Shown one piece after another: positions 1 to 64,000 of a stretch of 64,000 nucleotides of DNA. The notes beneath the pieces are model-generated. The model saw nothing but the letters and a program-made list of their open reading frames with translations, was not told the origin of the DNA and ran no database searches. The stretch is taken from sequence record MZ234025.1. The stretch is one strand, 5' to 3'. The DNA comes from Escherichia phage vB_EcoM-172859UKE1. The position numbers were made by a program, and so were the translations under genes. The number at the start of each line of letters is the position of its first letter. The stretch's first letter is position 1.

Positions 1-981
1 ATGTTCAACGTTCAAATCAAAAAAGGTATCTATCGTAATAACGAAATCTCTGGTTCTTATGTCGCCACAAAGACCTGGTTCCCAGCAAAGCTTAATCCTG
101 AATGTTCCCACTTAGGTGATGGTAAAATTTTCGTTATGATTGATGGTTCTGAACGTGGAGTATGGGTCTTCAAATCAGACATCGTAATGGAAGGAGTTGA
201 GACATCGCCGGTTGCAGTTGTTGAAAGCACTGAAGATATGAAAACTCGTATCAACAAACGCTTTAAAGTAATGAACATGATGACGAATGGCATTATCGAT
301 GGCAAAATTCGTTCACTCATTATTTCAGGTGCAGCCGGTATTGGTAAGACGTATTCTCTGGATAAAGCACTTAATAATGCTAATGATAATGGTTTCATCA
401 AATACAAAAGCATTAATGGTAAAATCTCTGGTATTGGCCTTTACGAACAACTTTGGCTCAACCGTGATGCAGACAGCGTTCTCTTAATCGACGACGTTGA
501 CGTATTCTCAGATATGGACATCTTGAACCTTCTTAAAGCAGCATTAGATACCGGAGATAAACGCAAAGTTTGTTGGAGCACTGCGTCATCTTATCTCGAG
601 GATAAGGGTATCGATAAAGAATTTGAGTTTGAAGGTACTATCGTTTTCATTACAAACGTTGATATCGATAAAGAGTTAGAACGTGGTTCGAAACTTGCTC
701 CACACCTTCAAGCTTTAGTATCTCGTTCAGTGTATCTCGACCTTGGAGTACACTCTAATGAAGAGATTATGGTTCGAGTTGAAGATGTAATATTATCTAC
801 TGACATGATGCAGAAACGTGGTCTGACGGATGCAGAAACGTATAAAGCATTGTCCTGGATGAAGGCTAACGTATCTCGTCTTCGCAATGTATCATTACGT
901 ACGGCTCTTTATGTAGCAGATTTTATTTCAACTGATAAAGATGGTTGGGAGGAAATCTCTGAAGTAACTTTACTGAAATAA
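1..981 (+). CDS. P-loop ATPase-like protein; ATG sits at the window edge so the true N-terminus may lie upstream
   Basis: 326-aa ORF with Walker A-like GAAGIGKT and Walker B-like LLIDDVD; lies upstream of nrdC in the nrdC.x-type hyperplastic region. Confidence 0.55.
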   Translation: MFNVQIKKGIYRNNEISGSYVATKTWFPAKLNPECSHLGDGKIFVMIDGSERGVWVFKSDIVMEGVETSPVAVVESTEDMKTRINKRFKVMNMMTNGIIDGKIRSLIISGAAGIGKTYSLDKALNNANDNGFIKYKSINGKISGIGLYEQLWLNRDADSVLLIDDVDVFSDMDILNLLKAALDTGDKRKVCWSTASSYLEDKGIDKEFEFEGTIVFITNVDIDKELERGSKLAPHLQALVSRSVYLDLGVHSNEEIMVRVEDVILSTDMMQKRGLTDAETYKALSWMKANVSRLRNVSLRTALYVADFISTDKDGWEEISEVTLLK

Positions 982-1119
982 GCTTATAGGAAGTTCTGAG
1001 GTAACAAAAGCCATAAAGATGAATAATCATATGGCTTACCTCAAAGAAGGACACCAGGAACCTACTGAGGACATAGAAATATTTAAAAATAATGATGTAC
1101 AAATCAAAGAGGATATGTT

Positions 1120-1407
1120 ATGGATTTTATGCAAAAAATTAAAGCCGCAGTAGAACTCTATGCTCATCGTATGGTTAGTTCTACGATGCAATATAGTGAG
1201 GAGGTTCGCCAGGACTCTTCCTTGAAAGGAAAAACTAAAGCCTTAATTACCTTAGATCGTTTGCAAAAGAATGCCATAGAGATGCTCCAGTACGACAAGG
1301 GTGTATATAAGAAAGAACAGGAAGAGAAACTTAAATCTGAAAAATTACAGAAAATACCGAAGTCTGTTTGGTTCAGTGGAAAAAATACCGAAAAAAGTTT
1401 CTTTTAG
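1120..1407 (+). CDS. hypothetical protein
   Basis: 95-aa ORF, ATG preceded by GAGGA; no recognisable motif. Confidence 0.35.
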   Translation: MDFMQKIKAAVELYAHRMVSSTMQYSEEVRQDSSLKGKTKALITLDRLQKNAIEMLQYDKGVYKKEQEEKLKSEKLQKIPKSVWFSGKNTEKSFF

Positions 1408-1409
1408 TT

Positions 1410-1443
1410 GTTTACAAGGTCTATGGTTATGTTATTATAGACC
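1410..1443 (+). promoter_or_regulatory. T4-type early promoter (PeSL-like): -35 GTTTAC, -10 TATTAT enclosed by inverted repeat GGTCTAT/ATAGACC
   Basis: GTTTAC at 1410-1415, 17-bp spacer, TATTAT at 1433-1438; inverted repeat arms 1418-1424 and 1437-1443. Confidence 0.6.
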
Positions 1444-1465
1444 TATCAACTACTGGAGGTAAAAC

Positions 1466-1993
1466 ATGAACGCTAAAGATATTTTCAACCTGGTAAATTA
1501 TAACGACGGTAAATTTAAATCTGAAGCACAAAGCAAGTTCTTTAATGACGTTGCTTATGGTAACGAGATTACCGTGGACGGAGGTCAGATTTTCAAATCT
1601 CGCTGGAATTGGATTGTTATCATCGATTCAGTTGGAATTGTGGAAGTCTACAAAAACACTAACAAAAAACGTACATTATTCTGGTCTCGTGAAACTAACG
1701 AGCAGTACAAAAAGGATAAAGCATCTCGTTTATCCAAAGTAACCCAGGAAGATATCGAGTTTATCAAGAAAGATATCGAGATGTACGAAAATTTAATCGC
1801 TGAAGACCAGGCAGTACTCGATAAGTTTGATGAAATTAAAGCTTCTCGTGAAATCCCTGACTTCATGAAAGAATCAGTAAACGAACGATACGCTCTCACT
1901 TCAGAACGTATTGCAAACTATACAAAACAGAAAGCAGAACGTATTAGTACTCTTCGGAAATTTGAAGAACGTTTAAAGACGGTTCACGCATAA
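1466..1993 (+). CDS. hypothetical protein
   Basis: 175-aa ORF with GGAGG RBS directly downstream of an early promoter. Confidence 0.55.
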   Translation: MNAKDIFNLVNYNDGKFKSEAQSKFFNDVAYGNEITVDGGQIFKSRWNWIVIIDSVGIVEVYKNTNKKRTLFWSRETNEQYKKDKASRLSKVTQEDIEFIKKDIEMYENLIAEDQAVLDKFDEIKASREIPDFMKESVNERYALTSERIANYTKQKAERISTLRKFEERLKTVHA

Positions 1994-1995
1994 AC

Positions 1996-2020
1996 GCTTT
2001 ACCCAAGGACGGGTTATAAT
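1996..2020 (+). promoter_or_regulatory. possible degenerate early promoter with ACCC-aaggac-GGGT hairpin and TATAAT
   Basis: TATAAT at 2015-2020 preceded by small hairpin with AAGGAC loop; -35 spacing is poor. Confidence 0.3.
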
Positions 2021-2055
2021 GGTTTTGAGTTCCAATTCAATCTGAGGAAATAGTT

Positions 2056-3051
2056 ATGAGCATTACATCTGATGCGGTAAAACATGAAATTAACGGTTTA
2101 TGTGCTTCACAGATTAAAGTATGGTTTAAAGACCATAATGATCGCAGGGCACTTAATTATGAACAAATTGCTATCCAAGTTCATCAATTACTGACTAGTA
2201 AATTTGATTTTCATATGCCGTCTGAAATCTATACTAATCTACCGCGAGCGCTTATTAAAGCATGTAAAGGTTACGGAAAATCAATGGCCGATGGAATCTT
2301 CAGCGCGCTGAATAAACTTAACGTTCTGTCGATGATTAACTCTAACAACATCCTGCGTAATCTAGGACGTACTGATTTGTTCGGTCGTGAACAGTGTAAA
2401 ATGCCTTTGAAATGGATTATTGCTCATCTTAACGAGAACCAAACACGTTTTATGGCCGTAACAGCACGTTTACAAATGGGCCTAGATCGTCAGATGAACT
2501 TTAAAACTCATCCACGTTATTCAGGTTCAACTGACTTTTATAAATGTGAGCTTCAAAAGGTTGCAGGCAAAACTGTCTTAGTAGTTCGTGTAACGTTTGA
2601 AGGACGACGTCAAGGATATTTTGACCTAATTGGCTCTGGTCTTAAACATTGCGGATTTATCGACGAAGTTGATATCAAGCGAGACGGCATTGGATACCGT
2701 ATTGGGTATGTTTGTACTCTTAAAGAAGAGATTTCAGGACCAGCACCAGGACTAAAAGACGTTAGATATAAAGACGAGCTCATTGAAGAAATAAAAGAAG
2801 TTGAATATGATATCAACCAAGAAGATGCTCTTAAAGACCTTATTGACGAACTAAACCAAGACGTTATTCCGGTTCAGAAATTTGAATCAAAACATGCTGA
2901 GCAAATCAAATACTTTGAAGCTTTGATTAACGAACTTAATGTAACTATTCAACAGACTGATGATGAAATCTCACGATTAGCAGGCTTAAATGGTAAAAAT
3001 AAAACAGAACGAGCTAATCTTATTCAAGTAGTAAAACTTCTTAAGGAATGA
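2056..3051 (+). CDS. hypothetical protein with C-terminal coiled-coil-like region
   Basis: 331-aa ORF; heptad-like charged/hydrophobic C-terminus. Confidence 0.55.
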   Translation: MSITSDAVKHEINGLCASQIKVWFKDHNDRRALNYEQIAIQVHQLLTSKFDFHMPSEIYTNLPRALIKACKGYGKSMADGIFSALNKLNVLSMINSNNILRNLGRTDLFGREQCKMPLKWIIAHLNENQTRFMAVTARLQMGLDRQMNFKTHPRYSGSTDFYKCELQKVAGKTVLVVRVTFEGRRQGYFDLIGSGLKHCGFIDEVDIKRDGIGYRIGYVCTLKEEISGPAPGLKDVRYKDELIEEIKEVEYDINQEDALKDLIDELNQDVIPVQKFESKHAEQIKYFEALINELNVTIQQTDDEISRLAGLNGKNKTERANLIQVVKLLKE

Positions 3052-3080
3052 TGTACAACCAAGGATGGTTGGAGTATAAT
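3052..3080 (+). promoter_or_regulatory. early promoter (PeSL-like): -35 TGTACA, hairpin CAACC-aaggat-GGTTG, -10 TATAAT
   Basis: TGTACA 3052-3057, TATAAT 3075-3080, 17-bp spacer containing stem-loop. Confidence 0.6.
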
Positions 3081-3106
3081 AAATTTTTCAACATGAGGAA
3101 TATAAA

Positions 3107-4042
3107 ATGGCTTTTATTACACGTAGAGAACTTATCAAAGAATTTACCTCGAACGCATATACTCCAGGACCTAATCCTATCCGTATGCCTGTAAAGACTC
3201 CTGAAGAGATTGAGGAAATCTGTTCATATTATGGGATTACTTCTCGTAAGTTTACTCAATTTGAATGCGTTACTAACACACCCGTTAAAGAGTTCATTAA
3301 AAATGGTGAGTTCAGCCGTTTATTAGCCAAACAGAAACTTCGTAATTTTTGTATCGGCGGTGAAGGACAATATTTCGCTAAACAGTTCCGAAATAACCTT
3401 AACAATCTGATGGCCATTGCTTCTCGTATTCGTCCTCAAGCAATTAACATGAAACATTTGAAATATACTTACGATAAGTTAGAAATCATGGTTATCAGTG
3501 AGAACGAGTTCACTCTTACGTATAAACCTAAGAATGATAACGTTGCTCGTGTATTCCACCAAGCGTTGGAAGTGTTAGGTGATAATATCCACCAGATTAA
3601 AGCAATTTATTCTCGTGAGCTTAATATTATCAACCCTATCAAGAATAAGGGCCATATCGCTATCCAGGCTCGTGTATCTATTGGTAAAAAGGTTCCTGCG
3701 CCACGGTGGCACAAAGACTCTGAATACTATCAAAATCTTAAAAAGGAAAATGCAACGTTCGAAGCGTCAATTACTACAACCCCAATTGGCAATGCTGAAG
3801 TTCAAGGTGCATATTTTACTGCTCCATCTATATACACTTCACCGTCGACTAAACTGGAAATCTCTAACGGTCTTCTTCCTGCCGAAGATTACTATTATAA
3901 TCAAATCAAAGCCACTGTGGACCAACTGTCTGTTGAACTTGACAAAGCACAAGCTAAGCTTCGTGATGCTCAACAAGTAGTTACCAAGCTCCAGTTGCAG
4001 TACTCTAAACTTTTTAACGCAATGAATGCATTAAAATCATAA
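3107..4042 (+). CDS. hypothetical protein with C-terminal coiled-coil-like region
   Basis: 311-aa ORF following PeSL-like promoter. Confidence 0.55.
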   Translation: MAFITRRELIKEFTSNAYTPGPNPIRMPVKTPEEIEEICSYYGITSRKFTQFECVTNTPVKEFIKNGEFSRLLAKQKLRNFCIGGEGQYFAKQFRNNLNNLMAIASRIRPQAINMKHLKYTYDKLEIMVISENEFTLTYKPKNDNVARVFHQALEVLGDNIHQIKAIYSRELNIINPIKNKGHIAIQARVSIGKKVPAPRWHKDSEYYQNLKKENATFEASITTTPIGNAEVQGAYFTAPSIYTSPSTKLEISNGLLPAEDYYYNQIKATVDQLSVELDKAQAKLRDAQQVVTKLQLQYSKLFNAMNALKS

Positions 4043-4046
4043 ATCA

Positions 4047-4076
4047 GTTTACAACCAAGGATGGTTGGAGTATAAT
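4047..4076 (+). promoter_or_regulatory. early promoter (PeSL-like): GTTTAC, hairpin CAACC-aaggat-GGTTG, TATAAT
   Basis: GTTTAC 4047-4052, TATAAT 4071-4076. Confidence 0.6.
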
Positions 4077-4104
4077 GAACCTATCTTAACGAGAGGAAAA
4101 TATT

Positions 4105-5055
4105 ATGACACGTTCACATTACATTGATTATTTTGCCGGTCTTATCGCTAAAGTTCATGCTCAGCGCGCTTCTGGTGCACTAGGATTTGATGTTCCACAC
4201 CGAGATGTAGTAAGTGGTATTCTTCGCGATTTTGGTACATACACAGGCCAAGAAAATCATATCTGTAAAGATACTCAGAATGCGTATTCTCATTCATTAG
4301 GGACACTGCTTCAATGGTTCAAACGTTCTCGTTTATTATCTTCTACTGTAGCTCGTGATAACATCAAAAACTTTATGAAGCCGAGCTTTATTAAATCTGT
4401 GACATCTAAAACTGATTTAGTTGAATTTACTATTATTAACGATGTTAAAAAGACTCATTTGGCTGATTGGTTATCTACCATTCCTGAAACTAAATTTGCT
4501 GATAAATTTGCTTGTGAATTCAATAACCAAGTGAATATGCTTTTTAAACATTCACGTAAATTATTCACAGGCGGTGATGGTCGTACAAATAAAGTTCATG
4601 TTAAAGATTGGGTTACTGCAGTATTCAAACCAACTGGTAATGGTAACGCATCATTGTCAATTGATATCCAGGTTCCTTATTACTACTCGCGTAATCTAGG
4701 TACCATGAAAGCCGAAGAAATTAATAAGCGCAACAAAACCGTTCGTTCGCTGTCTTATAAACTTTGTATGATGTTACAGACTATGGATGTTGTTGAAATG
4801 TTCAGCGAAACCGAAGATAATGGTTCAATGTTATACAGTTCTCGCATTCAAATTAAGTTGAAGAACCCTAACGAGTATAAGCCTAAGCCTATTAAAGAGC
4901 CTAAAGCAGAAAAAGTTGATAACTTAAGAGAAGAACGCGAATATCTCAAATCTCGTCTGAAAGAAGTCGAAGCCCAGATTGCAGAACAAACTAAATCGTT
5001 AAAAGCTCTGAATGCGAAAGCGGATGGTTTACGAAATGCTATTGAGGTGTTATAA
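4105..5055 (+). CDS. hypothetical protein with C-terminal coiled-coil-like region
   Basis: 316-aa ORF; C-terminal LKSRLKEVEAQIAEQTKSLKAL heptad pattern. Confidence 0.55.
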   Translation: MTRSHYIDYFAGLIAKVHAQRASGALGFDVPHRDVVSGILRDFGTYTGQENHICKDTQNAYSHSLGTLLQWFKRSRLLSSTVARDNIKNFMKPSFIKSVTSKTDLVEFTIINDVKKTHLADWLSTIPETKFADKFACEFNNQVNMLFKHSRKLFTGGDGRTNKVHVKDWVTAVFKPTGNGNASLSIDIQVPYYYSRNLGTMKAEEINKRNKTVRSLSYKLCMMLQTMDVVEMFSETEDNGSMLYSSRIQIKLKNPNEYKPKPIKEPKAEKVDNLREEREYLKSRLKEVEAQIAEQTKSLKALNAKADGLRNAIEVL

Positions 5056-5360
5056 TGAAACTACGTCTTTTAGAGGATATTGATATGAGCACTAATCATG
5101 GCTTGGTTAAGTTTATTGACGATAGTTCAAAGATTGAATTTGTTCAGCGAGATAAAATCCACGGTGAAGAAGAGTTCGTTCCTCCGGCATGGAACGAAAT
5201 AATGAAAATGGTTGAACGCCGTGAAAATGCTGCCAAATCGGCAGCAAAACATCCATGTCCGGAATGTGGAACTATCCAAGTCCAACTGGTTAACTGGACC
5301 ACTGATAACTTGAAATTGAAATGCCGTAAATGCTTCCACAAATTTGAGAGAACATTATAA
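5055..5360 (+). CDS. zinc-ribbon protein
   Basis: 101-aa ORF with CPECG...CRKC four-Cys arrangement; ATGA overlap with upstream gene. Confidence 0.5.
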   Translation: MKLRLLEDIDMSTNHGLVKFIDDSSKIEFVQRDKIHGEEEFVPPAWNEIMKMVERRENAAKSAAKHPCPECGTIQVQLVNWTTDNLKLKCRKCFHKFERTL

Positions 5361-5773
5361 TGAGATATAGCCTTCGTTGTTTTATCGCAGCTTTAGTTTT
5401 TGCTATTATTCCATTCATTTGGAACAGCCAGAATACTTACATGGAAACTAAAGTAATTCCTGTGGAGGTAGTGGAATTAATCTCAGGCCAATCTACAGGA
5501 AAATATTCTAAATTAGAATTTATTGCAGTCTATAAAGATGAGCAAGGACGAGTTTTTGACAGGCGTGTATCGCCATCGTTTTATACGCTTCTGAATAAAG
5601 GTGATACGATAGCTATAGAAATTCGTGAGATGGATATCAAACAAACTACTAAAGATAACTTGATTTGGTTCTTTGGTACAGTGTTGTTGGTTTCTATCTG
5701 TATCACAGGTTTTATTACATGTATTGTATTTGGCATTGCATATTTAATCGATGAAAGGAAAAATAATGTTTAA
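5360..5773 (+). CDS. membrane protein
   Basis: 137-aa ORF with N- and C-terminal hydrophobic helices. Confidence 0.45.
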   Translation: MRYSLRCFIAALVFAIIPFIWNSQNTYMETKVIPVEVVELISGQSTGKYSKLEFIAVYKDEQGRVFDRRVSPSFYTLLNKGDTIAIEIREMDIKQTTKDNLIWFFGTVLLVSICITGFITCIVFGIAYLIDERKNNV

Positions 5774-6029
5774 AGTGTATGGGTATGACTCTACTATTCA
5801 TAAATGCATTTATTGCGATAATGCGAAACGATTGCTGACTGTTAAGAAACAACCATTCGAATTCATTAATGTTATGCCAGAAAAAGGTGTATTCGATAAA
5901 GAAAAAATTGCTGAGCTTCTGGCTAAGCTTGGACGTGAAACACATGTTGGATTGACGATGCCTCAGGTGTTTGCTCCTGATGGAACTTCGATCGGTGGCT
6001 TTGACCAACTACGAGAATATTTTAAATGA
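5766..6029 (+). CDS. nrdC: thioredoxin/glutaredoxin NrdC
   Basis: MFKVYGYDSTIHKCIYCDNAKRLL... closely matches T4 NrdC as remembered; CxxC active site; start moved to internal ATG after AGGAAA RBS. Confidence 0.85.
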   Translation: MFKVYGYDSTIHKCIYCDNAKRLLTVKKQPFEFINVMPEKGVFDKEKIAELLAKLGRETHVGLTMPQVFAPDGTSIGGFDQLREYFK

Positions 6030-6382
6030 CATATTCATTAAATCTTAAAGATTTCCAAGATGTATACGAAGTTTGTGCCAATGAACTTGGTCCTGATGCT
6101 CCAACTATTATTGAAGTTTTAAATGTGCTCCCTTCATCATTAGCTTACGAAGCCAAATCATGGGGTTGGAACGACACTGTCGTTCGTGATGACCTTTACG
6201 TCCTGATGAACGATATGATGGTTAAAAAGGCAGAACCGGTTGCACCAATGGTTACCATTACCGTTGAAGAATATAATCGCCTGCAAGCCATTGAAGAGCT
6301 TCTGTGGAACATTGAATGTGACCTGCCGTCAGGGCTAGAATCCTGGATTGATTATGAAGAGCTCAATAAACTCCGGGGTTAA
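6026..6382 (+). CDS. hypothetical protein
   Basis: 118-aa ORF, ATGA-coupled to nrdC. Confidence 0.45.
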   Translation: MTYSLNLKDFQDVYEVCANELGPDAPTIIEVLNVLPSSLAYEAKSWGWNDTVVRDDLYVLMNDMMVKKAEPVAPMVTITVEEYNRLQAIEELLWNIECDLPSGLESWIDYEELNKLRG

Positions 6383-6510
6383 ACCGTGGTATTCTGCTCG
6401 TTGGGAGACTGTCGAGCCAGACGTTGAAACAGTTTACAACGACGAAGAAACGTGTTATGATGAACCTTCAATAAATGAATTAATTGATATGGAAATGGGA
6501 AGAGATTATT

Positions 6511-6681
6511 ATGCAAGTTAAATTATTGTACCGTTTATTAAAAAATGGCAAACATGATTGGTATTTGCTTATTAAAACCGATCCGAATTTTTTCTCTGGA
6601 CAACCATTTACAGTTCGTCCTACTAAACGTCAGCTTCGCAAAGCTAAACGTTCTCATCGTAACTTTTATAGAGAATATTGA
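6511..6681 (+). CDS. small basic hypothetical protein
   Basis: 56-aa ORF from ATG after GGAAGAG; overlaps an alternative frame, so uncertain. Confidence 0.3.
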   Translation: MQVKLLYRLLKNGKHDWYLLIKTDPNFFSGQPFTVRPTKRQLRKAKRSHRNFYREY

Positions 6682-6682
6682 T

Positions 6683-7096
6683 ATGAATATTTCTGAAACT
6701 CGCGGTAAATGGTTCAAGATCGTTAAAGAAGATGAAGAACTACAAGTCAAGTTTCCTGAATTAAAGAAAGATACGATCATCAAGGTAATTGGTACTACTA
6801 CCGAAGATGGTTATGGCGACCATGGCATTATCGAAGTGATGTTGAACACAGGTGAGAAACTTTGCATCTATGACCGTGATACTTCTCTTTGGTGCTTCTG
6901 GGAATCCCATTCAATAGATGAACTCGAAGAAATTGACCAAGTAGTTTGTGATGGTGGACTTGGCGAATTCGAAGGTGAACGTATTTCTTATGCTTTAGCT
7001 AAATTAGCCGGACAAGAAAATAACGACGGCTATGAAGGTAACCTGATGCAAGCAGCCGCAGAATACATTGAATATTTAGAAAGACGTTTAAGTTAA
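6683..7096 (+). CDS. hypothetical protein
   Basis: 138-aa ORF from internal ATG (MNISETRGKWF...) of the 6545..7096 frame. Confidence 0.45.
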   Translation: MNISETRGKWFKIVKEDEELQVKFPELKKDTIIKVIGTTTEDGYGDHGIIEVMLNTGEKLCIYDRDTSLWCFWESHSIDELEEIDQVVCDGGLGEFEGERISYALAKLAGQENNDGYEGNLMQAAAEYIEYLERRLS

Positions 7097-7101
7097 TAAA
7101 T

Positions 7102-7130
7102 ACCCTTATCTATTTAAGGTAAGGGTTTAT
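7102..7130 (+). terminator. possible stem-loop/weak terminator
   Basis: ACCCTTA...TAAGGGT inverted repeat followed by TTAT. Confidence 0.3.
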
Positions 7131-7131
7131 C

Positions 7132-7605
7132 ATGTTATTATCAGGCGCAAAATATAAAGAAGAAAAACAAAAATTTTATGATGCACAGAATGGTAAGTGT
7201 CCTATTTGCCACCGTGAATTAGACCCTGATGTCCAAGGTAACCATCTTGACCACGACCACGAATTAAACGGGCCAAAAGCAGGTAGAGTTCGTGGGTTAC
7301 TCTGTAATCTGTGCAACGCAGCAGAAGGTCAAATGAAGCATAAGTTCAACCGTTCAGGTCTTAAAGGTCGTGATGTCGACTACCTAGAATGGCTTGAAGC
7401 TCTTCTTGCTTATTTGAAACAAGATTATTCTGATAATAATATCCATCCTAATTTTGTTCCGGACAAAACTAAAGAGTTCTCAAGACTAGGTAAAGAGGAA
7501 ATGATGGCCGAGATGCTTCAAAGAGGATTTGAATATAATGAATCTGATACTAAAACACAATTAATAGCTTCATTCAAAAAGCAGCTTAGAAAGAGTTTAA
7601 AATGA
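7132..7605 (+). CDS. 49: endonuclease VII (Holliday junction resolvase)
   Basis: 157 aa, same length as T4 gp49; zinc-binding CPICH...CNLCN motifs; adjacent to nrdD. Confidence 0.9.
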   Translation: MLLSGAKYKEEKQKFYDAQNGKCPICHRELDPDVQGNHLDHDHELNGPKAGRVRGLLCNLCNAAEGQMKHKFNRSGLKGRDVDYLEWLEALLAYLKQDYSDNNIHPNFVPDKTKEFSRLGKEEMMAEMLQRGFEYNESDTKTQLIASFKKQLRKSLK

Positions 7606-9419
7606 AAATTGAAAAAGAAATTGAAGGACTGATTCATAAAACTAATAAAGATCTTTTGAACGAGAATGCTAATAAAGATTCTCGTGTTTTTCCAACTCAA
7701 CGGGACCTTATGGCTGGTATTGTGTCTAAGCACATTGCCAAAAATATGGTCCCGTCTTTTATTATGAAAGCACATGAAAGCGGAATTATCCATTTCCATG
7801 ATATTGATTATTCTCCTGCTCTTCCATTTACTAATTGCTGTTTAGTAGATTTAAAAGGAATGCTTGAAAACGGATTTAAGCTTGGTAATGCACAGATTGA
7901 AACTCCTAAATCGATTGGTGTTGCTACTGCAATTATGGCACAAATTACTGCACAGGTTGCTTCACATCAGTACGGCGGAACGACTTTTGCTAATGTAGAT
8001 AAAGTACTTTCTCCTTATGTTAAACGCACCTATGCAAAACATATTGAGGATGCAGAAAAATGGCAAATCGCTGATGCGTTGAATTATGCCCAATCTAAAA
8101 CAGAAAAAGACGTATACGATGCATTCCAAGCGTATGAATACGAAGTAAATACTCTCTTTAGTTCAAACGGACAAACGCCTTTTGTAACAATTACATTTGG
8201 TACTGGAACCGACTGGACTGAACGAATTATTCAGAAGGCAATTCTTAAAAACCGCATTAAAGGCCTTGGTCGTGATGGAATAACTCCTATTTTCCCTAAA
8301 CTTGTTATGTTCGTTGAAGAGGGTGTCAATCTTTATAAAGACGACCCGAACTACGATATTAAGCAGCTTGCTCTAGAGTGTGCAAGCAAAAGAATGTATC
8401 CTGATATTATTTCAGTTAAGAACAATAAAGCTATCACTGGTTCATCTATTCCTGTTTCTCCAATGGGTTGTCGTAGTTTCTTGAGTGTATGGAAAGATTC
8501 GACTGGAAATGAAATTCTTGATGGACGTAATAATCTTGGTGTTGTAACACTGAATCTTCCTCGTATCGCATTAGATTCTTATATTGGAACACAATTTAAC
8601 GAACAGAAATTTGTTGAATTATTCAATGAACGAATGGACCTGTGTTTTGAAGCTTTGATGTGTAGAATTAGTTCTTTAAAGGGTGTTAAAGCAACTGTAG
8701 CTCCTATTCTTTACCAAGAAGGTGCATTCGGGGTTCGTCTTAAACCTGATGACGATATAATTGAGTTATTTAAAAACGGTAGAAGTTCAGTGTCCCTAGG
8801 ATACATTGGTATTCACGAATTGAATATTCTTGTCGGTCGTGATATTGGACAAGAAATTTTAACTAAAATGAATGCCCGTCTTAAACAGTGGACAGAAAGA
8901 ACCGGATTTGCTTTTAGTTTATATTCTACTCCTGCTGAAAACCTTTGTTATCGTTTCTGTAAACTCGATACTGAAAAATATGGAAGTGTAAAGGATGTTA
9001 CTGATAAAGGATGGTACACTAACAGTTTCCACGTTTCAGTAGAAGAAAATATCACTCCGTTTGAAAAGATTTCTCGTGAAGCACCGTATCATTTCATTGC
9101 GACGGGTGGTCACATTTCTTATGTTGAACTTCCAGATATGAAAAACAACCTAAAAGGACTTGAGGCTGTATGGGATTATGCTGCACAACATTTAGATTAT
9201 TTTGGTGTTAATATGCCAGTAGATAAATGTTTTACATGCGGAAGTACCCATGAAATGACTCCTACTGAAACCGGATTTGTTTGTTCTATTTGTGGAGAAA
9301 CTGACCCTAAAAAGATGAACACCATAAGAAGAACATGCGGTTATCTTGGAAATCCTAACGAACGCGGATTTAATCTCGGCAAAAATAAAGAAATCATGCA
9401 TAGGGTTAAACACCAATGA
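7602..9419 (+). CDS. nrdD: anaerobic ribonucleoside-triphosphate reductase
   Basis: 605 aa; C-terminal glycyl-radical region RRTCGYLG and Zn-ribbon CFTCG...CSICG; uninterrupted (no intron). Confidence 0.95.
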   Translation: MKIEKEIEGLIHKTNKDLLNENANKDSRVFPTQRDLMAGIVSKHIAKNMVPSFIMKAHESGIIHFHDIDYSPALPFTNCCLVDLKGMLENGFKLGNAQIETPKSIGVATAIMAQITAQVASHQYGGTTFANVDKVLSPYVKRTYAKHIEDAEKWQIADALNYAQSKTEKDVYDAFQAYEYEVNTLFSSNGQTPFVTITFGTGTDWTERIIQKAILKNRIKGLGRDGITPIFPKLVMFVEEGVNLYKDDPNYDIKQLALECASKRMYPDIISVKNNKAITGSSIPVSPMGCRSFLSVWKDSTGNEILDGRNNLGVVTLNLPRIALDSYIGTQFNEQKFVELFNERMDLCFEALMCRISSLKGVKATVAPILYQEGAFGVRLKPDDDIIELFKNGRSSVSLGYIGIHELNILVGRDIGQEILTKMNARLKQWTERTGFAFSLYSTPAENLCYRFCKLDTEKYGSVKDVTDKGWYTNSFHVSVEENITPFEKISREAPYHFIATGGHISYVELPDMKNNLKGLEAVWDYAAQHLDYFGVNMPVDKCFTCGSTHEMTPTETGFVCSICGETDPKKMNTIRRTCGYLGNPNERGFNLGKNKEIMHRVKHQ

Positions 9420-9886
9420 ATTATGATAGATTTTATCCTTGCGATTTTGTGAATGGCCCTGGTTGCAGGGTCGTTCTTTTCGTTACAGGTTGTTTGCATA
9501 AATGCGAAGGGTGTTATAATAAATCAACATGGAACGCTAGAAATGGTATTCCATTCACGGGTGAAACACTAGAGCAATTAATTGAATGTTTGAATAATGA
9601 TTATATAGAAGGATTAACTATAACTGGAGGAGACCCTCTCTATCCAGATAACAGAGATGTTGTTCATTGCATTGCTCAAACAGTAAAAAATCTTTATCCC
9701 AATAAAAGCATTTGGTTGTGGACAGGATATAAGTTTGAAGATATTAAACAACTAGAAATGCTTAAATATGTTGATGTTATTATTGATGGGAAGTATGAGA
9801 AAAATCTTCCGACTAAAAAGATGTGGCGAGGATCAGATAATCAGCGACTTTGGTCAAATACCGATGGGGTGTGGAAACATGATTAA
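9416..9886 (+). CDS. nrdG: anaerobic RNR activating protein (radical SAM)
   Basis: 156 aa; CxxxCxxC-type cluster (CLHKCEGCYN); ATGA-coupled to nrdD. Confidence 0.9.
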   Translation: MNYDRFYPCDFVNGPGCRVVLFVTGCLHKCEGCYNKSTWNARNGIPFTGETLEQLIECLNNDYIEGLTITGGDPLYPDNRDVVHCIAQTVKNLYPNKSIWLWTGYKFEDIKQLEMLKYVDVIIDGKYEKNLPTKKMWRGSDNQRLWSNTDGVWKHD

Positions 9887-9996
9887 ATTGAATTACATTA
9901 TGGATACTATAAATGATATGATTTTTCGTTTTGGTCCAGAATTTTATTCGCAGTATAGTTTGGTGTTTATCAATGCTTAGTTAATTAAGGGTAAAT

Positions 9997-10212
9997 ATGT
10001 ATAAATTTCGTAAAGGTTTAGCTGATTTTCTTACAACTGTAACGTTCTTTTTGTTTATGGCAGTTGGAGCTATTTTTCTTATTCCTTTTACTGTTGTATT
10101 TTTCTTGATTAGTTTAATTTCTCCGGAAAAGGGTTTATCCTCCAGCGAATTCAATGAACGTTTGGACAAAATTACTAATAAACTGAATTCTGTTCTTGAT
10201 AAAAAGGCTTAA
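9997..10212 (+). CDS. small membrane protein
   Basis: 71-aa ORF with long hydrophobic segment. Confidence 0.4.
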   Translation: MYKFRKGLADFLTTVTFFLFMAVGAIFLIPFTVVFFLISLISPEKGLSSSEFNERLDKITNKLNSVLDKKA

Positions 10213-10214
10213 TT

Positions 10215-10532
10215 ATGATTAGTTTTGAGCGGTATGTGGTAGAGAGTTGGAAAGGTTTTGATATGTTCGGTAATGACTATTATTTTTACGAATGTAATCT
10301 AAATCCTAGTTTTTGGGCTGGACGTGAACGAGATCTCGAAGAAATTAATGCTCGTGCCGAATTGTTAGGTGAACTGCCTACAGTTTATTTTACCTTTGAT
10401 GAATCTGGATTTGTTATCCAGGTTTATTTTCCTGAAGAAAACTCTGGCGAGGATTCTGTTAATCCTCCTTATTGGGCTTACCAAGGAATTATTTCTCGTG
10501 GAACAAAACTCGAACTTAAAGAACAAGATTGA
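10215..10532 (+). CDS. hypothetical protein
   Basis: 105-aa ORF. Confidence 0.45.
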   Translation: MISFERYVVESWKGFDMFGNDYYFYECNLNPSFWAGRERDLEEINARAELLGELPTVYFTFDESGFVIQVYFPEENSGEDSVNPPYWAYQGIISRGTKLELKEQD

Positions 10533-10821
10533 AATTTATGGCATCCCTGAAGAAGTAGGACGTTGTCCGGGATGTTATACTGTTACAAAACTTTTAAAGG
10601 AGCTCAATGCTCCTTATACATTTTATAAAGTCCTCACTAATAATGGTAAGATTGAATATGACCGTCCTTTAATCGTATCTCTTGCTAAACGTGCAGGATT
10701 CACTTCACTTAATATTCGTTATCCTGTCATATTTTTAAATGATAAGAAACAAAAGAATATTGCAGAGTTTAAAAAGTCCTTGATTTCATTAGGATATGAC
10801 TCCGATATCATAGAAGATTGA
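10498..10821 (+). CDS. glutaredoxin-like protein (NrdH-like); start uncertain, proposed GTG
   Basis: Glutaredoxin-like KIEIYGIPEEVGRCPGCY; no in-frame ATG near domain start; GTG at 10498 with AAGGA ~10 nt upstream. Confidence 0.45.
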   Translation: MEQNSNLKNKIEIYGIPEEVGRCPGCYTVTKLLKELNAPYTFYKVLTNNGKIEYDRPLIVSLAKRAGFTSLNIRYPVIFLNDKKQKNIAEFKKSLISLGYDSDIIED

Positions 10822-10930
10822 CCAGGTGCCGCCTGGTCTTCTTTATCTCATTTCTAATATAATCCATTGGAATCTTCACTTCACTATCTCCTTGTGCCAC
10901 TCTCAAATCAAAAAATATTTTCATAAAACA

Positions 10931-10959
10931 GTTTACATCCTCAATAGATGTGTTAAGAT
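10931..10959 (+). promoter_or_regulatory. early promoter GTTTAC / TAAGAT with flanking inverted repeat TAGATG/CATCTA
   Basis: GTTTAC 10931-10936, 17-bp spacer, -10 at 10954-10959. Confidence 0.5.
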
Positions 10960-10986
10960 TAAACCATCTACTATAGAGGAAAATAA

Positions 10987-11170
10987 AATGACAATTGAAG
11001 ATAAAGAAATTAAGGTCGACCAGTACTATTCTGTCAACGGTAATGCAGTACAGATAACCAGAGTTTCAAGCCTGGATGTTTGGTACCGTTCAATCAAATA
11101 TCCAGAAATTGGTGAAATGCTTTGTGACCGTGGTATCTTCTGTTCAATTGCTAAGGAAATTAAGCCATGA
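10987..11170 (+). CDS. hypothetical protein
   Basis: 61-aa ORF from ATG after GAGGAAAATAAA RBS downstream of promoter. Confidence 0.4.
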
Positions 11171-11415
11171 TTAGTTTAGATTCAAAGAAAGTTGTTCTAA
11201 CCCTTAAAGTTAATGATGAGCGTCTAGTATTCGTTACCATTTCAGATTTGCATGTTGAAATTGCTAATGGCGTCCGTACTTATCAAACGTCTAAAACACA
11301 ATGGGACTATATCCCAATGTTGACTCTTACTCAGCGTTTAGAATCAATCGGTCTTAAAGACCTTTCAGTAAGTGAAGTGAATTTTATCAAACGTATTGTA
11401 TCAATCAACCTCTGA
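11167..11415 (+). CDS. hypothetical protein
   Basis: 82-aa ORF, ATGA-coupled. Confidence 0.4.
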   Translation: MISLDSKKVVLTLKVNDERLVFVTISDLHVEIANGVRTYQTSKTQWDYIPMLTLTQRLESIGLKDLSVSEVNFIKRIVSINL

Positions 11416-11422
11416 GGTACTT

Positions 11423-11716
11423 ATGGGTAAAACGTATCGTCGTAAAGATTTGAAAGTTCGTGATTATGACTATTTTGGTAAACGTAAAGCTCCTGACGGT
11501 GTTAGCCACAAAGACATGGTTGAAAACATTTTCCGCTCAGATAAATGGAAACGTATGAAAGGCGTTGATTCCGAAGTCAAGAACGAAATGAATCGACAAC
11601 TCCGCAAAGAAGTTCGTAAGTTGAAAAAAGATGTTTACAGTAAAGAAGATTATGATTATAATACTTCTCATACTGAAGCCAAACGTAAAGCTAACGAATG
11701 TTATCGTTACAGTTGA
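11423..11716 (+). CDS. hypothetical basic protein
   Basis: 97-aa Lys/Arg-rich ORF from ATG after GAGGTACTT. Confidence 0.45.
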   Translation: MGKTYRRKDLKVRDYDYFGKRKAPDGVSHKDMVENIFRSDKWKRMKGVDSEVKNEMNRQLRKEVRKLKKDVYSKEDYDYNTSHTEAKRKANECYRYS

Positions 11717-11723
11717 GGAAATT

Positions 11724-11858
11724 ATGAACATCAAACGAATGCTTTTTAAGCAGGGATTATATACTTTAAATGCTAATCCAAAGGGTGATACAACTAAATG
11801 GTCTGTAAATGACTGGATTAAGTTCATCGATGAAAATGGGGCGTGGAACACAAAATGA
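11724..11858 (+). CDS. hypothetical small protein
   Basis: 44-aa ORF after GAGGAAATT RBS. Confidence 0.35.
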   Translation: MNIKRMLFKQGLYTLNANPKGDTTKWSVNDWIKFIDENGAWNTK

Positions 11859-12055
11859 ATCCTGAAAATATTGTGTCATGGCAACTTCGTGAAGAACGTG
11901 CCGAATTCTTTGCCAATATGAAACTCAACGGTGTTGAGGATGAAGACTTTTTACGTTGGTTCTGGATTTACAAATACAAAGAATGTCAACATGCTGTGCT
12001 ATTGACTTGCGCAACTATGTACGAAGGCTGGAAAGGCGCTAAAAAGTTCGGTTAA
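11855..12055 (+). CDS. hypothetical protein
   Basis: 66-aa ORF from ATG at 11855. Confidence 0.4.
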   Translation: MNPENIVSWQLREERAEFFANMKLNGVEDEDFLRWFWIYKYKECQHAVLLTCATMYEGWKGAKKFG

Positions 12056-12058
12056 TAA

Positions 12059-12099
12059 TATACAACGATAGGAAGACGAATGTTATTATCTTCCTATCG
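12059..12099 (+). promoter_or_regulatory. PeSL-like element: ATACAA, 11-bp inverted repeat CGATAGGAAGA/TCTTCCTATCG with TATTAT in loop
   Basis: Perfect 11-bp stem 12066-12076 / 12089-12099 with -10-like hexamer in loop. Confidence 0.45.
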
Positions 12100-12120
12100 T
12101 CTTAAAATGAGGAAAATATC

Positions 12121-12360
12121 ATGGCCCAAGAATTAGATTTTATCAAATTCAAAAAACACCTCGACGTTAAAATTGGGGATTCAATTGTTAGGATTGAGTA
12201 TGACATTTTAACAGATGCTATTACTGTTAGTTGTGATGGAAATAGTTTCAGCTTCGATACAACCGAAAACAAATACCCAATCTATAAAGGCATCTTTGAT
12301 ATGGGTGTTGATATTACTCCACGTGATACAAATTACTTACTTTTCATGCTTAAAAAATAG
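12121..12360 (+). CDS. hypothetical protein
   Basis: 79-aa ORF after GAGGAAAATATC. Confidence 0.45.
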   Translation: MAQELDFIKFKKHLDVKIGDSIVRIEYDILTDAITVSCDGNSFSFDTTENKYPIYKGIFDMGVDITPRDTNYLLFMLKK

Positions 12361-12395
12361 TATACAAACTCTTGAGAGATGAGTATAATTCTCTC
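12361..12395 (+). promoter_or_regulatory. early promoter TATACA / TATAAT flanked by inverted repeat GAGAGA/TCTCTC
   Basis: -10 TATAAT 12384-12389; near-identical to promoter at 57631. Confidence 0.55.
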
Positions 12396-12426
12396 GTTGG
12401 ATAATAAAATAACCGAGGAAAATAAT

Positions 12427-12759
12427 ATGTCTACTAAAATCAAAAACGTAGTTAATTCTTTCGCTTTCGATAAAGTTGTTGCTCTTCTGGAATCCGGCAA
12501 TATTGTTACTCCTCAAGTTCTTGACGCGTGGGAATTCCGTCTTTATGAAATCATGCAAAAACACGACCAGAAAATTGGACGTAATTCTATTCGCGAAATT
12601 CTAGTACAATATATTCTTTCTGAATTTGACGTTGCTGCATTTGGTGTTGAATCTAAAGCTTATCAGAAACATGAAATCTCTGAAAAAACTATCCGTCGTA
12701 TGAAAAATCAACGTAAGAAAAAATTCGCTGACTTGAAAATTGTTAAGGCGGTAAAATGA
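12427..12759 (+). CDS. hypothetical protein
   Basis: 110-aa ORF from ATG after GAGGAAAATAAT. Confidence 0.45.
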   Translation: MSTKIKNVVNSFAFDKVVALLESGNIVTPQVLDAWEFRLYEIMQKHDQKIGRNSIREILVQYILSEFDVAAFGVESKAYQKHEISEKTIRRMKNQRKKKFADLKIVKAVK

Positions 12760-12983
12760 GCGTATTAACAGAAACTTTGATTAATGACCTGCGTCTAGCT
12801 GGTTACGAAGTTGGTACAAATAGTTTAGGTCTTCCTCAGATTGAAGGTCCTGGATTTATTCTGGAATACGAATTCAAACAATGGTGGTTATATGCTACAG
12901 TTGACGATGCGTTGAATATTGATTTCGTTGACCAATTTGATTCATTGGATGCTGCTCTTGAAGCAGCAAAGGAACTAGAATGA
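12756..12983 (+). CDS. hypothetical acidic protein
   Basis: 75-aa ORF, ATGA-coupled. Confidence 0.45.
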   Translation: MSVLTETLINDLRLAGYEVGTNSLGLPQIEGPGFILEYEFKQWWLYATVDDALNIDFVDQFDSLDAALEAAKELE

Positions 12984-13249
12984 AACTATCTCGAATCGCT
13001 ATAACTGAAGAAAAGCTGGGCGAATTTTATGTTGACGAATACATGAAAGTCACGTATTTTCCATTCGTTAAAGGTGTCGGTTTTTGGGAAACTCATGTAT
13101 CTCAATTAAACGAAGGCGACTATAATGAAACACATGAGAACTTTTTAGATTTTCTTTATAATGCCGGTCTTACTGAGCTTTATATCGATATCCATGAGTT
13201 CAAACGTTTAATGGAAAAAGTGTTTCAGGCCTATTGTTTGCTCCGATAG
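12980..13249 (+). CDS. hypothetical protein
   Basis: 89-aa ORF, ATGA-coupled. Confidence 0.45.
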   Translation: MKLSRIAITEEKLGEFYVDEYMKVTYFPFVKGVGFWETHVSQLNEGDYNETHENFLDFLYNAGLTELYIDIHEFKRLMEKVFQAYCLLR

Positions 13250-13256
13250 TATCTCG

Positions 13257-13299
13257 TGCTTTAAGATAGGTCTCTAAATATTATGATATAATAGACCTA
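13257..13299 (+). promoter_or_regulatory. possible middle/early promoter region upstream of gene 55: MotA-box-like TGCTTTA plus inverted repeat TAGGTCT/AGACCTA around TATAAT
   Basis: TGCTTTA at 13257-13263; TATAAT 13287-13292 inside inverted repeat; spacing imperfect. Confidence 0.35.
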
Positions 13300-13321
13300 T
13301 GAATTGAGCCAAGAGGTACTT

Positions 13322-13879
13322 ATGACTGAACAAAAACCTAAAAATAACTATGTGAATAATAAAGAGCTTCTCGCCGCTATAATCGAGTGGAAAAAGGAGC
13401 TCTTAAATAATAAAGACCCAAACAAAATTATTCGTCAGAATGATACCATCGGTTTAGCAATTATGCTTATTGCCGAAGGCCTGTCCAAACGTTTCAACTT
13501 TTCAGGATATACCCAGTCTTGGAAGCAGGAGATGATTGCAGATGGGATTGAAGCCTCTATTAAGGGACTTCATAATTTCGACGAAACTAAGTACAATAAC
13601 CCACATGCATACATAACTCGAGCTTGTTTTAATGCTTTTGTCCAACGTATCAAAAAAGAACGTAAGGAAGTTGCAAAGAAATATAGTTACTTCGTTCATA
13701 ATGTCTACGACAGTCATGACGATGATATGGTAGCGTTAGTAGATGAAACGTTTATTCAAGACATCTACGATAAAATGACGCATTATGAAGAATCCGCTTA
13801 TAAAGCTCCTGGGGCTGAAAAGAAGGAAGTTGTTAGCGATTCGCCTAGTTTGGATTTTTTATATGAGGATGACAATTGA
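13322..13879 (+). CDS. 55: late-transcription sigma factor gp55
   Basis: 185 aa from ATG at 13322; ...[21 protein letters not shown]...[31 protein letters not shown]... near-identical to T4 gp55 as remembered. Confidence 0.9.
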
Positions 13880-14078
13880 CATCTCTAACTACTTAGAAGA
13901 ACCTTTTGACGAAGCAATCCCTTATTTGGTAAAACTGTTGGGTCGTGAATTTAAAATTAATTTTGACATCGACCCTTTGAACCCACACGACGTGTCATTT
14001 TCGATAAATGGGACTCCAGTTGAGTACGAGTTCTGTATTGAAGAGGATGGACGTTTTTATTTTAATTTAATGAGATAA
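13863..14078 (+). CDS. hypothetical protein
   Basis: 71-aa ORF overlapping the end of gene 55. Confidence 0.4.
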
Positions 14079-14079
14079 T

Positions 14080-14403
14080 ATGACTACCGAGATTATTGAA
14101 AATAAAGAAGCAGAAGATGCAGTAGCTAAAATGCTACAAGAAATCCAAAAGAAAAATGAAGCTGAAGCACGTAAAAAATCCGAAAAGATTCTTAAAAAGA
14201 ATCGTTTTGAACTAAACCGTCTTTATGCTCATGCTCAAGAAGCAGCAATTCAAAACAACTTCGAAGCTTACGAATATGCTATTAAGAAATCTCGGGATAT
14301 TCTACGACAACCATATAATGACAAGTTAATTAAAATCCAGTGGGTTACTACTCGTCAGGCTATTGAGGACATCATTAATGGCGCTAGTTCAAACAAAGTT
14401 TAA
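14080..14403 (+). CDS. hypothetical protein
   Basis: 107-aa ORF, Lys/Glu-rich. Confidence 0.45.
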   Translation: MTTEIIENKEAEDAVAKMLQEIQKKNEAEARKKSEKILKKNRFELNRLYAHAQEAAIQNNFEAYEYAIKKSRDILRQPYNDKLIKIQWVTTRQAIEDIINGASSNKV

Positions 14404-14584
14404 ACGTCTGAAGCTGAACGCAGGGTTCACCCTTAAATTAGGTGGTCCTCTTTGTGTTAAAATCTCTGAAAAGGAATATCACGACGGTTCTATTACAGAA
14501 ATTTGTCCACCTGTTGTAAAGGCAGACCCAAAACAACTCGTGTGGGTTGATTCATTTCAAGTTAAGAAATGGTGGAAACGATGA
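14378..14584 (+). CDS. hypothetical protein
   Basis: 68-aa ORF from first in-frame ATG (track ORF begins at a TTG). Confidence 0.35.
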   Translation: MALVQTKFKRLKLNAGFTLKLGGPLCVKISEKEYHDGSITEICPPVVKADPKQLVWVDSFQVKKWWKR

Positions 14585-14623
14585 GAGAAATCGATTTAGG
14601 TATTTTCTGAGAGGTGATTATGC

Positions 14624-14797
14624 ATGACGAACGACCCGACCTCTGAAAATTTCGATAAAATCCGTAAAGGCAAAGCAGAAAGAATGAGACGTTTTAAAGA
14701 GTCTTATGATAAAGCTAAAGCCGAAGGAACTATTACATACAAGCCCATTCGATTTAAAAGTTCAAATGAGCCTCTGTACGGTGTACTATGTGGATAG
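14624..14797 (+). CDS. hypothetical basic protein
   Basis: 57-aa ORF after GAGGTG RBS; ends at terminator hairpin. Confidence 0.4.
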   Translation: MTNDPTSENFDKIRKGKAERMRRFKESYDKAKAEGTITYKPIRFKSSNEPLYGVLCG

Positions 14798-14825
14798 GAA
14801 CTCTTCGGAGTTCCTTTTTTTTTTG
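14796..14825 (+). terminator. rho-independent terminator
   Basis: GGAACTC-ttcg-GAGTTCC hairpin followed by 10 T. Confidence 0.8.
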
Positions 14826-14847
14826 CTTTATAAACGGATGATAGAAT
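14821..14847 (+). promoter_or_regulatory. MotA-dependent middle promoter (MotA box TGCTTTA + -10 TAGAAT)
   Basis: TGCTTTA 14824-14830, 11-bp spacer, TAGAAT 14842-14847; upstream of gene 47. Confidence 0.6.
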
Positions 14848-14870
14848 GAATTAACTAATGAGGAAATAAT

Positions 14871-15890
14871 ATGAAAATTTTGCACTTAGGCGACTTCCAT
14901 ATCGGAGTCAAACAAGACGACCCATGGGTTCAAGATATTCAACGTGATGGTATTCGTCAAGCAATTGAATACTCTAAGAAACATGGGATTAAAACTTGGA
15001 TTCAGTACGGTGACTGGTTTGACGTCCGTAAAGCAATAACGCATCGTACAATGGAATTCAATCGTGAAATCGTTGATATGATTTCTAAAGCAGGCATTCA
15101 CGTTCATGTCACGATAGGAAACCATGACATGGCGTTTAAGAATACAATAACACCTAACACTGTTTCTGAATTGTTAACTCAATTTGAAAACTTTACTATT
15201 TACGAACATCCAACTACTGTAGATTTTGACGGATGTCTGATTGATATCGTTCCATGGATGTGTGAAGAAAATACGGGTGAAATCTTAGAGCACATCAAGA
15301 CTTCTTCTGCAGCGTATTGTGTTGGTCACTGGGAACTGAATGGCTTCTATTTCTATAAAGGAATGAAGTCTCATGGGCTTGAACCTGATTTCTTAAAGAC
15401 CTATAAACAAGTCTGGTCCGGCCACTTCCACACAATCTCTGAAGCTGCTAACGTCAAATATATTGGGACACCATGGACCCTTACTGCAGGCGATGAGAAC
15501 GACCCGCGCGGATTCTGGGTATTCGACACTGATGTTGAACGTATGGAATTTATTCCTAATGAAACAACATGGCATCGACGAATCACTTATCCGTTTAAAG
15601 GCAAAATCAATTATTCTGATTATACTAATCTAGCCGTACGTGTTATAGTATCAGAAATTGATTCAGAGTTGACTAAGTTTGAATCTGAACTTGAAAAAGT
15701 AGTTCACTCTCTTCGTATGGTTTCTAAAGTTGATAACAGTGTTGAATCTGATGACGACCAGGAAATCGAGATTAAATCACTTCAAGATATCATTAAAGAA
15801 TATATTGACGCGATTCCAGATATCTCAGACGAAGACAGAGAAGCGCTGGTCAAATATTCCAACGAACTTTATATTGAGGCAACACAATGA
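14871..15890 (+). CDS. 47: recombination endonuclease subunit gp47 (Mre11-like)
   Basis: 339 aa; calcineurin-like phosphoesterase motifs LHLGDFH and GNHD. Confidence 0.9.
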   Translation: MKILHLGDFHIGVKQDDPWVQDIQRDGIRQAIEYSKKHGIKTWIQYGDWFDVRKAITHRTMEFNREIVDMISKAGIHVHVTIGNHDMAFKNTITPNTVSELLTQFENFTIYEHPTTVDFDGCLIDIVPWMCEENTGEILEHIKTSSAAYCVGHWELNGFYFYKGMKSHGLEPDFLKTYKQVWSGHFHTISEAANVKYIGTPWTLTAGDENDPRGFWVFDTDVERMEFIPNETTWHRRITYPFKGKINYSDYTNLAVRVIVSEIDSELTKFESELEKVVHSLRMVSKVDNSVESDDDQEIEIKSLQDIIKEYIDAIPDISDEDREALVKYSNELYIEATQ

Positions 15891-16144
15891 CTTTAGATGA
15901 ATTTAACAATGCTGGACTCAGGCTTGAAGTTGAAATGGACGTTAAAGATGATGATGGATTCGAGAACACTATCAAGTATTGGATTGAGCCATTACGCGTT
16001 GAAGGCAATGAAGTTAAAGCAGTTCATGTCTGCACCGACTGGGCTATTGAATTTAGCTTTAATATAATGGACAACGATACTCCTGGCTCTATTCTTAAAA
16101 TGACTGAAGCATGTATCAAGGATGCGTATAATGACGAAGACTGA
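15887..16144 (+). CDS. hypothetical protein
   Basis: 85-aa acidic ORF, ATGA-coupled to gene 47. Confidence 0.45.
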   Translation: MTLDEFNNAGLRLEVEMDVKDDDGFENTIKYWIEPLRVEGNEVKAVHVCTDWAIEFSFNIMDNDTPGSILKMTEACIKDAYNDED

Positions 16145-16991
16145 TTATGAAACTCAAATTTATAAAATTCTTAAAACCTCCTTCCCTTCGTGGGAAGGAC
16201 TTGATGAGTATTTAAATTTTATAAAAACTAATTCCACTAATAAAGTAAAAGGACTGACTCAGGTTCACCATATACTACCAAAATCTATTTTTCCAGATTT
16301 TAAAACATGTAAATGGAACTTGTGTCATTTAAGTCATTATAACCATTTTATTGCACATAGCATTTTGGCAAAAACTGGCAACCACAAGATGATTAACGCG
16401 CTTCAAAGAATGTATACCGGGCGATTTAATTTAAATTGTACAACGCATGAACTAAATAATATAGCCGAGGCGTATTCTTTAGAATTCGAAAATGTTTGTA
16501 AAGTTAATTCTATAAAAATGACATTATACTATTCCAATCAGGATAATAGAATTAAGATTAGTCAAGCTTTAAAAGCATGGTTTAAAAATCCGGAAAATTT
16601 AAAGAAACACAGAATTATGACAAGTTCAAAGGAATTTAAAGAAACCGTCTCTATTATGACCCAAAAGTGGTTCAGTGACCCTATTAATAAACAAAAACAT
16701 TTGGATGCTTGTCGTAAAATATCTAAAACAGCCGAATATAGAGAATCATTATCGGCTGGAGTTTCACGCAGTTGGAAAAATCCTAAAGTTAGAGACACTC
16801 ATTTGAAATCTAGAAGAAAAGGATATCATTGGGAAAATTTTGATATGCTTTACGTTGAATGGGTTAAAATGAACAAACCTAAATATGTGACTTTTTCTAA
16901 AAATTTAGTCAATTTAGGATATCCTATACAAAGTTCTTTACAGGCTTTAGTTTCTGAATTCATGAGGAAAAATTTAAGTGAAAACATTTAA
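16131..16991 (+). mobile_element. free-standing HNH homing endonuclease gene between genes 47 and 46
   Basis: HNH-like motif VHHILPKS...CKWNLCHLSHYNHFIAH; T4 has no such gene between 47 and 46 as far as I recall; 3' end overlaps the gene 46 start. Confidence 0.65.
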
Positions 16992-18666
16992 ATTAAATCG
17001 TGTTCGTTATAAAAATATAATGTCTGTTGGGCAAAATTTTATCGATATCCAATTAGATAAAGTCCAAAAGACCTTAATCACAGGTAAAAATGGCGGTGGT
17101 AAATCTACGATGTTAGAAGCCATTACTTTCGGACTTTTCGGTAAACCATTTCGTGACGTTAAGAAAGGACAAATCATTAATAGCACGAACAAGAAAGAGC
17201 TCTTAGTCGAGCTTTGGATGGAATTCGATGATAAAAAATACTTCATTAGACGTGGCCAAAAGCCCAATATTTTCGAAATCTCCGTTGACGGTGTTCGTCT
17301 TGATGAATCTGCCAGCAGTCGTGACTTCCAAGAAGAATTTGAACGTAGCATCGGAATGTCATACGCGTCTTTTAAACAAATCGTTGTGCTTGGGACGGCA
17401 GGGTATACCCCTTTCATGGCTCTTAGCACCCCTGCTCGTAGAAAACTTGTCGAAGACCTTTTAGAAGTCGGCACACTCGCTGAAATGGATAAAATCAATA
17501 AGTCTCAAGTTCGAGAACTTAATTCCCAGGGACAAGTTCTCGATGCCAAGAAAGATGGTATTATCCAACAAATTAAGATTTATAACGAGAATATCGAACG
17601 TCAAAAGAAATTATCTGGTGATAATGTAGCGCGTCTACAGAATATGTATGACGACCTAGCCAAAGAAGCTCGTTCATTAAAAGCAGAAATCGAAGAAGCT
17701 AATGAGCGACTACTTAATATCGTTCTTGATGAAGACCCTACTGAGGCATTCAATAAGATAGGACAAGAAGCATTCTTGATTAAATCTAAAATTGACTCAT
17801 ATAACAAAGTTATTAAGATGTATCATGACGGTGGCACATGTCCTACTTGTGCATCACAGTTGCACCAGGGTGATCCTATTGTCTCTAAGATTACCGATAA
17901 GCTTCATGAATGTAATAACTCATTCGAGCAACTTACCTGTCACAGAGATAATCTGAGTGTCCTAGTGGACGAATATAGAGCTAATGTTAAGACTAAACAG
18001 GACCTTGCATCTGATATTCGTACCAAGAAACAAGCAATGATTGCCACTATTGATAAAGCTAAGAAAGTTAAAGCTGCAATAGAACAAGCCTCGGCGGAAT
18101 TTATCGACCATGCCGATGAGATAGCTTTGCTTCAAAAAGAACTTGATAAAATCATTAAAACAAAATCGGATATCGTTCTTGAAAAATACCATCGTGGTAT
18201 TATCACAGATATGTTAAAAGATTCTGGTATTAAAGGTGCTATCATTAAAAAATATGTGCCTCTGTTCAACAAGCAGATTAACCATTATCTTAAAATCATG
18301 GAAGCCGATTACGTGTTTTCTATTGATGAAGAATTCAATGAATCTATAAAATCACGTGGCCGTGAAGATTTTAGTTATGCTTCATTTAGTCAAGGTGAAA
18401 AGGCACGTATCGATATCGCATTGTTGTTTACATGGCGAGATATTGCTGAAAAGGTCTCTGGTGTTAAAATCAACACTCTGATTCTTGATGAGGTTTTTGA
18501 TGGGGCAGTTGATTCTGAAGCTGTTAAGGCTATAGATACCATTCTTGGAAGTTTACAAAATACTAACGTGTTCATTATTTCTCATAGGGACCATGACCCT
18601 CAACGTTATGGACAACATTTGCAAATGAGCAAAGTTGGACGATTTACTGTAATGACTGTTTCATAA
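16978..18666 (+). CDS. 46: recombination endonuclease subunit gp46 (Rad50/SbcC-like ATPase), GTG start
   Basis: Walker A GKNGGGKST, Zn-hook-like CPTC, C-terminal LILDEVFDG; first codon is GTG at 16978. Confidence 0.9.
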   Translation: MKTFKLNRVRYKNIMSVGQNFIDIQLDKVQKTLITGKNGGGKSTMLEAITFGLFGKPFRDVKKGQIINSTNKKELLVELWMEFDDKKYFIRRGQKPNIFEISVDGVRLDESASSRDFQEEFERSIGMSYASFKQIVVLGTAGYTPFMALSTPARRKLVEDLLEVGTLAEMDKINKSQVRELNSQGQVLDAKKDGIIQQIKIYNENIERQKKLSGDNVARLQNMYDDLAKEARSLKAEIEEANERLLNIVLDEDPTEAFNKIGQEAFLIKSKIDSYNKVIKMYHDGGTCPTCASQLHQGDPIVSKITDKLHECNNSFEQLTCHRDNLSVLVDEYRANVKTKQDLASDIRTKKQAMIATIDKAKKVKAAIEQASAEFIDHADEIALLQKELDKIIKTKSDIVLEKYHRGIITDMLKDSGIKGAIIKKYVPLFNKQINHYLKIMEADYVFSIDEEFNESIKSRGREDFSYASFSQGEKARIDIALLFTWRDIAEKVSGVKINTLILDEVFDGAVDSEAVKAIDTILGSLQNTNVFIISHRDHDPQRYGQHLQMSKVGRFTVMTVS

Positions 18667-18670
18667 ACGC

Positions 18671-18701
18671 TTTAACACGATGTGGTTATAATGACCACAT
18701 C
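18671..18701 (+). promoter_or_regulatory. possible promoter with TATAAT in loop of inverted repeat GATGTGGT/ACCACATC
   Basis: TTTAAC ... TATAAT 18687-18692; 8-bp inverted repeat arms; -35 spacing short. Confidence 0.3.
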
Positions 18702-18720
18702 AAATTAAATGGAGAACAAC

Positions 18721-18909
18721 ATGGAGTATTCAACCGGCCAACATCTTCTCGTTGTCCCTGAAATTAAAAAATATGTTTTGACCAATACGTTTTCAGGTGA
18801 AGAACATATTGTTACTGAACAAATGCTCAAATCTGCTTTTAAAGATGAGTATAATAAAATAATGTCTAATCGCAATTCCGCATGGACAGTTACCGACTTC
18901 TACGAATAA
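18721..18909 (+). CDS. hypothetical protein
   Basis: 62-aa ORF; GGAG 6 nt upstream of second ATG. Confidence 0.4.
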   Translation: MEYSTGQHLLVVPEIKKYVLTNTFSGEEHIVTEQMLKSAFKDEYNKIMSNRNSAWTVTDFYE

Positions 18910-18921
18910 GAGAGAAATAAT

Positions 18922-19338
18922 ATGTTTACTACTGCTAAAGGTTTCACTGCTGCTGATCTGAAAGTTACTTCTATCCGTACTGACGCTAACCCACATAACC
19001 ATAATCGTGTTCGTAAAGCATGGGTCCTGCATTGTGATGACGCAAGTGCTAAAAAACTCCAATCTTTGCCACAAGAAACTCGTTTTATGATTTATGGTTT
19101 TATTGATAACGATGTGTCTGATATGTGGATTCATTTGATGCGTAAGCACTATAAAGATTCTATCGAAGCAGGTGCTAAAATCGTTCTTGATAAAGACGGT
19201 TCTGAACGCCTTGAAGATTTTTACTGTGTTGATGCCGACGAACAACTAATTGCAGCTGGCGAAATTGTTGCTTCTAAAATTCCAGAATATATTGAATCAC
19301 TGCCTGAAGCTATTAAAAAGCAGATGGTTGCTGCATAA
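18922..19338 (+). CDS. hypothetical protein at the position of T4 rpbA
   Basis: 138-aa ORF between 46 and 45; identity not verified. Confidence 0.45.
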   Translation: MFTTAKGFTAADLKVTSIRTDANPHNHNRVRKAWVLHCDDASAKKLQSLPQETRFMIYGFIDNDVSDMWIHLMRKHYKDSIEAGAKIVLDKDGSERLEDFYCVDADEQLIAAGEIVASKIPEYIESLPEAIKKQMVAA

Positions 19339-19380
19339 TAAATTTGTTATAAACTTTGAATTGTCTTGAAAGGAAATAAA

Positions 19381-20067
19381 ATGAAACTGTCTAAAGATAC
19401 TATCGCTATTCTGAAAAACTTTGCCTCTATTAACTCTGGCATTCTGCTGAGTCAAGGTAAATTTATTATGACTCGTGCAGTTAATGGCACCACTTATGCG
19501 GAAGCAAATATCTCTGATGAAATTGATTTTGACGTAGCACTTTATGATTTGAATAGCTTCTTAAGCATTTTGAGTCTAGTGTCTGATGATGCCGAAATTT
19601 CAATGCATACTGATGGCAATATTAAAATTGCAGATACACGTTCCACAGTTTATTGGCCTGCTGCCGACAAGAGCACCATTGTTTTTCCTAATAAGCCAAT
19701 TCAATTCCCAGTGGCTTCTGTGATTACTGAAATTAAAGCTGAAGACCTTCAACAATTGCTTCGAGTTTCACGTGGACTTCAGATTGATACAATTGCTATT
19801 ACAAATAAAGATGGTAAAATTGTTATCAATGGCTATAATAAAGTTGAAGATTCCGGACTAACTCGTCCTAAGTATTCTTTGACTCTTACTGATTATGACG
19901 GTTCTAATAACTTTAACTTCGTAATCAATATGGCTAATATGAAAATCCAGCCAGGTAACTATAAAGTAATGTTGTGGGGAGCTGGTGATAAAGTTGCAGC
20001 TAAGTTTGAAAGCTCTCAAGTAAGTTATGTTATTGCGATGGAAGCCGATTCTACTCACGACTTCTAA
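19381..20067 (+). CDS. 45: sliding clamp gp45
   Basis: 228 aa from ATG at 19381; MKLSKDTIAILKNFASINSGI... very close to T4 gp45 as remembered. Confidence 0.95.
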   Translation: MKLSKDTIAILKNFASINSGILLSQGKFIMTRAVNGTTYAEANISDEIDFDVALYDLNSFLSILSLVSDDAEISMHTDGNIKIADTRSTVYWPAADKSTIVFPNKPIQFPVASVITEIKAEDLQQLLRVSRGLQIDTIAITNKDGKIVINGYNKVEDSGLTRPKYSLTLTDYDGSNNFNFVINMANMKIQPGNYKVMLWGAGDKVAAKFESSQVSYVIAMEADSTHDF

Positions 20068-20073
20068 GTCAAA

Positions 20074-20097
20074 GCTTTACGTTTATTGTGATACGAT
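20074..20097 (+). promoter_or_regulatory. possible MotA-dependent middle promoter upstream of gene 44
   Basis: GCTTTA 20074-20079 (one mismatch to MotA box), 12-bp spacer, TACGAT 20092-20097. Confidence 0.4.
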
Positions 20098-20100
20098 TAT

Positions 20101-20116
20101 GGAGGAGAAATCCTCC
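20101..20116 (+). promoter_or_regulatory. 5' leader stem-loop GGAGGA-gaaa-TCCTCC ahead of gene 44
   Basis: Perfect 6-bp stem with GNRA-type loop between promoter -10 and the gene 44 RBS. Confidence 0.4.
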
Positions 20117-20142
20117 AGTTTAATGATAATGAGGAAAATTAC

Positions 20143-21105
20143 ATGATTACTATCAATTCCAAAGAACACATTCTAGAACAGAAATATCGTCCTTCTTCCA
20201 TTGACGAATGTATTCTGCCTGCGTATGACCATGAAACATTCAAGTCTTTAGTATCTAAAGGAAAACTTCCTCATATTATTTTACACTCTCCATCTCCTGG
20301 TACCGGTAAAACAACCGTAGCAAAAGCATTATGTAATGATATCAATGCCGAAATGATGTTCGTCAACGGTTCTGATTGTAAGATTGATTTTGTGCGTGGT
20401 CCGTTAACTGCATTCGCTCGTTCAGTCTCAATGGAAGGCAAACCTAAAGTTATTGTTATTGATGAATTTGACCGTAGTGGCCTCGCCGAATCACAACGTC
20501 ACCTTCGTACATTCATGGAAGAATTCTCTAGTAACTGTTCTATTATTATTACTGCCAACAACATCGATGGAATTATTGAACCATTACGTAGTCGTTGTCG
20601 AGTTATCGAATTCGGACGTCCAACCGAAGAAGATAAAATCTCGATGATGAAGAAAATGATTCATCGTATGGTTGAAATCTGTAAGAATGAAAATATTGAA
20701 ATCGCTGATATGAAAGTTGTTGCAGCTCTGGTTAAAAAGAACTTCCCGGACTTTCGACGTACAATTGGTCAATTAGACCAGTACTCGTCTAAAGGTGTTC
20801 TTGATGCAGGTATTTTGTCAATTGTAACCAATGATCGTGGCACGGTAGATGATGTCATAGAAGCAATGAAGAACAAAGATATCAAACAACTTCGTGCATT
20901 AGCTCCAAAATATGCTGCAGATTATTCATGGTTCATCGATAAATTAGTTTCTGAGTGTTATGACAAAGTTGCACCAGGTAAAAGTATTATTTCGCTTTAT
21001 GAAATTGCAGGCGAAAATAATAAGTTTCATGGATTAGCAAGTAATATTGAATTACATGTTATGTATATGCTTCTTCAACTGACCTGCGAACTAACTTGGA
21101 AATAA
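20143..21105 (+). CDS. 44: clamp loader large subunit gp44 (AAA+)
   Basis: Walker [11 protein letters not shown], Walker [12 protein letters not shown]-like motif. Confidence 0.95.
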
Positions 21106-21106
21106 T

Positions 21107-21670
21107 ATGAACTTATTCGATGATGACGTCCAGCTTAACGAGCACCAAATTGCATGGAAGTCTAATGACGCTGATGCGATTCAAAAATGTGCTGATATGT
21201 TTAAAGAAAAACCTGAGAATGAATTCTTTAAAATCATTAATGCTATTAATGAAAAGAAATCTATGTCAATTGCTCAGGTCGACTACTCAAAATTTATGGT
21301 TGAGAACTCATTATCCCAGTTCCCGGAATGTATGCCAGCTGTTTACATGATGAACTTAGTCGGTTCTGAATTAAGTGATGAAGCGCACTTCAACTATATG
21401 ATGGCGGCAATTCCACGTGGCCGACGATTCTCTAAATGGGCTAAACTAGTCGAAGACACTTCAGAGTTACTAGTTATCAAACTGTTGATGAAACATTACA
21501 CAATCAACATGAATGATGCTACTGAGTACAAGCGGCTCCTTGAAAAAAATAACAAGTTGCCAATAGTCCTTAAAGAACTGAAGGCCATGGTCACTGATGA
21601 GTTTCTCAAAGAAGTTACAAAAAATGTGAAAGAACAAAAACAATTTAAAAAATTAGCATTGGAATGGTAA
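21107..21670 (+). CDS. 62: clamp loader small subunit gp62
   Basis: 187 aa immediately after 44, as in T4. Confidence 0.85.
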
Positions 21671-21672
21671 AA

Positions 21673-22041
21673 ATGATTGAAATTAAATTGAAGAACCCTG
21701 AAGATTTTCTGAAAGTCAAAGAGACTTTGACCCGTATGGGCATCGCTAATAACAAGGATAAAGTCCTTTATCAGTCCTGTCATATCCTCCAAAAGCAAGG
21801 TAAATACTACATCGTCCACTTTAAAGAAATGCTGCGTATGGATGGACGTCAGGTTGATATTGACGGTGAAGACTATCAGCGACGTGATTCGATTGCTCAG
21901 TTGCTTGAAGACTGGGGATTGATTGTTATTGAAGACTCTGCTCGTGAAGATCTGTTTGGCCTGACTAATAACTTCCGTGTTATCTCTTTTAAACAGAAAG
22001 ATGACTGGACTTTGAAAGCAAAATATACAATTGGTAATTAA
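21673..22041 (+). CDS. regA: translational repressor RegA
   Basis: 122 aa; MIEIKLKNPEDFLKVKETLTRMGIANNKDKVLYQSCHILQK... near-identical to T4 RegA as remembered. Confidence 0.9.
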   Translation: MIEIKLKNPEDFLKVKETLTRMGIANNKDKVLYQSCHILQKQGKYYIVHFKEMLRMDGRQVDIDGEDYQRRDSIAQLLEDWGLIVIEDSAREDLFGLTNNFRVISFKQKDDWTLKAKYTIGN

Positions 22042-22045
22042 AGCA

Positions 22046-22066
22046 ATGGGACTTCGGTCCCATTTG
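22046..22066 (+). terminator. stem-loop/weak terminator after regA
   Basis: GGGAC-ttcg-GTCCC hairpin followed by ATTT. Confidence 0.5.
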
Positions 22067-22122
22067 GAGTATAATAAGTTCATCAACAAACAAAAGACAA
22101 TAACTCGTCTAAAGGAAATTAA

Positions 22123-24834
22123 ATGAAAGAATTTTACTTAACGGTTGAACAGATTGGTGATTCAATTTTTGAACGTTACATCGATTCTAATGGCCGTGAA
22201 CGTACTCGTGAAGTAGAATATAAACCATCACTGTTTGCTCATTGTCCAGAAAGTCAGGCTACGAAATATTTCGATATCTACGGTAAGCCGTGTACTCGTA
22301 AGTTGTTCGCTAATATGCGTGATGCCTCCCAATGGATTAAACGCATGGAAGATATCGGACTTGAAGCACTTGGCATGGACGATTTCAAATTGGCGTATTT
22401 GTCTGACACTTATAACTATGAAATCAAATACGACCATACAAAAATTCGTGTGGCTAACTTCGACATCGAAGTAACATCTCCGGATGGGTTCCCTGAGCCG
22501 TCACAAGCAAAACATCCTATTGATGCTATCACCCATTATGACTCAATTGACGACAGGTTCTACGTATTTGATCTATTGAATTCTCCATATGGTAATGTAG
22601 AAGAATGGTCTATTGAAATCGCTGCTAAGCTTCAAGAACAAGGTGGTGATGAAGTTCCATCTGAAATTATCGATAAAATCATTTATATGCCGTTCGATAA
22701 CGAAAAAGAATTGTTGATGGAATATCTCAACTTCTGGCAACAGAAAACTCCTGTCATTTTGACTGGATGGAACGTTGAGTCATTTGATATTCCATATGTG
22801 TATAACCGAATCAAGAATATTTTTGGCGAATCTACTGCGAAACGTTTATCACCACATCGTAAAACTCGTGTTAAAGTTATCGAAAACATGTATGGTTCTC
22901 GTGAAATCATTACATTGTTCGGTATCTCTGTTCTTGATTACATTGACCTTTACAAAAAATTCTCTTTTACCAATCAACCGTCGTATTCTCTGGATTACAT
23001 TTCAGAATTTGAATTGAACGTTGGTAAACTGAAATATGACGGCCCTATTTCTAAGCTTCGTGAAAGCAATCACCAACGATATATTTCTTATAACATTATC
23101 GATGTGTATCGTGTATTGCAAATTGATGCTAAGCGTCAGTTCATCAACTTGAGCTTGGACATGGGTTATTATGCTAAGATACAGATTCAATCTGTGTTTA
23201 GCCCAATTAAAACATGGGATGCTATTATTTTTAATAGCCTTAAAGAACAAAACAAGGTGATTCCACAAGGTCGTTCGCATCCAGTTCAACCTTACCCGGG
23301 TGCTTTTGTTAAGGAACCTATTCCAAATCGATACAAATATGTGATGAGCTTCGACCTCACATCTCTGTATCCAAGCATCATTCGCCAAGTGAATATTAGC
23401 CCGGAAACAATAGCAGGAACGTTTAAAGTAGCTCCACTGCATGATTATATTAACGCAATCGCTGAACGTCCTTCAGATGTGTACAGTTGCTCTCCTAACG
23501 GCATGATGTATTATAAAGACCGTGATGGTGTAGTTCCAACTGAAATCACTAAAGTCTTTAATCAACGTAAAGAACATAAAGGTTATATGCTTGCGGCTCA
23601 ACGTAATGGTGAAATAATTAAAGAGGCATTGCATAATCCTAATCTTTCTGTTGACGAACCATTAGATGTTGATTATCGTTTCGACTTCAGTGATGAGATT
23701 AAAGAAAAGATTAAAAAGTTGTCCGCTAAGTCTCTTAATGAAATGTTGTTTAGAGCTCAACGTACTGAAGTTGCAGGTATGACTGCACAGATTAACCGTA
23801 AATTGCTCATCAACTCACTTTATGGTGCACTTGGCAACGTTTGGTTCCGTTATTATGATTTGCGTAATGCTACTGCAATCACAACATTCGGGCAAATGGC
23901 TTTACAGTGGATTGAACGTAAAGTTAATGAATACCTGAATGAAGTTTGTGGTACAGAAGGTGAAGCTTTCGTTCTTTATGGTGATACAGACTCCATTTAC
24001 GTATCTGCGGATAAAATTATTGATAAGGTTGGTGAATCTAAATTCCGTGATACTAACCATTGGGTAGACTTCTTAGATAAGTTTGCACGTGAACGTATGG
24101 AACCAGCTATTGATAGAGGTTTCCGTGAAATGTGTGAATACATGAACAATAAACAACACTTAATGTTCATGGACCGAGAAGCTATCGCTGGTCCTCCGCT
24201 TGGTTCTAAAGGTATTGGCGGATTTTGGACTGGTAAGAAACGTTATGCATTAAACGTGTGGGATATGGAAGGTACTCGTTACGCTGAGCCTAAACTCAAA
24301 ATCATGGGTCTAGAGACTCAGAAATCTTCGACTCCTAAAGCAGTACAGAAAGCTCTTAAAGAATGTATTCGTCGTATGCTTCAAGAAGGTGAAGAATCAT
24401 TACAAGAATATTTTAAAGAGTTTGAAAAAGAATTCCGTCAATTGAATTATATTAGCATCGCGTCGGTATCTTCTGCGAATAACATTGCTAAATATGACGT
24501 CGGTGGATTCCCTGGTCCCAAATGCCCGTTCCATATTCGTGGAATTCTGACGTATAACCGAGCTATCAAAGGTAATATTGATGCACCACAAGTTGTAGAA
24601 GGTGAAAAAGTATATGTTCTGCCTTTACGTGAAGGAAACCCATTCGGTGATAAATGTATCGCATGGCCTTCTGGTACTGAAATCACAGATTTAATTAAAG
24701 ACGATGTACTTCATTGGATGGACTACACTGTTCTCCTTGAGAAGACATTTATTAAACCACTTGAAGGATTCACATCAGCAGCTAAACTCGATTACGAGAA
24801 GAAAGCATCTCTGTTCGATATGTTTGATTTTTGA
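22123..24834 (+). CDS. 43: DNA polymerase gp43 (family B)
   Basis: 903 aa; exonuclease FDIE, polymerase motifs SLYPS and YGDTDS. Confidence 0.97.
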   Translation: MKEFYLTVEQIGDSIFERYIDSNGRERTREVEYKPSLFAHCPESQATKYFDIYGKPCTRKLFANMRDASQWIKRMEDIGLEALGMDDFKLAYLSDTYNYEIKYDHTKIRVANFDIEVTSPDGFPEPSQAKHPIDAITHYDSIDDRFYVFDLLNSPYGNVEEWSIEIAAKLQEQGGDEVPSEIIDKIIYMPFDNEKELLMEYLNFWQQKTPVILTGWNVESFDIPYVYNRIKNIFGESTAKRLSPHRKTRVKVIENMYGSREIITLFGISVLDYIDLYKKFSFTNQPSYSLDYISEFELNVGKLKYDGPISKLRESNHQRYISYNIIDVYRVLQIDAKRQFINLSLDMGYYAKIQIQSVFSPIKTWDAIIFNSLKEQNKVIPQGRSHPVQPYPGAFVKEPIPNRYKYVMSFDLTSLYPSIIRQVNISPETIAGTFKVAPLHDYINAIAERPSDVYSCSPNGMMYYKDRDGVVPTEITKVFNQRKEHKGYMLAAQRNGEIIKEALHNPNLSVDEPLDVDYRFDFSDEIKEKIKKLSAKSLNEMLFRAQRTEVAGMTAQINRKLLINSLYGALGNVWFRYYDLRNATAITTFGQMALQWIERKVNEYLNEVCGTEGEAFVLYGDTDSIYVSADKIIDKVGESKFRDTNHWVDFLDKFARERMEPAIDRGFREMCEYMNNKQHLMFMDREAIAGPPLGSKGIGGFWTGKKRYALNVWDMEGTRYAEPKLKIMGLETQKSSTPKAVQKALKECIRRMLQEGEESLQEYFKEFEKEFRQLNYISIASVSSANNIAKYDVGGFPGPKCPFHIRGILTYNRAIKGNIDAPQVVEGEKVYVLPLREGNPFGDKCIAWPSGTEITDLIKDDVLHWMDYTVLLEKTFIKPLEGFTSAAKLDYEKKASLFDMFDF

Positions 24835-24874
24835 TATAATGCCAAGGACGGCCAACTAATTAAATGAGAGAAAT

Positions 24875-25510
24875 ATGAAAACTACTCCTATTACTATCGC
24901 TATTGACGCAATCGTAAAACAAGCTTCATCTCTTGCCACTATGGCTAAAGTAATTAGTCAAAACCCTGCTCGTTATAATGCTATTCTAGAAACTCTTCGA
25001 CGCCCTGGACTTAGTAATTATGAAAGCCGGGTAATTATTACAGGTGTTGGTAAGAATGCTAATATCGCAACTAAAGCTTCCGAGACTTTTGCTTCACTAG
25101 GTATTCCTAGCATGTATTTGAATACCGGGCATTATTCTCATGGTGACGCAGGATTTATTGCACCTAATGATGTATTAGTTCACATCAGTCGTTCTGGTAA
25201 GACTGAAGAAATGATAGGTGTTGCTAAACATCTTCGTATGATTCGTCCTCAGGTTAAACAGATTCTGTTACATTGTAACCCTGACATTCCACAAGAATAC
25301 GAAGCTCTTTTTGATTATACGTTCTGTACCGGTATCGCGGTAGAAGTTGACGAGAACTCTTTAGCTCCGACAATGTCCACTACATTGTTGTTAGCGCTTA
25401 TCGATACGTTCGCTATCAACCTTTCGTCTGAACGTGGATTTACCTCTAATGATTTCCTTAAGTTCCATCCAGGCGGTGCACTAGGTGCCATGTTACGAGG
25501 CGAACAATGA
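24875..25510 (+). CDS. SIS-domain sugar-phosphate isomerase (KdsD/GutQ-like arabinose-5-phosphate isomerase-like)
   Basis: 211 aa; ...TGVGKNANIATKASETFASLGIPS..., YSHGDAGF, ISRSGKTEE and C-terminal HPGGALG resemble SIS domain of A5P isomerases. Confidence 0.75.
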   Translation: MKTTPITIAIDAIVKQASSLATMAKVISQNPARYNAILETLRRPGLSNYESRVIITGVGKNANIATKASETFASLGIPSMYLNTGHYSHGDAGFIAPNDVLVHISRSGKTEEMIGVAKHLRMIRPQVKQILLHCNPDIPQEYEALFDYTFCTGIAVEVDENSLAPTMSTTLLLALIDTFAINLSSERGFTSNDFLKFHPGGALGAMLRGEQ

Positions 25511-25650
25511 AAGCAATAACAATAGGACTTTTACTATTGATGCTTGTCATGACTATCTACTGGAGCTTAACGGCTCCGGTAATGATTCCAACACTTGTAA
25601 TTGGATGGATTATGATTGGACTACAAGCAAAGTATGAATGCTTTAACTAG
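25507..25650 (+). CDS. possible small hydrophobic peptide
   Basis: 47-aa ORF with two hydrophobic stretches, ATGA-coupled. Confidence 0.3.
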   Translation: MKAITIGLLLLMLVMTIYWSLTAPVMIPTLVIGWIMIGLQAKYECFN

Positions 25651-25691
25651 AATAGTGTACAATACTCCTACTTACCAATGAGGACTTCAAC

Positions 25692-27377
25692 ATGAAAAAA
25701 GCTGTTATTCTTGGTGCTGGATTGGCAACTCGTTTATATCCAATAACGCATCATATTCCTAAGGTGCTTGTTAACTATAAACAAGACACTATTCTGAGCA
25801 ATTTGTATACAATTTATTCTGACCTTGGCGCAGATGAAATTATTGTAGTAGTTCATTCAAAATTTGCTGAAACTGTTCGAGCTTATTGTGAGCAAGAAGG
25901 GTTCAATGTGACTATTCGTACAGTTGATGAAGCGTATGGTTCTGCTTATGCTCTTGCTAAATTACACAAAGATTTAGACGGCCATAATGTAATTGTTAAC
26001 TGGTGTGATATTATTCCTGATTTTGGTTCATGGTCTTGGAATGTTAACGCAATCTATGTTAAGGGTGACGAATGTCGATATAATTTCGACGGTGAAAATA
26101 TCACTAACGTAGGTTCAACAGGTGGTAATGTTGTAGGAATTTATCAGTTCAAAGACTGGGAATTCTATATGGGTTCTACCGATGAGGAAATTCATGAATA
26201 CTGCAAAGGACGTGATTTCGTAGAATTCCTTTACAGCGGCGCATTCAATAAATCAGAGCTTATGAATATCATCGACCTTGGTGATATGCCTAAACTTGAA
26301 AAGGCCCATGAAGTTCGTGAACTGAACCGTAGTTTTAATGCAGTTGAAATTGGCGAAGAAACTGTAACTAAATTCGCATTAACCGAACAGGGTCGAGCTC
26401 TTCAGAAAGATGAGATTTCGTGGTATTTGAAAGTGAAATCAGATTCAGTTCCTCAGTTAGTTTCTGTTAATGAAAATAACTTTGAAATGGAACGCATTAA
26501 AGGTAAGCCGGCATTTGAATATATTAAATCAAAATCAAGTCTTGCTCGTCCACAAATTGTTGATGCAATTTTAGATGCACTGAAATTCAGCACAGACACT
26601 TATTTTGTAAGTCCTGAAACTGTTCGTCGTGATTTCACTAAAGAATTCTATACGAAAGTTATTGATCGTTGTGAAAGCATTCAACCATTGATTGATTCAT
26701 TTGGTAAAATCACACACGTGAACTACACTAAGATTGGACGTCTGAAGCCAATGCTGAAACAAGCTTTAGAACACCTTATTCGTTATCATAACCGTTCTCA
26801 GGGACAGTACTCTGTTATTCATGGTGACCCGAACTTCAGTAATACTATGATTACTGATAACGGCGAAGTCAAGTTTATCGACCCTCGTGGATATTTTGGT
26901 GAAACCAAGATTTACGGGCCAAAATTGTATGATGAAGCTAAAGTGCTTTATGCTGTTTCAGGTTATGATGAATTCAATGCTAATCCGACCTGGGGGCAGT
27001 TTACTATTGATGAAACAACTTGTAATGTGACTATTAACATCAATCCATTAGTTTACAAATATGGAAAGATGAGTTCGTTTAACGAGTATCATCATTTGGC
27101 AGTGGCAATTATCTGGATTGCATTAGGTGGTTATTTCAAGAATAATCCACTTAAAGCGGTAGCCGCATATTATAAAGGTATGGAACTTCTGACTAAGCAA
27201 TTACGTAACATGGGCCGTGTACTTCAAGACGGCTCTATTAGTTATGACGTAGCAGAACCTGTAACGGCTACTCTGATTACAAAAAATCCTGGTAAATGGG
27301 TACTAACTGATAAAGAAACTGGTGTTTCCTATCGTCCAATCGGTGGCGATATCACTCATCAATGGGAACGAATCTAA
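25692..27377 (+). CDS. bifunctional sugar-1-phosphate nucleotidyltransferase / kinase-like protein
   Basis: N-terminal AVILGAGLATRLYPIT (NTP-transferase G-x-G-x-R); C-terminal HGDPNFSN and IDPRG resemble APH/anomeric sugar kinase catalytic motifs. Confidence 0.7.
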   Translation: MKKAVILGAGLATRLYPITHHIPKVLVNYKQDTILSNLYTIYSDLGADEIIVVVHSKFAETVRAYCEQEGFNVTIRTVDEAYGSAYALAKLHKDLDGHNVIVNWCDIIPDFGSWSWNVNAIYVKGDECRYNFDGENITNVGSTGGNVVGIYQFKDWEFYMGSTDEEIHEYCKGRDFVEFLYSGAFNKSELMNIIDLGDMPKLEKAHEVRELNRSFNAVEIGEETVTKFALTEQGRALQKDEISWYLKVKSDSVPQLVSVNENNFEMERIKGKPAFEYIKSKSSLARPQIVDAILDALKFSTDTYFVSPETVRRDFTKEFYTKVIDRCESIQPLIDSFGKITHVNYTKIGRLKPMLKQALEHLIRYHNRSQGQYSVIHGDPNFSNTMITDNGEVKFIDPRGYFGETKIYGPKLYDEAKVLYAVSGYDEFNANPTWGQFTIDETTCNVTININPLVYKYGKMSSFNEYHHLAVAIIWIALGGYFKNNPLKAVAAYYKGMELLTKQLRNMGRVLQDGSISYDVAEPVTATLITKNPGKWVLTDKETGVSYRPIGGDITHQWERI

Positions 27378-27763
27378 TGCACCGTGTAGAAAACATGCTT
27401 AATCTTTGTTTTGATGTCGATGATTGTATAACAGAGTGGAATAACAATCGTGATTACGTGAACTTCAAACCAGACGTCGAAATGGTGTCTGCCATTAATG
27501 CTCTGTATGATGCAGGGCATACCATAACGCTTTACACTGCTCGCGGTATGAAGTCAGTAGGTCCTGGACGTATAGCAATTGACATTCTCCCAAGTCTGAT
27601 TCAGAACTTGGCAAACATTGGCTTGAAGTACCATAATTTGCTAACACATAAACCAGTATATGATTGGATTATCGACGACAAAGCTATGCGTCCTGACGAA
27701 TTCAAAGCTCTTATGAATAAAGGCGAATTCGAAACATTTAAACCATATAAACCGAATCTATAA
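27377..27763 (+). CDS. HAD-superfamily phosphatase
   Basis: FDVDDCIT (DxDxT motif I) near N-terminus; ~128 aa, size of KdsC/GmhB-type phosphatases; TAATG coupling. Confidence 0.7.
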   Translation: MHRVENMLNLCFDVDDCITEWNNNRDYVNFKPDVEMVSAINALYDAGHTITLYTARGMKSVGPGRIAIDILPSLIQNLANIGLKYHNLLTHKPVYDWIIDDKAMRPDEFKALMNKGEFETFKPYKPNL

Positions 27764-27820
27764 TAATTTAAGTAAGACATGCAAAAACCATCGCATCAAT
27801 TAACGCGAGACGCAAAATAA

Positions 27821-28981
27821 ATGAATACTTTTAAAATCGGAACGAATTTTGATTTAGCTCTTCTTGATAAAATCGTAGAGCTCAATAAAACTTATCCTAA
27901 TAGCTTGATAAATGAAGTATACGGCTCTACAAGAGAAATGGCTTTTGTAGCAGCCAGACCTGATTTTAGGCTTCCTGACGTTGACAAAAAGATGTTAGAA
28001 GATTACGTTAAACGTTGTAACGAATTAGGTATTTGCTTTAACTATACACTCAACACGATAAATCCTGGTTCAAAAAGAGAACTAGTTGAGTGGAAGAAGA
28101 AAGCTATTCAGGATTATGTTCAGTATCTTTGGTCAATAGGCGTATGGCGTATTACTATCGCTAACCCTGTTGTTATGGAAATTGTTCGTGAAGTCAATAA
28201 AGACATTGAGATTGAAGTTTCAACAATTCTACATGTCGATGCTGTAACTCAAATCAAATACTTGCATGACCAATATAATATCAAAAAGGTCTGCTGTGGA
28301 ATTCATAAGAACCGTTCAGTTTCTTTCCTGAAGCGTGCAGCAGAGTTTTGCAATAAGAACAATATAATATTTGAAGTTCTTGTAAATGAGTTCTGTTCTA
28401 ATGCTGGTAAAGGGTATACAACACATTGTAGCTATCGTGACTCTTGCTATATTTTCCATAGTACTGATGTTACAGCTGATGATGCTAAATCCTTAAACGG
28501 ATATCCTATGCAGCACTGTATTAAAGCTCGTGATACAGACCCATTTAACTGGTTGAGAACTCGTTTTGTTCGTCCTCAAGATTTGAAACTTTATAATGAT
28601 ATTGGTATCACTCAATTCAAAGTTTCAGGACGTACAGGTAGCACAGACTACATTTTGAAAGTTCTTGAAGCATACGCTTCTGAAAAGTTTGAAGGTAATT
28701 TGTTAGAACTGTGGAAGCCTTTAGAGACTATTTTCACTCTTGAAAACGAAACTGAGTTTTCACATACAGTAAATATTGAAACCTCTTTGTTAGATGGCTT
28801 TTTAGAAAAAAGGTGGTTCAGACATCCAGATTTCGATTGTGCTAATGAAATCTGCGGGACGACGTGTACATATTGTGAAAGATATTATAAACGTCAATTA
28901 TCTAAAAACGGGTTAGCAGAAAACTCTATATCTATTATTGATATAACTAACTCTGATGACGCTTTGAGGTACCCGGAATGA
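27821..28981 (+). CDS. U32-family-like Cys-rich protein (possible Fe-S enzyme)
   Basis: 386 aa; FNYTLNT, EVLVNEFCS...HCSYRDSC, FKVSGRTGS resemble U32 motifs; C-terminal CxxxCxxxCxYC. Confidence 0.55.
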   Translation: MNTFKIGTNFDLALLDKIVELNKTYPNSLINEVYGSTREMAFVAARPDFRLPDVDKKMLEDYVKRCNELGICFNYTLNTINPGSKRELVEWKKKAIQDYVQYLWSIGVWRITIANPVVMEIVREVNKDIEIEVSTILHVDAVTQIKYLHDQYNIKKVCCGIHKNRSVSFLKRAAEFCNKNNIIFEVLVNEFCSNAGKGYTTHCSYRDSCYIFHSTDVTADDAKSLNGYPMQHCIKARDTDPFNWLRTRFVRPQDLKLYNDIGITQFKVSGRTGSTDYILKVLEAYASEKFEGNLLELWKPLETIFTLENETEFSHTVNIETSLLDGFLEKRWFRHPDFDCANEICGTTCTYCERYYKRQLSKNGLAENSISIIDITNSDDALRYPE

Positions 28982-29061
28982 TTTCTAGAAAAACTTTTAA
29001 CCACCAACTTAATGAAGAGATTTTGACTATGAAACTGAACACTAATGACCAAATTCTTAAA

Positions 29062-29083
29062 CAGGCCCATCAGGGCCTGTTTG
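29062..29083 (+). terminator. GC-rich stem-loop (possible terminator) at the 3' edge of the sugar module
   Basis: CAGGCCC-atca-GGGCCTG perfect 7-bp stem followed by TTT. Confidence 0.35.
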
Positions 29084-29218
29084 AAACTAAAGCGGCTAAA
29101 GTGATTAAAGAAACCTGTTCAATTGGAATACTACGCTGATGCATTTCTTCATAGTGTTCTTGGAAGTATCGATGCTGAAGCTTTACGTTATATCAACATT
29201 GTCAAGAAATTCAAATAA

Positions 29219-29241
29219 GCTTTACGAATTGAGTATATAAT
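29219..29241 (+). promoter_or_regulatory. possible MotA-type middle promoter for gene 42
   Basis: GCTTTA 29219-29224, 11-bp spacer, TATAAT 29236-29241. Confidence 0.35.
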
Positions 29242-29260
29242 AAATTGTATTGAGGTAAAC

Positions 29261-29977
29261 ATGGGAAAACATAACACAATGAAATATATCAAAGCCGCAG
29301 ATTTTCAAACCGCATTTAAAGCAGTCAATCGTGAAATTTTAGAAAACCCGGAATTCGTAACTGATTCTCGTATTGGACGTTGTAATGAAATTGGGTCTAT
29401 GACAGTAGTTGTTGACACTCCATCATCATTCAAAATGACCGACCCACGTATTAACCGCATCTCTTATGAATATGCCGAAGACTTCTGGAAGTTTATGATT
29501 TCTGGTGGTACCAACGCAGAAGAAGCGTTTAAGGCATATCCTAATGTCGCTAAATTTATTTCTAAACCAAAATCAGATGTTTTGCCGGCGAACTTCAACA
29601 CTTTCTATGGTCCTCGCATTGCGGCCCAATTACCAGCTCTTCTAAAAGAACTTAAAGAGAAGCCTAACTCCCGAAGAGTTGTGTTCCAAATTCTAGAAAG
29701 TTCTGATCAGGCTTTGCTTGATTCAGACGAAACGCTTGAATATCCATGTACTGACTCAGTGACTTATTATATTCGTGATGGTAAGCTTTATACCCACTGT
29801 CATATGCGTTCTCAGAACTGTGCTGTTGTTATGCAGTTGGATTTTTATCTCCAAGGAAAATTACTTCATTATATCGCTAACGAATGTGGTGTAGAAGTTG
29901 GTGATTATACTCATACCATGGTAAGTGCCCATGTGTTTGAACGTGATTTTGATTATGTTAAAGGATTCCTTGACTAA
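29261..29977 (+). CDS. 42: dCMP hydroxymethylase gp42
   Basis: 238 aa thymidylate-synthase-fold protein; catalytic region EYPCTDSVTYYIRDGKL...HMRSQN parallels T4 gp42; lacks TS PCH motif. Confidence 0.85.
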   Translation: MGKHNTMKYIKAADFQTAFKAVNREILENPEFVTDSRIGRCNEIGSMTVVVDTPSSFKMTDPRINRISYEYAEDFWKFMISGGTNAEEAFKAYPNVAKFISKPKSDVLPANFNTFYGPRIAAQLPALLKELKEKPNSRRVVFQILESSDQALLDSDETLEYPCTDSVTYYIRDGKLYTHCHMRSQNCAVVMQLDFYLQGKLLHYIANECGVEVGDYTHTMVSAHVFERDFDYVKGFLD

Positions 29978-30876
29978 TGGCTATTTTCCGCGTACCTATT
30001 TTGAGTATGCGGTCTTATGAAACTGGACAGTATGCTATCCTTAAGGATGGCAACTTCCAACTTCATTTGCACCGTGCTAATCCGGGTGATGTGATTACAT
30101 ATCCACGTAATGCATCTGATATTAAAGAATGCGAACGTCTTTTTCCAGAATTTAAGTTTGTTCCATTATGGTATAAAGATAACGCGTATAACACTCGTAA
30201 ATATTTCTGGTCTGAAAATGAATTTGTGGTTGATTCATTAATTGCTTATTATGATTGTGATTTTCTAATCACAGATATCACTGGATATGACGGCGCTTTT
30301 GATGTAGAATTCAATTTCAATATCACTGCAGACCCTAATAAACCACGTTTTTATATTGACGAATTCTTAAAAACCGATATGTTGTCGGTTAATCGTTCAC
30401 TTCAAACTACTGTGTTGAATGAACGTCAAAAAGAAGTGCTGGTTAACGCAGGTGCAGATGGTAATAAGATTATCGTAACACAGAAAGTTATACGTCCTTC
30501 CATCATGCAGCGTCTTGTAGGTGATTTGGCTCCTATTCATCTAGATGGTATTTTTCATCCATTTCGAATTAGTGACCCATGCTATCGTTTTGAACAAGTG
30601 GTTGAATGTGCAATTCAATTAGGTCAACCGCTTTATATAACCGATCCAAATAATAGCTTCGACAGAAATAAGTATCCTGAAGAAGCGCTGATTCGAATTT
30701 TTAAACCAACTAAAACTGAGTACTATCAAATTCTTAAAGGACGTCCGAAGATTCAATATTTCGAAAATCCTGAAGAAGTATTCCATCCAGGTCTTGGCGA
30801 GTTCATCTACTTTAATGCTTTAATTTCTTCGCCGTATAATATACCTAAATACGAAGATGTTGTAATCGAGGAATAA
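29977..30876 (+). CDS. hypothetical protein occupying the beta-glucosyltransferase locus (candidate DNA sugar transferase)
   Basis: 299-aa ORF ATGA-coupled to gene 42; no similarity recognised to T4 beta-gt. Confidence 0.6.
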   Translation: MAIFRVPILSMRSYETGQYAILKDGNFQLHLHRANPGDVITYPRNASDIKECERLFPEFKFVPLWYKDNAYNTRKYFWSENEFVVDSLIAYYDCDFLITDITGYDGAFDVEFNFNITADPNKPRFYIDEFLKTDMLSVNRSLQTTVLNERQKEVLVNAGADGNKIIVTQKVIRPSIMQRLVGDLAPIHLDGIFHPFRISDPCYRFEQVVECAIQLGQPLYITDPNNSFDRNKYPEEALIRIFKPTKTEYYQILKGRPKIQYFENPEEVFHPGLGEFIYFNALISSPYNIPKYEDVVIEE

Positions 30877-30877
30877 A

Positions 30878-31426
30878 ATGGCTAAAATTATTTTAGTAGA
30901 TGGCCCGGATAATGCTGGTAAAACAACTTTCATTAATGACATAATGGAAATTAGTGAAAGATATGTAAAGATTGATTTCCCTAAAAGAACGGTTGATGGA
31001 CGTTTCGATGTTAAGTCTCGAAATGAAGTTGGCTGTTTCGAAACGATGTTGAATTATTTAGACCCTACTAAGATTTATCTATTAGACCGTGGATATATTA
31101 GTAACTGGGTTTATGGACGTATTCGTCAAGATGCGGACTCGGTTCTTGACGTTTATGAACAGGATTATGTTCGTCTTTGCCAAAACCATGATGTGTTCAC
31201 AATTATTTTAACACGTAACGAAATGACTGAAAGTTTTGAAGACGACCTTATTACTTTGTCTTCATTCGGTTTTAATACAGTCATTTCACATTTTGAAGAG
31301 TTTGCAATTCATAACAAAATCCAAACGTATCAATTACTTAATCATGATGGTGCTAACAAAGTTATAGGATTTAATGCAAGCGAACGTAATGATTTGATTA
31401 CAGAAATCATCAAATGGGCTCGTTAA
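30878..31426 (+). CDS. P-loop kinase (NMP/sugar kinase-like)
   Basis: N-terminal Walker A GPDNAGKTT and LDRGY region typical of small P-loop kinases. Confidence 0.6.
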   Translation: MAKIILVDGPDNAGKTTFINDIMEISERYVKIDFPKRTVDGRFDVKSRNEVGCFETMLNYLDPTKIYLLDRGYISNWVYGRIRQDADSVLDVYEQDYVRLCQNHDVFTIILTRNEMTESFEDDLITLSSFGFNTVISHFEEFAIHNKIQTYQLLNHDGANKVIGFNASERNDLITEIIKWAR

Positions 31427-31444
31427 GAGCCATTTAAAGTTTTA

Positions 31445-31471
31445 AATGCTGTATAACCCTTAGTATATAAT
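31445..31471 (+). promoter_or_regulatory. possible MotA-dependent middle promoter for uvsX
   Basis: AAATGCTGTA (one mismatch to MotA box), 12-bp spacer, TATAAT 31466-31471. Confidence 0.35.
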
Positions 31472-31524
31472 CATCTTATCTTTTAAACATGAGTAAAATA
31501 TAATGATGCCTATGGAAAAATACA

Positions 31525-32697
31525 ATGTCTGATTTAAAATCTCGTCTGATTAAAGCTTCTACTTCTAAAATGACTGCAGACTTGACTAAGTCTAAGCTGT
31601 TTAATAATCGTGATGAAGTCCCTACTCGTATTCCGATGTTGAATATTGCATTAGGTGGTGCACTGAATGCAGGGTTGCAATCAGGCTTGACTATTTTTGC
31701 TGCACCTTCTAAACATTTTAAAACATTGTTTGGACTGACCATGGTTGCAGCATATATGAAGAAATATAAAGATGCAATTTGTTTGTTCTATGATTCAGAA
31801 TTTGGTGCTTCAGAATCTTATTTTCGTTCAATGGGTGTTGATTTAGACCGTGTAGTTCATACTCCGATTCAATCTGTCGAACAACTTAAAGTTGATATGA
31901 CTAATCAGCTTGACGCGATTGAACGCGGTGATAAAGTTATTATCTTTATCGATTCAATCGGTAATACTGCATCTAAGAAAGAAACTGAAGATGCATTGAA
32001 CGAGAAAGTTGTAGGTGATATGTCTCGTGCTAAGGCACTTAAATCTCTTTTCCGTATTGTGACCCCGTATCTGACTATTAAAGATATTCCGTGTGTTGCA
32101 ATTAACCATACCGCAATGGAAATTGGCGGATTGTATCCTAAAGAGATTATGGGCGGTGGTACAGGTATTCTTTATTCTGCCAACACAGTGTTTTTTATCT
32201 CTAAACGTCAGGTTAAAGAAGGTACAGAATTGACCGGTTATGACTTCACGTTGAAAGCAGAAAAATCTCGCACTGTTAAAGAAAAATCTACTTTCCCAAT
32301 CACGGTTAATTTTGATGGTGGTATCGACCCATTCAGCGGCTTGCTAGAAATGGCAACTGAAATTGGTTTTGTAGTTAAGCCTAAAGCTGGTTGGTATGCT
32401 CGCGAATTCCTTGACGAAGAAACAGGTGAAATGATTCGTGAAGAAAAATCATGGCGTGCTAAAGCTACTGATTGTGTAGAATTCTGGGGACCTTTGTTTA
32501 AACACAAACCTTTCCGAGATGCAATTGAAACTAAATATAAACTAGGTGCTATCTCTTCTATTAAAGAAGTTGATGACGCTGTTAACGACCTTATTAATTG
32601 CAAAGCAACAACTAAAGTTCCGGTTAAAACTTCTGATGCTCCGTCTGCAGCAGATATAGAAAACGACCTTGACGAAATGGAAGATTTCGATGAATAA
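31525..32697 (+). CDS. uvsX: recombinase UvsX (RecA-like)
   Basis: 390 aa; MSDLKSRLIKASTSK... and Walker A GPSKHFKT closely match T4 UvsX. Confidence 0.95.
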   Translation: MSDLKSRLIKASTSKMTADLTKSKLFNNRDEVPTRIPMLNIALGGALNAGLQSGLTIFAAPSKHFKTLFGLTMVAAYMKKYKDAICLFYDSEFGASESYFRSMGVDLDRVVHTPIQSVEQLKVDMTNQLDAIERGDKVIIFIDSIGNTASKKETEDALNEKVVGDMSRAKALKSLFRIVTPYLTIKDIPCVAINHTAMEIGGLYPKEIMGGGTGILYSANTVFFISKRQVKEGTELTGYDFTLKAEKSRTVKEKSTFPITVNFDGGIDPFSGLLEMATEIGFVVKPKAGWYAREFLDEETGEMIREEKSWRAKATDCVEFWGPLFKHKPFRDAIETKYKLGAISSIKEVDDAVNDLINCKATTKVPVKTSDAPSAADIENDLDEMEDFDE

Positions 32698-33031
32698 TCT
32701 CGATGATTTAAATCTAGAAATCGTTGATGAATCCCCTTCTTCGGAAGGGGAAGACATTCGCAAAGAACGAGTGTTTAATGAATCTCTTAAAATTGTCCGT
32801 TCAGCAATGGAAAATGTCATTCAAGAGATTCTGATTACACTTGAAGACGGTTCTCATCATATAGTCTATATTACAAAACTAGACTGGGTTGATGGTAAAA
32901 TCGTAATGGACTTTGCAGTTCTTGACCAGGACAGAAAATCAGAACTTGCACCACATGTTGAAAAATGTGTTACAATGCAAGTACAACAAGCTTTTAATGA
33001 ACGAACCAAGAAAAAATTTAAATTCTTTTAA
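32690..33031 (+). CDS. hypothetical protein at the position of gene 40
   Basis: 113-aa ORF between uvsX and 41; start taken at first ATG (track start is TTG). Confidence 0.5.
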   Translation: MNNLDDLNLEIVDESPSSEGEDIRKERVFNESLKIVRSAMENVIQEILITLEDGSHHIVYITKLDWVDGKIVMDFAVLDQDRKSELAPHVEKCVTMQVQQAFNERTKKKFKFF

Positions 33032-33040
33032 GGAGTTATC

Positions 33041-34483
33041 GTGGTAGAAATTATTTTGTCTCATCTAGTATATGACCAGGCTTATTTTTCTAAGGTCTGG
33101 CCTTATATGGATTCTGAGTATTTTGAGCGTGGACCGGCAAAAAACGTCTTTAAAATTATAAAGAGCCACGTTAACGAATATAATGCAATGCCATCTATCA
33201 ATGCATTAAAGGTGGCTTTAGATAACAGTTCTTTAACTGAAGCCGAATATAAAGGAACTTCAGACCTAATTGAAAAATTGGCTGATACTCCTGAAGACCA
33301 CGAATGGTTGGTTAAAGAAACTGAGAAATATGTCCAGCAAAAAGCGATGTATAATGCTACATCCAAAATCATTGAGATTCAGTCTAATGCTGAACTACCT
33401 CCAGAACAACGTAACAAGAAAATGCCTGACGTAGGAGCTATTCCTGATATTATGCGTCAAGCACTTTCAATTTCGTTCGATAGTTATGTTGGACATGACT
33501 GGATGGAAGACTACGAAGCACGCTGGCTTTCTTATCTAAATAAAGCACGTAAGGTCCCGTTCAAATTAAACATTTTGAATAAAATCACTAAAGGTGGTGC
33601 TGAAACAGGTACACTGAATGTTTTAATGGCTGGTGTTAACGTTGGTAAATCTTTAGGCCTTTGTTCACTCGCTGCAGATTATCTTCAAACAGGTCATAAT
33701 GTTCTTTATATTTCCATGGAAATGGCTGAAGAAGTTTGTGCTAAGCGTATAGATGCAAACATGCTTGACGTATCACTCGATGATATCGATGATGGTAACG
33801 TATCTTATGCTGAATATAAAGCCAAGATGGAAAAATGGCGTTCAAAATCCACATTAGGACGTTTAGTAGTTAAACAGTATCCTACTGGTGGAGCTAATGC
33901 TAATACATTTCGTGCATTGCTTAATGAGTTAAAACTTAAGAAGAACTTTGTGCCATCTGTAATCATGGTTGATTACTTAGGTATTTGTGGGTCTTGTCGT
34001 ATCAGAGTTTACACTGAAAATAGCTACACCTTAGTTAAAGCTATCGCAGAAGAACTTCGTGCATTAGCAGTAGAATCTGAAACAGTTCTATGGACTGCAG
34101 CTCAAGTAGGACGTGCAGCATGGGATGCTTCGGATATGAACATGAGCGATATTGCAGAATCAGCAGGTTTACCAGCAACAGCAGATTTCATGTTGGCCGT
34201 AATTGAAACCGAAGAACTTGCACAAGCTGAACAACAACTTATCAAACAAATCAAATCACGATACGGTGATAAGAATAAGTGGAATAAATTCCTGATGGGT
34301 GTACGTAAAGGCAACCAGAAATGGATTGAGATTGAGCAAGAAGGCATGAACACACCTAACACAGTAAATGAAAACGCAGGTGCTCAGATGCGTCAGGCAG
34401 AGGTGAATCGTACGGAACGCGTAGGTAAAGCCAAAGCAACACGTGCTGACCTAGATAGCTTAGCCAATGAGTTAAAATTTTAA
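33041..34483 (+). CDS. 41: replicative DNA helicase gp41 (DnaB-like), GTG start
   Basis: 480 aa; MVEIILSHL..., Walker A GVNVGKSLG; first codon GTG 4 nt after AAGGAG. Confidence 0.95.
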   Translation: MVEIILSHLVYDQAYFSKVWPYMDSEYFERGPAKNVFKIIKSHVNEYNAMPSINALKVALDNSSLTEAEYKGTSDLIEKLADTPEDHEWLVKETEKYVQQKAMYNATSKIIEIQSNAELPPEQRNKKMPDVGAIPDIMRQALSISFDSYVGHDWMEDYEARWLSYLNKARKVPFKLNILNKITKGGAETGTLNVLMAGVNVGKSLGLCSLAADYLQTGHNVLYISMEMAEEVCAKRIDANMLDVSLDDIDDGNVSYAEYKAKMEKWRSKSTLGRLVVKQYPTGGANANTFRALLNELKLKKNFVPSVIMVDYLGICGSCRIRVYTENSYTLVKAIAEELRALAVESETVLWTAAQVGRAAWDASDMNMSDIAESAGLPATADFMLAVIETEELAQAEQQLIKQIKSRYGDKNKWNKFLMGVRKGNQKWIEIEQEGMNTPNTVNENAGAQMRQAEVNRTERVGKAKATRADLDSLANELKF

Positions 34484-34488
34484 TAAAA

Positions 34489-34512
34489 AGGAGACTTCGG
34501 TCTCCTTTCGGG
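34489..34512 (+). terminator. stem-loop/terminator after gene 41
   Basis: GGAGAC-ttcg-GTCTCC hairpin followed by TTT. Confidence 0.55.
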
Positions 34513-34542
34513 GTTTACATCTTCCTCTAGGCATGATATGAT
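34513..34542 (+). promoter_or_regulatory. early promoter GTTTAC / TATGAT
   Basis: GTTTAC 34513-34518, 18-bp spacer, TATGAT 34537-34542. Confidence 0.5.
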
Positions 34543-34571
34543 GAACTTACCCCAACCAAGAGGAAAACATT

Positions 34572-34946
34572 ATGAATATGTCTCAAGCAATTTTTACTGC
34601 AATCACCGAAAACACAACTGTTGAAGTAGTTTCTCCACTGGCAACCTACGTTATTCTTGCTCCTAAAACTATTGTATCTCGTATGGAAAACACAGGCAAA
34701 CGTATCGTACAAATAGTTGGAGCCGGAAATCAAAAACTTGATTATCTACGAACCATCAAAGCTTATGAACATTTCCAACTCGAAAAAGGTTCTCCTATTC
34801 AGGTAGAACTCGTAAATGGTGATATCGTTCGAGCAATGTTCCATCATTTCTATGCATTGAATGACCCATCTAAAGCGGTTCGTTTAATTGCATACGATGC
34901 AAACCAAAACGAAATCAACGCAGATATATCTAAATTACGTTTTTAA
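34572..34946 (+). CDS. hypothetical protein
   Basis: 124-aa ORF after AGAGGAAAACATT RBS. Confidence 0.5.
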   Translation: MNMSQAIFTAITENTTVEVVSPLATYVILAPKTIVSRMENTGKRIVQIVGAGNQKLDYLRTIKAYEHFQLEKGSPIQVELVNGDIVRAMFHHFYALNDPSKAVRLIAYDANQNEINADISKLRF

Positions 34947-34995
34947 GTTTACTTCTCCAGTAGTTGTGTTATTATAGACCTATCAACTACTGGAG
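34947..34995 (+). promoter_or_regulatory. early promoter (PeSL-like) with 12-bp inverted repeat CTCCAGTAGTTG/CAACTACTGGAG enclosing -10
   Basis: GTTTAC 34947-34952, TATTAT 34970-34975; 28 bp (34968-34995) identical to 1431-1458. Confidence 0.6.
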
Positions 34996-35001
34996 AACAA
35001 A

Positions 35002-35319
35002 ATGAAAACCATCGATTGTAAAGCAGAATTTAAGATTTTTTATCACGGTTCAAGTAGTTCAGCTAACATCGAAAACATGCTTTGTCCTCCTGAGGAAACA
35101 GGAGTTCTGTCTGAAACTGGACGTAAGAAAAACTTGGATCGTGTATTCTTTACTGAAGATATAGGTTTAGCAAAGATTTATGCAGGACGAGCAGCACGCT
35201 CTTATGGAGGTGAACCACGTCTCTATCGAGTAATTTCTCCGGTAGATGTAGTTCAAATGAATGATACTAAAGGTGCTACAGTTTATCACGCTGAATGGGC
35301 ATTTTGCGAGGAAATATGA
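35002..35319 (+). CDS. hypothetical protein
   Basis: 105-aa ORF. Confidence 0.5.
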   Translation: MKTIDCKAEFKIFYHGSSSSANIENMLCPPEETGVLSETGRKKNLDRVFFTEDIGLAKIYAGRAARSYGGEPRLYRVISPVDVVQMNDTKGATVYHAEWAFCEEI

Positions 35320-35504
35320 GCAAATTAACTAAAGTTACTTTTATTGGCTGGTTTAAAAATGATAATATGTTCACTAAAGATATCATGTTATCAGGCGACC
35401 GTGAAGAAATCGAGTGGGTTGCGGTACAACTCGCTGAAGTGAACAGTGCACTTGTTAAAGCATTTCTTAATGATGAGAAAGTTTTCGAAGCAGATTTTCG
35501 ATAA
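35316..35504 (+). CDS. possible Dmd-like antitoxin
   Basis: 62-aa ORF (MSKLTKVTFIGWFKNDNMFTK...) next to gene 41 region where T4 has dmd; resemblance from memory only. Confidence 0.45.
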   Translation: MSKLTKVTFIGWFKNDNMFTKDIMLSGDREEIEWVAVQLAEVNSALVKAFLNDEKVFEADFR

Positions 35505-35517
35505 TTTTAAAATAACT

Positions 35518-35547
35518 GTTTACAAGCACCACATACTGTGTTACTAT
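35518..35547 (+). promoter_or_regulatory. early promoter GTTTAC / TACTAT
   Basis: GTTTAC 35518-35523, 18-bp spacer, TACTAT 35542-35547. Confidence 0.55.
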
Positions 35548-35575
35548 CTTTCTATCAACTACAGAGGAAATTGAA

Positions 35576-35944
35576 ATGAAAAAATTAATCGCTTTAGCAA
35601 TGGTATTTGGATTAACCGGATGTGGTGCCCATGGCTTTATCCCTAATAACGTTGGCCAACTGATTTACAATCCGAATGTTAAACAATATGAACAACCTAA
35701 AGTTGAAGTGGAAGACCCGGTTACTGTAGGTAATCGAATGATTCAAGCTGATGCTCATGCTCAACGTTATCGTGATTCTGATACTGTAGCATTGTCAAAA
35801 GAACAACGCGTTAAAGAACATTGCTTACAGGCTACTGAAATCGCATTCATTCGCTATGTTGAAACAACCGGTAAAGAGCCTACCCAGAAACAAATCGCGA
35901 ATAACTACGTCCAGTGTATTGAACGTTTAAACAAATTTAATTAA
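35576..35944 (+). CDS. lipoprotein
   Basis: Signal peptide with lipobox LTGC (MKKLIALAMVFGLTGCG). Confidence 0.6.
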   Translation: MKKLIALAMVFGLTGCGAHGFIPNNVGQLIYNPNVKQYEQPKVEVEDPVTVGNRMIQADAHAQRYRDSDTVALSKEQRVKEHCLQATEIAFIRYVETTGKEPTQKQIANNYVQCIERLNKFN

Positions 35945-35947
35945 TTG

Positions 35948-35977
35948 GTTTACACCAAAGTTAAAACAAGATACTAT
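35948..35977 (+). promoter_or_regulatory. early promoter GTTTAC / TACTAT
   Basis: GTTTAC 35948-35953, 18-bp spacer, TACTAT 35972-35977. Confidence 0.5.
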
Positions 35978-36005
35978 AAACATAACAAATCAAGAGGAAA
36001 TTAAC

Positions 36006-36254
36006 ATGGAATTATTCGTAGCTAGTTCAGTAGCAGTTTTAATCGCAGGTATTGGTTCAATCATCATTTACATGTTGCCTTGGGTAATCGCACTTATTCG
36101 TGGCACAAAAAGCACAACAGCAATCTTCTTCGTATCTTTACTCTTTAACTGGACGATGGTTGGTTGGATTGGAACTTTAATTTGGTCTATCGTTGCCGAA
36201 AAGAAATCTGCTCTACAGCCTCAACAAGTAATTATTATTCGCGAAAAAGAATAA
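36006..36254 (+). CDS. superinfection immunity protein (Imm-like membrane protein)
   Basis: 82 aa, two TM helices; YMLPWVIALIRG...NWTMVGWIGTLIW fits Imm superinfection-immunity family pattern. Confidence 0.6.
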   Translation: MELFVASSVAVLIAGIGSIIIYMLPWVIALIRGTKSTTAIFFVSLLFNWTMVGWIGTLIWSIVAEKKSALQPQQVIIIREKE

Positions 36255-36259
36255 ACTTG

Positions 36260-36294
36260 TTTACATTATAGATGGACTATAGTATAGTAGTCCT
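36260..36294 (+). promoter_or_regulatory. early promoter GTTTAC / TATAGT with inverted repeat GGACTA/TAGTCC
   Basis: GTTTAC 36260-36265, TATAGT 36284-36289. Confidence 0.55.
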
Positions 36295-36317
36295 ATCAAA
36301 TCAACTAAGGAGTTAAA

Positions 36318-36611
36318 ATGAAAAAGTTATCATTGGCAGCAATCTTACTTGCAGTATCATGTGCACCGGCTCCAGTTACGGCAGGTTATGATAAAGACCT
36401 CTGTGAGTGGTCAATGACTGCAAATCAAGAAGATGTTGAACAACAAATCTTCTCTGATATCATGAACATCACTAAACGAGACCGTCCTAATATGGTTAAT
36501 AAAGTTGTTGAACAACTTAAGTCTGGCGGTAACATGCAGTACAACTATGTTTTGTATTGTGACCCTAATTTCGATAACAAAGATATCGTAACCGAAATCA
36601 CAGGTGAATAA
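36318..36611 (+). CDS. secreted protein, possible Spackle-like
   Basis: 97 aa with cleavable signal peptide; size and locus match T4 sp, sequence identity not verified. Confidence 0.45.
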   Translation: MKKLSLAAILLAVSCAPAPVTAGYDKDLCEWSMTANQEDVEQQIFSDIMNITKRDRPNMVNKVVEQLKSGGNMQYNYVLYCDPNFDNKDIVTEITGE

Positions 36612-36612
36612 C

Positions 36613-37263
36613 ATGATTTATTACATGCACAAAAATGCGCCATTTAAATATGGTAAATTTCCTAATGCGCAATGTTATAATATAACGCCGAATGAAAATA
36701 ATAACGGATATCATATTGGTGTAATTTTTGTAATTGTTAAAGATAACGAAATCGTTGCCTGGGCAGATTTTAAAGGTACAACATATGATGTTAATCCTGT
36801 GCCTTTCACATATTACAATATAATGGATTTGGCATATGATTATAATTGGTTTAATCATGACGCGTTGGTTCATATTGAAGGTGTAGGATTTGACATCTCC
36901 TATTCTAGCTATTCATTATGTCCTATGAGCCGAGCTCACGGTAAAGATGTATCATATCTTTCAATTCGGAAACGTGTAAACTTCAAACGTAGTACAGAGT
37001 ATGTTGGTGGACTCTTTGTTAAAGATAATAAAATAACCCGTATTAGTTATCCTCTAAGTGTAGGTCAAAAAGATGTTGATGTTGATTTAGACTTAACTGA
37101 AAATAACATTAATCATATTGCTTCTGTATATTTTGATATCGATGAAAAAATTGTAGTGTGTGGATACGAATTACCACCTGAAGAAAAGGCTGAAGCAATT
37201 GAAGTCGAATTAGAAATTTCTGTTGATGACCAAATATTTAATGCATTTATGAATCGAGGTTAA
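36613..37263 (+). CDS. hypothetical protein
   Basis: 216-aa ORF from ATG after AGGTGA (track start is GTG). Confidence 0.5.
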   Translation: MIYYMHKNAPFKYGKFPNAQCYNITPNENNNGYHIGVIFVIVKDNEIVAWADFKGTTYDVNPVPFTYYNIMDLAYDYNWFNHDALVHIEGVGFDISYSSYSLCPMSRAHGKDVSYLSIRKRVNFKRSTEYVGGLFVKDNKITRISYPLSVGQKDVDVDLDLTENNINHIASVYFDIDEKIVVCGYELPPEEKAEAIEVELEISVDDQIFNAFMNRG

Positions 37264-37264
37264 A

Positions 37265-37462
37265 ATGACTACTGCAATTTGCACGGGTTCTAAAATTAGT
37301 GTTTTTACAAGTTTTGAAGATTATGAAGTTGTTTCAAAACACCAATACCATATTAGCGTAAAAGCTAATGATGGTGTAATTTGGAATATTCCACAGTATG
37401 AAGGCACTACATATGAAGTCACAGATATAAATGGTGACAAAGCAATCTTTGTAATTGATTAA
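37265..37462 (+). CDS. hypothetical protein
   Basis: 65-aa ORF, TAAAATG-coupled. Confidence 0.45.
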   Translation: MTTAICTGSKISVFTSFEDYEVVSKHQYHISVKANDGVIWNIPQYEGTTYEVTDINGDKAIFVID

Positions 37463-37481
37463 ATATACTCAGGAGGTACCT

Positions 37482-37949
37482 ATGGGTATTATTAACACTG
37501 CAATAGATTCTGTTTACGCATATAAGTTTATTCGACTAATGCAAAAACCTTTTACCGAATGGAAAGCATACGAAGCCAAAATCATCGATGAACGTGGAAG
37601 TGTTCTTAAACGTCCTTCCACTCCTGAAGAGAAAGCGGCTTATACACCTTTTCATGCTTCAGTTCGTTCAATGAAGCGAATGATGAGCACTGTTCCAGGT
37701 CTTAATGGAATGGCCTCAATGATGTCTGCCTGGAGTGCTGTAGCTTCACGCTATAACATTACGGAAGAACAGCAGAAAGAAATATTTAAAGAACTCCCTT
37801 TATTTGAGGATATGGTTGCTGGTGATTCAGGTGGCAGCCCTCAAGCTATTGCATCAGGAACAACTACAGGTGCAGTAGTAAATAAAGGTCCAGAACAAAT
37901 TCCTTCCAAGAAAAGAAAGCGAATTAAAGTAAATATTAATAAGTTGTGA
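37482..37949 (+). CDS. hypothetical protein
   Basis: 155-aa ORF from ATG after AGGAGGT. Confidence 0.5.
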   Translation: MGIINTAIDSVYAYKFIRLMQKPFTEWKAYEAKIIDERGSVLKRPSTPEEKAAYTPFHASVRSMKRMMSTVPGLNGMASMMSAWSAVASRYNITEEQQKEIFKELPLFEDMVAGDSGGSPQAIASGTTTGAVVNKGPEQIPSKKRKRIKVNINKL

Positions 37950-37956
37950 TAAGATG

Positions 37957-37976
37957 GCCTTATTAATTTAAGGCCT
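37957..37976 (+). promoter_or_regulatory. stem-loop GGCCTTA/TAAGGCC immediately upstream of the gene 61 RBS
   Basis: Perfect 7-bp inverted repeat with 6-nt loop, no T-tract; followed by GGAG and ATG of gene 61. Confidence 0.35.
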
Positions 37977-37988
37977 CTGGAGAATACT

Positions 37989-39011
37989 ATGGCTGAATGG
38001 ATAGATAATGAATTTGCTTATCGCGCGTTTTCTCACCTACCTCGTTTTAGACAAATCAATAATTCAAGCACATTTAAATTAACATTTCGATGTCCAGTTT
38101 GTGGCGACTCCCAGACAGATGCAATGAAAGCTCGCGGATGGTATTATGGCGGTACTCCTGGTAATGTACATTGTTATAATTGCCAATACCACAATACAAT
38201 TTCCGGATACTTAAAAGAGTATGATGAAGAGCTTTATCGCGAATATCTAATGGAAGTTCGTAAAGAAAAAGCTAGAATGGAACCAAAGATTGAAAAGGTT
38301 CCTGAACATAAACCAGAACCGGAGAAAAAGACTATAAATTCTTTGCCGTCTTGTTCTCGTCTGGACAAGCTGCCCGAAGAGCATCCTATTGTGAAATATG
38401 TTAAGTCTCGGTGTATTCCTAAAGAATCGTGGAACAGATTATGGTTCACATTAGAATGGCCTAAATTGGTCAACAAGATTCAACCTGGTACGTATAAGAA
38501 AGAGATTCCCGAACCACGTTTAGTGATTCCTATTTTTAATAAAGACGGGAAGGCCGAGTCATTCCAAGGACGTGCACTTCGTAAAGATGCTCCTCAGAAA
38601 TATATCACTATTAAAGCGTTTGAGTCTGCAACAAAAATTTATGGTGTTGAACGTGTTAAGGAAGGAGACGTCTGGGTAATGGAAGGTCCTATTGATAGTT
38701 TATTCATACCCAATGCAATCGCTATTACAGGCGGCTCAATAGATTTAGATGTGGTACCATTTAAAGAACGTCGGGTATGGGTAATGGATAATGAACCTAG
38801 GCATCCAGATACTATAGCTCGTATGAAGCGATTAGTTGATGCAGGCGAACGTGTCATGTTCTGGGACCGAGCTCCATGGAGATCAAAGGATGTGAATGAT
38901 ATGGTAATGAAAGAAAATGCAACACCACAAGAAATTTTAGAATACATGAAACAGAATATTTCAAGTGGGTTGCATGCTAAAATGAGATTATCTCATTATT
39001 CTAAGATTTAA
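37989..39011 (+). CDS. 61: DNA primase gp61
   Basis: 340 aa; zinc ribbon FRCPVCGDS...HCYNC and ...WIDNEFAYRA... closely match T4 gp61. Confidence 0.95.
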   Translation: MAEWIDNEFAYRAFSHLPRFRQINNSSTFKLTFRCPVCGDSQTDAMKARGWYYGGTPGNVHCYNCQYHNTISGYLKEYDEELYREYLMEVRKEKARMEPKIEKVPEHKPEPEKKTINSLPSCSRLDKLPEEHPIVKYVKSRCIPKESWNRLWFTLEWPKLVNKIQPGTYKKEIPEPRLVIPIFNKDGKAESFQGRALRKDAPQKYITIKAFESATKIYGVERVKEGDVWVMEGPIDSLFIPNAIAITGGSIDLDVVPFKERRVWVMDNEPRHPDTIARMKRLVDAGERVMFWDRAPWRSKDVNDMVMKENATPQEILEYMKQNISSGLHAKMRLSHYSKI

Positions 39012-39205
39012 ACAAGCCCTATAATAGCAAAGGCCAAATCGACTACAGTATCCAATGGAACAGAAGGAACTATAATACCATTAGCAACTAACAATGGTGC
39101 GATACCGAAGTTCCATGAAATAATGCCACCTACAACTATTGCGGCGATAGCAGTTTTCTTTTTATTGCCTTTAATAGCATTGATTAACGATGGAAGTTTA
39201 AACAT
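39008..39205 (-). CDS. small membrane protein (convergent with gene 61)
   Basis: 65-aa hydrophobic ORF on - strand with strong AAGGAG RBS; 3' end overlaps gene 61 stop. Confidence 0.5.
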   Translation of the reverse strand: MFKLPSLINAIKGNKKKTAIAAIVVGGIISWNFGIAPLLVANGIIVPSVPLDTVVDLAFAIIGLV

Positions 39206-39293
39206 AATATCTCCTTAGTTACCTATTATTTATTACGCTTTATAAAATTAATGTTAGAATTAACTCTCTTATACTGAATTGAAAGGAAAAATA

Positions 39294-39815
39294 ATGGCAC
39301 ACTTTAACGAATGTTCACAACTTATTTCTGGTGTTGATAAAGCAGAAGAAGCTTATTTTAATGCTCTGATTCACGAAGATAAAGACCCACTGCAGGTAAT
39401 GCTTGATATGCAGAAATCTTTACAGGTTCGTCTGGCAAATGACAAGCCTGAACATAACAAACATCCTGATGAATTGGCTACTGCTGGTGATGTTGTTGAT
39501 TGGCTGCGTAATCAGAAAGATTATATTGATGATGAATTCCGTGAACTGCTGACTTCACTTGGTGGTATGAGCAATGGTGAAAAAGCCGCCAGCAGTGTAT
39601 GGAAGCCGTGGAAGGCACAACATGCTGAATATCGTAATCGTCGTATCGATGAACTGTCTCCTGAAGACCAGCTTGAAATTAAATTTGAGATGATTGATAT
39701 TCTGCACTTTGTTCTGAACATGTTCCAAGGTCTTGGGCTTTCTGCTGAAGAAATCTTTAAACTTTACTACTTGAAAAACCAACACAACTTTGAACGCCAG
39801 GATAACGGTTACTAA
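39294..39815 (+). CDS. 56: dCTP pyrophosphatase gp56 (MazG-like)
   Basis: MAHFNECSQLISGVDKAEEAYF...DPLQVMLDMQKSLQVRLAN closely matches T4 gp56; start at first ATG. Confidence 0.9.
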   Translation: MAHFNECSQLISGVDKAEEAYFNALIHEDKDPLQVMLDMQKSLQVRLANDKPEHNKHPDELATAGDVVDWLRNQKDYIDDEFRELLTSLGGMSNGEKAASSVWKPWKAQHAEYRNRRIDELSPEDQLEIKFEMIDILHFVLNMFQGLGLSAEEIFKLYYLKNQHNFERQDNGY

Positions 39816-39821
39816 TTAAGT

Positions 39822-39829
39822 TATAAATA
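39822..39829 (+). promoter_or_regulatory. late promoter TATAAATA upstream of soc
   Basis: Exact TATAAATA ~30 nt upstream of the soc start. Confidence 0.5.
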
Positions 39830-39860
39830 CACCTGTAATTAAACAACAAAGGAGTTAATT

Positions 39861-40097
39861 ATGGGTGGTTACGTTAATATCAAAACCTTTACACATCCGG
39901 CTGGCGAAGGCAAAGAAGTTAAAGGTATGGAAGTTTCTGTACCGTTTGAGATTTATTCAAACGAACATCGAATTGCAGATTCCCATTACCAAATCTTTCC
40001 GTCAGAAAAGGCAGCTTATTCTGATGTCGTTTCTGATGCAGCAACTTGGAAAACTAAGAACGCTGCAATGTTTACCCCTACGCCAGTAAGCGGTTAA
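39861..40097 (+). CDS. soc: small outer capsid protein Soc
   Basis: 78 aa; GYVNIKTF...HYQIFPSEKAAYS resembles T4 Soc. Confidence 0.8.
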   Translation: MGGYVNIKTFTHPAGEGKEVKGMEVSVPFEIYSNEHRIADSHYQIFPSEKAAYSDVVSDAATWKTKNAAMFTPTPVSG

Positions 40098-40104
40098 ATA
40101 ATTT

Positions 40105-40136
40105 AAGGAATCCTTCGGGATTCCTTTTTTTTTTTG
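40105..40136 (+). terminator. rho-independent terminator
   Basis: AGGAATCC-ttcg-GGATTCCT hairpin followed by 11 T. Confidence 0.85.
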
Positions 40137-40144
40137 TTTCTACA

Positions 40145-40174
40145 GTTTACAACCACTAAAAACTGTGTTAAGAT
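40145..40174 (+). promoter_or_regulatory. early promoter GTTTAC / TAAGAT
   Basis: GTTTAC 40145-40150, 18-bp spacer, TAAGAT 40169-40174. Confidence 0.5.
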
Positions 40175-40202
40175 ATTCTTACTTACTCAAGAGGAGAACA
40201 AT

Positions 40203-40430
40203 ATGTTAAATCGTTGGATTAAACCTAATAACACATTAGGTGCTTTGATTGCTCAAGAAGTTTCGTTGAAATACGGTCTTGGATATTACGATGATGTAGT
40301 CGTACACTCATTCATGATGGATGGTGAAGACGTCAAATTTAATGCCGAAATCCGTTGGGATGATGGTGGTGTTCGTTTTGTTCGAGGAACAATTAATGCT
40401 TACGATACTGAAGAAGTTGTTTGCTGTTAA
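40203..40430 (+). CDS. hypothetical protein
   Basis: 75-aa ORF from ATG after AAGAGGAGAACAAT. Confidence 0.45.
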   Translation: MLNRWIKPNNTLGALIAQEVSLKYGLGYYDDVVVHSFMMDGEDVKFNAEIRWDDGGVRFVRGTINAYDTEEVVCC

Positions 40431-40445
40431 ACCAGGCGAAGGTAT

Positions 40446-40632
40446 GATGCCTATTCCTGATACACATGAAAAGGCTTGGGAATACATTGGTGACGGCATG
40501 ATGGAAGAAGTTATTCGTCCTAAGTCTGCTTCAAACTCTTCAAGTTATAATCATTCATACGTATCGTCTTGGTCTGGTGATTCTGGGTCAAGTTATTCTG
40601 ATTGTGATTCAAGCTCAGGGAGCTGCGAATGA
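40446..40632 (+). CDS. hypothetical protein with Ser-rich low-complexity C-terminus
   Basis: 62-aa ORF; tail SSSYNHSYVSSWSGDSGSSYSDCDSSSGSCE. Confidence 0.35.
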
Positions 40633-40808
40633 ACAAGATAGTTAAATGGTTTAAAAGCTGGGACGATGGTGTCGGTCCAGAAGATTGGCTGGATGTTCTT
40701 GAAGAGAATATGGCTAAAGAATTCCAGAAACATGAAGAAAAGCTCGTCGAAGATGAAGGCGAACGTATTGTAAAACTTTATATGGGTGAACCATCGAGGA
40801 AATTATAA
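40629..40808 (+). CDS. hypothetical protein
   Basis: 59-aa ORF, ATGA-coupled. Confidence 0.35.
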   Translation: MNKIVKWFKSWDDGVGPEDWLDVLEENMAKEFQKHEEKLVEDEGERIVKLYMGEPSRKL

Positions 40809-41272
40809 TGGATGCTATGCTATTTAAAATGTATTTGCTTGAAGCCAAGTCATTTAAACATATACCAGTGGAAGATAAGACTCCACTAGAAATAGCTATT
40901 CTCATTAACAAAAGTCTAAATAATCCGCAATATATCGTAGAAGAATTCTGCAAATTGCAGATTCCTAAAGGTTACAAAATTCGTGTAGAGCGAGTTGGAG
41001 CTATTACTCGTTCTAAAAATTCTCCGTTTAGTCTTGAAGAAGGCATAAAGGACTTAGGTTATGAATCTACGGAAAATGCAGTTTATGTGAATCCTGAAAA
41101 GCGTTTAGACTTGTTTGAAAAGCGAGACCATAAGTATTTTGCCAAAAAATACTTTATTACATCATTAGCAGATTTAGTCCATTTGCAACGAGCTATTTGG
41201 AAATTTTTTAAGACAAAAGGTGTAGCACTAGAAACATTCTCTGAACCGGCTAGTTTTTATCTAGGTGAATAA
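40808..41272 (+). CDS. hypothetical protein
   Basis: 154-aa ORF. Confidence 0.5.
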   Translation: MDAMLFKMYLLEAKSFKHIPVEDKTPLEIAILINKSLNNPQYIVEEFCKLQIPKGYKIRVERVGAITRSKNSPFSLEEGIKDLGYESTENAVYVNPEKRLDLFEKRDHKYFAKKYFITSLADLVHLQRAIWKFFKTKGVALETFSEPASFYLGE

Positions 41273-41273
41273 T

Positions 41274-41453
41274 ATGGACCTTATGAGTATGTTTGACGAG
41301 CCTGAAGTTGAGGCTCCTAAAGTGCATCGTAGTGAACTTGTTGATGAACTAGATAGTATTATACAACGACACGGCTTTAGTTTACCTGTTGAAGCCCTGA
41401 AAGACCTTGCATCTTATTATGACGACCCTCCACCATGGAGTCCTTGGAAATGA
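41274..41453 (+). CDS. hypothetical acidic protein
   Basis: 59-aa ORF from first ATG (track start GTG). Confidence 0.4.
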   Translation: MDLMSMFDEPEVEAPKVHRSELVDELDSIIQRHGFSLPVEALKDLASYYDDPPPWSPWK

Positions 41454-41614
41454 AAGAGAAATTGAAAGAGAAATTCTTACTAGAAATCAAGGAAAAAGAC
41501 TTTGAGACATGGTATCGAATGGTGAAAGGGCTGACATTGCTTTTTAAAGCATCGTTATTCATGTTAGAACAACCTGGTCCTGATGGGCCTTTAGTAGGAA
41601 AGCTTAAAAAGTAG
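41450..41614 (+). CDS. hypothetical protein
   Basis: 54-aa ORF, ATGA-coupled. Confidence 0.3.
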   Translation: MKEKLKEKFLLEIKEKDFETWYRMVKGLTLLFKASLFMLEQPGPDGPLVGKLKK

Positions 41615-41642
41615 TTTACATTCCCTCCTCTCGTGTTATGAT
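41614..41642 (+). promoter_or_regulatory. early promoter GTTTAC / TATGAT
   Basis: GTTTAC 41614-41619, 17-bp spacer, TATGAT 41637-41642. Confidence 0.5.
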
Positions 41643-41669
41643 AGGCTTATCTTTAAATGGAGGTCTATC

Positions 41670-42251
41670 ATGACATGTCAATCTGAACTTCAAGAACGCG
41701 AATACCTAACAAATCTGATTGATAGCAAATTCACCCGCCAAGAACAAAACATTCTCTGGGCCTGCACCGATTCTAAGGAAGACCCGGATTTCCACTATGA
41801 ATTAGACCATCTTGTTCGTAAGCATATGACTTCTACAGTGCCAGTAGAACTCTACCGTGGTGTAACTCCAGAAGAAGTAGAACGTCTTTCCCTTCTTTCT
41901 GTGGGATGCCATTGGTCTCCTGGACGAGTAACATCGTTCACAACTGATTTCAGTACAGCTCGTCAATTCTCCGGGAGATGGGAATATCAGACGTACACTA
42001 TTCTTAGTCTCAGGAATGCTCCATTCATTTTTGATTACTACCAAAACATGGTTAACATTGTACTTGCCGGAAAGAACCCTAAGCATGTTATGGAAGAAAC
42101 GCGTGTTGACGTCCTAGATATGATTGAATCTGAACAAGAATACATGGTCTCAGGTATCTCTAGATTTGAGATTGTGGAAATTGAAGAGTTAGAGTATGAC
42201 CCTTTGTCTCGAGTATACAAAATCATTCACTTAAAGATGTTGAATTTTTAG
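41670..42251 (+). CDS. mono-ADP-ribosyltransferase (ModA/ModB-like)
   Basis: 193 aa; R-S-E-type motif set: LYRGV, SFTTDFSTARQF, EQEYMV; locus matches T4 modA/modB. Confidence 0.65.
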   Translation: MTCQSELQEREYLTNLIDSKFTRQEQNILWACTDSKEDPDFHYELDHLVRKHMTSTVPVELYRGVTPEEVERLSLLSVGCHWSPGRVTSFTTDFSTARQFSGRWEYQTYTILSLRNAPFIFDYYQNMVNIVLAGKNPKHVMEETRVDVLDMIESEQEYMVSGISRFEIVEIEELEYDPLSRVYKIIHLKMLNF

Positions 42252-42252
42252 T

Positions 42253-42280
42253 GTACAAACTCTACCTACGATGATACTAT
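42253..42280 (+). promoter_or_regulatory. early promoter TGTACA / TACTAT
   Basis: TGTACA 42253-42258, 16-bp spacer, TACTAT 42275-42280. Confidence 0.5.
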
Positions 42281-42308
42281 ACTTTTATCAACCACAGGAG
42301 AAACCTAA

Positions 42309-42917
42309 ATGTTTATGCCGTATAACGAGTGTGAAATTGAAGAAATGGTTCGTCGTGCTCAAAACCCCGAATATCAAGATGTATTGCAGTACGAAATTGA
42401 TAGTCAATTCAGCGACATTGAACAAAGTGTACTGTGGCAGTGTATGGAAAACAAGCCAGACTGTATTCAACAGGAGTTAAGTTCAATCGTTCGTAGAAAT
42501 TGGACGTCTTCTGTTCCTGAGACAATGTATCGTGGAATCTCTAAGAAAACTATGGCCACACTCGATGATAAAGGTATTGGTAGTATTATTAAATTTGACA
42601 GAGTAATGAGCTTCAGCCCAGTGTTCGGTGTAGCACGTAACTTTGCTTCGTATAATTTTTACGGAACATTTAATATGTTCTGCATCAAAGATGCACCATT
42701 TGCTTTCAACTTCCGTGAACATATGCTTAATATGATTCTGGCTGCACCATCTTGTGAGTTCAATGGAGCTTTCCCTGAAGCGACAAGACGGTCTAATGCT
42801 AGACTTATATCTGACGAATGTGAATTTATGCTCCCTATAGGGACTACACTGCGTGTAGATTCTATTATTCAAGATGGACGTTATACAATCTGGAATCTGT
42901 CTATTGTCAGTTACTGA
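42309..42917 (+). CDS. mono-ADP-ribosyltransferase (ModA/ModB-like paralog)
   Basis: 202 aa; MYRGI, SFSPVFGVARNF, ECEFML in the same order as the upstream paralog. Confidence 0.65.
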   Translation: MFMPYNECEIEEMVRRAQNPEYQDVLQYEIDSQFSDIEQSVLWQCMENKPDCIQQELSSIVRRNWTSSVPETMYRGISKKTMATLDDKGIGSIIKFDRVMSFSPVFGVARNFASYNFYGTFNMFCIKDAPFAFNFREHMLNMILAAPSCEFNGAFPEATRRSNARLISDECEFMLPIGTTLRVDSIIQDGRYTIWNLSIVSY

Positions 42918-42992
42918 CTGAATTGGAATAACCGGATGGAACTCAGAACCATTATAACACATAAAAAATTAAAGCATTTTATGAAAAAAGAG

Positions 42993-43020
42993 TGTACACT
43001 ACCTGAGGGCATGATATTAT
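42993..43020 (+). promoter_or_regulatory. early promoter TGTACA / TATTAT
   Basis: TGTACA 42993-42998, 16-bp spacer, TATTAT 43015-43020. Confidence 0.45.
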
Positions 43021-43069
43021 AAGCTTATCAGCTAAATGACCTAACGTCCGTAAGACAGAGGAAAATATT

Positions 43070-43816
43070 ATGTTGTCAAATAATAAAATTAACAAAATCA
43101 ATCGTCGTCTTGACCACACCAGAGCTTCTGCGAAGAGACGCTCTAAGGATTTTAACTTAGACTTTAATTACCTTAAAAACATTCTTGATCAAAAGGTCTG
43201 CGCTTACTCAGGTGAATCTTTTAATAACTCTGTTGAAGGTGAGAAATTATCCTTAGAACGTTTTAATAATGATATCGGCTACATTAAAGGTAATGTTATC
43301 CCAGTTAAGAAAAAATATAACACGGCTCGTTCTGATTTAACATTAGAAGAACTTATTGAGAAACGTGATGCCATTGCAAGACGTATCGCTAATCCTTCCG
43401 CCCGTAAAGTAGAGAAACTTAATCTCGACGAGAAGAAATGGGCCCAAATTAAAAAGGTTTATGGTACTATTTTAAAAATCCGAGCAAAACGTGAAAATCG
43501 TGTTAAGCATATGGCAAACATGATGAAAAATCAACCTTTATCTAACGAATCTAAACTTAGAATTGTTGCTTTGAAAGCACGCATTAATGGCTCACATCAA
43601 GCAGAAGGCCATGAACTTACTAAACTCAACGTTCTTCTTAAAGGCTCTGACTGGAAAACTAAAACTAAATTAACTGACGCTGAATCGCTTTTCGATACAT
43701 ATGATAAAGTTATCCAAGGTCTGCAACGTTTTGAAAAGATTGGTTTCATTGGTAAATTAAAATTGAAACGTGGCTTACCACTTAGCGCATCATTATTCCA
43801 ACTGATTAAAGGTTAA
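43070..43816 (+). CDS. Srd-like protein (position of T4 srd)
   Basis: 248-aa basic protein between modB-like and dda, as in T4; sequence identity not verified. Confidence 0.5.
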   Translation: MLSNNKINKINRRLDHTRASAKRRSKDFNLDFNYLKNILDQKVCAYSGESFNNSVEGEKLSLERFNNDIGYIKGNVIPVKKKYNTARSDLTLEELIEKRDAIARRIANPSARKVEKLNLDEKKWAQIKKVYGTILKIRAKRENRVKHMANMMKNQPLSNESKLRIVALKARINGSHQAEGHELTKLNVLLKGSDWKTKTKLTDAESLFDTYDKVIQGLQRFEKIGFIGKLKLKRGLPLSASLFQLIKG

Positions 43817-43818
43817 TT

Positions 43819-44130
43819 ATGGTTTATGTATATGCAATAGTTTATCGAGATATGGAAGGATTTACTGTCCCGGTTCCACTTGATGAGCATCGTCCTGCAG
43901 TATTTTTTAGAAAAGATATTGCAGATAAAGTTTTCGATACTTTGAAAACACAGTATAAAACGGATTTAAAAATGGGAGTTCTAAGAATGGTCGAAACTCC
44001 GCGTAAGTTCTGGTTTAATAAGCTTGAAATGAAACACGTTAAACTAGATGCGGAGACGCAAAAATTGTATCAACGAATCCTGGACACAGGACGTATTGTT
44101 AGTATTCCAATTGCAGGGACTTTACGATGA
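43819..44130 (+). CDS. hypothetical protein
   Basis: 103-aa ORF immediately upstream of dda. Confidence 0.5.
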   Translation: MVYVYAIVYRDMEGFTVPVPLDEHRPAVFFRKDIADKVFDTLKTQYKTDLKMGVLRMVETPRKFWFNKLEMKHVKLDAETQKLYQRILDTGRIVSIPIAGTLR

Positions 44131-45440
44131 CATTTGATGATTTGACTGAAGGCCAGAAAAACGCCTTCAACGTTGTTATGAACGCTATTAAAGAAAAGAA
44201 ACATCACGTAACTATTAATGGGCCTGCTGGTACAGGTAAAACAACCCTTACTAGATTCATCGTTGAAGCCCTTATTTCTTCTGGAGAATCAGGTATTATT
44301 TTAGCAGCCCCTACACATGCTGCTAAAAAGGTTCTAAGCAAACTTGCGGGTCAAGAAGCATCGACTATTCATAGCATTCTTAAAATCAACCCAACTACAT
44401 ACGAAGAAAACGTATTATTTGAACAGAAAAAGGTTCCAGACTTAGCCTTGTGTCGTGTACTGTTATTTGATGAAGCGTCAATGTGCGACCGTTCTCTGTT
44501 TAAAATAATGTTAGCTAGTATCCCTAAATGGTGTACAGTAATTGGAATCGGCGACCGATGCCAGATTCGTCCGGTAGACCCAGGCGAATCAACTGCGTAT
44601 CTAAGTCCTTTCTTCACTCACAAAGACTTCGTGCAATGCAACCTTACAGAAGTTAAACGTAGCAATGCACCAATTATTGATGTTGCGACTGATATTCGTA
44701 ACGGCAAATGGATTTACGATAAAGTAGTTGATGGGCACGGTGTTCACGGATATACAGACCTTAAATCGTATATGATGAACTATTTTAACGTCGTTAAAAC
44801 TCCTGAAGACCTTTTCGAAAATCGAATGATGGCATTCACAAATAAGTCGGTGGACAAGTTAAATTCAATTATTCGCCGAAAACTTCTTGAAACAGAAAAA
44901 CCATTTATTAAAGACGAAGTCATTGTTCTACAAGAGCCGTTTACTAAGACATATAAGCTAGATGGTAAAAATATGACCGAAATGCTTTTCAATAACGGTC
45001 AATTCGTTCGTATTCGAGATGCTGTAGAAACTTCTACATTCGTTAAAGCACGTGGTGTTTCAGGCGAATATATGATACGATACTGGAATCTTACAGTAGA
45101 AACGTATGGGGATGATGAAGAATACATCCGCGAAGATATAAAGGTTATTTCTTCTGAAGAAGAGCTTTATAAATTCAATTTGTTTTTGGCTAAGACCGCA
45201 GAAACATACAAATTTTGGAATAAAGGTGGTAAAGCTCCATGGAGCGAATTCTGGGATGCTAAACGTATGTTCACTAAGGTGAAGGCACTACCAGTATCAA
45301 CCTTCCATAAGGCCCAGGGTATGTCTGTTGACACGGCCTTTGTTTATACACCGTGTATCCATTACGCCGATTCAGAATTAGCTAAACAGTTATTGTATGT
45401 CGGCACAACTCGTGGTCGGTTTGACGTCCATTTTATTTGA
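44127..45440 (+). CDS. dda: DNA helicase Dda (SF1)
   Basis: 437 aa; MTFDDLTEGQKNAFN...HHVTINGPAGTGKTTL near-identical to T4 Dda. Confidence 0.95.
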   Translation: MTFDDLTEGQKNAFNVVMNAIKEKKHHVTINGPAGTGKTTLTRFIVEALISSGESGIILAAPTHAAKKVLSKLAGQEASTIHSILKINPTTYEENVLFEQKKVPDLALCRVLLFDEASMCDRSLFKIMLASIPKWCTVIGIGDRCQIRPVDPGESTAYLSPFFTHKDFVQCNLTEVKRSNAPIIDVATDIRNGKWIYDKVVDGHGVHGYTDLKSYMMNYFNVVKTPEDLFENRMMAFTNKSVDKLNSIIRRKLLETEKPFIKDEVIVLQEPFTKTYKLDGKNMTEMLFNNGQFVRIRDAVETSTFVKARGVSGEYMIRYWNLTVETYGDDEEYIREDIKVISSEEELYKFNLFLAKTAETYKFWNKGGKAPWSEFWDAKRMFTKVKALPVSTFHKAQGMSVDTAFVYTPCIHYADSELAKQLLYVGTTRGRFDVHFI

Positions 45441-45449
45441 GAGAAAATT

Positions 45450-46127
45450 ATGAGCACTGATGTTATTATAGATTTTGAAACATTCGGCAATACATCAAAA
45501 GCGGCTGTTATTGACCTTGCGGTTATTGCATATAATTCCGACCCTGAAGTTGTTGAATCATTTGAAGAACTTGTTCAACGAGGTAAGCGAATTAAATTTA
45601 ATTTAGCTTCTCAGAAAGGGAAGCGAGTTTTCGCTAAATCCACTATGAAATGGTGGAAAGAACAATCGGCTGAAGCACGTAAAAACTTGGCTCCGTCTGA
45701 AGACGATGTCACTACGCTTGAAGGCATTAAAATCTTTTTAGACTATTGCCGAGCTAATAAAGTTGACCAATGGAAATCACAGATGTGGTGTCGTGGTATG
45801 AGCTTTGACTTCCCGATATTGGTCGATTTGATTCGTGACCTCTATCGTGATGAAGGTGTTCCTGAACCAGAGATTGATACTGATAAATTAGAACCGGTTA
45901 AATTCTGGGCTCAACGTGATATTCGTACGGCAATCGAAGCTTACTCGTTGACACGAGGATTAAGTATGTGTCCATTACCGATGGGTACGCTAAAAGGATT
46001 CGTTGCCCATGATAGTATTCATGATTGTGCTAAAGATATTTTGATGTTAAAATATGCTCAGCGTTATGCGCTTGGTCTTGAAGATGTCCCTGAGAATCCT
46101 GACCCGTTAAGTGTAAAACAGCGATAA
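45450..46127 (+). CDS. dexA: exonuclease A (DexA-like, DEDD-type)
   Basis: 225 aa; N-terminal VIIDFETFG exonuclease motif; follows dda as in T4. Confidence 0.7.
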   Translation: MSTDVIIDFETFGNTSKAAVIDLAVIAYNSDPEVVESFEELVQRGKRIKFNLASQKGKRVFAKSTMKWWKEQSAEARKNLAPSEDDVTTLEGIKIFLDYCRANKVDQWKSQMWCRGMSFDFPILVDLIRDLYRDEGVPEPEIDTDKLEPVKFWAQRDIRTAIEAYSLTRGLSMCPLPMGTLKGFVAHDSIHDCAKDILMLKYAQRYALGLEDVPENPDPLSVKQR

Positions 46128-46132
46128 AATCA

Positions 46133-46162
46133 GTTTACAACCAAGGACGGTTGGAGTATAAT
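46133..46162 (+). promoter_or_regulatory. early promoter (PeSL-like) GTTTAC, hairpin CAACC-aaggac-GGTTG, TATAAT
   Basis: GTTTAC 46133-46138, TATAAT 46157-46162. Confidence 0.6.
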
Positions 46163-46192
46163 CTTTCTATCTTAACCAAACGGGAAACAATT

Positions 46193-46687
46193 ATGAATAT
46201 CAATACTACGTCTACTTACATCCTGAAAGACGAAAAACAAATCAACTGGTACGGTGCTTCAGTGCGAGCTTATGAAAAGTTTTGTGAAATTTTAGGTGCC
46301 ACTCAAGGTAATAGTTTCACTATTGTTAACTTCATTAAACAAGTTGAAGGCCCTTGGTTATTCTTAGAAATTAAAAATTCATACGGTACAATTTCTACTA
46401 CTGCCATCCCAAGCACCGACTTTGAACTGTTGATTGAAGAAGCACCTGTTAAAGATGGTCTCCACTTTGATATGGATATCGTTTGTATGTACGGTACTCT
46501 GATTAAGCCTATTGAGCCTACTGATTTATTGTGTAAATATGTTTCAATTCGACGCCCATTCGATGGTCCAGTAAATGGATGGGTAACTGATCAGTGGATT
46601 GAAGATGGGGTTGAACTTCTGAACGTTGTTCATGCCGGTGATTTTAGTGTGGTTCCACGTAGTGCAGTAGTTAATATTCTAAATTAA
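46193..46687 (+). CDS. hypothetical protein, member of tandem paralog family (C-terminal DQWIEDG...GDF motif)
   Basis: 164-aa ORF from ATG at 46193 (track start is TTG inside promoter). Confidence 0.5.
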   Translation: MNINTTSTYILKDEKQINWYGASVRAYEKFCEILGATQGNSFTIVNFIKQVEGPWLFLEIKNSYGTISTTAIPSTDFELLIEEAPVKDGLHFDMDIVCMYGTLIKPIEPTDLLCKYVSIRRPFDGPVNGWVTDQWIEDGVELLNVVHAGDFSVVPRSAVVNILN

Positions 46688-46690
46688 TGT

Positions 46691-46719
46691 TGTACATCCA
46701 AGGATGGATGGAGTATAAT
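46691..46719 (+). promoter_or_regulatory. early promoter (PeSL-like) TGTACA, hairpin CATCC-aaggat-GGATG, TATAAT
   Basis: TGTACA 46691-46696, TATAAT 46714-46719. Confidence 0.6.
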
Positions 46720-46748
46720 GAATTCAATTTAACAAAGAGAGAAAAATT

Positions 46749-47204
46749 ATGATTACTATTGGTGAAATTAAGCGTGTATCAACTGCATCCCGGTCTAAAG
46801 CCGCAGGTCGTCTGGTTGAAGTGGTAGGACTTCGCACAAATGGCATGGGACGCATTAAAGAAGTTAAAGTTCGAATCATTCCTAGTTTTGGACGTCAGGA
46901 TACTCAGCACGCTTACGTAAGTCCTAAATTCTTGGAAACTCCTGTGAGCGCTCATTTTGCTTCTACTGAACCTAATGCACAGTTCAAATGGGCCTTGTGT
47001 AAAGGTGTTGAATTCCAGACTGATAAAGAATTTGACTTCATCGATGAATACGGTTATCCAAGCAAAACTGATACTATGTGCGGCTTCATTAGTGACCAAT
47101 GGGTTGAAGATGGTGAAAAGTTATACAATATCGTATTCTTAGGTGACTTCCGAGTTGTTAAAGAATCTGAAATCACTCGTTATGTGTCTCCTCGTAAAGC
47201 TTAA
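46749..47204 (+). CDS. hypothetical protein, tandem paralog family member
   Basis: 151 aa; shares STASRSKAAGRLVEV and C-terminal ISDQWVEDGEKLYNIVFLGDF with the next ORF. Confidence 0.5.
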   Translation: MITIGEIKRVSTASRSKAAGRLVEVVGLRTNGMGRIKEVKVRIIPSFGRQDTQHAYVSPKFLETPVSAHFASTEPNAQFKWALCKGVEFQTDKEFDFIDEYGYPSKTDTMCGFISDQWVEDGEKLYNIVFLGDFRVVKESEITRYVSPRKA

Positions 47205-47213
47205 GGAATTATT

Positions 47214-47633
47214 ATGAATATTGTAAATCTCTCTACAGGTGATTACGTATATGTATCTGTTGCTTCTCGCTCTAAAGTTGCCGGGAAGTTGGTTGAAGTT
47301 CTTTCTGTGAGTGATCCGGTTTTTGGTCGTAACCAAGTTAAAGTTCGTGACGCCGATGGTAACATTGGTTACGTTAAAAGCCAATTTATTGAACCAGAAG
47401 AAAAAGCGTTCAAATGGAAACTGGGCAGATCAGTTTTAGTTGTAAAAGACTACGAGTTCACCATTGCCGCTGCGACAGATGGAACACCGTGGACAACGAA
47501 TCAAGTTGCTGGTTTTATTTCGGACCAATGGGTGGAAGATGGTGTTAAGCTTTATAACATTGTTTTCGCTGGGCAGTTCATGGTAGTTCCTGAGTTCCAA
47601 ATCAAAAAATATTGTCCAGCATCTTTTGCATAA
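47214..47633 (+). CDS. hypothetical protein, tandem paralog family member
   Basis: 139 aa; SVASRSKVAGKLVEV and ISDQWVEDGVKLYNIVFAGQF. Confidence 0.5.
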   Translation: MNIVNLSTGDYVYVSVASRSKVAGKLVEVLSVSDPVFGRNQVKVRDADGNIGYVKSQFIEPEEKAFKWKLGRSVLVVKDYEFTIAAATDGTPWTTNQVAGFISDQWVEDGVKLYNIVFAGQFMVVPEFQIKKYCPASFA

Positions 47634-47637
47634 AGTT

Positions 47638-47666
47638 GTTTACTTCTCCTCCGGTTTTGATATTAT
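47638..47666 (+). promoter_or_regulatory. early promoter GTTTAC / TATTAT
   Basis: GTTTAC 47638-47643, 17-bp spacer, TATTAT 47661-47666. Confidence 0.55.
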
Positions 47667-47692
47667 AACCATATCAACCAGAGGAGAATAAT

Positions 47693-48217
47693 ATGTTAGT
47701 TTACCGCGTAGAACGTAGTTTTTGTACTCAACGTGAATCATTACCAGGAATTGCTATCGAAGATGGTAAAGCCGTCAGAATTTGGGAAACCTCTTGGAAT
47801 AAAGAACCTCGTTCGCCGTATGGTTGGTCGGGCACCGACAACTCTGAAGAAACATGGGAGTTCCTTGATAAGCATGGAATACTCTCAGGTAACTTCTACC
47901 ATCACGGCGACAACTATAATGTCCCTAATCGTCCTACAGTAAATGAAGACAAACTCCTTGAACAAAATATCTTAAGATACTATAGAATTGAGCACACATT
48001 TGAATTGAGTGAAGATTGGGCTCAAGGGTTCTATTTTGGATTTGAAAGTGTTGACGCGGTTTATGCATGGTTTGATGACCAGGTGGATGTTGAACTCTTG
48101 AAAGCTAAAGGATACTACATCGCGGTCTATGAAGCACCTGATTTCATCCTCGGAAGTTGTCAATTAATGTTTAGACGTTCATTGGCAGAACAAGTTGATT
48201 TTATTTTGCTAAAATGA
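47693..48217 (+). CDS. hypothetical protein
   Basis: 174-aa ORF after AGAGGAGAATAAT RBS. Confidence 0.5.
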   Translation: MLVYRVERSFCTQRESLPGIAIEDGKAVRIWETSWNKEPRSPYGWSGTDNSEETWEFLDKHGILSGNFYHHGDNYNVPNRPTVNEDKLLEQNILRYYRIEHTFELSEDWAQGFYFGFESVDAVYAWFDDQVDVELLKAKGYYIAVYEAPDFILGSCQLMFRRSLAEQVDFILLK

Positions 48218-48251
48218 TGTACAACAACTATGGTCTATGATACTATAGACC
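48218..48251 (+). promoter_or_regulatory. early promoter TGTACA / TACTAT within inverted repeat GGTCTAT/ATAGACC
   Basis: TGTACA 48218-48223, 17-bp spacer, TACTAT 48241-48246. Confidence 0.55.
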
Positions 48252-48274
48252 TATCAAAACAAGAGGAGAATATT

Positions 48275-48502
48275 ATGAAACGTCAAATCATTAAAAACGT
48301 AACTACTGATTCAAACATCGATGAGTTTGAAGATGTTCTGTTTAATCCTGATTTAGTTGTTGTACAGAAAAACTGGACCGAATTTTTATGCTACACTGAA
48401 GTGGTTTACGTTTATGAAAAACTCGGCGATGAAATGCCTATCTATGGTATCTTCCGTGAAATCACTGAAAACGGTACAACTTATTGGAAGGAAACTTACT
48501 AA
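48275..48502 (+). CDS. hypothetical protein
   Basis: 75-aa ORF from ATG after AAGAGGAGAATATT. Confidence 0.45.
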
Positions 48503-48915
48503 TGGCTAATAAATTCCGCGTTAACTCATGGTACCAATTTATAGATAAACGTGCCCAAGAAGAGTTTATTAAAGACCACACTGATAATGGGATTTATGCA
48601 CGACGTCTTGGCATGGAACCATTTAAAGTATTAGATGTTGACCATCTTGGTCGTCCTACTAAAATTGTGACATCTACTGGCACGGTTGGATACGCAACAG
48701 GCGGTGATATCCTTGATGAAAACTTTATCTGGCTCTCCACGAATGAAGCAGAGTTCTTTGACGAAGTTGAAAATCCATATCTAGCGTCCGAAGAGCAAGA
48801 TTCTGGTGAACTTGACGAATTGTCTGAATTTCCGGTGATGACGATTACTATCGAAAATAACGACCAGGCATGGTCTTTGTATCAAATGTTGAAAGCTCAC
48901 TTTAAGGAACAATAA
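48502..48915 (+). CDS. hypothetical acidic protein
   Basis: 137-aa ORF from TAATG-coupled ATG. Confidence 0.45.
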
Positions 48916-49094
48916 TGCCGTTATACGACTATAAATGTCAATCTGAAGATTGTGGTCATGAATATGAAAAAATTAAAAGGATTTCTGAACGAGAAAACGA
49001 TGTTTGCCCTGAATGTCATCGTCTGTCTACTCGTCGGGTTTCTGCTCCTAAACATGTGAACGGTGGTTTTTACGACTTACTTAAGAAGGGTTAA
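48915..49094 (+). CDS. zinc-ribbon protein (FmdB-like CxxC...CPxC)
   Basis: 59-aa ORF (below the ORF-track cutoff): [19 protein letters not shown]...DVCPECH. Confidence 0.4.
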   Translation: MPLYDYKCQSEDCGHEYEKIKRISERENDVCPECHRLSTRRVSAPKHVNGGFYDLLKKG

Positions 49095-49096
49095 TT

Positions 49097-49522
49097 ATGG
49101 CTTTTAAAGGTTTTGAAGTTGGTAAGAAATATCGTATTATCAAAGGACAGGAAGATAATTTCTTGAGAATTCTTAATACGACTGGTAAACGTCTTAATAC
49201 TAATCTGCATACTACTTTATTGTCCAAAGATTTTATTGTGGAAGAGATGATTGGTTACGGCGTTTCTGTGATTGCTGTAGAAGCCGTAGGCGATTATGGC
49301 CGAACTATTCATAGTATGCAAGGTGATATTCTGCTTTATGGTGCAGAATTTAAATTCTTTGAAGAAGTTCCGGAACCAGATACAGCTGTCGATTTCAAAA
49401 AAGGCTCTATAGAATTTGTTGATGGTTCGGTGATCGTATCAGGCGATGTGGTCATTACAGTTAAAAGTGAACAAGGGCGTTTGGCTGCAATTGATGCACT
49501 TCAGAAAATTAAATTTAAATAA
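49097..49522 (+). CDS. hypothetical protein
   Basis: 141-aa ORF ending at a terminator. Confidence 0.5.
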   Translation: MAFKGFEVGKKYRIIKGQEDNFLRILNTTGKRLNTNLHTTLLSKDFIVEEMIGYGVSVIAVEAVGDYGRTIHSMQGDILLYGAEFKFFEEVPEPDTAVDFKKGSIEFVDGSVIVSGDVVITVKSEQGRLAAIDALQKIKFK

Positions 49523-49540
49523 GGGCTTCGGCCCTTTTTG
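49521..49540 (+). terminator. rho-independent terminator
   Basis: GGGC-ttcg-GCCC hairpin followed by TTTTT. Confidence 0.7.
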
Positions 49541-49563
49541 CTTTAGATTTCGGATGATAGAAT
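49537..49563 (+). promoter_or_regulatory. MotA-dependent middle promoter (TGCTTTA + TAGAAT) for gene 39
   Basis: TGCTTTA 49539-49545, 12-bp spacer, TAGAAT 49558-49563; shares CGGATGATAGAAT with promoter at 14821. Confidence 0.6.
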
Positions 49564-49585
49564 ACCTTCATAACGAGGAGACAAC

Positions 49586-51403
49586 ATGATTAAAAATGAA
49601 ATTAAGGTATTGTCAGATGTAGAACATATTAAGAAACGCAGTGGCATGTATATTGGTTCTTCGGCCAAAGAAGCCCACGAGCGTTTTTTGTTTGGTAAAT
49701 ATCAACAAGTTGAATATGTTCCTGGTCTGGTTAAATTAATCGATGAGATTATTGACAACTCGGTTGATGAAGCTATTCGTACATCATTTAAGTTTGCAAA
49801 TAAAATTGATGTGCAAATTAAAAATAATCAAGTTTCGGTGGAAGATAACGGACGTGGTATTCCTCAAGGTTTAGTTACCGACCAAAATGGTGAACAGATT
49901 CCTGGGCCTGTAGCAGCCTGGACTATTCCAAAGGCTGGTGGTAACTTTGGCGATGACTCTGAACGCAAGACTGGTGGTATGAACGGCGTCGGGAGTAGTT
50001 TAACTAATATCTTCTCTACGTTGTTTACAGGCATCACGTCAGATGGCGAAAATGAAATCACTGTTAACTGTTCAAACGGAATGGAAAACAAATCATGGTC
50101 TTCTAAGAAATCTAAAGGTAAAGGCACTAAAGTAATCTTCACTCCTGATTTCACTTCATTTGAAGAGCATAATTTATCTCAAATTTATTTAGATATTACT
50201 TTAGACCGACTTCAAACATTGGCAGTCGTTTATCCTGACATCAAGTTCACATTTAATGGTAAAAAGGTTGATGGTAATTTTAAACGATTTGCTAAACAAT
50301 TTGGTGAAGATAACATCATTCAAGAAAATGATAAAGTCTCTATAGCATTCACAACATCACCAGATGGCTTCCGTCATTTAACTTATGTGAATAACATCCA
50401 TACTAAAAATGGTGGTCATCATGTTGAATGCGTAATGGATGATATCTGCGAACATCTTTTGCCAGGTATTAAAAAGAAATATAAGGGTATTGAAGTCACT
50501 AAAGCTCGTGTTAAAGAATGTCTCACAATGTTGATGTTTATTAGAGACATGAGCAATATGCGTTTTGATTCTCAGACTAAAGAACGTTTAACGTCAACGT
50601 ATGGTGATATTCGTAATCATATCCAATTAGATGCTAAGAAAATTGCTCAGGCACTTCTTAAAAACGAAGCCTTGATTATGCCTATTGTTGAAGCAGCATT
50701 AGCTCGTAAATTGGCGGCAGAAAAGGCTGCGGAAACTAAAGCAGCTAAAAAGGCAACTAAAGCTAAGGTTCATAAGCATATTAAAGCTAACCAATGTGGT
50801 AAAGACGCAGATACGACATTGTTCTTAACAGAAGGTGATTCGGCAATTGGTTATCTCATTGATGTTCGTGACCGTGAACTACACGGCGGATTCCCATTAC
50901 GTGGTAAGGTGATGAATAGCTGGGGTATGTCGTATGCTGATATGATGAAGAACAAAGAGCTCTTTGATATCTGTGCTATCACAGGTCTTATTCTTGGTGA
51001 AAAGGCAGAGAATACGAACTATCGTAATATTGCAATTATGACCGATGCCGATCATGATGGTCTTGGAAGTATTTATCCGGCTTTGCTTGCTTTCTTTAGT
51101 AATTGGCCCGAATTGTTCGAACAAGGACGTATTCGCTTTGTTAAAACGCCTGTAATTATTGCACAAATTGGCAAAACTCAAAAATGGTTTTATACTGTAG
51201 CTGAGTATGAAGAAGTTAAAGATACACTGCCTAAGCATAGTATTCGATACATCAAGGGATTGGGCTCCCTTGAAAAGTCAGAATATCGTGAAATGATTCA
51301 GAATCCTGTGTACGACGTAGTTAAACTTCCTGAAAATTGGAAAGAACTCTTTGAAATGTTGTTGGGTGATGATTCAGAACTTCGTAAAGAATGGATGTCC
51401 TAA
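49586..51403 (+). CDS. 39: DNA topoisomerase II large subunit (gp39 fused with gp60-equivalent C-terminus)
   Basis: 605 aa; GHKL ATPase motifs plus TOPRIM-like region in one uninterrupted ORF. Confidence 0.9.
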   Translation: MIKNEIKVLSDVEHIKKRSGMYIGSSAKEAHERFLFGKYQQVEYVPGLVKLIDEIIDNSVDEAIRTSFKFANKIDVQIKNNQVSVEDNGRGIPQGLVTDQNGEQIPGPVAAWTIPKAGGNFGDDSERKTGGMNGVGSSLTNIFSTLFTGITSDGENEITVNCSNGMENKSWSSKKSKGKGTKVIFTPDFTSFEEHNLSQIYLDITLDRLQTLAVVYPDIKFTFNGKKVDGNFKRFAKQFGEDNIIQENDKVSIAFTTSPDGFRHLTYVNNIHTKNGGHHVECVMDDICEHLLPGIKKKYKGIEVTKARVKECLTMLMFIRDMSNMRFDSQTKERLTSTYGDIRNHIQLDAKKIAQALLKNEALIMPIVEAALARKLAAEKAAETKAAKKATKAKVHKHIKANQCGKDADTTLFLTEGDSAIGYLIDVRDRELHGGFPLRGKVMNSWGMSYADMMKNKELFDICAITGLILGEKAENTNYRNIAIMTDADHDGLGSIYPALLAFFSNWPELFEQGRIRFVKTPVIIAQIGKTQKWFYTVAEYEEVKDTLPKHSIRYIKGLGSLEKSEYREMIQNPVYDVVKLPENWKELFEMLLGDDSELRKEWMS

Positions 51404-51426
51404 GCTCCTTCGGGAGCTTCATTTTA
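51403..51426 (+). terminator. rho-independent terminator
   Basis: AGCTCC-ttcg-GGAGCT hairpin followed by T-rich run. Confidence 0.6.
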
Positions 51427-51445
51427 ATTTTAATAAGGCTTAATT

Positions 51446-52546
51446 ATGAAAGTTATGTTTATCCCATCTCGTGCAGCCCCATTTAATCCTGACCGTGTAC
51501 AAGGTGGCCTTGAAGCAGTACATTTAAATGTGTTGAAATATCTTGTGTCCATCGGTGCTGATATTGATTATATCGGCTTTGATAATGACACGTTTGGTGA
51601 CTGGAAAGTTACACACCATCCTGTTGGTCATCTGGCTAAATTCAGTCTAGGTATGAGTTATACTATGGCTCGTAAGATTGTTGAACTAGCCAGCATTAAT
51701 GAATACGATTTCGTTGTTACAATGGAACCGACCAAACTAACGGTCCAAGCAATTAAAGATGCTGGACTCTCTAAAGTTCATAAGAATTTTATGGCTACAC
51801 CGTTTGAACCAGTGTCTCGTGGTATTGTTCAAATTTGGGATCAGACTATCCAGATTCACAAGAACGGTGGGAAGAGCTATGCTCCTACTAAAGCATTCCG
51901 TGAATTTGAACGTAAATATTGTCATATGACTTCAGCTCTTACTGACAAAATTGATTATGACTACTGGCGTGAAAATCCATTATTTGAACCTGATGACTAC
52001 CCGGTTATTTGTTTGAATGAAAAACCTGAAGTTCTTCCGGCAACTGAGTTGATTATTAGTGCTCAACGTTATGACACTAAGATGCGTCGCACTGATGTTG
52101 CTCTTGAAGCAATTAAAGCACTAGGCGAAAATGGTATTGGTTATTGTCCAAGCAAATGGGCACCACCAGCTAAATATCCTGTTATTATTGATGCTCCACA
52201 CAGTGAAATCATGGAACGTCTTAAAACAGCTAAAGCACTTATTAATACATGCCCTGACACAGGTACGGTAGAGAATAGTTCTATTGAAGCTATCTCTAAA
52301 GGTGTCCCTGTAATCCAGTTAGTTTTTAAGGATTATCCTCATGCGACATTCGAATACGATCCAGATACTGTGCGTGTAGAAATTGATTCCTCTACTCCTA
52401 AGAAAGAAGTAGTTGCGCTTTACACAAAAGCTGTATTAGAATTCACTGACACATACGAAGCTCGAGTTAAACGTGCTGAAGCAGTATGGAAGAAGTATAA
52501 CCGAGATGCAGTTGTTGCGATGTGGGATAAAATCTTCACAGCGTAA
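51446..52546 (+). CDS. putative GT-B-fold glycosyltransferase
   Basis: 366 aa; MKVMFIPS start and C-terminal TGTVENSSIEAISKGVPVIQ resembling GT4-type motif; weak inference. Confidence 0.5.
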   Translation: MKVMFIPSRAAPFNPDRVQGGLEAVHLNVLKYLVSIGADIDYIGFDNDTFGDWKVTHHPVGHLAKFSLGMSYTMARKIVELASINEYDFVVTMEPTKLTVQAIKDAGLSKVHKNFMATPFEPVSRGIVQIWDQTIQIHKNGGKSYAPTKAFREFERKYCHMTSALTDKIDYDYWRENPLFEPDDYPVICLNEKPEVLPATELIISAQRYDTKMRRTDVALEAIKALGENGIGYCPSKWAPPAKYPVIIDAPHSEIMERLKTAKALINTCPDTGTVENSSIEAISKGVPVIQLVFKDYPHATFEYDPDTVRVEIDSSTPKKEVVALYTKAVLEFTDTYEARVKRAEAVWKKYNRDAVVAMWDKIFTA

Positions 52547-52638
52547 ATCCTGAATAGCCTGAGGCACTATTACACATAAGATGATAAATTATATGGTCTT
52601 TAGTAATAGTGCCCTAGGAATCTACTGAAGAGAATATT

Positions 52639-52839
52639 ATGAGAACATATAACGTGGACTTGGAACTTTTTGATAAAGCAGTGCTCCGGGAATTCCGGCT
52701 TATCCAAAGATTTTTTGATATCGAGTCAGCAGAGTCCTTTAAAGAACGCTTTAAAGAAATTAGATATAAAATACAAACCGATACAGCTACTAAAGAAGAA
52801 CTTCTTGAAGTAGCAGAAATTTTTAAACGTAACTTGTGA
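52639..52839 (+). CDS. hypothetical protein (rIIA.1 position)
   Basis: 66-aa ORF immediately upstream of rIIA. Confidence 0.45.
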   Translation: MRTYNVDLELFDKAVLREFRLIQRFFDIESAESFKERFKEIRYKIQTDTATKEELLEVAEIFKRNL

Positions 52840-52851
52840 TGAGAGAAAAAT

Positions 52852-55065
52852 ATGATTATTGAAACGGCTAAAGAAACGATTATTGGTTCAGGCGGTAAGA
52901 GCACAGCATTTACTATTCAAGGCAATAGCAAAGTTTATAAGATTTTGTCTAATGACCTTTATACAAACAAAGAATTGGCTTGTGTACGTGAATTAATCAC
53001 AAACTGTATCGATGGACAAATTCTTAACGGTTGCACTGATAAGTTTATTGTTCAGGCTCCAGGTCGTTTAGACCCACGTTTTGTAGTTCGAGACTTTGGT
53101 CCTGGTATGAGTGATTTCACCATTCGAGGTAATGACGAAGAGCCAGGAATCTATAACTCATATTTTGCTTCAACTAAAACATCGAGTAACGATTTCATTG
53201 GTGGATTCGGACTCGGCTCTAAAGCTCCACTAGCATATACCGATACGTTTAACCTTACGTCTTATCACAACGGTGAAGTTCGTGGTTACGTAATCTACCA
53301 AGATGACACGGGTCCACAAATTAAGCCAACCTTTGTAGATAAGATGGGCCCTGATGACCGTACGGGTGTAGAAGTAGTTGTACCGGTTAACCCAGAAGAT
53401 TTTGAAAAGTTCGCATCCGAAATTGCTTATGTTATGCGTCCTCTCGGCGATATTGCAGAAGTTCGTGGTGTTAAAGATATTAAATACTTCCCGGAATTCG
53501 ATGATGTTTATTTAGCCAAGGAAGCTCCATGGGGTGAACGTGGTAATATCATGGCTGTTTATGGCGGTATTGTATATCCAATCGGAAGTGTTATTAAAGA
53601 ACAAACATGGATGATGACACGATGCACTACAGCTTATATTAAATTCCCAATGGGTGAACTAGATGTTGCTCCGTCTCGCGAAGCATTGTCATTTGATAAA
53701 CGTACAGTAGCAAATATCCATAAACGCGTTGCAGAAATCGATGCTAAATTGTTCGCTGAAGATTCTAAGAAATGGATTGATTGTAAATACCCACGACATG
53801 TGTTCCGCGAAATTGATTCTCTTGGCTATACCGCTCGTAAATACATGGAAAAGGCCGGGTCTAATATTGAATCACTGAAATACTCTAAAGAACAACTAAC
53901 TTATTCTGAGTTGTACAAACGTTTTAAAATGGGACCTGAGTGGTGTAATCTTGGTGTCGTATACGATATCGTTGAATCCCCTCGTCTTCGTCGTATTCGT
54001 GAAAGTGGTAGCTCATCATCAACCATTTCAATTAACAGCCTGATTGGCATTAACATTAAAAACGTTGAAATTGTTATTGACGATGTTAAGGGACGCGTTC
54101 CATTAATGCGAGCTCTTAATTCAATTGAAATGTCTAAAGACGAGGTTAAATTATCCGGTAAAGTTCCACGCGGTTTTGGTAAAAGCGTACTATTCGTTGA
54201 CCCTACAGACGAAGACGCAATGAAACTTCTGGAACGCCTTAAAGTTATCTTTGATGGCGACAACATTAACATGTACAAGACTTCAGAGCTTTTACAAATC
54301 GTTAAGCCATGGATTGAAGTCAGGAAACGGACTAATGAGCCTCGTCCTAAATCCCCGAGTGCTCATCGATTCTTTAAGAATGAAAACGATGTTTGGGTAT
54401 CAGAAGACCTCTTTATTCCGGCAAGTGAAGCAGATGAAATCCAAGGTTATGCTATAGTTCGTAATCGTTCTAATGCTGAATGTCTTGACGCAGATAAAGG
54501 TTGGTTGAACTATGACTCCAATTTCTTGACCCGTATTGCTGATTTGTCAGGTATTAAAGAGTTCACTGTAGTTCGTCCACAGATTGCTAAGAAAGTTCGT
54601 AAACTTGGTGAAGTAGAATGCTTGTTCGAAAAATCAATTAATGACTATATTACGCTAATTGATAAAGTGGATTATGATGAGTATGTATCACCAAGTCGTA
54701 GAGCACAGCCTTATTTGAATCATATTACTCGTAACGAAGAGCTTAACTTCCTTAGTAAGTATTTTAGCTCTAAGAACAAAGAAATCAGTAAAGACTTTGC
54801 AAAACTCTCAACAGTAAATAATCGTTGGGGATGGAATCGATTCGCAGGTGCTACTAATACAGACCTGAATAAGAAGTTAGAATTGTGTGCTAAAATTTTC
54901 GATAAGCTTAAAGATAATGCTTACGATAATGATGATAAAATGGTTATTGAATTCGAAACCAATTATCATATTGTGTCAGAATACATGGGACGACGTGGTA
55001 CTCTTTCCAAAGAACAGGTCGCTCAAATCGTTAAATTCATGAAGGCCGTGGAAGCGGCCAAATAA
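52852..55065 (+). CDS. rIIA: rIIA membrane-associated protein
   Basis: 737 aa; N-terminal ATPase-like region ...ELITNCID...GPGMSD...FIGGFGLGSKA closely matches T4 rIIA. Confidence 0.9.
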   Translation: MIIETAKETIIGSGGKSTAFTIQGNSKVYKILSNDLYTNKELACVRELITNCIDGQILNGCTDKFIVQAPGRLDPRFVVRDFGPGMSDFTIRGNDEEPGIYNSYFASTKTSSNDFIGGFGLGSKAPLAYTDTFNLTSYHNGEVRGYVIYQDDTGPQIKPTFVDKMGPDDRTGVEVVVPVNPEDFEKFASEIAYVMRPLGDIAEVRGVKDIKYFPEFDDVYLAKEAPWGERGNIMAVYGGIVYPIGSVIKEQTWMMTRCTTAYIKFPMGELDVAPSREALSFDKRTVANIHKRVAEIDAKLFAEDSKKWIDCKYPRHVFREIDSLGYTARKYMEKAGSNIESLKYSKEQLTYSELYKRFKMGPEWCNLGVVYDIVESPRLRRIRESGSSSSTISINSLIGINIKNVEIVIDDVKGRVPLMRALNSIEMSKDEVKLSGKVPRGFGKSVLFVDPTDEDAMKLLERLKVIFDGDNINMYKTSELLQIVKPWIEVRKRTNEPRPKSPSAHRFFKNENDVWVSEDLFIPASEADEIQGYAIVRNRSNAECLDADKGWLNYDSNFLTRIADLSGIKEFTVVRPQIAKKVRKLGEVECLFEKSINDYITLIDKVDYDEYVSPSRRAQPYLNHITRNEELNFLSKYFSSKNKEISKDFAKLSTVNNRWGWNRFAGATNTDLNKKLELCAKIFDKLKDNAYDNDDKMVIEFETNYHIVSEYMGRRGTLSKEQVAQIVKFMKAVEAAK

Positions 55066-55074
55066 GGAAACATT

Positions 55075-56022
55075 ATGTACAATATTAAATGCTTGTCCCA
55101 AGAAGAACAGTTAGAAGCTTACGGCCTGGTTGAATCAGGCAAATGGACTCGTAAAGAAATTGCCGATTACTTCGACATTTCAACAGATACTCTTCGTAAG
55201 ATTGTTAAGAATTTTAAAGCAGAAGGCGTTGTCCCTGAAGCAAACGATGCCTCTTATGTAATCGAAGAAGTTCCAGAAAATGATGAACCTATTATCGGCG
55301 GACATCGTCCTGAAATCGTATGGAACGCGTCATCTAAATTTATTTCAATTATTGAAGGACGCGTAGCATACAATGCGACTCCATCAAGTCATGCAAATTT
55401 TGAAGAAATTAAAGCTAATCTGGTCGCAGGAAACCTTAGTAAAGCTGTCGAACTTATTAACATCAAGAAAGCTATTAGTAAGTTTGTTGACGGTAATGTC
55501 GTTATTGAAGGTGGTAGTTTATTTTATCAAGGTATAGAGATTCGTTCTGGCCTGGTTAATCGTATTATTGATTCTATGGAAAAAGGCGAAGACTTTAAAT
55601 TCTATCTACCGTTCCTTGAAAACCTGTTAGAAAACCCAAGCGAAAAAGCTGTACAACGTTTATTCGACTTCTTGGTTGCAAATGATATTGAAATCACTGA
55701 AGATGGGCATTTCTACGCGTGGAAAGTAGTTCGTAAAGATTATTTAGATTGCTATAGCGGTACATTTGATAACTCACCAGGTAAAGTTGTTTCAATGCCT
55801 CGTACTCGTGTTAACGATGATGATACACAAACCTGCTCCCGTGGTCTACATGTTTGCGCTAAATCGTATATTCGTTACTTTGGTTCTAGCTCAGATAAAG
55901 TTGTTAAGGTTAAAGTTCATCCACGTGATGTTGTATCTATCCCAGTTGACTATGGCGATGCTAAGATGCGTACTTGTCGTTATGAAGTAATTTCAGACGT
56001 TACTGAATTATTTGCAGAATAA
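55075..56022 (+). CDS. rIIB: rIIB protein
   Basis: 315 aa; MYNIKCL... and C-terminal ...PGKVVSMPRTRVNDDDTQTCSRGLHVC... match T4 rIIB. Confidence 0.9.
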   Translation: MYNIKCLSQEEQLEAYGLVESGKWTRKEIADYFDISTDTLRKIVKNFKAEGVVPEANDASYVIEEVPENDEPIIGGHRPEIVWNASSKFISIIEGRVAYNATPSSHANFEEIKANLVAGNLSKAVELINIKKAISKFVDGNVVIEGGSLFYQGIEIRSGLVNRIIDSMEKGEDFKFYLPFLENLLENPSEKAVQRLFDFLVANDIEITEDGHFYAWKVVRKDYLDCYSGTFDNSPGKVVSMPRTRVNDDDTQTCSRGLHVCAKSYIRYFGSSSDKVVKVKVHPRDVVSIPVDYGDAKMRTCRYEVISDVTELFAE

Positions 56023-56027
56023 TAATT

Positions 56028-56050
56028 GGGGACTTCGGTCCCCTTTTTTC
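56028..56050 (+). terminator. rho-independent terminator
   Basis: GGGGAC-ttcg-GTCCCC hairpin followed by TTTTTT. Confidence 0.8.
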
Positions 56051-56063
56051 TTTAGGGGTAATT

Positions 56064-56351
56064 ATGATTCATCCATTTGACGTATCAGAATCCAAAATTG
56101 CTAATCTTCGTGGTCATCATAAGTGTAAATCAGTTTATTGTGCTAAATTGGTAAAACATCCTGGCGATGCACACTATGGTTGGTTAGAATGCGACGAAGT
56201 TGTTATTGAAATCCCACTGGTAGATGCAGAATATCTTGAAGAAGGTGACCGCATTTATTTTGGCGAACTACACATCAGAGGTATCTATGGTAAAGACGAA
56301 CTTGGGACTGTTGAGACTGAAGAATCTTCCGACATTTATCCTGTCGAATGA
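56064..56351 (+). CDS. hypothetical protein
   Basis: 95-aa ORF. Confidence 0.45.
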   Translation: MIHPFDVSESKIANLRGHHKCKSVYCAKLVKHPGDAHYGWLECDEVVIEIPLVDAEYLEEGDRIYFGELHIRGIYGKDELGTVETEESSDIYPVE

Positions 56352-56367
56352 GTTTTTGACTAGTGAA

Positions 56368-56844
56368 ATGAAGGTGAAGATTGCTGACACTGCTCGGTAT
56401 TCCCTGAGCCAAAATCCTGACCAAAACAAAGAAGACGTTGTTCGACGTTGTAAGGTTGCAGTCTTTGCAGAGTATGTAGTAGCAAATTGGCTAGACGGAT
56501 ATGTTAATAAAGGTAATGAAGACGTAGAAGACCCGTACACGTATGCATGGGACGTTTTAGCTCATCCTAAATACTGCGGGTTACGTGTCGAAGTCAAGAC
56601 GCACCAGATCGATTCTAAATGGATTTCGGTTACCACAGGATACAGTGGTGATTATCCAGGTGGCAACGGAATCAACATAGGGCCCTTCTTGAATCATCGA
56701 GTCGCAGATTGCATTATTATATTAGATGTCAAAGAAACCTCACCTGACGTCTTCTCTTATTCTATAAAGTTCGTGGGAGACCATGAGGACCTAAAGAAAA
56801 TCGTCCGCAAGAGCAACTACAACGGGTGGTATCTTCATCTTTAA
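56368..56844 (+). CDS. hypothetical protein with PD-(D/E)xK-like motif (possible nuclease)
   Basis: 158-aa ORF from internal ATG; D...EVK arrangement (DPYTYAWD...RVEVKT); start uncertain. Confidence 0.4.
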   Translation: MKVKIADTARYSLSQNPDQNKEDVVRRCKVAVFAEYVVANWLDGYVNKGNEDVEDPYTYAWDVLAHPKYCGLRVEVKTHQIDSKWISVTTGYSGDYPGGNGINIGPFLNHRVADCIIILDVKETSPDVFSYSIKFVGDHEDLKKIVRKSNYNGWYLHL

Positions 56845-56856
56845 TTTCATAAAAGT

Positions 56857-56892
56857 GTTTACAACTAAGTAGGACTATGATATAGTAGTCCT
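56857..56892 (+). promoter_or_regulatory. early promoter GTTTAC / TATAGT within inverted repeat AGGACTA/TAGTCCT
   Basis: GTTTAC 56857-56862, 18-bp spacer, TATAGT 56881-56886. Confidence 0.55.
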
Positions 56893-56912
56893 ATCTAAAA
56901 GAGGATAACATT

Positions 56913-57176
56913 ATGAAATTTAAATTTTTCTACGCAAAACATAAAGTAACAGGCGAATTTGTTTCAATGTACAACACCGCCGATGACGAAGGGATGATTT
57001 ATACCCATTTGGGTCTATCTCATTGGGACTCAGACGTGCCTTATATGTCATCTGAAGCCGAAATAACTCGTTTAGTTAACGGACATATGAACGACCATTT
57101 TAGTGTTATTCTTTCTAAAGACCTTAAAGAGGTTATCAACAAAGGATATATGGAACTCGCGGAAGTTGAGATATGA
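56913..57176 (+). CDS. hypothetical protein
   Basis: 87-aa ORF. Confidence 0.5.
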   Translation: MKFKFFYAKHKVTGEFVSMYNTADDEGMIYTHLGLSHWDSDVPYMSSEAEITRLVNGHMNDHFSVILSKDLKEVINKGYMELAEVEI

Positions 57177-57368
57177 GTTCTAAAATGTGGATCGGAATAT
57201 GGTTGCTTAGTATCCCTATGATTTGTATAATATCTTCAATTGCATTGAGGTACTTATGAAAAATGCACTTCTTATTGTACTAAGAACAATTTGTGATACG
57301 GGTTTTTACATTGCATGTTCGTTCACTGGAACATGGTTGGCTTTAACATATTTTAATGTAATTTAATT

Positions 57369-57406
57369 GTTTACATCAAGGTAGGATTATGGTATAGTAG
57401 TCCTAC
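57369..57406 (+). promoter_or_regulatory. early promoter GTTTAC / TATAGT within inverted repeat GTAGGA/TCCTAC
   Basis: GTTTAC 57369-57374, 18-bp spacer, TATAGT 57393-57398. Confidence 0.55.
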
Positions 57407-57426
57407 TGAAACATGAGGAACACAAA

Positions 57427-57627
57427 ATGGCTAAGCTTTTTAAAGATGTTGAAATTGGTGAAAAATTTGTCCTGAATAATGGTCAGCAGCTTATTCGTGT
57501 AGCTTCTATCGCCGGACAAACTCATAACTGTATCGCCCCAACGTGTTGGACTCGATTCTTTATTGAAGATGACACTGAATGTTTAACTGTTGAAGAGCTT
57601 TTTGAACGTTCTGATATAGCCGAATAA
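57427..57627 (+). CDS. hypothetical protein
   Basis: 66-aa ORF after GAGGAACACAAA RBS. Confidence 0.45.
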   Translation: MAKLFKDVEIGEKFVLNNGQQLIRVASIAGQTHNCIAPTCWTRFFIEDDTECLTVEELFERSDIAE

Positions 57628-57630
57628 AAT

Positions 57631-57665
57631 TGTACAAACTCTTGAGAGCAGAGTATAATGCTCTC
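57631..57665 (+). promoter_or_regulatory. early promoter TGTACA / TATAAT flanked by inverted repeat GAGAGC/GCTCTC
   Basis: TGTACA 57631-57636, 17-bp spacer, TATAAT 57654-57659. Confidence 0.55.
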
Positions 57666-57703
57666 ATGGATTACAAAAACATTAATCAATTGAGGAAATT
57701 AGC

Positions 57704-58150
57704 ATGTCCAAATATTTAACTCGTAAAGACCTTCTGGCAGTTGGCGGTGAAGTTGTTGCAGTAGTTCGTAACGGCGAATACGGTTCTGAAGTTTCTAAAG
57801 AGTTTCGTTCTCGTGAAGGTTTTTACTTCTTTGTTAAAGGTTCATCTGATTGGCGACAAGTAGCAGCACGATTCTTTGTAGGACGTCAACGTTCTAAACA
57901 AGGGTTGGATGCAATTCTTTCTCACATTCGTCAAGGCCGTTCGCAACTAGCCCGTACTATGGGCACTAACAATATTGAATATGATGTAATCTTTGTTGCA
58001 GCTAAGAACATGAAACCACTGACCACTGGTTATGGTAAAGGTCAATTGACTCTGGCATTCACTCGCAACCATACATCAGAATATCAAACACTCACTGAAA
58101 TGAACCGTCTTCTGGCAGATAATTTCAAATTCATTCTGCAGAGTTACTAA
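57704..58150 (+). CDS. ndd: nucleoid disruption protein Ndd
   Basis: 148 aa; ...[26 protein letters not shown]...[16 protein letters not shown] closely matches T4 Ndd. Confidence 0.85.
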
Positions 58151-58202
58151 TTTATACAGGCCTATTAAGTTGGGCCTTTAATTTATTTTTGAGGTAATTA
58201 AA

Positions 58203-58349
58203 ATGATAGCATGGATTATTGCATTGCTGTGTTGGTCGTTTTTATTCGTTAACACTTTAGTTACAGGCGAAACAACAGTATTTCAACAGGCCGTATCACA
58301 AGGTACCTTAGCGGTCTTAGCTCTTCTTAACGTGTTAAAAGGCGAGTAA
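58203..58349 (+). CDS. small membrane peptide
   Basis: 48-aa hydrophobic ORF after GAGGTAATTAAA. Confidence 0.35.
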   Translation: MIAWIIALLCWSFLFVNTLVTGETTVFQQAVSQGTLAVLALLNVLKGE

Positions 58350-58489
58350 TGATTAAGAAAATCGTAGCAGGAGCCTTCGGGCTCTTGTTGTTGATTACGG
58401 TTCTGTACTACGGTGTGATGTTTGGGCTAATCCAAGTAGTGCTTTTCATTTCAGATGTTATAATGGTTATTCGTTCATTAATATGGTGA
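58349..58489 (+). CDS. small membrane peptide
   Basis: 46-aa hydrophobic ORF, TAATG-coupled. Confidence 0.35.
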   Translation: MIKKIVAGAFGLLLLITVLYYGVMFGLIQVVLFISDVIMVIRSLIW

Positions 58490-58493
58490 AAAT

Positions 58494-59819
58494 ATGCAAT
58501 TGAATTCTCGTAATCTAAAAAGTATTATTGATAACGAAGCCTTAGCATATGCGATGTACACCGTTGAAAACCGTGCAATCCCAAACATGATTGATGGATT
58601 TAAGCCGGTTCAACGTTTTGTGGTTCATCGTGCGTTAGATTTGGCTCGTGGTAATAAAGAAAAATTTCATAAACTTGCGTCAATTGCAGGCGGTGTTGCA
58701 GATTTAGGTTATCACCATGGTGAATCTTCTGCACAAGATGCAGGTGCATTGATGGCTAACACATGGAACAACAACTATCCACTGTTAGATGGCCAAGGCA
58801 ACTTTGGTTCTCGAACAGTCCAAAAAGCTGCAGCATCTCGTTATATTTTTGCTCGTGTAAGTAAAAATTTCTATAACGTATATAAAGATACTGAATATGC
58901 TCCAGCTCATGAAGATAAAGAACACATTCCACCAAAATTCTATCTTCCTATTATTCCGACAGTTCTTTTGAATGGTGTCTCTGGTATTGCAACCGGTTAC
59001 GCAACAAATATTCTGCCTCATAGTTTTAAATCAGTCAAAAAGGCCGTATTACAAGCTCTTCAAGGTAAAAATGTCACTAAGCCAAAAGTTGAATTCCCGG
59101 AATTCCGTGGTGAAGTACATGAAGTTGATGGGCGTTATGAGATTCACGGAACATATAAGTTCACATCTCGCACTCAAATGCAGATAACTGAAATCCCATA
59201 TAAATTCGACCGTGAAACGTATGTGAGTAAGGTTCTCGACCCGTTGGAAGACAAAGGTCTAATCTCATGGGAAGACGATTGTGGTGAACACGGCTTTGGG
59301 TTTAAGGTGAAGTTCCGTAAAGAGTACTCGCTTCCTGATGATGAAGAGCTACGTCATGAAAAAATCATGAAAGATTTTAGTCTCATCGAACGTCGTTCAC
59401 AAAACATCACAGTGATTAATGAAAAGGGTAAATTAGCAGTCTACGATAACGTAGTGGACTTAATCAAAGATTTTGTTGAAGTCCGTAAGACTTACGTTCA
59501 GAAACGTATTGACAACAAAATCCTTGAATCTGAAAAAGCATTTAAACTTGCTTTTGCTAAGGCACACTTCATCAAAAAAGTTATTACAGGTGAAATTGTG
59601 ATTCAGGGCAAGACTCGTAAAGCTTTGACTGAAGAGCTAGCACAAATCGAAATGTATAAAGAACATGTCGATAAACTGGTAGGTCTTAACATCTTCCATA
59701 TCACTTCCGACGAAGCACGTAAACTGGCAGAAGAAGCTAAAGCTAAGAAAGAAGAAAATGAGTATTGGAAGTCTACTGATGTTGTGACAGAGTACACTAA
59801 AGACTTGGAGGCACTTTGA
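58494..59819 (+). CDS. 52: DNA topoisomerase II medium subunit gp52 (GyrA-like)
   Basis: 441 aa; MQLNSRNLKSIIDNEALAYAMYTVENRAIPNMIDGFKPVQRF near-identical to T4 gp52. Confidence 0.95.
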   Translation: MQLNSRNLKSIIDNEALAYAMYTVENRAIPNMIDGFKPVQRFVVHRALDLARGNKEKFHKLASIAGGVADLGYHHGESSAQDAGALMANTWNNNYPLLDGQGNFGSRTVQKAAASRYIFARVSKNFYNVYKDTEYAPAHEDKEHIPPKFYLPIIPTVLLNGVSGIATGYATNILPHSFKSVKKAVLQALQGKNVTKPKVEFPEFRGEVHEVDGRYEIHGTYKFTSRTQMQITEIPYKFDRETYVSKVLDPLEDKGLISWEDDCGEHGFGFKVKFRKEYSLPDDEELRHEKIMKDFSLIERRSQNITVINEKGKLAVYDNVVDLIKDFVEVRKTYVQKRIDNKILESEKAFKLAFAKAHFIKKVITGEIVIQGKTRKALTEELAQIEMYKEHVDKLVGLNIFHITSDEARKLAEEAKAKKEENEYWKSTDVVTEYTKDLEAL

Positions 59820-59895
59820 GTGCCCTAGTCTTAGGATTTCTCGGTGCAATAGCTGCACTAGTGATTTGGCTGTATTGGTTGGACAAACATGATTA

Positions 59896-59916
59896 GGGAG
59901 CTTCGGCTCCCTTTTG
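59896..59916 (+). terminator. rho-independent terminator
   Basis: GGGAGC-ttcg-GCTCCC hairpin followed by TTTT. Confidence 0.7.
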
Positions 59917-59936
59917 TGCATTTTTCTCACAAAACA

Positions 59937-59965
59937 GTTTACATGTGCTTCAAACATGATATTAT
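59937..59965 (+). promoter_or_regulatory. early promoter GTTTAC / TATTAT for motA
   Basis: GTTTAC 59937-59942, 17-bp spacer, TATTAT 59960-59965. Confidence 0.55.
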
Positions 59966-60004
59966 AGACCTATCAAAACAAAACAACCGAATTGGAGAAA
60001 TAAA

Positions 60005-60637
60005 ATGTCTAAAGTTGCTTACATCATCAAAGCTTCCGAAAACGCTCTTAATGAAAAAACTGCTGCAATAATGGTTTACATCATTAAGAACAACTTCACC
60101 ACTGCTGCCAATGTCCGTGAAGCTCTGGAAGCGGAATACAATGCATCGGTTGTTAACTCTAACATTGGTGTATTGATTAAGAAAGGTTTAGTCGAAAAAT
60201 CTGGTGATGGACTTATAGCAACAGGCGAAGCAATGGATATTATCCAAAAAGCTGCAGACCTATTTGCTCAAGAAAATGCTCCAGAACTTCTTCAGAAACG
60301 TAACACCAGAAAAGCACGTGGAGTTACTCCTGAAATGCATGAATTAGCAAACTTTGTTTTTGAAAATATTAAAGATAAAGTTGAAGTTAAAGAAATTGGT
60401 GAAAACCGTAGTAACTTGGAAGTTCGATTTGCAAAACGAGTTCTAGGTATTCGTCAGATCGAAATTCGTCGAGATGGTTCTCTTAGAATCTTTGCATACA
60501 ACATGTCAGAAACTGAATCAAAGCTGTTTACTTCTCTTGAAAATGATGTTAAGATTAAGATCGGTGGTAAATATACTTACATTGACTTCCCTAATGTGTC
60601 CAAAGAAATCATTACCCTTGTAACTAACGTACTGTGA
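60005..60637 (+). CDS. motA: middle transcription activator MotA
   Basis: 210 aa; MSKVAYIIKASENALNEKTA...NSNIGVLIKKGLVEKSGDGLI closely matches T4 MotA. Confidence 0.9.
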   Translation: MSKVAYIIKASENALNEKTAAIMVYIIKNNFTTAANVREALEAEYNASVVNSNIGVLIKKGLVEKSGDGLIATGEAMDIIQKAADLFAQENAPELLQKRNTRKARGVTPEMHELANFVFENIKDKVEVKEIGENRSNLEVRFAKRVLGIRQIEIRRDGSLRIFAYNMSETESKLFTSLENDVKIKIGGKYTYIDFPNVSKEIITLVTNVL

Positions 60638-60647
60638 GGAATACATA

Positions 60648-60977
60648 ATGAATAAGCTGAATATTATTAACGAACTTCGTAAATGTGCAGAACCTACTCA
60701 GGAAGGATGGGATATTTGGTACCACGGGGCTTATTTAGGGACAATTGTAAAGATTAAAGCAGGCCAATATATGGTTATTCGTGAAAATAATGACGCACCA
60801 TTTGGCCTTCGTAAAAACTACATGGCAGCGATCAGTTCATTTGTTGATGCCGCTTACGAAATCTATAAAGAAGATTATAAAGAATATCAGCAGTCACAAC
60901 CGGTTATTCGTTCGATCGGTGTAAATAAACAAGCACAAAAATCTATTTGGCAACGTATTAAAGGATGGTTTAAATGA
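60648..60977 (+). CDS. hypothetical protein
   Basis: 109-aa ORF. Confidence 0.5.
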
Positions 60978-61435
60978 AAACTTTTAAAGAACGTTTAGCT
61001 CTGTTAGATAAAGCTTTGTCGCGTGAGACTCCGGAAAGTCTGGCTGCTAAATTAGCTTCTTACGGCGGTGAATATACAGAACAAAATGTTTTAGATGAAG
61101 TTCCTGAAATCTGTTGGCAGACTCTGTATTGGGATGAAAACCAAAAGTATCAACGACGAATTGTCTGCGCAGCCAACCGTTTTAAATTAAAAGATGGACG
61201 AACTCTTATTATTCCAGGTGCTCGTCATTATTCTAAAGATATGGCAGAAGTTTTAGATGTAGTTAAACCTCAATTAGTTACTCAACAAGTTTGTGATGAT
61301 GACCAAGGGTTTATTGACCAATATAGTAATTATTGGACACGTGAAGAAGCAATGATTATTGCAACTTACGCTGGACAAGTACGTATTGAACGTGGTGGTA
61401 ATGAAAAAGAACTTTACTCTGAGGACCTTTACTAA
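60974..61435 (+). CDS. hypothetical protein
   Basis: 153-aa ORF, ATGA-coupled. Confidence 0.5.
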
Positions 61436-61716
61436 TGAATCTTAAACAACTCCAGATTGATGCTATTGAAGCCCACATTAATCATATCAAACGCCTGAAT
61501 GCTATGATGGAAGAAAATTATGGTATGTATGCTAATCAGCCTGGTTGGGATGCTTTAGACCATCCTTATTTGGTTAATTTATGTAAAGGTGATACGTTAG
61601 CAATTATTCGTGATGGGTTAAAACCTTTCTTGCGCGACATGTATATTAAAATGAACGAAGAAATTATTGGCTCGTTGCAATATCAATTAAGGAAATTAGA
61701 TGATGAGAATAATTGA
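61435..61716 (+). CDS. hypothetical protein
   Basis: 93-aa ORF, TAATG-coupled. Confidence 0.45.
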   Translation: MNLKQLQIDAIEAHINHIKRLNAMMEENYGMYANQPGWDALDHPYLVNLCKGDTLAIIRDGLKPFLRDMYIKMNEEIIGSLQYQLRKLDDENN

Positions 61717-61918
61717 TTCTAAAGCAGATTATTTTAATTCTGTTAATGATAAGAATAAAGCTTTAATTCGCCACTTTATTACTGAGATGGGATATACTAA
61801 CTCTAAAGATTTGAAAGAGCACATTATAGAATGTTCTGTGGCTAAAAAGTTTTCTTTTACCGATAAATGTTTAAACGAGGTTATAAAGCATTATGAACAA
61901 TCTTGTAGCAAAACATGA
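61700..61918 (+). CDS. hypothetical protein
   Basis: 72-aa ORF. Confidence 0.4.
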   Translation: MMRIIDSKADYFNSVNDKNKALIRHFITEMGYTNSKDLKEHIIECSVAKKFSFTDKCLNEVIKHYEQSCSKT

Positions 61919-62001
61919 TTTCAATAAGGCTTCTGTCCATAAGGACAAGAAGAAATCAGAACTTCAATCTAAACGCAAACAAAAACATAAGGGTAAAGAC
62001 T

Positions 62002-62301
62002 ATGCTTACTAAAATCAAAGAAAATCCTGCCACTGAACTTGTTATTCGTTGTGAAGAACTTGCAGAGCTTTATCAGGTTAACCGAGAAGTGTGTCGTAGT
62101 GTTATCGTAGATATGGCAGATGAAGTATGTTCTCGTATTCCTTTTAGTGTCGATTTCAATCACATGAAGCCTGGTGAAATCACTATCGTCTTTGGTTCTG
62201 ACTATACTGAAGAACGGGCTCTTAACGCCCTAGAATATGAAATGTCGTTTTTCGACATACAGGACTATATTGATAGTTATAAGGAACGATATGAGTCATA
62301 A
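62002..62301 (+). CDS. hypothetical protein
   Basis: 99-aa ORF from internal ATG (MLTKIKENP...); the N-terminal extension from 61915 looks low-complexity. Confidence 0.4.
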   Translation: MLTKIKENPATELVIRCEELAELYQVNREVCRSVIVDMADEVCSRIPFSVDFNHMKPGEITIVFGSDYTEERALNALEYEMSFFDIQDYIDSYKERYES

Positions 62302-62452
62302 TCTTCAGAACGTAGTAGAGGCCGAACGCGAGCGTGAGGCTTTAGTCTATAATGAACTATTAGCTCTGTTCTTAGCCTTAAACTCGTACGAACAGGAAGA
62401 CTACATTGATTACGTTAAAAGCGTAGAAAAAGCCGTTTACAATCAACACTGA
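62291..62452 (+). CDS. hypothetical small protein
   Basis: 53-aa ORF from ATG after AAGGAACGAT. Confidence 0.3.
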   Translation: MSHNLQNVVEAEREREALVYNELLALFLALNSYEQEDYIDYVKSVEKAVYNQH

Positions 62453-62464
62453 TAATGGTACTAT
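62435..62464 (+). promoter_or_regulatory. early promoter GTTTAC / TACTAT for asiA
   Basis: GTTTAC 62435-62440, 18-bp spacer, TACTAT 62459-62464. Confidence 0.5.
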
Positions 62465-62498
62465 ATCCATATCAACTAAGTGGAATGAATAAAACGTT

Positions 62499-62771
62499 AT
62501 GAATAAAGACATTGAAATCGTACGTGAAATTATTACTATTGCTTCTATTTTGATTAAATTCTCTAGGGAAGATATTGTTGAAGACCGAGCAAGTTTCATC
62601 GGATTCTTGAATGAGATTGGAATTAAAAAAGATGGTCGGCAGCTAAATCAGAATTCGTTCAGAAAACTAATTACAAATTTAACTGCCGAAGAAAAGAAAA
62701 CACTGATTAGTGAATTCAATGAAGGTTTTGAAAATATTTATCGTCATTTAGCGATGTATTCTAACAACTAA
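62499..62771 (+). CDS. asiA: anti-sigma-70 factor AsiA
   Basis: 90 aa; ...VREIITIASILIKFSREDIVEDRASFIGFLNEIG... near-identical to T4 AsiA. Confidence 0.9.
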   Translation: MNKDIEIVREIITIASILIKFSREDIVEDRASFIGFLNEIGIKKDGRQLNQNSFRKLITNLTAEEKKTLISEFNEGFENIYRHLAMYSNN

Positions 62772-63431
62772 TTATTTAGCCCTTCCTAGTATTCGGATCG
62801 CTTGGTTGCATATAGCCGCTAAGCGATCTTCCTCAAGTATATTACTCCCCTTATACCAATACATCGTCACAGTTCCGGCATAGATGTTATCCAAATTAAA
62901 GTATGGACAACTATACATATAAGAAAGTTCGGCAGTCTTAGATTTTGTAGGCAAAAATGCAAATTCTGATTTAGATGAGAAATGACGGCCACTTAAATGA
63001 ATTATATATTCATTGGCCGTTTTATCCACCGGGAATCCGCCAAGGGACTTTTCAGAAATTGTGCTAGGTAGTTTGCCTTCATAAGCTATAAGGTCGACAA
63101 AATAATTTAAGTTTTTAGGTCTGAAAGAATACACAGCACTAAAATCTGCACCAGATGAGATATGAACTATTTGCAGTTGTTCTAGAGCCGCAGATTCAAA
63201 ACGTAAAGCTCGTTCTTTTTGGATTATTTCAGTATAAGTATCATACTTAGCTCTTACATAATAATCCAGCAAAATACTTCCTTTGTACCATATTAGTGCC
63301 ATTAGGAACAAAAGAATAATTACCGCTACTCGAGACATTAAAACCTTTCCAGTAGCGTTATCTTTGAAAATACGATCTAGCAACCCAAATAGAATATCAC
63401 TAGGCGAAAATGATACTTTTGGTGTTGCCAT
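62772..63431 (-). CDS. t: holin T
   Basis: 219 aa on - strand; ...SFSPSDILFG.LDR.FKDNATGKVL.SRVAV... closely matches T4 holin. Confidence 0.9.
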   Translation of the reverse strand: MATPKVSFSPSDILFGLLDRIFKDNATGKVLMSRVAVIILLFLMALIWYKGSILLDYYVRAKYDTYTEIIQKERALRFESAALEQLQIVHISSGADFSAVYSFRPKNLNYFVDLIAYEGKLPSTISEKSLGGFPVDKTANEYIIHLSGRHFSSKSEFAFLPTKSKTAELSYMYSCPYFNLDNIYAGTVTMYWYKGSNILEEDRLAAICNQAIRILGRAK

Positions 63432-63440
63432 AATACCTCC

Positions 63441-63992
63441 TTACTTAAAGATATTTATAATCGCTTTGACAATAGATTTGTTTTCAAGGTCAGGGAATTT
63501 AGGGAATTCGCCGCCAAGATGTTCATGTTTTTCTAAAAGGGCAAAGAATTTTTTGAGCTCTTTAAATTTTCGTTTTTCTTCTCTATTAGCAACCTCTGCG
63601 TCAATAAGAGAACTTAAAACACTGAATAATTTATAGAGTTCATGAATTTTCTTATCACGTTGAACTACGCGTTTATATGCTTCATCTTCCTTCCACCCGT
63701 CGTCGGTCCAAATGTCAAATTCACCAGGTTCTTCTGTAGTAACATTTTGAAGAGCACCTGGAGTGTCAATAACAATTTTTTGCTTATCATAAGTCCATAC
63801 TGTTTTTCCACGATGGTCTTCAACATATACCCATTCTTGTTCACGTTCATCAAATACAACAGCATAGCCTTCTTTAGGGTCTAAAGGTTTTTTTGGTGTC
63901 GAATGAGCCGGAAATCCTACGCCTTTTAATGGTTTATAATTTTCTTCTTTGTAAAATTCTTTAGTGTCAAAATAATAATGATAGAGTTTCAT
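63441..63992 (-). CDS. 38: distal tail fibre assembly/adhesin protein gp38
   Basis: 183 aa on - strand; ...YHYYFDTKEFYKEENYKP... and ...FALLEKHEHLGGEFP... match T4 gp38. Confidence 0.8.
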   Translation of the reverse strand: MKLYHYYFDTKEFYKEENYKPLKGVGFPAHSTPKKPLDPKEGYAVVFDEREQEWVYVEDHRGKTVWTYDKQKIVIDTPGALQNVTTEEPGEFDIWTDDGWKEDEAYKRVVQRDKKIHELYKLFSVLSSLIDAEVANREEKRKFKELKKFFALLEKHEHLGGEFPKFPDLENKSIVKAIINIFK

Positions 63993-64000
63993 ATTATAAA

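Follow-up and report, generated by a model that had tools for sequence, protein, structure and literature searches.

What do the four genes behind the DNA polymerase gene (22123–24834) do in the phage genome analysed here, and do they all serve one pathway? The window, a stretch of 64,000 nucleotides, belongs to a Mosigvirus and is 98–99% identical in DNA to Mosigvirus genomes. Between the polymerase gene and a ThyA-family gene, its + strand carries four co-directional open reading frames (ORFs) at 24875–28981, as a preliminary description of this DNA had reported. That description was also right that the corresponding interval of T4 holds imm.1 and imm only.

The interval very probably belongs to the cluster for arabinosyl-5-hydroxycytosine DNA hypermodification known from RB69-like Mosigviruses, in which the U32-family protein would be an O2-independent C5 hydroxylase outside the sugar route. 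The cluster has already been published (Thomas 2018, PMC6024577; Lee/Weigele/Peters NAR 2026, PMC13326640): it makes UDP-arabinose, and the sugar is attached to 5-hydroxycytosine. The U32 gene is the sole member without a published explanation, and its product looks like an enzyme that hydroxylates a base without O2, not one that acts on sugars.

Genes of the hypermodification cluster in the window
Feature	Position	Strand	Remarks
SIS-only arabinose-5-phosphate isomerase, putative (RB69 gp55 homologue)	24875..25510	+	211 aa; predicted step ribulose-5-P to arabinose-5-P
Bifunctional sugar kinase / NDP-sugar pyrophosphorylase, putative (RB69 gp52:53; AfhE-type)	25692..27377	+	561 aa
Small HAD phosphatase, putative (RB69 gp51; AfhF-type)	27362..27763	+	133 aa; predicted step arabinose-1,5-bisphosphate to arabinose-1-P
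U32-family putative Fe-S protein (RB69 gp50)	27821..28981	+	386 aa; Pfam Peptidase_U32 E 7e-11
Truncated gp49-like small ORF	28978..29139	+	53 aa; slot also holding chorismate mutase in other genera
ThyA-family 5-hydroxy-dCMP synthase (RB69 gp48)	29261..29977	+	99.2% identical to RB69 gp48
GT-B fold DNA arabinosyltransferase 1 (RB69 gp46:47, intact here)	29977..30876	+	99–100% identical to RB69 gp47+gp46
Thymidylate-kinase-like nucleotide kinase (RB69 gp45), predicted role	30878..31426	+	P-loop GPDNAGKTT
Second arabinosyltransferase (RB69 gp3 / ORF003c homologue)	51446..52546	+	96% identical to RB69 gp3 over 366 aa

Synthesis of the sugar donor

Comparison with RB69, an arabinosyl-modified phage, gives 97–100% identity between the cluster proteins and RB69 gp55, 53, 52, 51, 50, 48, 47, 46 and 45, the frameshifted gp49 being the exception. 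The preliminary description proposed that the phage makes its own NDP-arabinose from a pentose-5-phosphate, as donor for a cytosine hypermodification with a sugar other than glucose; this is the published RB69 pathway (PMC6024577; PMC13326640). All the motifs on which that proposal drew (SHGD, HPGGALG, AVILGAGLATRL, HGDPNFSN, IDPRG and DVDDCIT) are found in the translations. Profile searches recovered its domain calls as SIS, NTP_transferase, TIGR01689 HAD and Peptidase_U32, the kinase half giving weak matches only.

The SIS protein matches the profiles Pfam SIS (E 8e-10), TIGR00393 KpsF/GutQ (E 9e-32) and KdsD (E 4e-30). Since the KpsF/GutQ and KdsD matches cover just the SIS half, the protein lacks the CBS pair. 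It is 97% identical to RB69 gp55 and falls in phrog_5670; the isomerase function of the RB69 protein was assigned through structure comparison (PMC13326640). In the fused enzyme, the N-terminal half matches NTP_transferase (E 8e-10) and the C-terminal half, which contains HGDPNFSN and IDPRG, gives weak Fructosamin_kin/EcKL/APH matches (E 0.003–0.03); the whole is 98–99.7% identical to RB69 gp53+gp52. As cited in PMC13326640, an HY126 homologue is reported to be both an A5P 1-kinase and a UDP-Ara pyrophosphorylase. The HAD protein has the DVDDC motif and matches TIGR01689, a capsule-biosynthesis HAD phosphatase family (E 5e-13), with no match in the Pfam profile search. Its RB69-equivalent start lies at 27377, and from there it is 98% identical to RB69 gp51.

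By homology, the SIS protein would convert ribulose-5-phosphate to arabinose-5-phosphate (A5P), the fused enzyme would phosphorylate C1 with its kinase half, the HAD phosphatase would remove the 5-phosphate after the kinase step, and the nucleotidyltransferase half of the fused enzyme would form UDP-arabinofuranose. The role of the HAD protein is proposed by analogy with HY126 AfhF, and the order of steps follows the account of HY126 in PMC13326640. There the homologues proceed from A5P through arabinose-1,5-bisphosphate and arabinose-1-P to UDP-Araf, which speaks against the free sugar intermediate of the preliminary description. Table 1 of PMC13326640 still shows A5P leading to Ara and then to Ara1P, whereas the body text of that paper adopts the kinase-then-phosphatase order.

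The modified base and its glycosylation

The ThyA homologue carries 'RSQNC', the D169N signature, and 'QLD', which corresponds to N177D, and is 25% identical to T4 gp42. Its RB69 counterpart, gp48, has been shown experimentally to make 5hodCMP, with the oxygen derived from 18O2 and flavin bound, and alone is sufficient for 5hoC in aerobic E. coli (PMC13326640). The neighbour is accordingly assigned as a 5-hydroxy-dCMP synthase and not as the dCMP hydroxymethylase (gene 42 product) for which it had been taken. In RB69 or close homologues, dCMP is hydroxylated at C5 (flavin, O2), the product is phosphorylated and incorporated in DNA, and arabinose is added on the DNA; NMR and MS identified the RB69 modification as arabinose ether-linked to 5-hydroxycytosine (PMC13326640). 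The sugar is therefore bonded straight to C5 and not through the hydroxymethylcytosine that had been named as acceptor. The modification was first described as arabinosyl-hmC (Thomas 2018, PMC6024577).

The stop codon of the ThyA homologue and the start codon of the adjacent GT-B gene overlap. The GT-B model is well defined (AF2 pLDDT 93), and Foldseek matches it to MshA (3c4q) and other GT-B proteins. RB69 gp3 is listed as beta-arabinosyltransferase 2 in Table 1 of PMC13326640; the gene for its homologue lies outside the 24875–28981 interval. By homology, both GT-B proteins would transfer the sugar of UDP-arabinofuranose to 5-hydroxycytosine. The supposed lack of glucosyltransferases holds in that no T4 beta-gt homologue was found in the window, and fails in that these two arabinosyltransferases are present. 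The nucleotide kinase matches phrog_761 thymidylate kinase (E 2e-45) and is 99.5% identical to RB69 gp45.

The U32 protein

The U32 protein is the most conserved of the cluster (82–89% across genera). It belongs to a subfamily, mostly of about 360 aa, with ten invariant cysteines and a C-terminal CX4CX3CX2C motif. Its model (AF2 pLDDT 89.6) has the U32 protein 5d88 as best PDB fold match. When aligned with E. coli UbiU/UbiV/RlhA/TrhP (hhalign, probability 95.6%), its C203 and C209 fall on the essential Cys169 and Cys176, but only three of the four UbiU Fe-S ligands have aligned counterparts. The U32 proteins that have been characterised need prephenate but no O2, and their products are ho5C, ho5U and hydroxylated quinones (PMC5727448, PMC6599085, PMC10990095); in vitro reconstitution has yet to be reported for any U32 hydroxylase. 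We infer that the phage protein is one of the prephenate-dependent, O2-independent hydroxylases typified by RlhA, TrhP and UbiU. It would be an Fe-S pyrimidine C5 hydroxylase that works alongside the O2-dependent ThyA homologue and provides 5-hydroxy-pyrimidine nucleotides in places without O2, such as the gut. If so, it may provide an anaerobic route to 5-hydroxycytosine.

The gene neighbourhood is consistent with such a role. U32 and a chorismate mutase gene are neighbours in related phages and in two viral lineages unrelated to them. A chorismate mutase gene (CM_2, E 2e-10) lies directly 3' of U32 in 56 related phage records, a DAHP-synthase/chorismate-mutase fusion adjoins U32 in unrelated viral contigs, and a monofunctional chorismate mutase is found near U32 in an Erysipelotrichales contig. 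Chorismate mutase and the gp49-like protein are different proteins, both being present in PM2, TG1 and L026. Mosigviruses, including the window, have lost chorismate mutase, and the gp49-like neighbour is truncated here too; phages AV114 and JS09 have this 53-aa CDS in their annotation too. The neighbours of U32 in about 29 distant viral loci are gp46:47-like glycosyltransferase (GT) genes, TMP-kinase-like genes and further GTs, and only one of these loci has a ThyA-like gene within 6 kb (a weak match). All eight cellular genomes found with this U32 subfamily are those of anaerobes.

U32 is not needed for the sugar. Phages of Acinetobacter, a strict aerobe, keep an otherwise equivalent cluster without U32, which favours the hydroxylase reading; the E. 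coli Dhakaviruses also lack it despite the shared host, which speaks against that reading, as do the loss of chorismate mutase in Mosigviruses and the sufficiency of gp48 for 5hoC in aerobic E. coli. Phages thus exist with the SIS, fused enzyme, HAD, ThyA-like and GT genes and no U32, contrary to the preliminary assignment of U32 to the sugar pathway. One of them, DLP3, makes tri-arabosyl-5hoC (PMC13326640).

Alternative roles of the U32 protein

A single pathway, in which all four genes including U32 act through free arabinose on hydroxymethylcytosine made by gene 42, is extremely unlikely and already contradicted by the published chemistry. The domain calls of three genes do fit a pentose-5-P to NDP-sugar route, and both the original naming of the modification (PMC6024577) and the step labels of Table 1 in PMC13326640 would agree with it. 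However, the ether on 5-hydroxycytosine, 5hodCMP synthesis by gp48, the D169N signature in the window, the clusters that function without U32 and the kinase-then-phosphatase order all stand against it. It is also possible, if unlikely, that U32 is a reductase or other redox enzyme that tailors the arabinose donor or reduces a base intermediate. RB69 gp50 is labelled 'sugar or heterocycle reductase' in Table 1 of PMC13326640, its TIM barrel fold is common to many sugar enzymes, and at least 11 of the distant viral loci have SIS and AfhE-like genes together with U32. But the characterised U32 members include no reductase, the structure reported in PMC13326640 implies that RB69 arabinose needs no more tailoring, L028-type clusters combine U32 with GTs and a kinase without sugar-activation genes, and the chorismate mutase linkage would be left without a reason.

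A role in hydroxylating RNA, either tRNA U34 of the host or phage or else rRNA C2501, with U32 as a translation-tuning auxiliary gene in an incidental location, is very unlikely. The two best-known nucleic-acid U32 enzymes, TrhP and RlhA, do act on RNA, and T4-like phages carry tRNA genes. However, the phage protein, at 386 aa, has no counterpart of the long C-terminal extensions found in RlhA (653 aa) and TrhP (453 aa), and its gene is embedded among DNA-modification genes, often overlapping them. Unrelated viruses and anaerobe genomes likewise place U32 by genes for dCMP deaminase, TMP/dN kinases, NT5C, deoxyribosyltransferase and DNA glycosyltransferases. That nucleotide-metabolism context also makes a real collagenase-like peptidase hardly credible, for all that records name U32 'peptidase', 'collagenase-like protease' or 'U32 family peptidase'; U32 'peptidases' have no known catalytic mechanism, their characterised members are hydroxylation factors, and the ten invariant cysteines with the C-terminal motif point to Fe-S clusters.

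Comparison with known systems

The closest system is the gp45–gp55 plus gp3 cluster of RB69, with the same genes in the same order and in the same place between gp43 and uvsX. In the RB69 reference record gp52/53 and gp46/47 are split by sequencing errors, whereas each is one intact ORF in the window; the gp49-like ORF has 53 aa here, owing to a one-base insertion, against 79 aa in RB69. For the donor, HY126 AfhE/AfhF (He et al. 2026, as cited in PMC13326640) offer the same pair of a fused kinase/nucleotidyltransferase and a HAD phosphatase, Mg-dependent in HY126; the homology of the window proteins to them is taken from PMC13326640. Glucosylation of hmC in T4 (gp42, alpha-gt, beta-gt, host UDP-glucose) occupies the same map position and follows the same principle, in that dCMP oxygenated at C5 by a ThyA-family enzyme enters DNA and is glycosylated after replication. 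T4 differs in using a hydroxymethyl group, folate and a host donor, whereas the window type uses a hydroxyl group, D169N, flavin and O2, and a phage-made donor sugar.

The phage U32 protein shares the U32 domain and two motif cysteines with E. coli RlhA (ho5C2501), TrhP (ho5U34) and UbiU/UbiV (PMC5727448, PMC6599085, PMC10990095). Its identity to these factors is only 14–23%, and it forms a distinct subfamily whose substrate is presumably a deoxynucleotide or DNA. The likeness to RlhA and TrhP extends to the reaction, pyrimidine C5 hydroxylation being the chemistry required in the phage. The E. coli enzymes need prephenate, and the adjacent chorismate mutase genes would be the prephenate link of the phage relatives. 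The pairing of phage U32 with an O2-dependent ThyA homologue resembles the pairs TrhO/TrhP and UbiIHF/UbiUV.

Gene content of the interval

The interval between the DNA polymerase gene and a thymidylate-synthase-family gene holds four open reading frames, all on the + strand. They lie where the preliminary description placed them, and all the motifs quoted there occur in the window's translations. GC content over the interval is 0.35-0.41, the same as in its flanks, and a scan of 24700-31600 for sigma-70 promoters and terminators gave matches only at chance level. Many Mosigvirus genomes match the 4.1-kb interval with a DNA identity of 98-99%. Compared with RB69, the counterparts of gp55, gp53+gp52, gp51, gp50, gp48, gp47+gp46, gp45, UvsX and gp43 are 96.9-100% identical, the frameshifted gp49 being the exception. 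The RB69 reference, NC_004928, splits both the fused enzyme (gp53/gp52) and the glycosyltransferase (gp47/gp46), each of which is one unbroken ORF here; sequencing errors are the stated cause of these splits (PMC13326640, PMC6024577).

In T4, imm.1 and imm are indeed the only genes between 43 and 42, as had been noted. The imm slot of T4 is now occupied by the modification cluster, and imm is relocated. The window's imm homologue lies about 11 kb off the T4 position between 43 and 42. RB69p054, a 36-aa ORF annotated by RB69 in the gap between the SIS and fused-enzyme genes, carries the annotation text 'similar to T4 42-imm intercistronic region'.

Features of the window and of loci compared around U32 (handles beginning with L are loci of related phages, distant viral contigs and cellular genomes; CM, chorismate mutase)
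Feature	Position	Strand	Length	Remark
DNA polymerase	22123-24834			upstream flank of the four ORFs
SIS ORF	24875-25510	+	211 aa	
Gap, SIS gene to fused-enzyme gene	25510-25692		180 nt	
Fused nucleotidyltransferase/kinase ORF	25692-27377	+	561 aa	
Small HAD phosphatase ORF	27362-27763	+	133 aa	
U32 ORF	27821-28981	+	386 aa	
gp49-like ORF	28978-29139		53 aa	other frame reads on to 29217
Thymidylate-synthase-family gene	29261-29977			downstream flank of the four ORFs
Glycosyltransferase (GT)	29977-30876		299 aa	single ORF; starts at stop codon of the predicted hydroxylase gene
T4 imm homologue	36006-36254			64% identity
gp3 homologue	51446-52546			96% identical to RB69 gp3
Four-gene GP88-to-U32 module	L066:2996-7086			Phocaeicola faecalis
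Four-gene GP88-to-U32 module	L007:5135-9098			Bacillota
Four-gene GP88-to-U32 module	L061			Bacillota
DAHP-synthase/CM fusion	L040:4332-5384			C-terminal CM
DAHP-synthase/CM fusion	L036:4411-5430			C-terminal CM
DAHP-synthase/CM fusion	L039:4321-5373			C-terminal CM
DAHP-synthase/CM fusion	L037:9-968			C-terminal CM
TET-associated glycosyltransferase (TAGT) family gene	L033:7086-7976			directly after U32

The sugar-nucleotide genes

The domain calls made from motifs hold up in profile searches, with weak kinase-family matches for the C-terminal half of the fused enzyme. The first protein matches Pfam SIS above the cutoff (E 8e-10), TIGR00393 KpsF/GutQ (E 9e-32) and KdsD (E 4e-30). In the KpsF/GutQ/KdsD test the match is confined to profile positions 2-153 of 268, and its score of 110.7 bits falls short of the cutoff, 203.7; these profiles are covered over their SIS half alone, and no tandem C-terminal CBS domains were found in the protein. 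It is a SIS-only version of the KpsF/GutQ/KdsD type. The Ru5P/A5P isomerase role of its RB69 homologue is a prediction from structure comparison (PMC13326640).

The fused enzyme, 98-99.7% identical to RB69 gp52:53, matches NTP_transferase over residues 3-99 (E 8e-10), and its N-terminal domain has a loop of the G-x-G-x-R-L type, AVILGAGLATRL. Its C-terminal half contains the motifs HGDPNFSN and IDPRG and gives only sub-threshold Pfam matches (Fructosamin_kin 0.003, EcKL 0.007, APH 0.03). For RB69 gp52:53, a structural match to an APH/choline-kinase-like phosphotransferase domain is reported (PMC13326640), and its equivalence to AfhE of phage HY126 is stated there with reference to He et al. 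2026. In the small HAD protein, DVDDC stands at residues 18-22; the protein has no match in the Pfam search and matches the HAD capsule-phosphatase model TIGR01689 with E 5e-13, below the subfamily cutoff.

The published arabinosyl-5-hydroxycytosine pathway

This sugar-nucleotide module is the already described RB69 arabinosylation cluster, and part of the interpretation in the preliminary description is superseded. Arabinose on RB69 DNA was reported by Thomas et al. 2018 (PMC6024577), who flagged the module between polymerase and uvsX and put forward ORF055c and ORF53_52c as possible UDP-arabinose synthesis genes; RB69p045-p055 were listed as associated genes by Nikulin and Zimin 2021. By MS and NMR, mono- and poly-arabinosylated 5-hydroxycytosine takes the place of cytosine in RB69, the arabinose being joined directly to C5 by an ether link (PMC13326640). 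In the same study, 5-hydroxy-dCMP is made by the ThyA homologue gp48, with a loosely bound flavin and oxygen from 18O2; NDP-arabinofuranose synthesis is assigned to gp55, gp52:53 and gp51, and arabinosyl transfer to gp46:47 and gp3. In RB69 or its homologues, 5hodCMP is phosphorylated by a dNMP kinase and arabinosylation occurs on DNA. The near-identity of the window's genes to their RB69 counterparts suggests that they play the same roles.

Against this background, the suggestion of an arabinose-type donor for cytosine hypermodification stands, while the proposed base, hydroxymethylcytosine, gives way to 5-hydroxycytosine (PMC13326640). A free sugar had been placed between pentose-5-phosphate and sugar-1-phosphate. 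As PMC13326640 summarizes He et al. 2026, the order in HY126 is kinase-first and contradicts this: the fused enzyme phosphorylates C1 of arabinose-5-P, the HAD protein then takes off the 5-phosphate, and UDP-arabinofuranose is formed by the nucleotidyltransferase half. By the same summary, the kinase, phosphatase and pyrophosphorylase chemistry is established for the HY126 homologues.

The downstream neighbour had been taken for gene 42, dCMP hydroxymethylase, an identification that its sequence does not bear out. Its product, 99.2% identical to RB69 gp48, matches Thymidylat_synt (E 2e-15) and is only 25% identical to T4 gp42 (E 1e-10). Where E. coli ThyA has RSCDV and T4 gp42 has RSNDV, it has RSQNC, that is, D169N in place of the aspartate of T4-type gp42; the N177 column holds D (N177D, dCMP preference). 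D169N has been proposed as a diagnostic signature of 5-hydroxy-dCMP synthases (PMC13326640), and on these residues the ThyA-family neighbour is a predicted 5-hydroxy-dCMP synthase, a hydroxylase.

The window had also been described as lacking recognisable alpha/beta glucosyltransferases. A homologue of the T4 beta-glucosyltransferase is indeed absent (tblastn against the window, nothing at E <= 1), but two other glycosyltransferases are encoded, the 299-aa protein and the gp3 homologue, a predicted second arabinosyltransferase. The former is 99-100% identical to RB69 gp47+gp46 and has no match in the Pfam search. Its AF2 model (pLDDT 93) is matched by Foldseek to MshA (3c4q), HepE, Gtf3 and UDP-GlcNAc 2-epimerases, and with its modelled two-Rossmann GT-B fold and its orthology to the RB69 protein it is a predicted arabinosyltransferase.

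The U32 protein: family and cysteines

The sugar-nucleotide module adds nothing new, and its first interpretation repeats an older hmC assumption, since corrected. The value of the locus is the unexplained U32 gene. Its product matches Peptidase_U32 (PF01136) with E 7e-11 and 42 bits, where the cutoff is 22. Known members of the family are hydroxylases: RlhA forms 5-hydroxycytidine at 23S rRNA position 2501, TrhP forms 5-hydroxyuridine at tRNA position 34, and UbiU/UbiV carry out three ring hydroxylations of ubiquinone. All of these act independently of O2 and require Fe-S clusters and prephenate, and for ubiquinone prephenate has been shown to be the oxygen donor. No U32 hydroxylase has so far been reconstituted in vitro.

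The phage protein shares only 14-23% identity with the four E. coli paralogues; plain alignment is ambiguous. Profile-profile alignment (hhalign) relates it to them over 208 columns with a probability of 95.6% and places THCSYRDSCY on the U32 signature G-LC-x-S-GRCY. In this alignment C203 and C209 fall on the essential, 4Fe-4S-binding Cys169/Cys176 of RlhA/UbiU, and C233 on UbiU Cys232; a plain MAFFT alignment places C203/C209 differently, and no counterpart of UbiU C193 was found in the profile alignment. Ten cysteines, C203/C209 and a C-terminal CX4CX3CX2C motif included, are invariant in 21 subfamily members (48-87% identity), a number sufficient for two 4Fe-4S clusters. The best PDB match of the AF2 model (pLDDT 89.6) is the U32 protein Mk0906 (5d88), followed by generic TIM barrels only; phmmer with the protein and hmmsearch with its family profile against PDB sequences found nothing meaningful.

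U32 as an insert separable from the sugar route

The preliminary description counted U32 among the sugar-pathway enzymes; in PMC13326640, RB69 gp50 appears solely as a table entry, 'sugar or heterocycle reductase'. The occurrence of U32 across phages speaks against a part in the sugar route. The fused enzyme is found in 371 phage records, 57 of them from Acinetobacter phages, and U32 in 221, where the ten most frequent host genera listed do not include Acinetobacter. The SIS, fused-enzyme, HAD, ThyA-like, GT and kinase genes occur without U32 in Acinetobacter phage Kimel and in E. coli Dhakavirus VR5. The cluster of Acinetobacter phage DLP3 is laid out alike, and this phage makes tri-arabinosyl-5hoC (PMC13326640). 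Because such clusters exist without U32, and that of DLP3 modifies its DNA, U32, lying between the phosphatase gene and the hydroxylase gene, is a separable insert.

The insert is also the most conserved cluster protein across phage genera (window compared with L012-L026). U32 is 82-89% identical, above even the C-terminus of the DNA polymerase (66-83%), the GT (51-72%) and the fused enzyme (42-73%).

Linkage to chorismate mutase

Kanagawavirus Entb_45 has a true AroQ CM (CM_2, E 2.4e-10), encoded by a gene that overlaps the stop codon of U32. A tblastn search with this protein matched 56 phage records; among the matches listed at E < 1e-3 all are in T4-like phages of Enterobacterales or Shewanella, and in every annotated record the CM gene adjoins U32 and/or ThyA-like genes. 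U32 is followed by gp49-like, CM and ThyA-like genes in PM2, TG1 and the related phage locus L026, by CM and ThyA-like in Entb_45, by gp49-like and ThyA-like in Mosigviruses including the window, and by ThyA-like directly in L012. One further match, a 373-aa CM-containing protein of a faecal 'Bacteriophage sp.', has no U32 nearby and was set aside as irrelevant.

The gp49-like slot itself does not hold a decayed CM. RB69 gp49 was considered as a degenerate form of the enzyme, but it lacks a CM_2 match, and three phages carry both a gp49-like gene and CM. In the window a one-base insertion (GAAACC, against GAACC in RB69) shortens the gp49-like product from 79 to 53 aa. Phages AV114 (Denmark) and JS09 (China) have an identical 53-aa CDS in their annotation; the frameshift is therefore a lineage variant and not a one-off sequencing error of the window. 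An exact-pattern scan of IMG/VR did not find the frameshifted version.

CM is linked to U32 outside the T4-like phages as well. Four large viral contigs (L036, L037, L039, L040) encode a DAHP-synthase/CM fusion (CM_2, E 2e-24) upstream of U32 with one gene between; in L036 and L040, the two given a Pfam search, the product of this gene is a HAD hydrolase, and a homologue of the fused enzyme is encoded farther upstream. DAHP synthase opens aromatic biosynthesis, and CM stands at its branch point. On an Erysipelotrichales contig, a gene for a monofunctional CM (E 8e-19) lies 2 kb from U32 and overlaps a TMP-kinase-like gene at its start. CM is thus near U32 in three separate lineages, and prephenate production has little other obvious use to a phage.

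U32 in distant viruses and in anaerobes

In a scan of IMG/VR, about 29 distant viral loci proved to encode a U32 protein 37-55% identical to that of the window. Within about 6 kb of U32, 13 of these loci encode a homologue of the gp46:47 arabinosyltransferase and 11 encode the fused sugar-activating enzyme; over the same distance the thymidylate-kinase profile picks out seven proteins, and a ThyA-like match was found once only, and weakly. In six loci (L028, L032, L033, L038, L041, L049) a gp46:47-like GT precedes U32, the GT stop overlapping or adjoining the U32 start, and no sugar-activation genes were found near U32. The two of these given a Pfam search, L028 and L033, have the order TMP-kinase-like, GT, U32, second GT, the last of the GT47 or TET-associated type. 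This order mirrors the ThyA-like/GT/kinase trio of T4-like phages, with U32 in the hydroxylase position. The L033 contig, with its TET-associated glycosyltransferase, shows neither a TET/JBP nor a ThyA-like gene over a distance of 6 kb.

Other contexts point to deoxynucleotides. On a 466-kb phage-like contig a dCMP deaminase gene overlaps the U32 start, with UDG and TMP kinase nearby. Bacillota and Phocaeicola share a module of GP88, a methyltransferase, a protein of about 265 aa without Pfam match, and U32; in Phocaeicola the methyltransferase is fused to guanylate kinase. Neighbours at the Bacillota loci include NT5C, dNK, a PnuC-like transporter, a radical SAM/SPASM protein, a second U32-like gene and a deoxyribosyltransferase. 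By analogy with the conversion of ho5U to mo5U, the module could yield an O-methylated hydroxy-deoxynucleotide. Everywhere, the neighbours of U32 act on deoxynucleotides or decorate a hydroxyl.

Among 100,044 GTDB species genomes the U32 subfamily occurs in only eight: Erysipelotrichales, a Bacillota MAG, Lachnospiraceae, two Romboutsia, candidate division BRC1, Tannerella and Phocaeicola faecalis. We take these taxa to be obligate anaerobes or inhabitants of anoxic habitats, BRC1 being the least certain. Acinetobacter is a strict aerobe, and its phages have the ThyA-type enzyme only, whereas many phages of facultative anaerobes have both U32 and the ThyA-type enzyme. A strict rule that a facultatively anaerobic host entails U32 fails, VR5 of E. 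coli being without it.

Proposed function of U32

Family, context and distribution suggest that U32 would hydroxylate C5 of a deoxypyrimidine nucleotide. Because nucleotide kinases are encoded nearby, dCMP would be the most likely substrate. Oxygen would come from prephenate and electrons would pass via the Fe-S clusters, so that modification would be possible without O2; the CM genes beside U32 in three lineages and the anaerobic nature of the cellular carriers lend prephenate dependence and O2 independence indirect support. We propose, with the case as a whole evenly poised in our judgement, that U32 (RB69 gp50) founds a virus-borne subfamily of Fe-S, prephenate-dependent, O2-independent pyrimidine C5 hydroxylases acting on deoxynucleotides or DNA. 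In phages of facultative anaerobes it would provide a second, anaerobic route to 5-hydroxycytosine, and in phages of strict anaerobes the only route to a hydroxyl acceptor for DNA glycosylation or methylation; the CM that many of these phages carry, or the DAHP-synthase fusion of some, would supply the oxygen donor.

The published synthase uses O2, yet the hosts are gut bacteria, which raises the question of how the modification is made in the absence of oxygen. A literature search found no link of phage U32 or CM genes to 5-hydroxycytosine, He et al. 2026 and Mahler et al. 2025 lying outside its reach. If the proposal is true, it gives the U32 family its first DNA-precursor substrate, explains the phage-borne CM through the U32/prephenate route, and makes U32 a marker gene for hydroxylated, glycosylated DNA in phages of anaerobes, with a bearing on restriction and CRISPR evasion and on the choice of therapeutic phages.

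A pairing of this kind is known from E. coli, where the O2-dependent TrhO backs TrhP and the flavin monooxygenases UbiI/H/F back UbiUV. The ThyA-type enzyme and U32 of the phages would mirror these pairs of O2-dependent and O2-independent hydroxylases.

What the first reader, a model, noticed from the sequence alone, without database searches (positions are those of the whole stretch)
25692..27377. Single-polypeptide fusion of a sugar-1-phosphate nucleotidyltransferase with an APH-fold kinase
The N-terminal G-x-G-x-R nucleotidyltransferase signature and the C-terminal HGDxxxxN/IDPRG kinase catalytic loop sit in one 561-aa ORF. That is the architecture of salvage enzymes which phosphorylate a free sugar at C1 and activate it to an NDP-sugar (AmgK/MurU-like or fucokinase/pyrophosphorylase-like logic). 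It would let the phage make an activated sugar independent of host pathways.
Basis: partly seen in the sequence, partly recalled or inferred. Interest (0 to 1): 0.7.

Follow-up and report, generated by a model that had tools for sequence, protein, structure and literature searches.

The report
Phage UDP-arabinose enzyme AfhE, already characterised
This gene is real and is a fused sugar kinase and nucleotidyltransferase, but it is the already described enzyme (AfhE, also RB69 ORF53_52c) that RB69-like phages use to make UDP-arabinose for decorating the cytosines of their DNA, so it is an ordinary, known feature.

Summary
Window 25692-27377 (+) is one uninterrupted 561-aa ORF. It has an N-terminal sugar-1-phosphate nucleotidyltransferase domain (about aa 1-205) and a C-terminal APH/choline-kinase-fold kinase domain (about aa 215-505). 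All catalytic residues are invariant across 37 homologs that share 29-73% identity with the query.

The window is an RB69-like T4-type phage (Mosigvirus). The gene lies just downstream of the DNA polymerase gene. It sits between an arabinose-5-phosphate isomerase gene and a small HAD phosphatase gene. Downstream are the 5-hydroxy-dCMP synthase and a DNA arabinosyltransferase.

The protein is 97% identical to the syntenic protein of phage HY126. It is the orthologue of RB69 ORF53_52c (gp52:53; 97.3% DNA identity, same position), which was proposed as a UDP-arabinose gene in 2018. According to a 2026 paper, the HY126 enzyme AfhE was shown to be a D-arabinose-5-phosphate kinase plus UDP-D-arabinose pyrophosphorylase.

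The "free-sugar salvage" logic is probably wrong. The reported route is arabinose-5-P to arabinose-1,5-bisphosphate (kinase), then arabinose-1-P (HAD phosphatase), then UDP-arabinofuranose. This is the logic of the nucleotide-heptose pathway.

Novelty: already known. Interest: low.

The parts
24875..25510 (+). SIS-domain D-arabinose-5-phosphate isomerase (RB69 gp55 orthologue). It makes arabinose-5-P from host ribulose-5-P.
   Evidence: Pfam SIS E 8.2e-10. NCBIfam KpsF/GutQ E 8.8e-32 and KdsD E 3.8e-30, both below the curated cut-offs. Annotated as arabinose 5-phosphate isomerase in RB69 and HY126.
25692..27377 (+). The finding: a 561-aa bifunctional kinase/nucleotidyltransferase, orthologue of HY126 AfhE and RB69 ORF53_52c (gp52:53). 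The stop codon is at 27375-27377.
   Evidence: PMC6024577 and PMC13326640.
25692..26306 (+). N-terminal domain, aa 1-205: sugar-1-phosphate nucleotidyltransferase (UDP-arabinose pyrophosphorylase). Invariant residues: G10, R14, K24, G83, W104, D106, P109, R129, D195, G197, D198, K201.
26334..27206 (+). C-terminal domain, aa 215-505: APH/choline-kinase-fold kinase (anomeric C1 kinase). Invariant residues: K227, E241, H377-G-D379, S383, N384, D397-P-R-G400.
27207..27374 (+). C-terminal tail, aa 506-561. It is conserved in the phage proteins and not covered by the matches to the four-domain cellular and giant-virus-like fusions. Role unknown.
   Evidence: Model strands at 546-549 and 558-560, with pLDDT 80-89. 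Conserved in Thanatos TH1_060. Matches to the roughly 900-aa fusions cover only 87-90% of the query, and tblastn alignments stop near aa 497-505.
27377..27763 (+). Small HAD-type phosphatase (AfhF, RB69 gp51 orthologue). Its ATG overlaps the TAA stop of the kinase/transferase gene (TAATG), which suggests translational coupling.
   Evidence: Sequence. 99% identical to the HY126 neighbour. NCBIfam TIGR01689 capsule biosynthesis phosphatase E 4.1e-13, below the cut-off. Function taken from PMC13326640.
27821..28981 (+). Peptidase-U32-family protein (RB69 gp50 orthologue). It lies in the same module; its role is unknown.
   Evidence: Pfam Peptidase_U32 E 7.3e-11. Weak UbiU match.
29261..29977 (+). 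Thymidylate-synthase homologue, the 5-hydroxy-dCMP synthase (RB69 gp48 orthologue). It makes the acceptor base.
   Evidence: Pfam Thymidylat_synt E 2.3e-15. Same position as RB69p048. Activity of RB69 gp48 shown in PMC13326640.
29977..30876 (+). Putative first DNA arabinosyltransferase (RB69 gp46:47 orthologue), a consumer of the UDP-arabinose.
   Evidence: 99% identical to the syntenic HY126 protein. Role proposed in PMC13326640. No Pfam match.
51446..52546 (+). Putative second DNA arabinosyltransferase (RB69 ORF003c/gp3 orthologue), located between the topoisomerase and rIIA genes.
   Evidence: 96% identical to RB69p003. Role proposed in PMC6024577 and PMC13326640.

Best explanation
The ORF encodes the phage enzyme known as AfhE (RB69 ORF53_52c, gp52:53). 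It is a two-domain protein that carries out the second and fourth steps of a four-step phage pathway from host ribulose-5-phosphate to UDP-D-arabinofuranose.

Step 1: the upstream SIS isomerase converts ribulose-5-P to D-arabinose-5-P.
Step 2: the C-terminal APH-fold kinase domain of this protein uses ATP to phosphorylate the anomeric C1, giving arabinose-1,5-bisphosphate.
Step 3: the downstream, translationally coupled HAD phosphatase removes the 5-phosphate, giving arabinose-1-P.
Step 4: the N-terminal nucleotidyltransferase domain condenses arabinose-1-P with UTP to give UDP-arabinofuranose and pyrophosphate.

Phage arabinosyltransferases then transfer arabinose from UDP-arabinofuranose onto 5-hydroxycytosine in phage DNA. 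According to the literature, this protects the DNA from host nucleases.

Shown here: the architecture, the folds, the conserved catalytic residues, the gene neighbourhood, and 97% identity to the HY126 protein.
Taken from the literature: the enzyme activities and the order of the steps.
Inferred: that the HY126 results transfer to this orthologue, and that HY126 protein XAN60479.1 is the protein called AfhE.
For: Gene and domains.
- Single 561-aa ORF. Pfam NTP_transferase scores above its cut-off, and weak kinase-family matches fall around the HGD loop.
- In 37 homologs sharing 29-73% identity with the query, the invariant residues cover both active sites. Nucleotidyltransferase: G10, R14, K24, D106, D195, G197, D198, K201. 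Kinase: K227, E241, H377, G378, D379, N384, D397.
- The AlphaFold model has pLDDT 93.2. Fold matches are LicC, RmlA, MurU and HddC for the N-terminal half. They are choline kinases, APH enzymes, fructosamine kinase, glucosamine kinase and maltokinase for the C-terminal half.

Identity and context.
- 97% amino-acid identity to the syntenic HY126 protein XAN60479.1, and 99% for the neighbouring HAD protein.
- 97.3% DNA identity to RB69 ORF053c plus ORF052c.
- Gene order is DNA polymerase, SIS isomerase, this gene, HAD, U32, ThyA homologue, glycosyltransferase, as in RB69 and HY126.
- The stop and start codons overlap (TAATG) with the HAD gene.

Fusion evidence.
- Distant homologs are single polypeptides of about 900 aa with domain order HAD, SIS, nucleotidyltransferase, kinase. 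All the catalytic residues above are invariant in them. This ties the four activities to one pathway.
- The profile's best solved relative is HddC, the nucleotidyltransferase of the GDP-heptose pathway, which uses the same isomerase, kinase, bisphosphate phosphatase and transferase logic.

Literature.
- PMC6024577 showed that the RB69 gene is one 561-aa ORF, expressed as a protein of about 64 kDa, and proposed a role in UDP-arabinose synthesis.
[quoted passage not shown] It states that AfhF is the Mg-dependent phosphatase acting on the bisphosphate. It also shows that UDP-Araf is used by phage arabinosyltransferases in vitro.
- PMC12838424 reports that the 54%-identical Thanatos TH1_060 is essential for phage propagation.
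Against: - The primary biochemical paper (He et al. 2026, Nat Chem Biol) and Mahler et al. 2025 are not in the held library. The order of steps and the UTP specificity therefore rest on a secondary summary.
- That summary is internally inconsistent. Table 1 of PMC13326640 still lists the free-sugar route: the HAD 'dephosphorylates Araf5p to Ara' and the kinase 'phosphorylates Ara to Araf1p'.
- The link between the name AfhE and HY126 protein XAN60479.1 is my inference from synteny and architecture. The GenBank record calls it a hypothetical protein.
- Thanatos TH1_060 gave no product with xylose-1-P and any NTP. This result is uninformative about arabinose.
- I could not inspect model coordinates for a 5-phosphate-binding pocket.
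Confidence: 0.85

Rival explanations
1. Free-sugar salvage route, as the first reader proposed (AmgK/MurU-like). The HAD phosphatase first converts arabinose-5-P to free D-arabinose. The kinase domain then phosphorylates the free sugar at C1. The N-terminal domain then makes the NDP-sugar.
For: Structural neighbours of the kinase domain include kinases described as acting on free sugars (maltokinase, glucosamine kinase). The N-terminal domain resembles MurU. Table 1 of PMC13326640 still lists exactly this route for RB69 gp51 and gp52:53.
Against: [quoted passage not shown]
- The same paper reports that the HAD protein resembles heptose-1,7-bisphosphate 7-phosphatase.
- The best solved relative of the transferase profile is HddC of the heptose pathway, which uses the bisphosphate logic.
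- The MurU equivalog model scores 24.8 bits against a 250-bit cut-off.
Confidence: 0.1
2. A LicC/LicA-like fusion that phosphorylates choline, or another small alcohol, and activates it as a CDP-derivative.
Against: - Identities are only 10-21%.
- The gene is embedded in a sugar-phosphate module (SIS isomerase, HAD) next to DNA glycosyltransferases.
- The four-domain fusions include an arabinose-5-P-isomerase-type SIS domain.
- The DNA of RB69 carries arabinose (PMC6024577 and PMC13326640).
Confidence: 0.02
3. The protein is itself a DNA glycosyltransferase with an attached phosphotransferase domain. This was considered for RB69 ORF053c in 2018 and for Thanatos TH1_060.
For: The conserved-domain annotation 'glycosyltransferase family A' in the RB69 record and in the Thanatos paper.
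Against: - The fold and the conserved residues are those of nucleotidyltransferases (G-x-G/A-T-R-L loop, K24, D106, D195).
- It scored poorly against glycosyltransferase HMMs in PMC6024577.
- No transfer to DNA was seen with TH1_060.
- Separate arabinosyltransferases are encoded in the window.
Confidence: 0.02

Closest known systems
AfhE of Escherichia phage HY126 (He et al. 2026, as summarised in PMC13326640)
   Same: 97% amino-acid identity over the full length. Same position between the arabinose-5-P isomerase and the HAD phosphatase (AfhF, 99% identical). Same two-domain architecture.
   Different: 18 substitutions and a one-residue indel, clustered at aa 241-265 in the N-lobe of the kinase domain. 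None touches an invariant residue.
RB69 ORF53_52c, also called gp52:53 (Thomas et al. 2018, PMC6024577; Lee et al. 2026, PMC13326640)
   Same: Orthologue with 97.3% DNA identity, 561 aa and the same gene neighbourhood.
   Different: The RB69 database record still shows two ORFs (p053 and p052) because of one spurious C at the position of aa 219. The window has the intact reading frame.
Acinetobacter phage DLP3 gp82 and Shewanella phage Thanatos TH1_060
   Same: Same fusion in T4-like phages of other hosts. TH1_060 is 54% identical over the full length, including the C-terminal tail, and is essential for propagation.
   Different: Different hosts, and different numbers of arabinoses on the DNA (one in Thanatos, three in DLP3, according to PMC13326640).
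Nucleotide-heptose pathways (GmhA, HddA, GmhB, HddC; and HldE with GmhB)
   Same: Same reaction logic: SIS isomerase, anomeric kinase acting on a sugar phosphate, HAD phosphatase acting on the bisphosphate, then nucleotidyltransferase. HddC is the best solved relative of the N-terminal domain profile (E 1.4e-13). HldE is also a kinase/nucleotidyltransferase fusion (background knowledge).
   Different: The sugar is a pentose, not a heptose. The kinase has the APH fold, whereas HddA is GHMP-type and the HldE kinase domain is ribokinase-like (background knowledge). The HddC equivalog model scores 22.1 bits against a 300-bit cut-off, so this is an analogue and not a member.
AmgK/MurU (MurNAc salvage) and LicA/LicC (choline activation)
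   Same: Both pair an APH/choline-kinase-fold kinase with a minimal MurU/LicC-type nucleotidyltransferase. Both folds are matched structurally.
   Different: Those kinases act on an unphosphorylated substrate and need no phosphatase step. AmgK and MurU are usually separate proteins (background knowledge). The MurU models score far below their cut-offs.
Bacteroides FKP (L-fucokinase/GDP-fucose pyrophosphorylase)
   Same: A bifunctional kinase plus pyrophosphorylase in one chain, with the pyrophosphorylase at the N terminus (background knowledge).
   Different: The FKP kinase is of the GHMP type (background knowledge), whereas this kinase has the APH fold. FKP starts from the free sugar.

Membership tests
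AfhE / RB69 gp52:53 family (phage D-arabinose-5-P 1-kinase / UDP-D-arabinose pyrophosphorylase) | Close sequence relationship to the characterised HY126 enzyme | tested here: met
   97% identity over 561 aa to HY126 XAN60479.1. That this protein is the one named AfhE is inferred from its architecture and position, together with PMC13326640.
AfhE / RB69 gp52:53 family (phage D-arabinose-5-P 1-kinase / UDP-D-arabinose pyrophosphorylase) | N-terminal nucleotidyltransferase and C-terminal kinase in one polypeptide, with both catalytic sites intact | tested here: met
AfhE / RB69 gp52:53 family (phage D-arabinose-5-P 1-kinase / UDP-D-arabinose pyrophosphorylase) | Neighbourhood containing the arabinose-5-P isomerase, the AfhF-type HAD phosphatase, the 5-hydroxy-dCMP synthase and an arabinosyltransferase | tested here: met
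AfhE / RB69 gp52:53 family (phage D-arabinose-5-P 1-kinase / UDP-D-arabinose pyrophosphorylase) | Arabinose-5-P kinase and UDP-arabinose pyrophosphorylase activities | not testable with these tools
   Requires enzymology. Reported for HY126 AfhE only through the summary in PMC13326640.
Sugar-1-phosphate nucleotidyltransferases (Pfam PF00483; RmlA, LicC, MurU, HddC type) | Score above the Pfam gathering threshold | tested here: met
   39.1 bits against a 21.2-bit cut-off, aa 3-99.
Sugar-1-phosphate nucleotidyltransferases (Pfam PF00483; RmlA, LicC, MurU, HddC type) | N-terminal G-x-G-T-R-L phosphate-binding loop followed by a conserved Lys | tested here: met
   The loop is G10-L-A12-T-R14-L, followed by K24. 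The second Gly is Ala here and A, S or G in homologs. G10, R14 and K24 are invariant.
Sugar-1-phosphate nucleotidyltransferases (Pfam PF00483; RmlA, LicC, MurU, HddC type) | Complete Rossmann-like nucleotidyltransferase fold | tested here: met
APH / choline-kinase-like kinases (Pfam PF01636 and relatives) | Score above the Pfam gathering threshold | tested here: not met
   APH 14.4 bits against 23.2. Fructosamine kinase 17.1 against 22.4. EcKL 16.2 against 22. Several homologs do carry precomputed PF01636 hits.
APH / choline-kinase-like kinases (Pfam PF01636 and relatives) | Catalytic loop H-x-D-x-x-x-x-N, a metal-binding Asp, and the Lys-Glu pair of the N-lobe | tested here: met
   H377-G-D379-x4-N384, D397, K227 and E241 are all invariant in 37 homologs and in the 11 four-domain fusions aligned with the query. 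Assignment of K227 and E241 to the Lys-Glu pair is by position in the fold and not by structural superposition.
APH / choline-kinase-like kinases (Pfam PF01636 and relatives) | Bilobal kinase fold | tested here: met
AmgK/MurU-type free-sugar salvage | MurU equivalog model match | tested here: not met
   NF045761 scores 24.8 bits against 250. NF045697 scores 19.9 against 370.
AmgK/MurU-type free-sugar salvage | The kinase substrate is an unphosphorylated sugar | not testable with these tools
   The literature summary says the substrate is arabinose-5-P.
FKP-type fucokinase/pyrophosphorylase | GHMP-family kinase domain | tested here: not met
   The kinase domain has the APH/choline-kinase fold and there was no GHMP Pfam match. 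That FKP uses a GHMP kinase is background knowledge.
HddC / HldE nucleotide-heptose enzymes | HddC equivalog model match | tested here: not met
   NF049965 scores 22.1 bits against 300. HddC is nevertheless the best solved relative of the family profile. The logic is the same, but this is not a member.

The most novel reading that the evidence does not exclude
The gene itself is known. The most novel reading left open concerns its relatives. The same kinase/transferase pair occurs fused with its HAD and SIS partners into one polypeptide of about 900 aa. Some of these fusions lie on contigs that look like giant viruses of eukaryotes: they carry a MutS with an HNH domain, Rpb2, Rpb10, a C48 peptidase and an SNF2 helicase. 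Another is found in a eukaryote transcriptome. Giant viruses may therefore also make an NDP-arabinose-type sugar from ribulose-5-P, for virion glycans or conceivably for nucleic-acid modification. For the phage protein itself, the conserved 56-residue C-terminal tail that the fusions lack might dock the separate HAD phosphatase and so channel the bisphosphate intermediate.
Probability: 0.3. Interest if true: 0.45.

Novelty: already known. Interest (0 to 1): 0.12.

Why it matters
The enzyme supplies the sugar donor for poly-arabinosylation of 5-hydroxycytosine. According to the literature, this modification makes RB69-like phage DNA resistant to many restriction enzymes and changes its sensitivity to other defence systems. 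That matters for choosing phages for therapy and for making glycosylated DNA enzymatically.

The role, the architecture and, by report, the activities are already published, so this window adds no new biology.

The practical value is for annotation. Most of the 373 phage records with a homolog call it 'hypothetical protein' or 'bifunctional protein GlmU'. RefSeq labels the neighbouring phosphatase 'phosphoheptose isomerase'. The RB69 reference record still splits the gene in two.

Tried and rejected
- I tried to read the primary papers (He et al. 2026, doi 10.1038/s41589-026-02150-z; Mahler et al. 2025, doi 10.1016/j.chom.2025.06.005). Neither is held.
- Full-text searches for 'AfhE/AfhF', 'HY126' and 'UDP-arabinofuranose' returned only PMC13326640 as relevant.
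- A sigma-70 promoter and terminator scan of 24700-31600 found no more sites than in shuffled sequence: 25 promoter-like sites against 26.6 expected. It says nothing about operon structure.
- Sequence-only search of the PDB found no solved structure of this protein or of a close relative. The best match was LicC at E 2e-5, and no kinase hit was significant.
- tblastn of the other module proteins (ThyA homologue, both glycosyltransferases, U32, HAD) against the stretches held from the contigs carrying the four-domain fusions, at most 8 kb on each side of the gene, found only the SIS part and the kinase/transferase part of the fusion itself.
- An undetected frameshift was considered and rejected. 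A glycosyltransferase function and a LicCA-like choline-activating function were also considered and rejected; see the rival explanations.
Full report
**What is there.** Window 25692-27377 (+) is a single ORF of 561 aa that starts at ATG and ends at TAA. A GAGGA ribosome-binding sequence lies upstream. The window is a T4-type phage. The ORF immediately upstream of the module (22123-24834) is a 903-aa protein at the position of RB69 gene 43, the DNA polymerase. The 4.1-kb stretch 24875-29000 matches 152 phage genomes at 95-99% identity over at least 80% of its length, mostly Escherichia and Shigella phages of the RB69 group (Mosigvirus). The protein is 100% identical to one in phage vB_EcoM_G2285, and 373 phage records contain a homolog.

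**Checking the observation.**
- Nucleotidyltransferase domain. Pfam NTP_transferase matches aa 3-99 above its curated cut-off (E 8.4e-10, 39.1 bits against 21.2).
- Kinase domain. Families around the HGD loop match only below their cut-offs (APH, fructosamine kinase, EcKL, RIO1), so sequence alone is suggestive but not conclusive.
- Homologs. I collected 317 homologs and aligned 37 that share 29-73% identity with the query.
- Conserved transferase residues. Invariant columns include G10, R14, K24, G83, W104, D106, P109, R129, D195, G197, D198 and K201.
- Conserved kinase residues. Invariant columns include K227, E241, H377, G378, D379, S383, N384, D397, P398, R399 and G400.
- The signature loop. 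The loop reads G8-A-G10-L-A12-T-R14-L, the canonical G-x-G-T-R-L with Ala for the second Gly. That position is A, S or G in the family.
- The kinase motifs. HGDPNFSN and IDPRG are exactly as described.
- Structure. An AlphaFold model built on the alignment is confident throughout (mean pLDDT 93.2, pTM 0.90). It shows a complete nucleotidyltransferase domain (about aa 1-205), a short linker, a bilobal kinase domain (about aa 215-505) and a 56-residue tail.

**The frameshift question.** The test fails to refute. The fusion is continuous in 364 of 373 phage records and in all full-length homologs. The only split version is the original RB69 record, where RB69p053 and RB69p052 are annotated separately. 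My alignment shows that record has one extra C after window position 26345, at aa 219, exactly in the inter-domain linker. Thomas et al. resequenced this region and found the C to be an error. They also expressed a single protein of about 64 kDa (PMC6024577).

**Context.** The gene order downstream of the polymerase is:
- a SIS-domain arabinose-5-phosphate isomerase at 24875-25510 (KpsF/GutQ E 8.8e-32);
- a 47-aa hydrophobic ORF;
- the target gene;
- a small HAD-type phosphatase whose ATG overlaps the target's TAA as TAATG;
- a peptidase-U32-family protein;
- a thymidylate-synthase homologue;
- a 299-aa protein that is 99% identical to its HY126 counterpart;
- a 182-aa protein at the position of RB69p045, annotated thymidylate kinase;
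- UvsX.

This is the same order as in RB69 and HY126. The second putative arabinosyltransferase (RB69 ORF003c orthologue, 96% identical) is at 51446-52546.

**What it does.**
- Thomas et al. 2018 found arabinose in RB69 DNA and proposed ORF53_52c and ORF055c as UDP-arabinose synthesis genes.
- Lee et al. 2026 (PMC13326640) showed that the modification is di-arabinosylated 5-hydroxycytosine. They showed that the ThyA homologue makes 5-hydroxy-dCMP, and that UDP-Araf is the donor used by phage arabinosyltransferases in vitro.
- Lee et al. also summarise He et al. 2026. [quoted passage not shown] AfhF is a Mg-dependent phosphatase that converts arabinose-1,5-bisphosphate to arabinose-1-phosphate.
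- The window protein is 97% identical to the syntenic HY126 protein, and the HAD neighbour is 99% identical. I therefore assign it as the AfhE orthologue.
- In Shewanella phage Thanatos, the 54%-identical TH1_060 is essential for propagation.

- Distant homologs of about 900 aa carry HAD, SIS, nucleotidyltransferase and kinase domains in one chain. All catalytic residues of the two AfhE domains are invariant in them. Such a fusion links the four activities to one pathway.
- The family profile's best solved relative is HddC, the guanylyltransferase of the GDP-heptose pathway (E 1.4e-13). By background knowledge, that pathway uses the same sequence of steps: SIS isomerase, anomeric kinase acting on a sugar phosphate, HAD bisphosphate phosphatase, then nucleotidyltransferase.

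The architecture and the general purpose are right: the phage makes its own activated sugar. The proposed logic, phosphorylation of a free sugar as in AmgK/MurU or FKP, is probably wrong, because the reported kinase substrate is arabinose-5-phosphate. Membership tests against MurU and HddC equivalog models fail by a wide margin. By background knowledge the FKP kinase is GHMP-type, not APH-fold.

A caveat remains. I could not read the primary biochemical paper. Table 1 of PMC13326640 still lists the free-sugar route. I therefore keep that rival at about 10%.

The pathway is also not independent of the host. It draws on host ribulose-5-phosphate, ATP and UTP.

**Verdict.** The feature is real and is correctly described at the level of architecture. 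It is already known: it was predicted in 2018, modelled in 2026, and by report characterised biochemically in a 97%-identical orthologue. Interest is low.

**Side observations.**
- Some of the four-domain fusions lie on contigs that look like giant viruses.
- The phage proteins have a conserved C-terminal tail that the fusions lack.
- A U32-family gene of unknown role sits in the module.
- Database annotation of the module is widely wrong or uninformative.

Noticed in passing
L003 8001-10781 (GCA_013558355.1 contig JACCDH010973257.1); L006 5545-8283; proteins P0084, P0088, P0091, P0093, P0108: Distant homologs (29-36% identity to the query) are four-domain polypeptides of about 900 aa with domain order HAD, SIS, nucleotidyltransferase, kinase, and all catalytic residues are conserved. 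P0084 lies between a MutS gene with an HNH domain, Rpb10 and Rpb2. P0108 lies next to an SNF2 helicase, a C48 peptidase and an asparagine synthase. These contexts resemble giant viruses of eukaryotes. P0091 comes from a eukaryote transcriptome. PMC13326640 does not mention giant viruses. [quoted passage not shown]
   Followed up: partly
window 27821-28981 (+): A peptidase-U32-family protein (RB69 gp50 orthologue) sits inside the arabinosylation module, with a weak UbiU match. By background knowledge, the U32 family includes oxygen-independent hydroxylases such as RlhA, which makes 5-hydroxycytidine in rRNA, and TrhP. It could therefore be an alternative, possibly anaerobic, route to 5-hydroxycytosine. 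PMC13326640 lists it only as 'sugar or heterocycle reductase'.
   Followed up: no
window 25507-25650 (+): A 47-aa, strongly hydrophobic ORF (MKAITIGLLLLMLVMTIYWSLTAPVMIPTLVIGWIMIGLQAKYECFN). Its ATG overlaps the stop codon of the isomerase gene (ATGA). It is also annotated in HY126 (144 nt) and in RB69 (p054). It is a likely small membrane protein of unknown role between the isomerase and the kinase/transferase.
   Followed up: no
window 27375-27379: The TAA stop of the kinase/transferase gene overlaps the ATG of the HAD phosphatase gene (TAATG). This suggests translational coupling of two enzymes that alternate in the pathway. The longer ORF call from 27362 is probably not the real start, because RB69 and HY126 annotate the downstream ATG.
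   Followed up: partly
window 27207-27374 (aa 506-561 of the target): The 56-residue C-terminal tail is conserved among phage orthologues, including the 54%-identical Thanatos protein. It is not covered by matches to the four-domain fusions. Its function is unknown. It may be a docking or oligomerisation element.
   Followed up: no
L001 (RB69 NC_004928.1 28094-29780) and many records: Annotation problems. The RB69 reference record still splits the gene (p052 and p053) because of one spurious C. By my alignment it is at about record position 29126, whereas the 2018 paper cites C-29116. RefSeq names the HAD phosphatase 'phosphoheptose isomerase'. The target gene is labelled 'hypothetical protein', 'bifunctional protein GlmU' or 'mannose-1-phosphate guanyltransferase' in most phage records.
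   Followed up: partly
one search hits H127-H130 (Vibrio phages D482 and D480, Synechococcus phages S-SRM01 and S-SKS1): Very distant homologs (26-30% identity) of the fusion occur in large Vibrio and cyanophage genomes. One is annotated 'NDP-sugar synthase | 3' phosphatase'. Whether these phages modify their DNA with a pentose is not known to me.
   Followed up: no

Follow-up and report, generated by a model that had tools for sequence, protein, structure and literature searches.

How a U32-family protein serves a phage DNA-modification cluster, and whether it acts on the sugar or on the base, is the question raised by a locus in the 64,000-nucleotide stretch of Escherichia phage vB_EcoM-172859UKE1 DNA analyzed here (record MZ234025.1; referred to as the window). 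The gene for this U32-family, putative Fe-S protein lies in an arabinosyl-5-hydroxycytosine DNA-modification cluster. An earlier note, made from the sequence alone, had pointed to the O2-independent hydroxylases of the U32 family and left the choice between sugar and base undecided; that idea is supported here and the evidence now favors the base, with the activity itself remaining inferred. The reading we prefer, with moderate confidence, is that the protein is an O2-independent, prephenate-dependent pyrimidine C5-hydroxylase that makes 5-hydroxy-dCMP.

The phage protein belongs to the U32 superfamily

The source phage is a Mosigvirus, an RB69-like coliphage, and the 386-aa protein (27821..28981, plus strand, ATG start; Pfam PF01136, PHROG 5757) is the counterpart of RB69 gp50, to which it is 99.5% identical. 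The earlier note had described exactly this open reading frame and likened its product to U32 proteins, and the Pfam search bears the likeness out: PF01136 (Peptidase_U32) matched residues 94-286 with 42.2 bits (E = 7e-11), exceeding the gathering cut-off of 22.4 bits. Nearly all homologs carry a precomputed PF01136 match, and PHROG 5757 (‘peptidase’) covers the protein end to end. The Pfam scan found no domain outside the U32 core, and no other family claimed the protein in the Pfam, NCBIfam, and PHROG profile searches. An AlphaFold model (pLDDT 87.3, pTM 0.88) predicts a TIM barrel whose nearest fold, and top Foldseek match in the PDB, is the U32 protein 5d88 (Mk0906; E = 4e-7, target-normalized TM-score 0.66), the sole solved U32 structure. 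This match holds only at the level of the fold; a search of PDB chain sequences with the family profile gave no U32 entry, only chance matches with E of 0.01 or worse. Membership of the protein in the U32 superfamily is shown by these results.

The likeness to the characterized U32 proteins is weak. The NCBIfam UbiU equivalog, with a cut-off of 440 bits, reached only 18.5 bits and was the sole NCBIfam model to match at all. The hhalign probabilities did not exceed 47%, the value for RlhA (E = 2e-4), and were 6% for TrhP, 5% for UbiU, and <1% for UbiV; the UbiU, UbiV, and TrhP profile alignments were too weak for ligand mapping, and the RlhA alignment alone was usable. With no equivalog-level score and no accessory domain, membership in the RlhA, TrhP, UbiU, or UbiV subfamilies was not met, and we regard the phage proteins as a separate subfamily of ~1,650 cluster representatives at 50% identity.

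Two sets of cysteines are conserved in one chain

The three motifs listed in the earlier note are all present, namely FNYTLNT (residues 73-79), EFC(192)SNAGKGYTTHC(203)SYRDSC(209), and FKVSGRTGS (residues 266-274). Alignment with RlhA and conservation place the U32 motif and a first cysteine set at E190, C192, C203, C209, and C233 (NEFC...HCSYRDSCYIFHS...HC; 28394..28519, plus strand). In the profile-sequence alignment, E190, C203, and C209 fall on the RlhA motif E...C-x6-C, the phage protein having C-x5-C and five extra residues after the Glu, ahead of the first Cys. Mutating this motif (Glu and two Cys) in RlhA and TrhP abolishes hydroxylation (PMC5727448, PMC6599085). The four ligand positions of the first set are conserved, but their spacing, C-x10-C-x5-C-x23-C, departs from the canonical [4Fe-4S] spacing C-x6-C-x15-C-x3/4-C. 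A C-terminal Cys4 cluster, C340-x4-C345-x3-C349-x2-C352 (28838..28876, plus strand), identified by its conservation, is a putative second Fe-S or metal site; the cluster that the earlier note had written as CxxxCxxxCxYC is real, with its first gap one residue off.

Ten cysteines, including the C-terminal four, are invariant in an alignment of 18 sequences with identities down to 48%. Among 248 family members, conservation of the first-set motif ranges from 79 to 100%: C192 and C233 are kept in 100% and C203 in 99%, and position 209 holds a Cys in 79% of them and a His in 20%. C340, C345, C349, and C352 are 95-98% conserved in the same members. In a set of 127 cluster representatives, E190 is kept in 72%, C203 in 98%, and C209 is Cys in 60% and His in 39%. 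Conservation of the presumed Fe-S ligands, which the earlier note had named as a check, held in both the 18-sequence alignment and the 248 members, and none of the outcomes that it said would refute the U32 assignment (no U32 match, no conserved cysteines, a better fit to another family) occurred. Two four-ligand sets are kept family-wide in a single chain, although there are no data on cluster binding, and the loop of residues 190-210 is modeled with low confidence (pLDDT 60-70).

The K-I-E-G-R motif present in UbiU, RlhA, and TrhP is not met in the phage protein, which reads K267-V-S-G-R271. K267 and R271 are 100% conserved, and most members have Thr or Ser in place of the Glu of the motif (K-V-S/T-G-R). 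We consider this variant a subfamily difference and not a ground for exclusion from the U32 superfamily.

The gene lies between sugar-activation and base-modification genes

The genes of the cluster are all on the plus strand. The sugar side comprises an arabinose-5-phosphate (A5P) isomerase (24875..25510; SIS domain, RB69 gp55 homolog), a bifunctional nucleotidyltransferase-kinase that makes UDP-arabinose (25692..27377; AfhE or RB69 gp52:53 homolog, with Pfam NTP_transferase and kinase-like matches), and a HAD-type phosphatase of the sugar branch (27362..27763; AfhF or RB69 gp51 homolog). The base side comprises a thymidylate-synthase (TS) homolog (29261..29977; Pfam Thymidylat_synt, 56.9 bits), which is the counterpart of the flavin- and O2-dependent 5-hydroxy-dCMP (5hodCMP) synthase RB69 gp48, the DNA 5hoC arabinosyltransferase 1 (GT1; 29977..30876; RB69 gp46:47 homolog), and a thymidylate-kinase-like (Tmk-like) nucleotide kinase (30878..31426; RB69 gp45 homolog). 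The U32 gene stands at the junction of the two, so that its placement by the earlier note within a sugar module held only in part. The modified base, 5-hydroxycytosine, is the same product that the U32 enzyme RlhA yields in rRNA, a point absent from that note. The U32 protein is the best conserved of the cluster, with 82-89% identity across genera as compared with 40-72% for AfhE and 48-72% for GT1.

The window also encodes a class III anaerobic ribonucleotide reductase, NrdD (7602-9416, plus strand), and its activase NrdG (9416-9883, plus strand), both located by tblastn with the JK45 proteins, to which they are 97-98% identical; the phage is equipped for replication without O2. The TS-type 5hodCMP synthase takes its oxygen from O2, as its function and 18O2 labeling established (Lee et al., PMC13326640), and therefore cannot work in anoxia. 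RB69 gp48 and the kinase gp159 alone suffice for 5hodC in E. coli, and the flavin is held loosely by the TS homolog (PMC13326640). In Table 1 of the same paper gp50 is labeled ‘sugar or heterocycle reductase’ and is not discussed; neither the RB69 2018 paper nor that on Thanatos says to which family the gene belongs. In the literature searched, which did not extend to He et al. (HY126) and Mahler et al. 2025, we found no paper combining U32, phage, and 5-hydroxycytosine, no link between U32 and chorismate mutase in phage DNA modification, and no biochemical or genetic test of this U32 protein.

The U32 gene is associated with genes for prephenate supply

Nine other phage lineages encode a chorismate mutase directly downstream of U32. 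A type II chorismate mutase scored above the Pfam cut-off at this position in Kanagawa-, Mosuguk-, Teguna-, Braga-, Winkler-, Kagamiyama-, and Marfavirus, and in Shewanella phage Thanatos it is also directly downstream, the U32-chorismate mutase pair having been relocated together within the cluster. This chorismate mutase occurs in 51 of 50,697 phage-database records; the 40 of these that were listed all come from phage groups carrying the U32 gene, and their annotated neighbors are always the TS homolog or the U32 ‘peptidase’. In metagenomic phages with U32 proteins 45-56% identical, the U32 gene adjoins a gene for a stand-alone chorismate mutase, for a DAHP synthase, or for a fusion of the two. 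We interpret these as three architectures of one association between U32 and prephenate supply in distant phages.

The Mosigvirus in the window has no chorismate mutase gene. The slot that holds chorismate mutase in other genera is filled here by an unrelated small ORF (28978..29139, plus strand; no CM_2 match), whose start codon and the stop codon of U32 overlap (ATGA). In JK45 and L016 this ORF has 79 aa; here an insertion of 1 nt shortens it to 53 aa. The possibility that the 79-aa ORF is a diverged chorismate mutase was rejected (no Pfam match, HMM score -0.8, hhalign probability of only 0.07 to the aligned phage chorismate mutases). A weak match of the chorismate-mutase HMM at 43040-43813 of the window (E = 0.004) was taken as chance. 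Since the phage enzyme is missing, prephenate in this Mosigvirus would have to be supplied by PheA and TyrA of the host. A CmoA-type Cx-SAM synthase consumes prephenate in another phage system (PMC12783734), but CmoA was rejected as the user of the phage-made prephenate because the cluster contains no CmoA-like gene.

Distribution of the U32 gene among phages

In ~27 metagenomic loci, GT1 and/or the Tmk-like kinase (mostly both) are near the U32 gene and no TS homolog is found within 8 kb, the absence being established over only about this distance; only L032 has one. Eight of these loci consist of a bare Tmk-GT1-U32 block without the A5P isomerase, the AfhE-like gene, or the HAD phosphatase. 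GT1 homologs are found immediately upstream of U32 in metagenomic phages, and many distant U32 homologs are also near AfhE-like and A5P-isomerase-like genes. In a third group, 35-38% identical (L058, L063, L064, and L066), the U32 gene adjoins a TS homolog, as in Straboviridae. The converse arrangement also exists: in Acinetobacter phage Kimel and in VR5, a Dhakavirus of E. coli, the TS homolog and GT1 accompany the sugar genes but U32 is absent, and Acinetobacter phage DLP3 makes tri-arabinosyl-5hoC with no U32 gene listed in its described modification cluster (PMC13326640). Every U32 neighborhood examined looks phage-derived, and the gene is always alongside a nucleotide kinase and nucleotide-pool enzymes (dCMP deaminase, dUTPase, dNK, NT5C). 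Given that dCMP deaminase, dCTP deaminase, or dUTPase adjoin U32 in some loci, a uracil substrate remains possible and is not ruled out.

The distribution also bears on oxygen. The isolates with U32 all infect facultative anaerobes (Enterobacterales, Shewanella), and MAG contigs with 47-52% identical homologs were binned with Erysipelotrichales, Romboutsia, Gastranaerophilaceae, and Bacillota, these host assignments resting on the binning of contigs that are probably phage. On phage contigs binned with strict anaerobes, the glycosyltransferase and the kinase are retained beside U32, and a TS-like enzyme is absent within 8 kb. Acinetobacter is a strict aerobe; 57 Acinetobacter phage records were returned by the AfhE search, and Acinetobacter is not among the listed U32 matches. 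The correlation with oxygen lifestyle is one-way only because the Dhakaviruses infect E. coli, also a facultative anaerobe, yet lack the gene.

Proposed role in O2-independent cytosine hydroxylation

We propose that the single-chain U32 enzyme, presumably an Fe-S protein, would hydroxylate a cytosine nucleotide at C5 independently of O2, with prephenate as the putative oxygen donor and dCMP as the most likely substrate, giving 5-hydroxy-dCMP. By the known route, this product would be passed on by kinases to DNA polymerase, and arabosylation would follow on the DNA. The enzyme would back up the neighboring flavin- and O2-dependent TS-like synthase by making the same product, and may allow the phage to synthesize arabinosyl-5-hydroxycytosine DNA under the anoxic conditions of the gut. 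The genomic associations are shown, whereas the activity, the co-substrate, the substrate, and the anaerobic role are all inferred. We favor the base over the sugar because the U32 gene is linked to chorismate mutase, and thereby to prephenate supply, because GT1 and the kinase accompany it also in loci that lack the sugar-activation genes, and because Acinetobacter and Dhakavirus phages have the sugar genes without it. There is precedent in part: RlhA gives 5-hydroxycytidine and TrhP gives 5-hydroxyuridine, both in a prephenate-dependent manner and TrhP without O2 (PMC5727448, PMC6599085), and prephenate is the oxygen donor for UbiU and UbiV (PMC10990095). However, as of 2024 no U32 protein had been shown to have direct hydroxylase activity in vitro (PMC10990095).

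Alternative explanations

Could the protein instead serve the sugar branch, by oxidizing, reducing, or hydroxylating arabinose or its precursor? Its gene adjoins those of the HAD phosphatase and the AfhE-like protein, many distant homologs lie near AfhE-like or A5P-isomerase-like genes, and the ‘sugar or heterocycle reductase’ label of Lee et al. (PMC13326640) points the same way. We consider this unlikely: the route from ribulose-5-phosphate to UDP-arabinofuranose is already covered by the isomerase, AfhE, and AfhF, DLP3 makes its tri-arabinosyl-5hoC with no U32 listed in the cluster, the eight bare loci combine U32 with GT1 and the kinase in the absence of sugar-activation genes, and a sugar role offers no explanation for the recurrent link to chorismate mutase. 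Hydroxylation of a pyrimidine within a polymer, either residual cytosine in the phage DNA, turned into 5hoC once replication is over, or host tRNA or rRNA in the manner of TrhP and RlhA, is likewise improbable. In its favor, all characterized pyrimidine-directed U32 enzymes act on RNA polymers (PMC6599085, PMC5727448), and the conserved cysteines near the C terminus are reminiscent of those that RlhA requires in its own C-terminal region. Against it stand the lack of any Pfam domain beyond the U32 core, where RlhA (653 aa) has an added DUF3656, and the constant embedding of the gene with a nucleotide kinase and nucleotide-pool enzymes; an RNA-directed role, moreover, fails to explain why the TS-type 5hodCMP synthase is absent nearby in the metagenomic loci.

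A role as redox partner or maturation factor of the TS-like synthase (for example, an Fe-S flavin reductase) with no hydroxylase activity of its own is suggested by the adjacency of the two genes in Straboviridae and in the third metagenomic group, and by the loosely bound flavin of the TS homolog. We find it very unlikely, since gp48 and gp159 alone produce 5hodC in E. coli, most distant U32 homologs have no TS gene nearby, U32 is absent from the Acinetobacter and Dhakavirus phages that do carry the TS homolog, and the link to chorismate mutase would have no reason. The collagenase-like peptidase of the database annotation can be all but excluded. The name is used by GenBank, PHROG, and Pfam, and two cellular U32 proteins are reported to degrade collagen (PMC5727448), but no catalytic mechanism is known for these collagenases, the features conserved here are presumed metal-binding cysteines, and all the genomic neighborhoods concern nucleotide and DNA modification.

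Comparison with known systems

The proposed hydroxylase has its closest counterpart in RlhA (YdcP), a U32 protein without which E. coli 23S rRNA lacks 5-hydroxycytidine at C2501. Both have the motif of Glu and two Cys followed by CY(I)xH, and RlhA has essential C-terminal cysteines, gives a 5-hydroxycytosine product, and needs Fe-S biogenesis and prephenate. RlhA, however, is 653 aa with a DUF3656 motif and binds ribosome precursors, whereas the 386-aa phage protein has no such domain and is predicted to act on a deoxynucleotide destined for DNA; the spacing of the cysteines (C-x6-C-x15-C-x3-C in RlhA, C-x10-C-x5-C-x23-C in the phage) and the motif K-I-E-G-R, which is K-V-S-G-R in the phage, also differ. 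In the TrhP/TrhO pair, a prephenate-dependent U32 protein and an unrelated O2-dependent enzyme make one product, 5-hydroxyuridine in tRNA; facultative anaerobes have both and strict anaerobes have the U32 route alone, a distribution to which that in the phages is parallel. The O2-dependent partner is a rhodanese in TrhO and a flavin-binding TS homolog in the phage, and the phage pair is viral, is encoded side by side, and would use a DNA precursor, whereas TrhP and TrhO act on tRNA. UbiU and UbiV are also U32 proteins that have a [4Fe-4S] cluster on conserved cysteines, use prephenate as donor, and back up flavin monooxygenases in anoxia; they are separate proteins with one cluster each, work in a pathway in which the accessory factor UbiT also takes part, and act on a lipid-soluble aromatic ring, unlike the phage protein with its two four-ligand Cys sets in a single chain. 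With the TS-type 5hodCMP synthases (RB69 gp48, DLP3 gp80, and that of HY126) the U32 protein shares the cluster, the downstream kinases and glycosyltransferases, and the proposed product, but those enzymes have an unrelated TS fold with flavin and O2-derived oxygen (18O2), and hence no anoxic function. The proposed U32/TS pairing mirrors the aerobic/anaerobic pairs TrhO/TrhP, UbiIHF/UbiUV, and NrdAB/NrdDG.

Implications

A bolder reading, on which we are evenly divided, is that this subfamily comprises the first viral, DNA-directed, prephenate-dependent hydroxylases, phages of facultative hosts having two unrelated enzymes for one DNA base, for oxic and for anoxic conditions, and phages of strict anaerobes having only U32 together with a prephenate supply of their own (chorismate mutase or its fusion with DAHP synthase). 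Known U32 hydroxylases act on a ribosome precursor, on tRNA, or on a quinone intermediate bound to the membrane, and according to the 2024 PNAS paper none of the reactions had been reconstituted in vitro; a soluble single chain of 386 aa acting on dCMP would, if the proposal is correct, supply the missing in vitro system for U32 hydroxylation because it needs only one protein and a small-molecule substrate. The phenotype would be conditional on anaerobiosis and therefore missed by standard aerobic phage work, which would bear on how therapeutic phages are chosen and engineered. The gut in which these phages live is largely anoxic, yet the known route to 5-hydroxycytosine uses an O2-consuming flavoenzyme; an O2-independent enzyme would account for maintenance of the protective DNA modification in that habitat. 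Shikimate-pathway genes join the auxiliary metabolic genes of phages with a concrete rationale, and the family together with its chorismate-mutase and DAHP-synthase neighbors marks uncultivated phages whose DNA probably carries unknown glycosylated 5-hydroxypyrimidines. If the proposal holds, gut viromes would contain a large unseen reservoir of O-glycosylated 5-hydroxypyrimidine DNA.

Family assignment and conserved residues

The ORF at 27821-28981 (+ strand, ATG start, 386 aa) lies where the earlier note had placed it, and all of the motifs quoted there were found in its product; the sole correction concerns the spacing of the C-terminal cysteines, which is C340-x4-C345-x3-C349-x2-C352. The claim of U32 membership also held: Pfam Peptidase_U32 matches residues 94-286 with 42.2 bits (gathering cut-off, 22.4), and the assignment is statistically sound. 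PHROG 5757 ('peptidase') covers the protein end to end, while a search of NCBIfam returned just one match, UbiU, below threshold. An AlphaFold model, computed from an input alignment of 18 sequences, is confident (pLDDT 87, pTM 0.88); of its PDB fold matches the best, 5d88, is also the sole U32 structure. The gene belongs to the U32 superfamily, and its product falls in a separate subfamily, all of whose neighbourhoods examined look phage-derived.

RlhA, TrhP, UbiU and UbiV are all U32 proteins, and O2-independent function has been shown for UbiU/UbiV and TrhP. A profile alignment of our protein with RlhA spans residues 55-283, pairs 'SCYIFHS' with 'QCYISHA' and places E190, C203 and C209 on the RlhA motif E...C-x6-C; the matching RlhA and TrhP residues are essential. 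Among 248 family members, conservation is 100% for C192, C233, K267 and R271, 99% for C203 and 95-98% for C340, C345, C349 and C352, and position 209 is Cys in 79% and His in 20%. The phage family differs from the canonical motif K-I-E-G-R in having Ser or Thr at the Glu position. A single chain thus carries two conserved four-ligand sets, from which we infer, without binding data, two Fe-S (or metal) sites per chain, a number comparable to UbiU and UbiV with one cluster each. RlhA also requires cysteines of its C-terminal region, resembling the conserved C-terminal cysteines here. AlphaFold confidence is low over residues 190-210, which might reflect a loop ordered only on cofactor binding.

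The modification cluster around the U32 gene

Escherichia phage APCEc01 carries the same U32 gene at 100% identity, and the encoded protein is 99.5% identical to that of RB69; from these identities, we assign the window to Mosigvirus and the protein as RB69 gp50. RB69 DNA contains arabinosylated 5-hydroxycytosine (5hoC), not hydroxymethylcytosine (Lee et al., NAR 2026, PMC13326640). According to the same study, the thymidylate-synthase (TS) homolog gp48 binds flavin and makes 5-hydroxy-dCMP (5hodCMP) with oxygen from O2, as traced by 18O2 labelling, and the route to UDP-arabinose comprises an arabinose-5-phosphate (A5P) isomerase, a bifunctional AfhE-like protein that is both kinase and nucleotidyltransferase, and an AfhF-like HAD phosphatase. 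The study mentions gp50 in Table 1 alone, where it is labelled 'Sugar or heterocycle reductase' and given fold matches to 5d88, and does not discuss it. The genes of both routes all lie on either side of U32 in the window: A5P isomerase (24875-25510), AfhE-like (25692-27377) and HAD phosphatase (27362-27763), followed after U32 by a small ORF (28978-29139), the TS homolog (29261-29977), the 5hoC arabinosyltransferase GT1 (29977-30876) and a Tmk-like kinase (30878-31426). The small ORF (window 28978-29217) overlaps the U32 stop codon and encodes 79 aa in Shigella phage JK45 and an IMG/VR contig (L016), but a 1-nt insertion in the window (AAAGAAACC vs AAAG-AACC) truncates it to 53 aa, possibly as a decaying gene or through a sequencing error. 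It has no Pfam match and no relation to the chorismate mutase found just 3' of U32 in other genera.

U32 is the most conserved protein of the cluster, with 82-89% identity between genera versus 40-72% for AfhE and 48-72% for GT1; in a Shewanella phage it is 82% identical, UvsX only 68%. Seg-type homing endonuclease genes (segC, segB) lie directly upstream of U32 in Edwardsiella PEi26 (L009, 1852-2490) and Serratia CBH8 (L010, 1852-2490). Together with the high conservation, they hint at possible horizontal transfer of U32 and chorismate mutase as a joint cassette. We also noticed that the JK45 record (MK962757.1) bears the taxonomy line Tequatrovirus; JK45 is 99-100% identical to Mosigvirus genomes over the U32 region and carries the 5hoC-arabinose cluster, and the label is likely wrong.

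Association with prephenate synthesis

The gene directly downstream of U32 in Enterobacter phage Entb_45 is annotated as chorismate mutase, and Pfam confirms it (CM_2, 40.9 bits vs a cut-off of 27). The pairing recurs in eight further lineages, all above cut-off: downstream of U32 in Pectobacterium PM2, Yersinia TG1, Proteus Pm5461, Serratia CBH8, Escherichia EcS1, Klebsiella F48 and Edwardsiella PEi26 (the last confirmed by a custom HMM), and in Shewanella Thanatos-2, where the pair has relocated jointly across the TS-GT1-kinase block. The phage enzymes align with the chorismate-mutase domain of E. coli PheA and retain its catalytic residues Arg11, Arg28, Lys39, Glu52, Ser84 and Gln88. In a database of 50,697 phage records, this chorismate mutase is present in 51; all of the 40 that were listed come from phage groups carrying U32, and the neighbour, wherever annotated among them, is the TS homolog or the U32 'peptidase'. 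Prephenate is the product of chorismate mutase. It is genetically required for RlhA (5-hydroxycytidine, 23S rRNA) and TrhP (5-hydroxyuridine, tRNA), and isotope labelling identified it as the oxygen donor for UbiU and UbiV.

Prephenate-pathway genes flank U32 again in a group of homologs 45-56% identical to it, as stand-alone chorismate mutase (nine loci: L046, L048, L050, L051, L054, L056, L071, L074, L075), fused DAHP synthase-chorismate mutase (L040, L043, L044, L053, L073) or a DAHP-synthase-family gene alone (L082). An association that takes three architectures, in lineages not syntenic with Straboviridae, is unlikely to stem from chance or shared ancestry. The L082 gene (8145-8891), which encodes a stand-alone DAHP_synth_1 protein, comes after U32 and before an epimerase gene; KDO-8-phosphate synthase, a consumer of arabinose-5-phosphate, belongs to the same Pfam family, and the gene could serve either shikimate-pathway supply or a KDO-like sugar. 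A CmoA-type enzyme as prephenate user, as in phage S-B43, was excluded, no such gene being present in the cluster.

U32 follows the base branch of the pathway

A word-indexed search for the U32 family gave 268 hits, and an exhaustive one ~1,650 cluster representatives at E<=1e-3 (433 at <=1e-30); we compared 55 viral-contig loci, 11 genome/MAG-contig loci and several more obtained by exact look-up. Iterative searches within loci placed GT1 and Tmk-like kinase homologs near U32 in most of the 45-56% group. Eight loci have a compact kinase-GT1-U32 block (L033, L037, L038, L041, L045, L057, L083, L084), with no arabinose-activation genes and no TS homolog within ~8 kb. About 19 further loci, with AfhE-like and/or A5P-isomerase-like genes or chorismate mutase, lack a TS homolog in the fetched flanks, to which absence in metagenomic loci is limited; L032 is the sole locus of this group with one. 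The TS homolog lies beside GT1 in every Straboviridae locus and directly upstream of U32 in a third group, 35-38% identical (L058, L063, L064, L066). Conversely, Acinetobacter phage Kimel and E. coli Dhakavirus VR5 have the sugar genes, TS homolog and GT1 without U32; the AfhE search returned 57 Acinetobacter phage records, and the U32 search (hits all >=80% identity) none among those listed; by the category counts, at most two Acinetobacter records can have escaped notice. In this double dissociation, U32 goes with the base branch (kinase, GT1) rather than with the sugar genes. Base hydroxylation is the missing step in loci where no enzyme other than U32 is unassigned.

Proposed function and alternative explanations

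The earlier note had raised the possibility of an O2-independent hydroxylase acting on sugar or base, leaving the function open; its observation is confirmed, and its interpretation is supported overall and made more specific. All functional claims for the protein are inferred from comparative genomics and family precedent, on which we favour, with reservations, a 5-hydroxypyrimidine synthase of DNA hypermodification that depends on prephenate and needs no oxygen. For RB69 or T4-type phages, two steps are established: dCMP supply by a phage dCTPase and related enzymes and, when O2 is available, synthesis of 5hodCMP by the TS-like flavoenzyme. The remaining steps are inferred. Without O2, the U32 enzyme would oxidise the pyrimidine ring via Fe-S clusters, prephenate decarboxylating and hydroxide being delivered to C5 to give 5hodCMP, phenylpyruvate and CO2, the same chemistry as proposed for UbiU/UbiV. 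The source of prephenate would be the neighbouring phage chorismate mutase in most genera; Mosigvirus would draw on host PheA/TyrA. Kinases and DNA polymerase would then incorporate the hydroxylated base, and GT1 and further transferases would add arabinose on DNA. Kinase and nucleotide-pool neighbours suggest a mononucleotide substrate; hydroxylation of DNA itself stays possible, as does a uracil substrate where a phage has dCMP deaminase or dCTP deaminase next to U32.

A role in the sugar branch is unlikely, being contradicted both by the double dissociation and by the known UDP-arabinose route, which is already complete. The U32 protein could instead be a redox partner of the TS enzyme, but gp48 alone is active in E. 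coli and U32 loci without a TS homolog in the fetched flanks exist, so that we consider this very unlikely. An RNA-directed role, as in RlhA and TrhP, fits poorly with the domain architecture and genomic context, and a peptidase role, for which the family name is the only basis, is again very improbable. The literature searched holds no link of the U32 gene, alone or with chorismate mutase, to phage DNA modification, although prior discussion is not excluded, e.g. in He et al. (phage HY126) or Mahler et al. 2025.

Other U32 loci

An 86-kb metagenomic contig (L003, 5135-15428) has a 49%-identical U32 homolog amid NT5C, deoxynucleoside kinase, nucleoside deoxyribosyltransferase, an NMN transporter and a radical SAM/SPASM protein, together with SAM-methyltransferase-fold proteins and a second, divergent U32 paralog with the same C-terminal Cys motif. 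It likely encodes a different, more elaborate nucleotide modification pathway, whose product might, by analogy with TrhP then CmoA/CmoB, be a 5-alkoxy pyrimidine. In very large phage-like contigs with PolIII-alpha replicase (L002, 466 kb, 7447-9939; L085 and L086, 6504-8826), U32 lies between dCMP deaminase and a conserved 250-aa protein without family match (58% identical between the two contigs), with UDG-family genes nearby; these neighbours suggest that a uracil nucleotide could be the substrate. L084 (4777-13179) adds to its kinase-GT1-U32 block a T4 alpha-glucosyltransferase-like gene (weak hit), a Gly_transf_sug gene, dCTP deaminase/dUTPase and UDP-galactopyranose mutase. From this content we infer that it probably puts a different glycan on the hydroxypyrimidine, perhaps galactofuranose, as reported for Rhizobium phage RL38J1.

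Oxygen and phage lifestyle

The hosts of U32-bearing isolates, Enterobacterales and Shewanella, are facultative anaerobes, and the cluster without U32 predominates in phages of Acinetobacter, a strict aerobe. Five MAG contigs with 47-52% homologs were binned with Erysipelotrichales, Bacillota, Gastranaerophilaceae and Romboutsia (twice), hosts being assigned by MAG binning only; these bins are anaerobic gut lineages. The pattern matches the TrhO/TrhP distribution (Sakai et al.). The correlation is imperfect, as Dhakaviruses infect E. coli yet lack U32. One of them, VR5 (L014), has a minimal cluster without A5P isomerase, U32 or chorismate mutase, and likely makes do with host KdsD/GutQ and with hydroxylation by the O2-dependent route alone, as inferred from gene content.

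The window also encodes an anaerobic ribonucleotide reductase, NrdD (7602-9416) and NrdG (9416-9883). Within 7602-9883, NrdD is one unbroken ORF followed by NrdG; in the near-identical JK45, an I-TevII-type homing endonuclease gene interrupts nrdD. With NrdD/NrdG, the phage already duplicates ribonucleotide reduction, another nucleotide-pool function, for anoxia.
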